A DNA stretch of 34,136 nt from Malacoraja senta (taxonomy: Eukaryota). Under the pieces are notes generated by a model. It had not been told where the DNA came from, made no database searches, and was given only the letters and a program-made list of their open reading frames with translations. A program made the translations under genes and the position numbers. Location: positions 4,004-38,139 of the forward strand of contig JAXLNO010001095.1 in NCBI GenBank assembly GCA_038087875.1. The letters are read 5' to 3'. Below, in pieces: positions 1 to 34,136 of the stretch (positions are counted from its first letter, which is position 1; every line of letters starts with the position of its first letter).

Positions 1-11760: not shown

Positions 11761-12304
11761 GGCTCCGTGGGCTTGGAAAGCCAATTCTTTTCCGTTTCAC
11801 TGCTAAATGATAGTTAATCACCCTCACTAATAGTGACCACAATGGCAGACCCATGACCACGACTGGTTTACAGTGATAATAAGCTAACCTTTGCCTCAGT
11901 TCAAATATGCATGTCGTTGATGTTCAATGACTAAATTGTTGCTGCATTCTTAGTTTTGGCAAGGTACTGATCTGGGTGTTGGAGCTGTTAGACATCTTGA
12001 TACCATGAAAGCAGGACCTCCGTTTCAGGAAATATACTGGCTGAATGGTGTCTCAGACCAGCAATGCCAGGGAACATTGTATTTTGAAGAGGAAATATTA
12101 CACAACCAAGGCCAAGTGCTCGAGAAAGCAGCACGTCTGTTATTTCAATGAAAACTCTGCTCTTCATCCATCTTGACATTTTGATCACCCAGTTTAGTTT
12201 ATAATATTGTATAACATTTACAATCAATTCCCACAGTTTATGACATTTACAGCTGGCGTGAAGATGCATCAGAAGACCTTCTGTCTTCCAATTTAGTTTA
12301 TTTA

Positions 12305-12487
12305 ATAGAAAGATTGAAACATAAAAAAATAGGTGCAGGAATAGGCTATTCGGCCCTTTGAGCCAGCACCGCCATTCAATGCAATCATGGCTGATCATCC
12401 AAAATTAATACTCTGCTCTGGCTTTTCCCCCATATCCCTTGACTCCCTTAGCCCTAAGTGCTAAATCTAACTCTCTCTTGAAAACAG
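12305..12487 (-). mobile_element. CR1 extreme 3' end
   Basis: Same tail as 19645-19800 (aaataggtgcagga..ggccattcggccc...catggctgatcatcc). Confidence 0.75.
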
Positions 12488-12489
12488 TG

Positions 12490-12780
12490 ATACAGTATGT
12501 AAACAGGCCATTTGTGCCGCCAAATCCATACTAACCAGCAATCACCCATTCATAATAGATTTCCCATCCACCCCCTACACTATCAGGATGACTTACCGAG
12601 GATGATTACCTGCACACCTGCTCATCTTTGGGATATGGGAGGAAACCGGAGCTCCCTGAGGAAGCCCACATAGTCACAAGAGAATGTGCAAACTCCACGT
12701 AGACAGTACCCGAGGTCCAGATTGAACCTGGGTCTCTGGCGTTGTGAGAGAGCAGTTCTACCAGCTGCACTACCATGCTG
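12490..12780 (-). mobile_element. tRNA-derived SINE
   Basis: Reverse complement contains ccaggttcaatc (B box) and the tttcctcc core. Confidence 0.6.
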
Positions 12781-13289
12781 CATTACGTACAAACTCTAAA
12801 TCCTACACTGACTATCCCTTCCACTTGTTATATTCAACACAATAACTCCTTTACACAGGGGAAAAGTGAACTGCAGTTCATCACCAGAATATCTCTTACA
12901 ACAGTGTGATCACAGGCAAGAAACCAGTGATATAGATGACTGAATTTACACTAAAACCCTGATCATCCAGCTCTCTTGGGATTTGGGAAATGGTAGATTT
13001 TAAGGACTGCTGCATGTTACTCCAAACATACTTTAATTCGACTAATTTAAGCACTTGTTGAGCAAGTCAGTGGTTGAGGTGCATCTGTACACTACTAACA
13101 GACTTAAGCTGAGGAATACCCATTGTAATTTGCCTGAAGAGTCTCGAACCAGATTGTCACCTATCCATGGTCTCCAGGGATGTTGCCTGACCTGCTGAGT
13201 TACTATAGCACTGTCCCTCACAGTCTTTCCCAATCTTATAAATCAAAAATAGTCAGCATCTTTCTACATCATAAAGAATCATGGAAATA

Positions 13290-13565
13290 TGCAGCATACA
13301 AACATGGCCTTTGTCCCACTGACCTGCACCAACCATTCATGTACACTAATCCTACATTTGTCCCACATTCTCATCAGCTCTCCCCACATTGTATCATGCA
13401 CAATCTAGGGGACAACTAACCTACCAAACAATGTTTTGGGGATGTGGGAGGAAACCAGAGCACCTGGGGAAACGCACATGGTCACAGGAACAACATGCAA
13501 ACTCTACAGATACATCAGCCGATGTCGGTATTTAATTCAGGTCTCTGACTCTGTGCTGCCCTGTT
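13290..13565 (-). mobile_element. tRNA-derived SINE (degenerate)
   Basis: gggaggaaaccagagcacctggggaaacgcacatggtcacagg is the reverse complement of the SINE core. Confidence 0.55.
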
Positions 13566-13671
13566 TCACATTGTAGTCCACCTGTCATGTTGTTGCTCAT
13601 TCATTCGACTTTCCACCTTGAACCATTTTTCCCAACACCACTTAATTTTGAGTCTTCCAGTAACTGTGTCC

Positions 13672-13960
13672 ACGGTGGCACAACGGTAGAGTTGCTGCCT
13701 TACAGTGCTTGCAGCACCGGAGACCCGGGTTCGATCCTGACTACTGATGCTGTCTGTACAGAGTTTGTACGTTCTCCCCGTGACCGCGGGTGTTTTCTCC
13801 AAGATCTAAGGTTTCCTCCCACACTCCAAAGACGTACAGGTATGTATGTTAATTGGCTTGGTGTGCGTGTATAGGATAGTGTTAATGTGCGGGGATCACT
13901 GGTCAGCGCAGACTCGATGGGCCTGTTTCGTCACTGTATCTCTAAATTAAACTAAACAAA
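13672..13960 (+). mobile_element. tRNA-derived SINE (HE1/V-SINE-like), most complete copy
   Basis: A box tggcacaacgg, B box gggttcgatcc, core tttcctcccacactccaaagacgtacagg, tail tctctaaattaaactaaac. Confidence 0.8.
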
Positions 13961-14034
13961 ACTAGTAAATGTTAAACTGCAACCAATCTGCCTCGTAACT
14001 GACTTGGATCATGAACAGTGCAAGCCTCCAACAG

Positions 14035-14340
14035 AGCAGCACAGTGTCACAACTCGTAGAGCAGCTGCCTCATAGCGACACAGACCCGGGTTCAATTTTG
14101 ACATTGAGTGCCATCTATGTGGAGTTTGCACGTTCTCCGTGTAACCGCATTGGATCCCTCCTGGGGCTCCGGCTTCCTCACACATCCCAAGACGTGTCAG
14201 TTTATAGTTTAATTGGCCACTGTAAATTTCCCCTAGTGGGTGGGTGACTGGATGAGAAGGTGCAATGAGATAGAATTCATGAGAACAGGTGGTTGGTGGT
14301 TGGCATGGACATGGTGGGCCGAAAGGACTGCCCCCATCCT
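14035..14340 (+). mobile_element. tRNA-derived SINE
   Basis: gagcagctgcctcatagcg...cccgggttcaatt..., core cttcctcacacatcccaagacg, tail ggtgggccgaaaggac. Confidence 0.65.
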
Positions 14341-14600
14341 GTACTTTTTAATGACTCAATGATATTTCTAGGATTTGGTGCAGTGAATCCATAATGTTTA
14401 ACTTTTTTTTTTCCACTGAATTCACAATTTTCAAATATCTGATCATCAGAAACATTTAACAACAGCACAAAGGCAAGTTGACAGTGGTGACTGTCGAGGC
14501 ATTTCAGGTGTAGCTGCTGCCTTATCCTACTTGAGATCGATCATTTCTTCAAGCCCAATACCTTTACTAGCAACAGTTCATCACAATGTTTCCATCTTAC

Positions 14601-14708
14601 CTCTCCTCTTTTTTCTCCACCAAACAATTACTGCCAAGGCAATAGCCAGCAATATCAGCACACACACGGCAATAAGGCCTATGTGCCTGTCTTTCTTCCC
14701 ATTTCATT
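14601..14708 (-). CDS. Transmembrane exon of the MHC class I-like gene, with an in-frame TGA as its first complete codon
   Basis: Acceptor ccttatttttcag|, donor GAG|gtaaga; 108 nt, phase 1-1; reads (E)*NGKKDRHIGLIAVCVLILLAIALAVIVWWRKKRR (hydrophobic segment plus basic stop-transfer). TGA at 14704-14706. Confidence 0.85.
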
Positions 14709-14769
14709 CTGAAAAATAAGGATGCATAATTTTACAAATCAATTGCTAAGCTGTGCAGCTAAATAGATT

Positions 14770-14895
14770 GGCACTGTCTGAAGACTTCAGGGTGAAGAAG
14801 GGTCTCGACCCGAAATGCCACCTATTCCTTTTCCCCAGAGATGCTACCTGACCGCAGAGTTACTGCAGCATTTTGTGTCTATCTTTGGTGCTTTT
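14770..14895 (+). mobile_element. Penelope terminal-repeat (pLTR) fragment with a mutated hammerhead core
   Basis: gtgaagaagggtctcgacccgaaatgccacc...gatgctacctgaccgcagagttactgcagcattttgtgtcta; same repeat family as 26255-26345. Confidence 0.7.
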
Positions 14896-15274
14896 CAACA
14901 TATATAAATATGTTGTTTTGAATCATGGAGTTCTGCAACATGGCAAAGGGGCAATATCTGTTCTGTACAAATCTATGATCTATGGCACTTAATTCATGAA
15001 AGAAGGCGAATTGAAAGCAAAAAGCTTTAACCCTATATAAACTAACATCTGTTTTGGGAAAAATGCTGGATTCCTTTCAGTAATGGCAGAACATTTGAGT
15101 AATAACAAAACAATAAAGTGCATTAACAGGGCATTAACAGGAAAATTGTAGAAAGAAAGAGATGCAGATACTGATTTACACAAAAGCTTTAGTTTAGTTT
15201 ATTGTCACGAGTACTGAGGTACAGTGAAACGCTTTTGTTTCATGCTAACCAGTCAGTGGAAAGAATATACATGA

Positions 15275-15460
15275 TGCAGGAGTAACTCAGCGGAATAGGC
15301 AACATCTCTGGCGAACATGGACTCAGTCAGAAGGACCGTGACCCGAAACATCATCTATTCCCTTTCTCCTGAGATGCTGCCTGACCAGCTGAGTTATTCC
15401 AGCAATTTGTGTCCATCTTCAGTGTAAACCAGCATTTGCAGTTTCTCCCTACACATGGAC
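15275..15460. repeat. Inverted pair of Penelope pLTR fragments
   Basis: 15279-15308 and 15371-15400 are reverse complements at 24/30 positions. Confidence 0.7.
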
Positions 15461-16339
15461 AGGTGACATTTCGTTTACGGACCCTTCTTCAAACATTGTT
15501 TGAGAAATTGATTAGAATTCTTTGAAAATGCAACAAGAACCCGTAGACAATGTATATTTGAGCAGCAGTAGTTTGCAGGTGTGCACAGCCTAAAATTCAA
15601 AAACAAAATGATGGAAAAGCTGAATAGGTAACAAAATTGGAATGAGAAACAAAAGAAATACAATATATTGTAGAGATCCAAGCGTCGTGAGCAAATCAAT
15701 GTTTTTTTAAGAAATACAGTTTTGGCACACTCACGTTTAGTAAGGACTTGAGCAAAGTTCCTGCCGTTGTTATCGGGCACACCAGTTGACTGGCGATTAA
15801 CTCATCACCAACTCCCACCAAATCCCTGTCACATGATAGTCCCAGCTCCCCTGACGAGGGTTCTAGCAATAAGTGGCTTGACCACCAGATGTCGCCACAA
15901 TATCAAGTGATGCAAAGGCACATGGCTTATGACATTGGGGGTAATAATTAGCATGAATGGGAAAACAATTAAGAGCAAGCAGAGAGTTGTCTTAAAGGCG
16001 TGTTCAGGTTGGGAAACTGCAACTGCAGGATGGGAATCAATGCAAGAAAGTGAACTACTTATCGTTAGTATTAAGAGCAGATGAAGGGACTGGTGGCGCT
16101 GTAGCCTAGATTGCTGATGATACATAGATAGGTTGAAAATTAAGTTCTGGAGTATGTCAACAGTCTTCAGAGTGAAACATCAGATTCCTTAGTTGTGCAT
16201 TGTTCGAGGGAATCTTCAAAAGTGAGCATTTGTGTAGGTTAGTGCAGCATACCTGGAATCAAACTTCTACGATCGCTGTTTGTCAGGCAGTTATATTTTT
16301 CGTTGCTGAATCTGTAACTTGCGTCACAGAACTTACTTC

Positions 16340-17090
16340 ATTAGGTTTAGTTTTATTAATGTCAGATGTTTCAAGATACAGTGCAAAGGTTTGTTTTGTA
16401 TGCTATCCAAACAAATTAGATAATACTATACATAAATAAAAAACTCAAAAACAATAAATAGAGCAAAGAGGAGGATACAGAGTACAGAATATAGTTCTCA
16501 GCATTGTAACACATCAGTTCCATGGACAATGTTCAATGTTCAATGAGGTTGAGGTGAATCGGGCATTAAACCTACATTATGGAAGGACCCTTCCGAAGCC
16601 TGTTAACAGGTGGAAAGGGGGTGTTCCTGAGTCTGGCAGTGCTTATTTTCAACTTTCAGTACCTATTGCTTGATGGGAGCAGGAAGGAGGAATGACCGGG
16701 ATGGGATAAGTCTCGTTTTCCAGGGCAACCTGGTGTAGATTGGGTCAATAGTGGGAAGTCTGGGCTGTGTGATGATCTTTAACTCTTTGTATATTCTTGC
16801 AGTCTTGGGCAGTGCAGTTCCCAAATCAAGATGTGATTCAACCCAACAACATGCTTTCTCTAGCAGCATCTATAGATGTTTGCTGGAGTCACCAGAGACA
16901 TGATGAATATTCTCTGTCTCCGGAGGAAGTAGAGGTGTCGGTGTGCCCCCTTGGCTATGTGGCCAGTCCATGACAGAATATTGGATAAATTCATGCCAAG
17001 GAACATGAAGCTCACAATCATTTCCACTTTGGACCATTGATTCGGATTGGGGCATGTACTCCCCCAGTGCCTTGCTGTTCATCACACCAT
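16340..17090 (-). mobile_element. Rex1/Babar-like (CR1/L2-group) LINE 3' fragment
   Basis: Minus-strand ORF remnants ...IITQPRLPTIDPIYT... and ...ESMVQS...HVPW resemble this group's RT C-terminus; tail tttagttttatt. Confidence 0.55.
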
Positions 17091-17320
17091 GAGGAAAGAT
17101 TCATTATTTATTTAAACATACCTTTCATGGATATCAGTTCCACCACTGAGAATCCCAAATACTCCTTCATTGTATATTAGTTATTTATTTACTTACTTTT
17201 AATAAATTTTCTGTTGACAAAGTCTTCTGCTCATGTGGAGAGTGGGTGCTGATTACGTGATTACTTAGAGCAACACCACTAAACAAAGAAAGTTTAAGCA
17301 TCTTGGAATATGGGATGTAG

Positions 17321-18365
17321 TAGCAATGTCACAAAATTTTGAGATTTTAAAAATCAAGTCTGTAATTTATCCCATCAGATAAAGCATAAAAGGAAGTTTA
17401 ATTTGACACCTAATTCACTTTTATATCTTCAGTATTAAAAAAGTTAGGCAATTTTCATACTCGGAAATTAACATCTTGTTCCCTATTGCTTTTCCATTGA
17501 CTTATCACAAAAGCTGTGATCAAGGACAGTCAAAAGCCCATAACTTTCTTAAAAATTAAGAGAACTTAATGAAATTTTCAGTTATTATAGATTGAAGCAT
17601 TCTGAAACAAATATGAAACAATCTTACTTGGATGACCTGAAATTAAAGCATATAATTAGTTAGTTACCCAATTGTAGTTAATTACAAAATTCAATTACTA
17701 GATCTAAATATCTATCCATTTCTTAAGAAAAAGTTAACATTTTTAAAAAGCCTAAGTGTCCAAATAACATTCACACAAGAATTCACAATATAACATGATT
17801 TTTAAATCTCATTGTCATTAATTTATTGGCCAAATGGAAGGAATTTAGTGTTTAAATCCTGTAAATTAATGGCCATTTAAATCATCTTGCGTGTGGGATT
17901 TTGTGGAACGCGCTGGTTTGGAACGCTGCGGTTGCACTGAATTAAACCCCAATATCGGCAGGAAAAATACTGCCGGTTGGTATATTTAAATAATCACATT
18001 TTCCCAACTTGAAATTTTTATTAAAGGCATCCTAAGAAGCAAGTTTATATGAAAAACTAAATGGTGTACCTTGCCTTGTTCCATGCGTGAAATCCGTCCC
18101 CGTTGTCGGCGTTTACGCCATTTGAAGATGATTTTAATTTTACTCCAACAATTAAATTATAAAGCGCTAATATTAATAAACTTAATAAAACGGCAGTCGA
18201 AGCGATTTTTCTTCATCAACTATTTAGCCTGTTCAAGATCGTTTAGAACAGGCTGCCGAAATATCGCATTTTAAACCCGCCCCCCCTCTCAAAGGCGCCA
18301 AAGTCGCGCACACGGGAAGTGACAGAACTGCAGCACCGCTGAAAGTAAGTTTTGTAACATACCTA
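17321..18365. mobile_element. Non-autonomous TIR DNA transposon (~1045 bp), TAG...CTA termini
   Basis: TIRs TAGCAATGTCACAAAA / TTTTGTAACATACCTA (13/16); flanking direct repeat GATGTAG (17314-17320, 18366-18372), extendable to 8 bp GATGTAGT if the left end is shifted by 1. Confidence 0.8.
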
Positions 18366-18440
18366 GATGTAGTCACAATGATTAAAATGGAAACAACAAA
18401 AGATAATGATTATCTATGAAAGAATATTTAACGTTCTTAC

Positions 18441-18707
18441 CCCAGATGATGGTCTTCCCACCGGGCAGGCTGCTGTGATCGACATGACAGGAATATTGTT
18501 TCCCATCATACGGATCATACTCAAGGACAGACCTTAGATGATATGTTCCATCGTTGTTGGGTATGACCCCAGAAGATTTCGTCTCAGAGACATGTTGACC
18601 ATTCTGCAACCAGCTGACATTGATGGCCGGTGGGTAAAATCCAAACACAGTGCAGTACAGGACTGAATGATCATCAGGGCGGGCAGCGAGAGTGACCTCA
18701 GGGGAAA
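18441..18707 (-). CDS. Ig C1-set exon of an MHC class I-like heavy chain (alpha3-like domain)
   Basis: Acceptor cttgtag|, donor GGG|gtaaga; 267 nt, phase 1-1, open: xSPEVTLAARPDDHSVLYCTVFGFYPPAINVSWLQNGQHVSETKSSGVIPNNDGTYHLRSVLEYDPYDGKQYSCHVDHSSLPGGKTIIW, with C1 hallmarks C-x3-GFYP-x-I-x-V-x-W, PNxDGTY, YSCxVxHSSL and terminal W. Confidence 0.93.
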
Positions 18708-18829
18708 CTACAAGCCAGTAAGATGGTTATTTTCACCTTCAGTAAAACGTGCACAGTCACCCACCACAAAATATTCTTCAGTCTACTACAACCACCAAGT
18801 TACTGCCACATCTGCCCCATTTTGCCTCT

Positions 18830-19215
18830 TTCGTCACCATCAACCAACCACGTGGTTTAAAAGGGATCGTACCCTCCCTGTTAAGACAGTACACAAGAAA
18901 GTTTGGAAGGACGTACCATTAAATTCAGGAACAGCTTCTTCCCCACTGTTATTGGACTACTGAATGATTCTCATGTAAGATAAGATGTTGCCCTGATCTT
19001 CCAACCAATCTCATTGTGATCCTTGCAACTCTTTTTGATCTGCACTTGCTCTGTAACTGTAATGCTATGATATTGTAACCCGATATTCTGCACTCTGAGT
19101 ATTTTTCTCTTTGCTCTGATCTACTTGTGGATGGCTTGATTGCACATGTGTAGTATGATCTGATTGGATAACACAGACAAACTTTTGACTATATCTCAGT
19201 TCACGTGACAATAAT
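18830..19215 (+). mobile_element. Rex1/Babar- or L2-like LINE 3' end
   Basis: gtaccattaaattcaggaacagcttcttcccc...tttcactatatctcagttcacgtgacaataataaac-type tail; the same tail type recurs at ~24120-24250 and ~25170-25345. Confidence 0.5.
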
Positions 19216-19749
19216 AAACTAATACCAATGGCAAATCATTTCACTAGGGCATATTATTGACAATAATAAATAATTGACAAGTTACGAAATGAGGGTCCAT
19301 TGGGGAGGGGACAAGCTTAAAATTGGCAGTATTTTCTCTCCTCTTCAATAAGAGATAAAAGGGACCAGTCATTTGTTTACAAAATCTCTTTTTGCAGAGA
19401 GTGGTCAGTCTCTGGCGCTCTCGACCCCAGAGATTTGTGAAGACAAAATCATTGGAAGTATTTAATGTGGCGGTAGTTAAACTTTTGAAAGATTGGAGAA
19501 TTGAGTGCAATGAGGAACTGGCACCGAACAGGAGTTGATGCCTGAGGAACGTCAGCCATGGTCATATTGAATGATGGGCAGGTTAGAGGACCAAATGGCT
19601 TACTCGGAAACTTGATAACCGAGGAGAAAATCAGGCTTCTGAATAGAAACATAGAAACATAGAAAAATAGAAAATAGGTGCAGGAGTAGGCCATTCGGCC
19701 CTTCGAGCCTGCACTGCCATTCGATATGATCATGGCTGATCATCCAACT

Positions 19750-22700
19750 CAGTATCCTGTACCTGCTTTCTCTCCATACCGCCTGATCCCTATAGCCACA
19801 AGGGCCACATCTAACTCCCTCTTAAATATAGCCAATGAACTGGCCTCAACTACCTTCTGTGGCAGAGAATTCCAGAGATTCACCACTCTCTGTGTGAAAA
19901 ATGTTTTCCTCATCTCGGTCCTAAAAGATTTCCCCCTTATTCTTAAACTGTGACCCCTTGTTCTGGACTTCCCCAACATCGGGAACAATTTCCTGCATCT
20001 AGCCTGTCCAACCCCTTAAGAATTCTGTACGTTTCTATAAGATCCCCCCTCAATCTTCTAAATTCTAGCGAGTACAAACCGAGTCTATCCAGTCTTTCTT
20101 CATATGAAAGTCCTGACATCCCAGGAATCAGTCTGGTGAACCTTCTCTATACTCCCTCTATGGCAAGAATGTCTTTCCTCAGATTAGGAGACCAAAACTG
20201 TACGCAATACTACAGGTGTGGTCTCACCAAGACCCTGTACAACTGCAGTAGAACATCCCTGCTCCTATACTCAAATCCTTTTGCTATGAATGCTAACATA
20301 CCATTCGCCTTCTTCACTGCCTGCTGCACCTGCATGCCTACTTTTAATGACTGGTGTACCATGACACCCAGGTCTCGTTGTATCTCCCCTTTTCCTAATC
20401 AGCCACCATTCAGATAATAGTCTACTTTCCTGTTTTTTGCCACCAAAGTGGATAACCTCACATTTATCCACATTATACTGCATCTGCCATGCATTTGTCC
20501 ACTCACGCAGCCTATCCAAGTCACCTTGCAGCCTCCGAGCATCCTCCTCACAGCTAACACTGCCCCCCAGCTTCGTGTCATCCGCAAACTTGGAGATGAT
20601 GCATTCAATTCCCTCGTCCAAATCATTAATATATATCGTAAATAGCTGGGGTCCTAGCACTGAGCCTTGCGGTACTCCACTAGTCACTGCCTGCCATTGT
20701 GAAAAGGACCCGTTTACTCCTACTCTTTGCTTCCTGTCTGCCAGCCAGTTCTCTATCCACATCAATACTGAACACCCAATACCGTGTGCTTTAAGTTTGT
20801 ATACTAATCTCTTATGTGGGACCTTGTCAAAATCCTTCTGAAAGTCCAGATATAACACATCCACTGGTTCTCCCTTATCCACTCTACTATTTACATCTTC
20901 GAAAAATTCTATAAGATTCGTCAGACATGATTTACCTTTCATAAATCCATGCTGACTTTGTCCAATGATTTCACCACTTTCCAAATGTGCTGCTATCCCA
21001 TCTTTAATAACTGATTCTAGCAGTTTCCCCACTACCGACGTTAGACTAACTGGTCTGTAATTCCCCGTTTTCTCTCTCCCACCCTTTTTAAAAAGTGGGG
21101 TTACATTATCTACCCTCCAATCCTCAGGAACTACTCCAGAATCTAAAGCGTTTTGAAAAATTATCACTAATGCATTCACTACTTCTGGGGCTACTTCCTT
21201 AAGTACTCTGGTATGCAGCCTATCTGGCCCTGGGGATTTATCGGCCTTTAATCCATTCAATTTACCTAACACCACTTCCCGGCTAACCTGGATTTCACTC
21301 AGTTCCTCCATCTCATTTGACCCCCGGTCCCCTGCTATTTCCGGCAGATTATTTATGTCTTCCTTAGTGAAGACAGAACCAAAGTAGTTATCAATTGGTC
21401 TGCCATGTCCTTGTTCTCCATGATCAATTCACCTGTTTCTGACTGCAAGGGACCTACACTTGTTTTAACTAATCTTTTTCTTTTCACATATCTATAAAAG
21501 CTTTTGCAGTCAGTTTTTATGTTCCCTGCCAGTTTTCTTTCATAATCTATCTTCCCTTTCCTAATTAAGCTCTTTGTCCTCCTCTGATGGACTCTGAATT
21601 TCTCCCAGTCCTCTGGTAGGCTGCTTTTTCTGGCTAATTTGTACGCTTCATCTTTTGTTTTGATACTATCCCTGATTTCCCTTGTTATCCATGGATGCAC
21701 TACCTTCCCTGATTTATTTGTTTGCCAAACTGGGATGAACAATTGTTGTAGTTCATCCATGCATTCTTTAAATGCCTTCCATTGCATATCTACCGTCAAC
21801 CCATTAAGAATCAATTGCCAGTCTATCTTGGCCAATTCACTTCTCATACCCTCAAAGTTACCTTTCTTTAAGTTCAGGACCCTTGTTTCTGAATTAACAA
21901 TGTCACTCTCCATCCTAATGAAGAACTCAACCATATTATGGTCACTCTTGCCCAAGGGGCCACGCACAACAAGACTGCTAACTAACCCTTCCTCATTACT
22001 CAATACCCAATCTAGAATAGCCTGCTCTCTCGTTGGTTCCTCTACATGTTGGTTTAGAAAACTATCCCGCATACATTCCAAGAAATCCTCTTCCTCAGCA
22101 CCCTTGCCAATTTGATTCACCCAATCTATATGTAGATTGAAGTCACCCATTATAACTGTTTTACCTTTGTTGCACGCATTTCTAATTTCCTGTTTGATGC
22201 CATCCCCAAGTCCACTACTACTGTTAGGTGGCCTGTACACAACTCCCACTAGCGTTTTCTGCACCTTAGTGTTTTGCAGCTCTACCCATATCGATTCCAC
22301 ATCCTCCAAGCTAATGTCCTTCCTTTCTATTGCGTTAATCTGCTCTCTAACCAGCAACGCTACCCCACCTCCTTTCCCTTTCTGTCTATCCCTCCTGAAT
22401 ATTGAATATCCCTGGATGTTCAGCTCCCAGCCTTGGTTACCCTGGAACCATGTCTCCGTGATCCCAACTATATCATAGTCATTAATAGCTATCAGCACAT
22501 TCAACTCACCCACCTTATTACGAATGCTCCTTGCATTGAGACACAAAGCATTCAGGCTTGTTTTTACAACACTCTTACCCCTTATACAATTATGTTGAAA
22601 AGTGGCCCTTTTTGATTTTTGCCCTGGATTTGTCTGCCTGCCACTTTTACTTTTCACCTTGCTACCTATTGCTTCTACCCTCATTTTACACCCCTCAGTC

Positions 22701-22765
22701 TCTACGCTCACACATTTAAGAAACCTTTTCCCTTTAACTCCATCCTCAACTATCCCATTCGACAC
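19750..22765 (-). pseudogene. CR1 ORF2 (AP endonuclease + reverse transcriptase), frameshifted
   Basis: LCLNARSIRNK, GITETW, GDFN, GKSDH (APE); NYRPVSLTSVVGKLLE, QHGF, YLDFQK, SGVPQGSVLGPQLF, KFADD (RT); frameshifts near 21330 and 20280. Confidence 0.92.
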
Positions 22766-23701
22766 CCCACCCCCTTATTCAGTTTAAAACCACCCGTGTA
22801 GCAGTGGCAAACCTGCCTGCCAGAATGCTTGTCCCCACCTGTAAGATGCAATCCGTCCCTTTTGTACAGTTCCCTTTTACTCCAAAACAGATCCCAGTGA
22901 TCTAAGAATCTAAATCCCTGCCCCGTGCACCAGTTCCTCAGCCACACATTCAGGTCCCGTATCTCCCTGTTCCTGCTCTCGCCAGCACGAGGAACTGGAA
23001 GCAAACCGGAGATAACAACCCTGGAGGTCCGGCTTTTCAGCATTTTTCCGAGGTCTCTAAAGTCACTCTGCAGAATATTCATCCCCTTCTTTCCGACATC
23101 GTTTGTGCCGACATGCACTACCACTTCCGGCTGTTCACCTTCGCCCTTGAGGATTTTCTGCACTCTGTCCGTGACATCCTGGATCCTGGCACCAGGAAGG
23201 CAGCACACCATCCTCGAATCCCGTCTGTTGCAGCAGAAACCCGTCCGTACCTCTCACAATGGAGTCTCCCACTACAATGGCGTTGCCTGACTTTGGCCTT
23301 TTTGGTTTTGGCTCAACAGCCCCATTCGCATCGCAAGCCAGTCTGCCGCTCAGTGTTAAAACGTCTTCTGTCCCGACAGCTTCTAAGTGAGTGAACCTGT
23401 TCACAAGTGGTACAACACCCGGGGACGTGTGCATTCCAAGCTTCCCTCCCTTTCTCACTGTCTCCCACCTTCTCTCTTCCAGTACCTTAGGGGTAACAAT
23501 ATTACTGTAGAACTTGTCGAGGAACGACTCCGTTTCTCGGACAAACCTGAGGTCATTCACTTGCTTCTCCAGTTCCCCAACACGGTCCTTCAGGAGCTGT
23601 ACCTGGATGCACTTGTCACATTTGTAGCAGCCAGAGGCACCAGCAGTGTCCTTGACCTCCCACATACTGCAAGCATCACACTGAATCAGCTTGCCTGACA
23701 T
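22750..23701 (-). pseudogene. CR1 ORF1 (Cys-rich zinc-finger/coiled coil + SGNH/GDSL esterase-like domain), frameshifted
   Basis: CDACSMW...CDKCIQVQLLKDRVGELE, IVVGDSIVRG, VHVGTND, DGLH; frameshift near 23200. Confidence 0.85.
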
Positions 23702-24269
23702 CTTCTTCTTTCGTCTCTCCCTCTGCAGTGTTTTGCGTAGCCTTCTCTCCTCAGCCTCCTCGCCGAAGACTCTCGAGCCAAAGACTCACACTTTTCTCAC
23801 AGGGCACTTCCCTCACATGGCACTTCCCTCACAACGCCGCCCCCTCACTGCCACTCCCTAAGAGCAGTCTTGCTTATATTGACTGATAAGTTGCCTACTT
23901 TATCAATTTACAATCGTTCCATAAGCTAGGGTTCTGTCCAATTGACCACTACCCCATTACAGACAGTGGACTTTGTTTATGGAACTATGTAGGAAGGAAC
24001 TGTAGATGATGGTTTAAACTGCAGATAGACACAAAATGCTCGAGTAACTCAACGGGTCAGGCAGCATCTCTGGAGAGAAGGAATGTGTCACGTTTTGTGT
24101 CGAAACACATATCTAATGGAACTGGTGTGCTACATTGCTGAGAACTATATGCCACACTCTGTACCTTCCCCTTTGCTCTACGTACAGTACTTGAGTTGAC
24201 TTGATCATATATATGTATGTTGTTATCTCATCCAATTGGATAGCATGCAACTGTACCTGGAAAGTTGCT

Positions 24270-24530
24270 GCCTTACAGTACCACAGACCAAAGTTCAATC
24301 CTGACAATGGGTGCTGTCTATATAGAGTTCATATATTCTCTCTGTGACCATGTGAGTTATCTCCGGGTGCTGCAGTTCCGTCACATTCAAAGACGTGCAG
24401 GTTTGTAAGTTTTTTGGCTTCTGTAAATTGTCCGTAGTGTGTAGGATAGAACTAATATTTGGGTGGTCGTTAGTCAGCACAGGTTCAGTGGGCCAAAAGG
24501 CCTATTTCAATGCTGTACCTCGAAACTAAA
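24270..24530 (+). mobile_element. tRNA-derived SINE
   Basis: gttgctgccttacagt...aagttcaatcctgac...caaagacgtgcaggtttgtaag...cgaaactaaac. Confidence 0.65.
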
Positions 24531-24569
24531 CGTGACAATAACAAACCGAAACTTATCCCTGTGCCTATC

Positions 24570-24759
24570 TGTAGATTAGTGTCACTCATACTGTGGCTCC
24601 GCCCACAGGCTTATTAGACAGCTCTCTCTCTATCTCTCTCTCTGGTAGACTGGTAGTAAGCATGCTGAGAAGAAAGCACCTTGTGTTTCCTCTGCAGAGT
24701 TACTAATAAAAGACTATGGATTCTAACCACTATGTGTGAGTTTGATCATTCTTCCAACA
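24570..24759 (+). mobile_element. Solo LTR (~190 bp); its last 5 bp are duplicated at 27065-27069
   Basis: Starts TGTAG, ends CAACA, AATAAA at 24705-24710; 5-bp TSD CTATC at 24565-24569 and 27070-27074 once the intervening TIR element is removed. Confidence 0.75.
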
Positions 24760-26024
24760 CAGGAATCGAAATTAGCGGTTGCCCGGTGCCCGTGGCAACT
24801 TACAGTCCCGCAGGGCAACCTAAAAGCCATGCCATTTTGCCCGGCTTGGCAAGCAACCGGGACACCTGCCCGCCATCCGTGTCCGGGTCTCGGGTCTCCG
24901 CTCAGCTCTCGGCTCTCGGCTCTCGGGTCTCCGCTCGGCAAGGCCGGCCGCCGAGCACTGCACATGCGCACTGCCACGGCAACTGGTCGGCGTCGGCCAC
25001 TTTCTCCCTCCCTTTGCATTGTGGGAGTTCTGGCCGCCATTGCTCTCCGGTCGCTGCCTCAGCTGGAGTAACTCTTGCTTCTTGGTTTCCAGGTCCTCCA
25101 AAAATATTCGAAATGGAATTTAAACTGGTGGACCCACCACCACCAAACTCCAAACTGAAAAATAACAGCCTATTGCATTTTATCCGTTTATTTATTGTGT
25201 ATATATATGGTCTATAGTATGGAGACACACTGAACTTTTATCTCCTGTTCTGTATTATGTTTACATATTCTGTTGTGCTGCAGCAAGCAAGAATTTCATT
25301 GTCCTATCTGGGACACATGACAATAAAACTCTCTTGACTCTTGACTTGGACTTAAGCAAAAAAGGGTTCTTGGGGGGAAAAAAACTACCTTAAATTTAGT
25401 TGCATCTGGTTGGGTACCTATAGTAGGGTGACAACTATTCCATGCTTTAATTGTGCGGGGGAACTCCATGGAGCAGCCAGCATCTCTGGATAGAAAAAAT
25501 TGGGTGACATTTCTGGTAGAAACCCTTCTTTACATTTCCTCTGGTTTTAGTGTTTTTAGTTTAATTTAAAGATACAGTGTGGAAGCAGGCCCTTCGTCCC
25601 ACTGAGTCCACGCCGACCACCGATCACCCGTACTCTAGTTCTATCCCACACATCAGCAACGTAAGTCAAGACTGTTTTATTCTCTCACGTCCCAGTTAGA
25701 ACAATGAAATCCTTACTTGCAGCAGCACAACAGAATATGTAAACATAGTACTCTGTAAACAATGTTATAAACGAGAAAACAAAACTCCACACAGACAGCA
25801 CCCATATTCAGGATCAATTCTGGGTCTCTGGCAATATTAGGCAGCCAATTTATGGGCAATGTACTGCCCCAATAGCCTTGAACTGAATTAAAGCATACAG
25901 TAGCTGTAAAGGGGGACATAGCGTCACTTAGAGATTTAAGACTGAAAATGGATAGTTTCTTTTTTTTAGTAACCAAACCAAAGTTATAAACGTATCATTT
26001 TTTGTGTGTTGGAAAATAAAATAT

Positions 26025-26250
26025 AATGGCACAGCTGGTGGATTTGCTGCCTCACACGCCAGAGACCTGTGTTCAATCCTGTTCTCGGGCACTGTCTGTG
26101 TTGAATTTGCACATTCTCCCTGCAATCATGTGGGTTTCCTCCCACATCCCAAAGACGCATTGGCTTTGTAGGTTAACCTGTCTCTGTAAAATTGCCCCTA
26201 ATGTGCAGGAGTGGGTGAGGAAAGTGGGATAACAGAACTTGTGTGAATGG
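26025..26250 (+). mobile_element. tRNA-derived SINE inside the hAT-like element
   Basis: tggcacagctggtggatttgctgcctcac...tgttcaatcctg...tttcctcccacatcccaaagacg. Confidence 0.65.
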
Positions 26251-26254
26251 GTAG

Positions 26255-26700
26255 ACAAAAATGCTGGAAAAACTCAGCAGGTGAGGCAGCATCTATGGAG
26301 CAAAGGAAAAAGGCGACGTTTCGGGTCGAGACCCTTCTTCAGACTGATGTCGGGAGGGGTGGGGGGGGGAAAGAAAGGAAGAGGCGGAGACAGTAGGCTG
26401 TGGGAGAGCTGAGAATGGGAGGCGGGGGGAGGGAGAAAGCAAGGACTATCTGAAATTGGAGAAGCCAATGTTCATACCGCTGGGGTGTAAACTACCCAAG
26501 CAAAATATGAGGTGCTGTTCCTCCAATTTGTGGTGGGCCTCACTCTGGCCATGGAGGAGGCCCAGGACAGAAAGGTCGGATTCGGAATGAGAGGGGGAGT
26601 TGAAGTGCTGAGCCACCGGGAGATCAAGTTGGTTATTGCGAACTGAGTGGAGGTGTTGTGCGAAGCGATCGCCATGCCTGCGCTTGGTCTCACCGAGGTT
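26255..26700 (-). mobile_element. Penelope-like element 3' fragment (GIY-YIG C-terminus + pLTR)
   Basis: GETKRRHGDRFAQHLHSVR...PVAQHFNSPSHS...KLEEQHLIFCLGSLHPSGMN, followed by the terminal repeat. Confidence 0.85.
26311..26345 (-). ncRNA. Minimal type I hammerhead ribozyme motif in the Penelope pLTR
   Basis: Minus strand: CTGAAGA-A-GGGTC-TC-GACCC-GAAA-C-GTC; intact CUGANGA and GAAA boxes, 5-bp stem II, palindromic ACGT stem III, GUC cleavage triplet. Confidence 0.7.
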
Positions 26701-27759
26701 GATCATACGCTAAATAACCATATTTTTGTTTGGAAGTGGAAAGAGATAATATAAATTGCATTCATTGCAACGTGTAAACAGAGATGAGATACTGTATTGT
26801 AATTTTGCTGCATGTCATTGTGGTATATATCATGTCTTCATTGGTGAATATGTTCAGTTTGTGACTTTATTTGAAGCAGAAATAATATGTGAATGTTTCA
26901 TTGACCATAATTCTGACGTGTATCTACGCACTTCATCCGAGCACATTATCGCACGCGTCATGCAAGCCATCTTAAATGACAACCTAAGCTGTCATTTGGC
27001 AACCTAAAAAGCTGCCGAGGTTGCCCGGCTGGCAACAGGGGAAAAAAGTTAAGCGAGAGCCCTGCAACACTATCTCTTGTGTTGTTCCGTCTCTGGAACT
27101 AAGTGGTAGCTGCGCTTAACTGTTGTAGCATAACTGTTTATGCTGAACAGTTTATGAAAAAAGTCTAAAAAGGATTAAAAAACAAGTGATTCCAGCATGT
27201 TGAAAGATAATTGGGACTGATACGTAATGGGTGGCACAGCGACACAATTCCAGTGACGAGGGTTCGATCACATCTTGAAACAGAAAATCTTAAACTGAGG
27301 CAGGCGCCTCTACTTCATCAATCCAGTGCTGTTATGGCACTGGGCCTTAACATGAGAATATGAGAAATTGGGTATTTCCTTGGGGCAAAATCAGACTTTT
27401 CAGAGACTTGGAAGCTGCAAGATAGTCCTGAAATGTGGTGGATCTCTGCGTGCTTTTCCAGAAGAGGACGAATTGTACTTATGTACAGTATGACTTGACT
27501 GGAGAGAATGCAGAACAACCATTTCACTGCAGATAGACACAAAAAGCTGGAGTAACTCAGTGGGACAGGCAACATCTCTGGAGAGAAGGGACGGGGTGTC
27601 CAGCATCTGCTGTTCCATCCAAACCATTTCACTGCATCTCTGCATGCATGAAATTAAACAGAGTTATATAAAATGCAGCACATACTGCAGTACTCAAGTA
27701 GGTCAGGCTGTCCTGATTTTGCAGGTGGATAACTTAACTGTAATATAAAAAAAACACAA

Positions 27760-28100
27760 AAACGTGCAGGTGTAACTCAGTGGTTCAGGCAGCATCTGGA
27801 AGACATGGTTATGTAATGTTTCAGCTTGGGATCCTGCTTCATACTTCTTGCATCTTGTCTTTCTGTCTTCAACTTAACAGTTGAAATGACCAGTTCTTTT
27901 ATCGACAGGGAATGCAACTCGTTGAATGTGGAATTGAGTTTGAAAGGCTGCAACATGTCAAGGCAGAAGCTGAGTTGTTGGTCCTCAAGGTTACTTTCAC
28001 CCTTGTTATCCTAGTGTAAGAGGTACAGATGGATGGATCATGGTGGGTGTTGAATGGAGAATTAAAGTGGCAGGAATTAGGAATCTTAGAAAGTTCCATG
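27760..28100 (-). mobile_element. Old Penelope fragment
   Basis: Minus strand LEDQQLSFCLDMLQPFKLNSTFNE parallels the KLEEQHLIF...G.N C-terminus at 26446-26520, followed by a degenerate pLTR. Confidence 0.55.
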
Positions 28101-28574
28101 GATTGAATGCAGGTTCTCCAGAAAGCAGCCATTCTATTTGTTTCATTGATGCAATGTGGAAGATTACGTCATGAAAACTAAATGCAGTAGATTTGACTGG
28201 AAGTGCTAGTGTTTCACGCTGTTTCACTTTGAAGAACTACCTGGGTCTATGGACAGTGGTAAATGGATAGATGTTGCATGCACCAAGACAGGAAAGTAGA
28301 GGAATGTTGTGGGCATAGTAGACAGACCAGGGAGTGTAAAAGGGAATGACTACTTCAAGATATAGAATGGGGATCAGGGCAGGAGGGGAGGGAGAAATGG
28401 ATTGACTAATTGAATCAGATTTAAACTGGGAGTAAGTATTCAACATGGAGGCTGGAGGAGTGGAAAACATATCCCTGCCCTGTCCAATGAGAATATATAG
28501 AACATAGAACAGTACAAGAACAGGACTTTCAGCCTGCAATGTCCATGTCGAACAGGATACCAAGTTAAACTGAG

Positions 28575-28870
28575 GCAACACAGAGGCACAGTGATAGAGT
28601 GGCTGTCTTACAGCATTAGAGACCCGGGTTTGATCCTGACTAGAGTGCTGTCTGGACGGAGTTTGTACCTTCCCTCTGTCACCCTGTGGGTTTTCTCTGG
28701 GGGCTCCGGTTTCCTCCCAAATACAAAAGACGTGCATGTTTGTAGGTTAATTGGCTTCTGTACATTGTCCCTAGCTTGTCGGACAGAAATAGTGAATGGG
28801 CAATTGCTGGTCAGTGCGGACTCAGTGGCCCAAAGTTCCTGTTTCCATACTCTATCTCTAAACTAAACCA
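28575..28870 (+). mobile_element. tRNA-derived SINE
   Basis: ggcacagtgatagagtggctgtcttacagc...cccgggtttgatcc...tctctaaactaaac. Confidence 0.75.
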
Positions 28871-29179
28871 AAACTCATCTCCACTGCCTGCATGTGATCC
28901 ATATCCTTGTATTCGCTGCACATTCACAAGCCTGTCCAAAACCTTCTTAAGCACCATTATCATGTCCTCCTCTACCACCACTCCTGGTAGCGCATTCTAG
29001 GTATCAAGCTCTCTCTGCAAAAAACACTTGACCTGCACAACTCGTGTAAATTTTGCCCTTCGAAGCTTAACGCTATGCTCCTTTGAGATGTGTGAAAGAC
29101 ATGCAATCCCATTAGGGGCTGTCAACTGTGGTCAAGAAAATCCATGGTTAACTAATATGAAAGACATCAATTGCATTTA

Positions 29180-29470
29180 CTCCCTGTCAAGCAGGGATGT
29201 AATGCTGAGGTTCTATAAGGCACCAGTCAAGCCACATTTGGAGCACTGTGAGCAATTTTGGGCACCATATCTGAGGAAGGATGTGCTGGCTCTATAGATG
29301 GTCCAGAGGAGGTGTACAAGAATGATCCCAGGAATTAATGGGTTAACATATGATGAGCATTTGATGGCTGTGGACCTGTACTCGCTGGATTTTAGAAGAA
29401 TAAGGGGGGACCTCATTGAATCATACCAAATAGTGAAAAGCTTGGATAGAGTGGATGTGGTGAGGATCAT
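29180..29470 (+). mobile_element. CR1 RT C-terminal fragment
   Basis: FYKAPVKPHLEHCEQFWAPYLRKDVLAL, then VQRRCTRMIPG...LYSLDFRRIRGDLIE. Confidence 0.8.
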
Positions 29471-29544
29471 TTCTGGGGTCATTAACCCTCCCTTTACTCT
29501 CTTTCCCTTCAACTCCGTCATCGACTATCCCAATGGCCATGAGA

Positions 29545-29840
29545 GGGGGGGGGGGGGTCCAAGAGGATGGGGTCCGTTGGAGACGGGAAAAGGGATCATC
29601 AATGGGGGGCGAGGACTCCTTCCCGTGGAAGAATGGTGTGAGGCGGAGGCGACGGAAGAAGAGTTCCAAATCGCGGTGGGCGTGGAACTCATTGAGGTGG
29701 GGATGGAGGGGGCCAAAGGTGAGGCATATGCTGAGGACAGACCGTTCGGTATCTGAGAAGGGGGAGGTCAGGGGGGATGGCAAACACACGGCAGGGCCGA
29801 GGGTTGGGACCGGAGGAAGGCAGGTGGGTGGACTGAGGTG
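29545..29840 (-). mobile_element. Penelope-like element, N-terminal ORF fragment
   Basis: SDTERSVLSICLTFGPLHPHLNEFHAHRDLELFFRRLRL...DDPFSRLQRTPSSWTPP, typical of vertebrate PLE ORF N-termini. Confidence 0.7.
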
Positions 29841-29844
29841 ATAG

Positions 29845-30633
29845 AAACATAGAAACATAGAAAGTAGGTGCGAGAGCAGACCACCAGGTCCATCGAGCCC
29901 GCACCGCCATTCGCTCATGGCTGAACACCAAACAAACAAACACCCCCACCCACAAACAGTAGACACAAGACACAGAACACAAGACACTACCCTCCCCTTT
30001 ATAGCGCTATCACCCCTCTCCACCCCAAGAACCGAGTGATCTCCTGGGGGAGGCAAAAAACCGGATAAAAACCCAGGTCCAATTCGGGAAAAAAATCCGG
30101 GAAATTCCTCTCCGACCCCAATCCAGGCGATCGACACTTGTCCAGGAGATCACTCAGGTCTTACTATACTAACCCTACCTAGGTCCATATCCCTGCCCTC
30201 TCCCCGTAGCCCCTTATCCCCTTGGCAGCTAAAAAAACATCTATTTTAGACTTAAATATATTTAATGTTTCTGCTTCCACTGCTCCCTGGGGCAGTGAAT
30301 TCCATAAATTAACCACCCTCTGGGTGAAGAAGTTCTTCGTCATCTCAGTTTTAAAAGAGCCCCCCCTTATTCTACAACTATGTCCCCTAGTTCTAGTTTC
30401 CCCGATCATTGGGAACATCCTCGGTGCATCCACCCGATCAAGGCCCCCACGATCTTATATGTTTCAATGAGATCGCCTCTCATTCTTCTAAACTCCAAAG
30501 AGTAGAGTTCCAGCCTACTTAACCTTTCCTCATATGTCAATCCCCTCATTGCAGGAATTAATCTTGTAAACCTTCGCTGCACTGCCTCCAGGGCCAGTAC
30601 ATCCTTTCTTAAGTATGGACCCCAGAACTGTAC
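29845..30633 (-). mobile_element. CR1 3' fragment, long-3'-UTR subfamily
   Basis: [27 protein letters not shown]...; ~300-nt distinct 3' UTR; (TTCTATGT)n tail at ~29850-29870. Confidence 0.85.
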
Positions 30634-31395
30634 ACCAGAATCAGATGGTGGCTGATTATGAAAAGGGGAGATGCAACGAGACCTGGGTGTCATGGTACAC
30701 CAGTCATTGAAAGTAGGCATGCAGGTGCAGCAAGCAGTGAAGAAAGCGAATGGTATGTTAGCATTCATAGCAAAAGGATTTGAGTATAGGAGCAGGCAGG
30801 TTCTACTGCAGTTGTACAGGATCTTGGTGAGACCACACCTGGAGTATTGCATACAGTTTTGGTCTCCTAATCTGAGGAAAGACATTCTTGCCATAGAGGG
30901 AGTACAGTGAAGGTTCACCAGACTGATTCCTGGGATGTCAGGACTTTCATATGAAGAAAGACTGGATAGACTAGGCTTGTACTCGCTAGAATTTAGAAGA
31001 TTGAAGGGGGATCTTGTAGAAACTTACAAAATTCTTAAGAGGTTGGACAGGCTAGATGCAGGAAGATTCTTCCCGATGTTGGGGAAGTCCAGAACAAGGG
31101 GTCAGTTTATGGATAAGGGGGAAATCTTTTAGGACCGAGATGAGAAAAACATTTTTCACACAGAGTGTGGTGAATCTCTGGAATTCTCTGCCACAGATGG
31201 TAGTTGAGGCCAGTTCATTGGGAATATTTAAGAGGGAGTTAGATGTGGCCCTTGTGGCTAAAGGGATCGGGGGTATGGAGAGAAGGCAGGTACAGGATAC
31301 TGAGTTGGATGATCAGCCATGATCATATTGAATGGCGGTGCAGGCTCGAAGGGCCGAATGGCCTACTCCTGCACCTATTTTCCATGTTTCTATGT
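30634..31395 (+). mobile_element. CR1 3' fragment (same subfamily as 19645-23870)
   Basis: QRDLGVMVHQSLKVGMQVQQAVKKANGMLAFI...; 3' UTR nearly identical to the reverse complement of 19670-19800. Confidence 0.88.
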
Positions 31396-31619
31396 CCTCT
31401 CCACAACGAATATAAACCTCACCTGCATTTTAATCCCCCCCCCCCCCCCACAACACCAAAGCCTCCTGAATCGCAAGCACAGCACCACCGATGGTAGGGT
31501 TTGTAACAACGCCACTATGTCAAAAGTTTTATACACCTTGGTGGATCGGGCCGAGGCCCCCCTAGATCTCGAGGCCCTAAACTTAAGCTTGTCTGGTTCA
31601 TACGTAAATCCGGCCCTGG

Positions 31620-31750
31620 TGGGAGGAAACCGTAGCGCCCGGAGAAAACCCACGCAAGTCAAGGGGAGAGAACGTGCAAACTCCGTACAGACAGCGCCCG
31701 TGGTCGGGATGGAACCGGGGTCTCTGGCGCCGTGAGGCAGCAACTCTATG
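31620..31750 (-). mobile_element. SINE 5' part
   Basis: Reverse complement gagttgctgcctcacggcgccagagacccggttcc...gtacggagtttgcacgttctc. Confidence 0.6.
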
Positions 31751-31815
31751 ACCAGAGAGGGAGGGAGAGGTGAATACTTCTCTTTCCCTCGTCCATCTCT
31801 TCCCTCTCTCCCTTC

Positions 31816-31891
31816 AAAACTTTCTCAAAACATTCTCAAAAGTTTCTCCAAACTTTCTCCAAACTTTCTCACAACTCTCCCAAACTTTCTC
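31816..31891. repeat. 11-bp minisatellite (CAAACTTTCTC)n, ~7 units, in a pyrimidine-rich tract
   Basis: aaaactttctc aaaacattctc aaaagtttctc caaactttctc caaactttctc acaactctcc caaactttctc. Confidence 0.85.
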
Positions 31892-31989
31892 TCACACTCA
31901 TTCCCTCCCTCTCTCCCTCCTCCCCCCTCCCTCCTTCCTCCCCCACTCCTTTTTCCTCTCCACCCCACCCTCAAAGGACCAAAACAACA

Positions 31990-32520
31990 AAAAAACACCT
32001 AGAACCAACATTCGGCGTTTCGCCCTCCACCCGGACACCTGAGACCCGCCGTCCCGCTTTGCCAGCGCCGGTGCGTCGCCCTAACGCGTCCCCCGTCCCG
32101 CCGGGAAGCGCCACGGGAATGCAGCAGTGAAGATCAGGTAAAAATAAAAGCGCTGCCATGCAGCGGGGAGGCAGCAATGCAGCCAGTGATGCATGCATTC
32201 CCTTTAATGCAGCAGGGGGAGCATGCACAGGCGCTGGCAGGCGGTTCCCCACAATTTATAACTCACACTATATCCACACTTAATGTGGCCCTTGCAGGCC
32301 GATTTCTGTCTCATTTCCAAACTATTTGCCCCCAAAACTCCCCCAAATTCACCAAACCGACCTTGCGGGACAACGGCGTGGATGCGGGGAGCCCAGAGCG
32401 TCCGGAAAAGGCCCATTCGGCCCATTTCACTCCTGCTAGCCCACACTTGGCATTGTCTCCATTGGACCTTTCTGAATTTGTAGTCAGCAGGGCAGTTCTC
32501 TGCATATCGCCAACTTACCG
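31990..32520. promoter_or_regulatory. GC/CpG-rich non-repeat island, possibly a gene 5' region
   Basis: High CpG density (especially 31990-32120) against an AT-rich, CpG-poor background; not recognisable as a local repeat; donor-like sites on both strands. Confidence 0.35.
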
Positions 32521-32539
32521 AGTCCACTCCACCTTGCAA

Positions 32540-32722
32540 NNNNNNNNNNNNNNNNNNNNNNNNNNNNNNNNNNNNNNNNNNNNNNNNNNNNNNNNNNNNN
32601 NNNNNNNNNNNNNNNNNNNNNNNNNNNNNNNNNNNNNNNNNNNNNNNNNNNNNNNNNNNNNNNNNNNNNNNNNNNNNNNNNNNNNNNNNNNNNNNNNNNN
32701 NNNNNNNNNNNNNNNNNNNNNN
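32540..32722. other. Assembly gap (183 N)
   Basis: Run of N. Confidence 1.
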
Positions 32723-32830
32723 CCTCTGCCCCCTCTCTGCCTCTCTCTCTCCCCCTCTGCGTCTCTCTCCCCTCCCTCTCTCCCCCTCTATCTCCCCCTC
32801 TCTGCCCCTCTCTCTCTCCCTTTCCCTCCA
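32723..32830. repeat. CT-rich low-complexity tract
   Basis: Degenerate (CT)n/(CCCTCT)n. Confidence 0.9.
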
Positions 32831-32834
32831 TCCC

Positions 32835-33385
32835 TGCTGAGACCACACCTGGAGTGTGGTGTGCAGTTTTGGCCTGTTGGCCTTCATAACAAGAGGAGTT
32901 GAGTAGGAGCGAAGAGGTCCTTCTGCAGTTGTACAGGGCCCTAGTGAGACCACACGTGGAATATTGCGTACAGTTTTGATCCCCTAATTTGAGGAAGGAC
33001 ATTCTTGCTATTGAGAGAGGCCAGCGTAGGTTTACCAGGTTAATTCACGGGATGGCGGGACTGTCATATGCTGAGTGAATGGAGCGGCTGGGCTTGTACA
33101 CTCTGGAGTTTAGAAGGATGAGAGGGAATCTCATTGAAACATATAAGATTATTAAGGGTTTGGACACGATAGAGGCAGGAAACATGTTCCCGATATTGGG
33201 AGGAGTCCAGAACCAGGGGCCATAGTTTAAGAATAAGGGGTAAGCCATTTAGAACGGAGACGATGAAACACTTTTTTCTCAGAGAGTTGTGAGTCTGTGG
33301 AATTATCTGCCTGAGAATTCTCAGGCAGGTGGAGGCCGGTTCTCTGGATGTTTTTTCAAGAGAGAGTTAGATAGAGCTCTAAAAG
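32835..33385 (+). mobile_element. CR1 3' fragment with a short internal rearrangement
   Basis: gagaccacacctggag / gagaccacacgtggaa occur twice; continues through the RT C-terminus and ends before the usual tail. Confidence 0.8.
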
Positions 33386-34136
33386 AGGTAGAGAGAGAGA
33401 GACAGAGAGAGAGAGATAGATAGAGAAATAGAGAGAGATAGACAGACAGCGAGAGACAGAGACAGGGATGGAGAAATATGAGGCAGATACAGAGATAGAG
33501 AGAGAGAGTGAGACAGAGAAAGTGAGAGAAAGACAGAAAGATAGAGATAGAGAAAGCGATGGAGAGATAGAGGGACAGAGAGGGAGGGACAGAGAGTGAG
33601 ACGGNNNNNNNNNNNNNNNNNNNNNNNNNNNNNNNNNNNNNNNNNNNNNNNNNNNNNNNNNNNNNNNNNNNNNNNNNNNNNNNNNNNNNNNNNNNNNNNN
33701 NNNNNNNNNNNNNNNNNNNNNNNNNNNNNNNNNNNNNNNNNNNNNNNNNNNNNNNNNNNNNNNNNNNNNNNNNGAAATGGAGAGAGACAGAGAGAAATAG
33801 AGATAGAGAGAGAGTGGAAGAAAGAGAGAGAGACAGAGAGAGAGACAGAGAGAGACAGTCAGTGAGAGGGAGTGAGACAGAGAGAGAGGCAGAAAGAGAG
33901 AGTGGGGGAGAGAGAGAGAAAGAGAGAGACACAGAGAGAGAGAGAAGGAGACAGAGAGAGAGAACCAGAGAGAGAAACAGAGAGAGACATAGAGAGGGGC
34001 AGAGAGATAGGGAGAGAGAGGCAGAGAGAGAGTAAGAAAGACAGAGAGAGAGACAGAGAGAGAAACAGAGCAAGAGAGAGACAGAGAGAAACAGAGAGAG
34101 AGGGAGACAGAGAGAGAGAGGGAGAGCAAAGCAAGA
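33385..34136. repeat. GA-rich degenerate microsatellite (AG/AGAC/AGAT), interrupted by a gap
   Basis: Low-complexity purine tract; source of the spurious SL-rich and ER-rich ORFs. Confidence 0.95.
33605..33773. other. Assembly gap (169 N)
   Basis: Run of N. Confidence 1.

Follow-up and report, generated by a model that had tools for sequence, protein, structure and literature searches.

The in-frame TGA that interrupts the class I-like gene copy described here, just before its membrane anchor, is an ordinary lesion, and nothing points to a regulated soluble form or to the use of an alternative acceptor. The explanation we favor, with a probability of about 0.8, is that this copy is a plain pseudogene, i.e., a 5'-truncated member of a very large MHC-Ib family that has suffered a nonsense change of its own. 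The copy lies on the minus strand of the window, by which we mean the whole analyzed stretch of 34,136 nt (C1095:4004–38139; the assembly comprises 1.94 Gb in 6182 contigs). The window would contain the 3' half of one copy of an MHC-Ib gene that is amplified in this skate-like cartilaginous fish, i.e., the exons for alpha3, for the connecting peptide and transmembrane (TM) helix, and for the tail with the 3' UTR. The family is likely to evolve by birth and death, with units of about 100 kb having been copied repeatedly and in both orientations, and its norm, to which paralogues, orthologues of two skate species and a spliced mRNA conform, is to use the canonical acceptor and to continue with E-G-N-(G/R)-K-K-D-R-H and then the TM helix. 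In the window copy alone, a G to T transversion would have turned the TM exon's second full codon, which specifies Gly, into a stop.

Exons 4 to 6 are the only ones held by the window. Exon 4 (18707–18441, minus strand; 267 nt, phase 1 to 1) is intact and encodes the alpha3 or C1-set Ig domain (Pfam C1-set, E = 3.3e-20 at 18442–18705, minus). Its product, (V)SPEVTLAARPDDHSVLYCTVFGFYPPAINVSWLQNG...CHVDHSSLPGGKTIIW, ends in ...GGKTIIW, after which come a single G and the donor GTAAGA. The best PDB matches of this exon are class I-type alpha3 domains (E = 8e-35 against residues 182–268 of 9ch4_A), its protein sequence is the same in 18 other copies, and it maps to positions 691–957 of the mRNA of a relative, L074, which is described below. 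Exon 5 (14708–14601, minus strand; 108 nt), which encodes the connecting peptide, the TM helix and a basic anchor, maps to positions 957–1065 of L074. It is preceded by tttttcAG and starts G|AA TGA AAT GGG AAG AAA GAC AGG CAC, which gives W-E-stop-NGKKDRH. The TGA (14704–14706, minus strand) stands where paralogues and orthologues have GGA (Gly), and downstream of it the frame is open through NGKKDRH-IGLIAVCVLILLAIALAVIVWW-RKKRR, i.e., through a hydrophobic helix of 22 residues and then WW-RKKRR, as far as the donor GTAAGA at 14600. The last exon starts its coding part at 4230 (4190–4230, minus strand; L074 from position 1064) and reads D-YQNIQPKQNVHC-stop, with the TAA at 4192–4190, the same as the family consensus. 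It continues into a 3' UTR (1443–4189, minus strand) that is recognizable by homology to the mRNA of the relative at 80–88% identity. The continuous frame through connecting peptide, TM segment and tail that is expected of an MHC class I gene is broken at 14706–14704 in the window copy and open in other copies. The sequence-only reading had described a canonical junction W-E-TGA that ends the protein at the end of the ectodomain, with the TM segment, the basic cluster, the splice sites and the Ig exon otherwise intact, and the assembly confirms this description: outside the TGA the frame is open and the GTAAGA donors are present. It had also placed the stop about 100 nt before the next junction; the distance from the TGA to the 3' end of exon 5 is 103 nt, and its remark on nonsense-mediated decay (NMD) is arithmetically right.

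The TGA occurs in this copy alone. A pattern search in which the critical base was left free found the start of exon 5 110 times in the genome. Among 100 of these 110 matches listed, the copy on C1095 is the sole one with AATGAA and the others mostly have AAGGAA (Gly), the exceptions being four with GTA, one with ATGGAA and two in which the acceptor is mutated to AC. A search with the TGA version found the window as the only exact match, and all 86 copies with one mismatch carry G (87 copies of the 23-nt core). When 30 copies were aligned over 180 nt, two bases were seen to be private to the window, one of which is the T. Outside this genome, the orthologues from Amblyraja radiata (P0154) and Leucoraja erinacea (P0156) and the mRNA-derived P0160 and P0161 read IIW-EGN(G/R)KKDRH-IGLIAVCVL...RRDYQNI. 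As judged from these comparisons the TGA is a private GGA to TGA (G to T transversion) nonsense change in one copy of the family. Recoding of the TGA, as selenocysteine or by read-through, was considered and set aside because paralogues and orthologues have a plain Gly codon at this position. Individual copies deviate from the family at the same site in other ways: the acceptor AG is AC at C530:36474–36507 and C972:35563–35596, the Gly codon is changed to Val (GGA to GTA) in four copies (C944, two on C1226, and C2904), and the split codon is changed from AA to AT in one (C368:68138).

The window copy apparently also lacks the 5' half of a class I gene. It is collinear with C4831:118633–140790 at 92–97% identity, except for three window-specific insertions, i.e., a LINE with endonuclease and RT reading frames in intron 3 (19645–23912, minus strand; absent from the paralogue on C4831), a 2.3 kb element (24761–27064, an insertion relative to C4831), and a very high-copy repeat of about 1 kb in intron 4 (17320–18365, minus strand; absent from C4831 and of very high contig depth). 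The homology with full-length paralogues ends on the 5' side at 29442 (minus strand), which corresponds to C4831:118633, 2 kb downstream of the alpha2 exon there. Upstream of 29442 there are repeats and N runs up to the end of the contig at window position 34136, 4.7 kb further on. When an orthologue was used as tblastn query, only its residues 204–328 were matched in the window, the alpha1 fragment of 9ch4 found no match in the window, and alpha1 and alpha2 exons were found neither in the window nor elsewhere on C1095. The breakpoint is shared: 400 nt across the junction at 29442 recur at 91–96% identity in about 29 other copies. The contigs of these copies were compared with genome-wide exon lists for alpha2 (125 candidates) and alpha1 (142 candidates), all scored, and in these inventories no alpha1 or alpha2 exon adjoins the shared junction in any of the about 29 copies, including those on C2757, C1729, C6177, C5132, and C1166, which have 165–487 kb of contig upstream. 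As the copies that share the junction are without alpha1 and alpha2, the window copy is apparently one of a subfamily whose units begin within intron 3 and consist of exons 4–6 only, and the truncation is probably older than the stop. The family as such does have alpha1 and alpha2 upstream in the same gene (C4831; Pfam MHC_I, E = 6e-12), and the window copy does not. Since it has no leader, alpha1 or alpha2, no class I heavy chain would come from it whatever the stop does, and it is presumably not productively transcribed. The proposal of a recent null allele or young pseudogene, one of several put forward from the sequence alone, is supported, as comparison of the codon with paralogues and other species finds Gly to be the norm, TGA once in the genome and a sense codon in the other copies seen. 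Further disabling lesions, which had been named as the sign of a plain pseudogene, are probably present as well, i.e., the missing leader, alpha1 and alpha2 and a breakpoint that is shared with a subfamily.

One point counts against a plain pseudogene, namely that the conservation of the Ig exon is unexpected in a long-dead fragment. Compared with other copies, the Ig exon of the window differs at 2–5 of its 267 bases and at 0–1 amino acids, against 3–4.4% (mismatches alone) in the flanking introns, and its three differences from the copy on C4831 are all synonymous. Across copies (L001–L030; window 18441–19640) the Ig exons are 3–5 times more conserved than the introns (0–2% vs. 0.6–4.4%), with most exon differences being synonymous; the intron divergence comes from a comparison of 900 nt and from pairwise BLAST. 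The same excess is found between other copies, including those that look 5'-truncated, and a rough estimate of omega, made from the protein identities of all copies that share the junction, which average about 98%, is about 0.3. The TM exon differs at the rate of the introns (4/108). The conservation of the Ig exon points to an inactivation that is recent, to gene conversion, or to truncated units that are in some use; exon-directed conversion and recurrent truncation are likewise possible.

Other explanations than a plain pseudogene have to be weighed against these observations. The copy could be full-length, with its leader, alpha1 and alpha2 exons beyond the end of the contig, and the TGA a null allele, fixed or still segregating, of a transcribed gene that is intact in other respects, the mRNA of which would be an NMD target or the source of a little TM-less chain. 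The contig does stop 4.7 kb above the breakpoint, in repeats and N runs, and the intact state of the Ig, TM and tail exons and their splice sites, together with an Ig exon much better conserved than the introns, is what such a gene would show. It is nevertheless unlikely, as alpha2 lies only 2 kb upstream of the end of homology in full copies and as about 29 copies share the junction without adjoining alpha2 or alpha1, even where hundreds of kb of upstream sequence are at hand. A base-call or consensus error, with GGA as the true codon and no stop at all, is very unlikely. In its favor, polishing is difficult in paralogue-rich regions, the T is found in no independent read set, and the contigs that cover 14706 read the G allele. 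These contigs, however, also lack the other private variants of the copy (e.g., 14721 and 14700), as expected of a collapsed paralogue consensus. In the two DNA-like public runs of the likely source species, which were searched as contigs, a single contig of very high depth covers 14706, and contigs of this kind drop rare variants and collapse paralogues; this contig agrees with the paralogues at all three positions, 14706, 14700, and 14721, and therefore represents a collapsed family consensus and is silent on the window copy. Moreover, mis-polishing normally moves a base towards the consensus and not away from it, and private intron divergence of about 4% combined with conserved exons is a biological pattern and not one of random error. 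The T is probably a true base.

The two remaining alternatives are a rescue by splicing and a dedicated secreted chain. A switch of acceptor and a secreted chain had been raised in the sequence-only reading, which noted that a second AG, giving an exon start at 14690, would keep the frame. This inner AG (14691–14692, minus strand) is present 18 nt inside exon 5, in the coding sequence AAG AAA G|AC, and the joined codon G|AC specifies D. Use of it would bypass the stop and yield a membrane form minus six residues, and skipping of the in-frame 108-nt exon would yield a TM-less form; both events preserve the frame, as all exons are in phase 1, and only 18 nt separate the canonical from the inner AG. 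Rescue by splicing is all the same extremely unlikely. The canonical AG (14709–14710, minus strand) follows a pyrimidine tract, with 14 pyrimidines in the 18 bases upstream compared with 2 in 18 for the inner AG, which lies in a purine-rich stretch that is plain coding sequence in the 110 copies and is kept as K-K-D in all of them. The canonical acceptor is, furthermore, the one used in a relative. L074 is a 3455-nt contig from a related skate, and it must be a spliced mRNA because a frame of 334 codons runs through it uninterrupted. It maps exactly to the exon borders in the window (Ig 18707–18441, TM 14708–14601, last exon 4230 to about 1443) and places the 5' exons on the paralogue on C4831 (alpha1 95846–96108, alpha2 116357–116630), and its Ig/TM junction ...ATCATCTGGG|AAGGAAATGGG (...TGGG|AAGGAAATGGG) is window 18441|14708. 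Among the orthologue proteins and L074 none is without the six codons that precede the inner AG, so that this one mRNA and the orthologues have only the canonical junction and not a pair of alternative 3' splice sites. In an RNA-like run of a relative the contigs cover exons only and part from the window sequence at the donor (14601) and the acceptor (about 18709), and the Ig-to-TM joint is absent among the matches listed. The window copy would also have no 5' exons to splice from. With an inner AG in purine-rich coding sequence and the canonical site in the mRNA of the relative, the proposed splice switch is not borne out. A dedicated secreted class I-like chain, with the stop placed at the end of the ectodomain, is just as improbable. 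The stop does lie two codons past the Ig domain, where engineered soluble constructs end, and the 9ch4 construct ends at the same W. It is, however, kept in none of the more than 100 paralogues and in none of the orthologues, and the latter as well as L074 carry the TM segment. In addition, the TM and tail exons are without sign of long-relaxed constraint, the tail coding sequence being the consensus, and the alpha1/alpha2 ectodomain exons are missing in the copy, so the secreted chain, as a designed form, is no better supported than the splice switch.

The preferred reading, a pseudogene in an amplified family, is in keeping with the many lesions that the other copies have. The genome contains about 105 Ig, 110 TM, 118 tail, 72 alpha1, and 52 alpha2 exons of the family, which are spread over more than 90 contigs at distances of 60–130 kb and in either orientation (for example C4831:95846–137000, C831:170131–211065, and C5255:107773–154334). 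Most copies are on small unplaced contigs and one is on C9, a large scaffold of about 40.6 Mb, where other class I-like exons lie nearby. In complete copies the distance from alpha1 to alpha2 is 20 kb and that from alpha2 to the Ig exon is 7 kb, and the TM-to-tail intron is 10 kb. The structural classes are complete, alpha2-frameshifted, alpha2-absent, and 5'-truncated: the alpha2 exon is intact in about 33 copies, whereas about 15 have in common a frameshift and a TGA in it (e.g., on C5255, C6101, C246, and C1895), those on C1769, C3509, C3982, C5735, C5151, C2228, C5457, and C2050 have alpha1 20–25 kb upstream of the Ig exon and no alpha2, and about 30 are 5'-truncated. Other lesions are a TAG in the Ig exon of several copies and a broken acceptor in two. 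Lesions scattered across copies in this way are the usual pattern of a birth-and-death multigene family. The amino-acid identity among the about 105 Ig exon copies is 93–100%, the tail D-YQNIQPKQNVHC is the same in 89 of the copies listed, and its YQNI is retained in the skate orthologues. The tail of CD1b also carries a Y-x-x-hydrophobic sorting motif, and the YQNI tail would fit a CD1-like mode with endosomal sorting. A second and compact class I-like family, of about 40% identity (alpha1, alpha2, and Ig), is co-amplified 73–90 kb upstream of many copies (e.g., C4831:46555–50293, C5255:52697–56430, and C831:99106–107077), and many of its Ig exons have one TAG. W-category MHC genes encode class II-type two-domain chains (PMC8713811). 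A W-category or class II-like gene, with one membrane-distal domain, one Ig domain and no alpha2, was rejected as a description of the family, as full copies have an alpha2 exon 7 kb ahead of the Ig exon and all orthologues have alpha2 too, and as alpha1 accompanies alpha2 in full-length paralogues and in orthologues.

By far the nearest solved structure is chain A of PDB 9ch4 ("Ig-like domain-containing protein," an ectodomain of 268 residues). It matches the whole ectodomain of the skate orthologue P0154 (residues 27–292) with E = 8.6e-118 and the alpha2 exon of a paralogue with E = 2.6e-34. The next PDB matches are MR1 and the class I molecules of chicken, fish, and shark, with E values of about 1e-48 at best, and CD1 and classical class I are also far behind 9ch4. 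An identity to the family of about 60–65%, estimated by eye, makes 9ch4 a homologue from another species or lineage and not the same gene. The window copy corresponds to its alpha3 part only, plus the stop, and is without the groove domains. A literature search for the code 9CH4 gave unrelated matches only. In a profile-free search of 1.84 billion proteins with the alpha2 exon of a paralogue, three cluster representatives were found below E = 1e-30, and these are class I-like proteins of L. erinacea, A. radiata, and a sawshark. The family is thus closely related to a solved elasmobranch class I-like chain, and below this E value its relatives are skate and sawshark representatives only.

The same lineage includes RefSeq proteins named "class I histocompatibility antigen, F10 alpha chain-like" from A. 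radiata (XP_032898133.1) and L. erinacea (XP_055521885.1). The skate RefSeq proteins have about 90% amino-acid identity per exon to the family, and the coding exons have about 94–95% nucleotide identity to the mRNA of the relative. Exon borders, connecting peptide EGN(G/R)KKDRH, TM helix and tail RRDYQNI(P/Q)PNQNVPC are as in the family, and the complete skate chains (341 residues) end ...GGKTIIW-EGN(G/R)KKDRH-IGLIAVCVLI(L/S)LAIGLAVIVWW-RK(K/N)RR-DYQNI(P/Q)PNQNVPC. They differ from the window copy in being complete and in having Gly where it has the stop. A further difference is in number, as the skate species have a handful of distinct sequences in the protein collection compared with more than 100 copies in this genome.

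Two expanded families, UBA and UEA, are described in sharks (PMC12562908), and UEA is very large (PMC12562908; PMC10751288). UFA and UGA are MHC-linked, CD1-like lineages of sharks and rays, with a crystal structure and lipid ligands, and are reported as single or low copy (PMC12562908; PMC10751288). Like UFA and UGA, the present family has a CD1-like YQNI tail and one dominant relative in the PDB; unlike them, it has at least 105–118 copies of its 3' exons. As for UEA, we know of no report that detects it in rays. It may be that the family represents an undescribed expansion of a CD1-like-tailed MHC-Ib lineage, with 9ch4 as its nearest structure, units of about 100 kb present more than 100 times, exons 3–5 times more conserved than introns, and the stop as one "death" within it, but this proposal is tentative and on balance somewhat doubtful. 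If it is true, a large part of the array would be in use or would be homogenized by conversion from copies that are. Families of MHC class I genes that evolve by birth and death leave pseudogenes behind, and the window copy resembles these in combining a private nonsense change with a truncation among lesioned paralogues. It differs from true soluble class I genes in that its stop is not conserved. A pseudolocus, Sasa-UCA, and a soluble molecule, Sasa-ULA, have both been described (PMC2846915).

The stop alone is of little import, and its analysis strikes off one proposed soluble or splice-switched class I-like molecule. It does call for caution in annotation, as the family has more than 100 copies that are nearly identical and the introns of which are very long. 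Because of this, readings made from a single window, such as "lacks alpha2," "soluble form," or "mixed class I/II Ig domain," need to be checked against paralogues. The size of the family and its conserved exons are a more interesting lead than the stop and merit the attention of specialists.

Two minor observations concern gene models in L. erinacea. The RefSeq models P0152, P0153, and P0155, of 576–663 residues, are in one 90% cluster with both the class I-like chain and a GPR139-like receptor, which suggests read-through or merged models of neighboring genes, and in gene models of this species the receptor is seen fused to the class I-like gene; a GPR139-like receptor was found neither in the window nor in C4831:90000–150000 (60 kb). 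Read-through of the donor of the Ig exon in the window (18382–18440, minus strand) gives GKNVKYSFIDNHYLLLFPF and then a stop, and this is the same as the C-terminus of the 311-residue model XP_055486429.1 (P0157), which represents either a TM-less isoform with a retained intron or an artefact of annotating a short contig.
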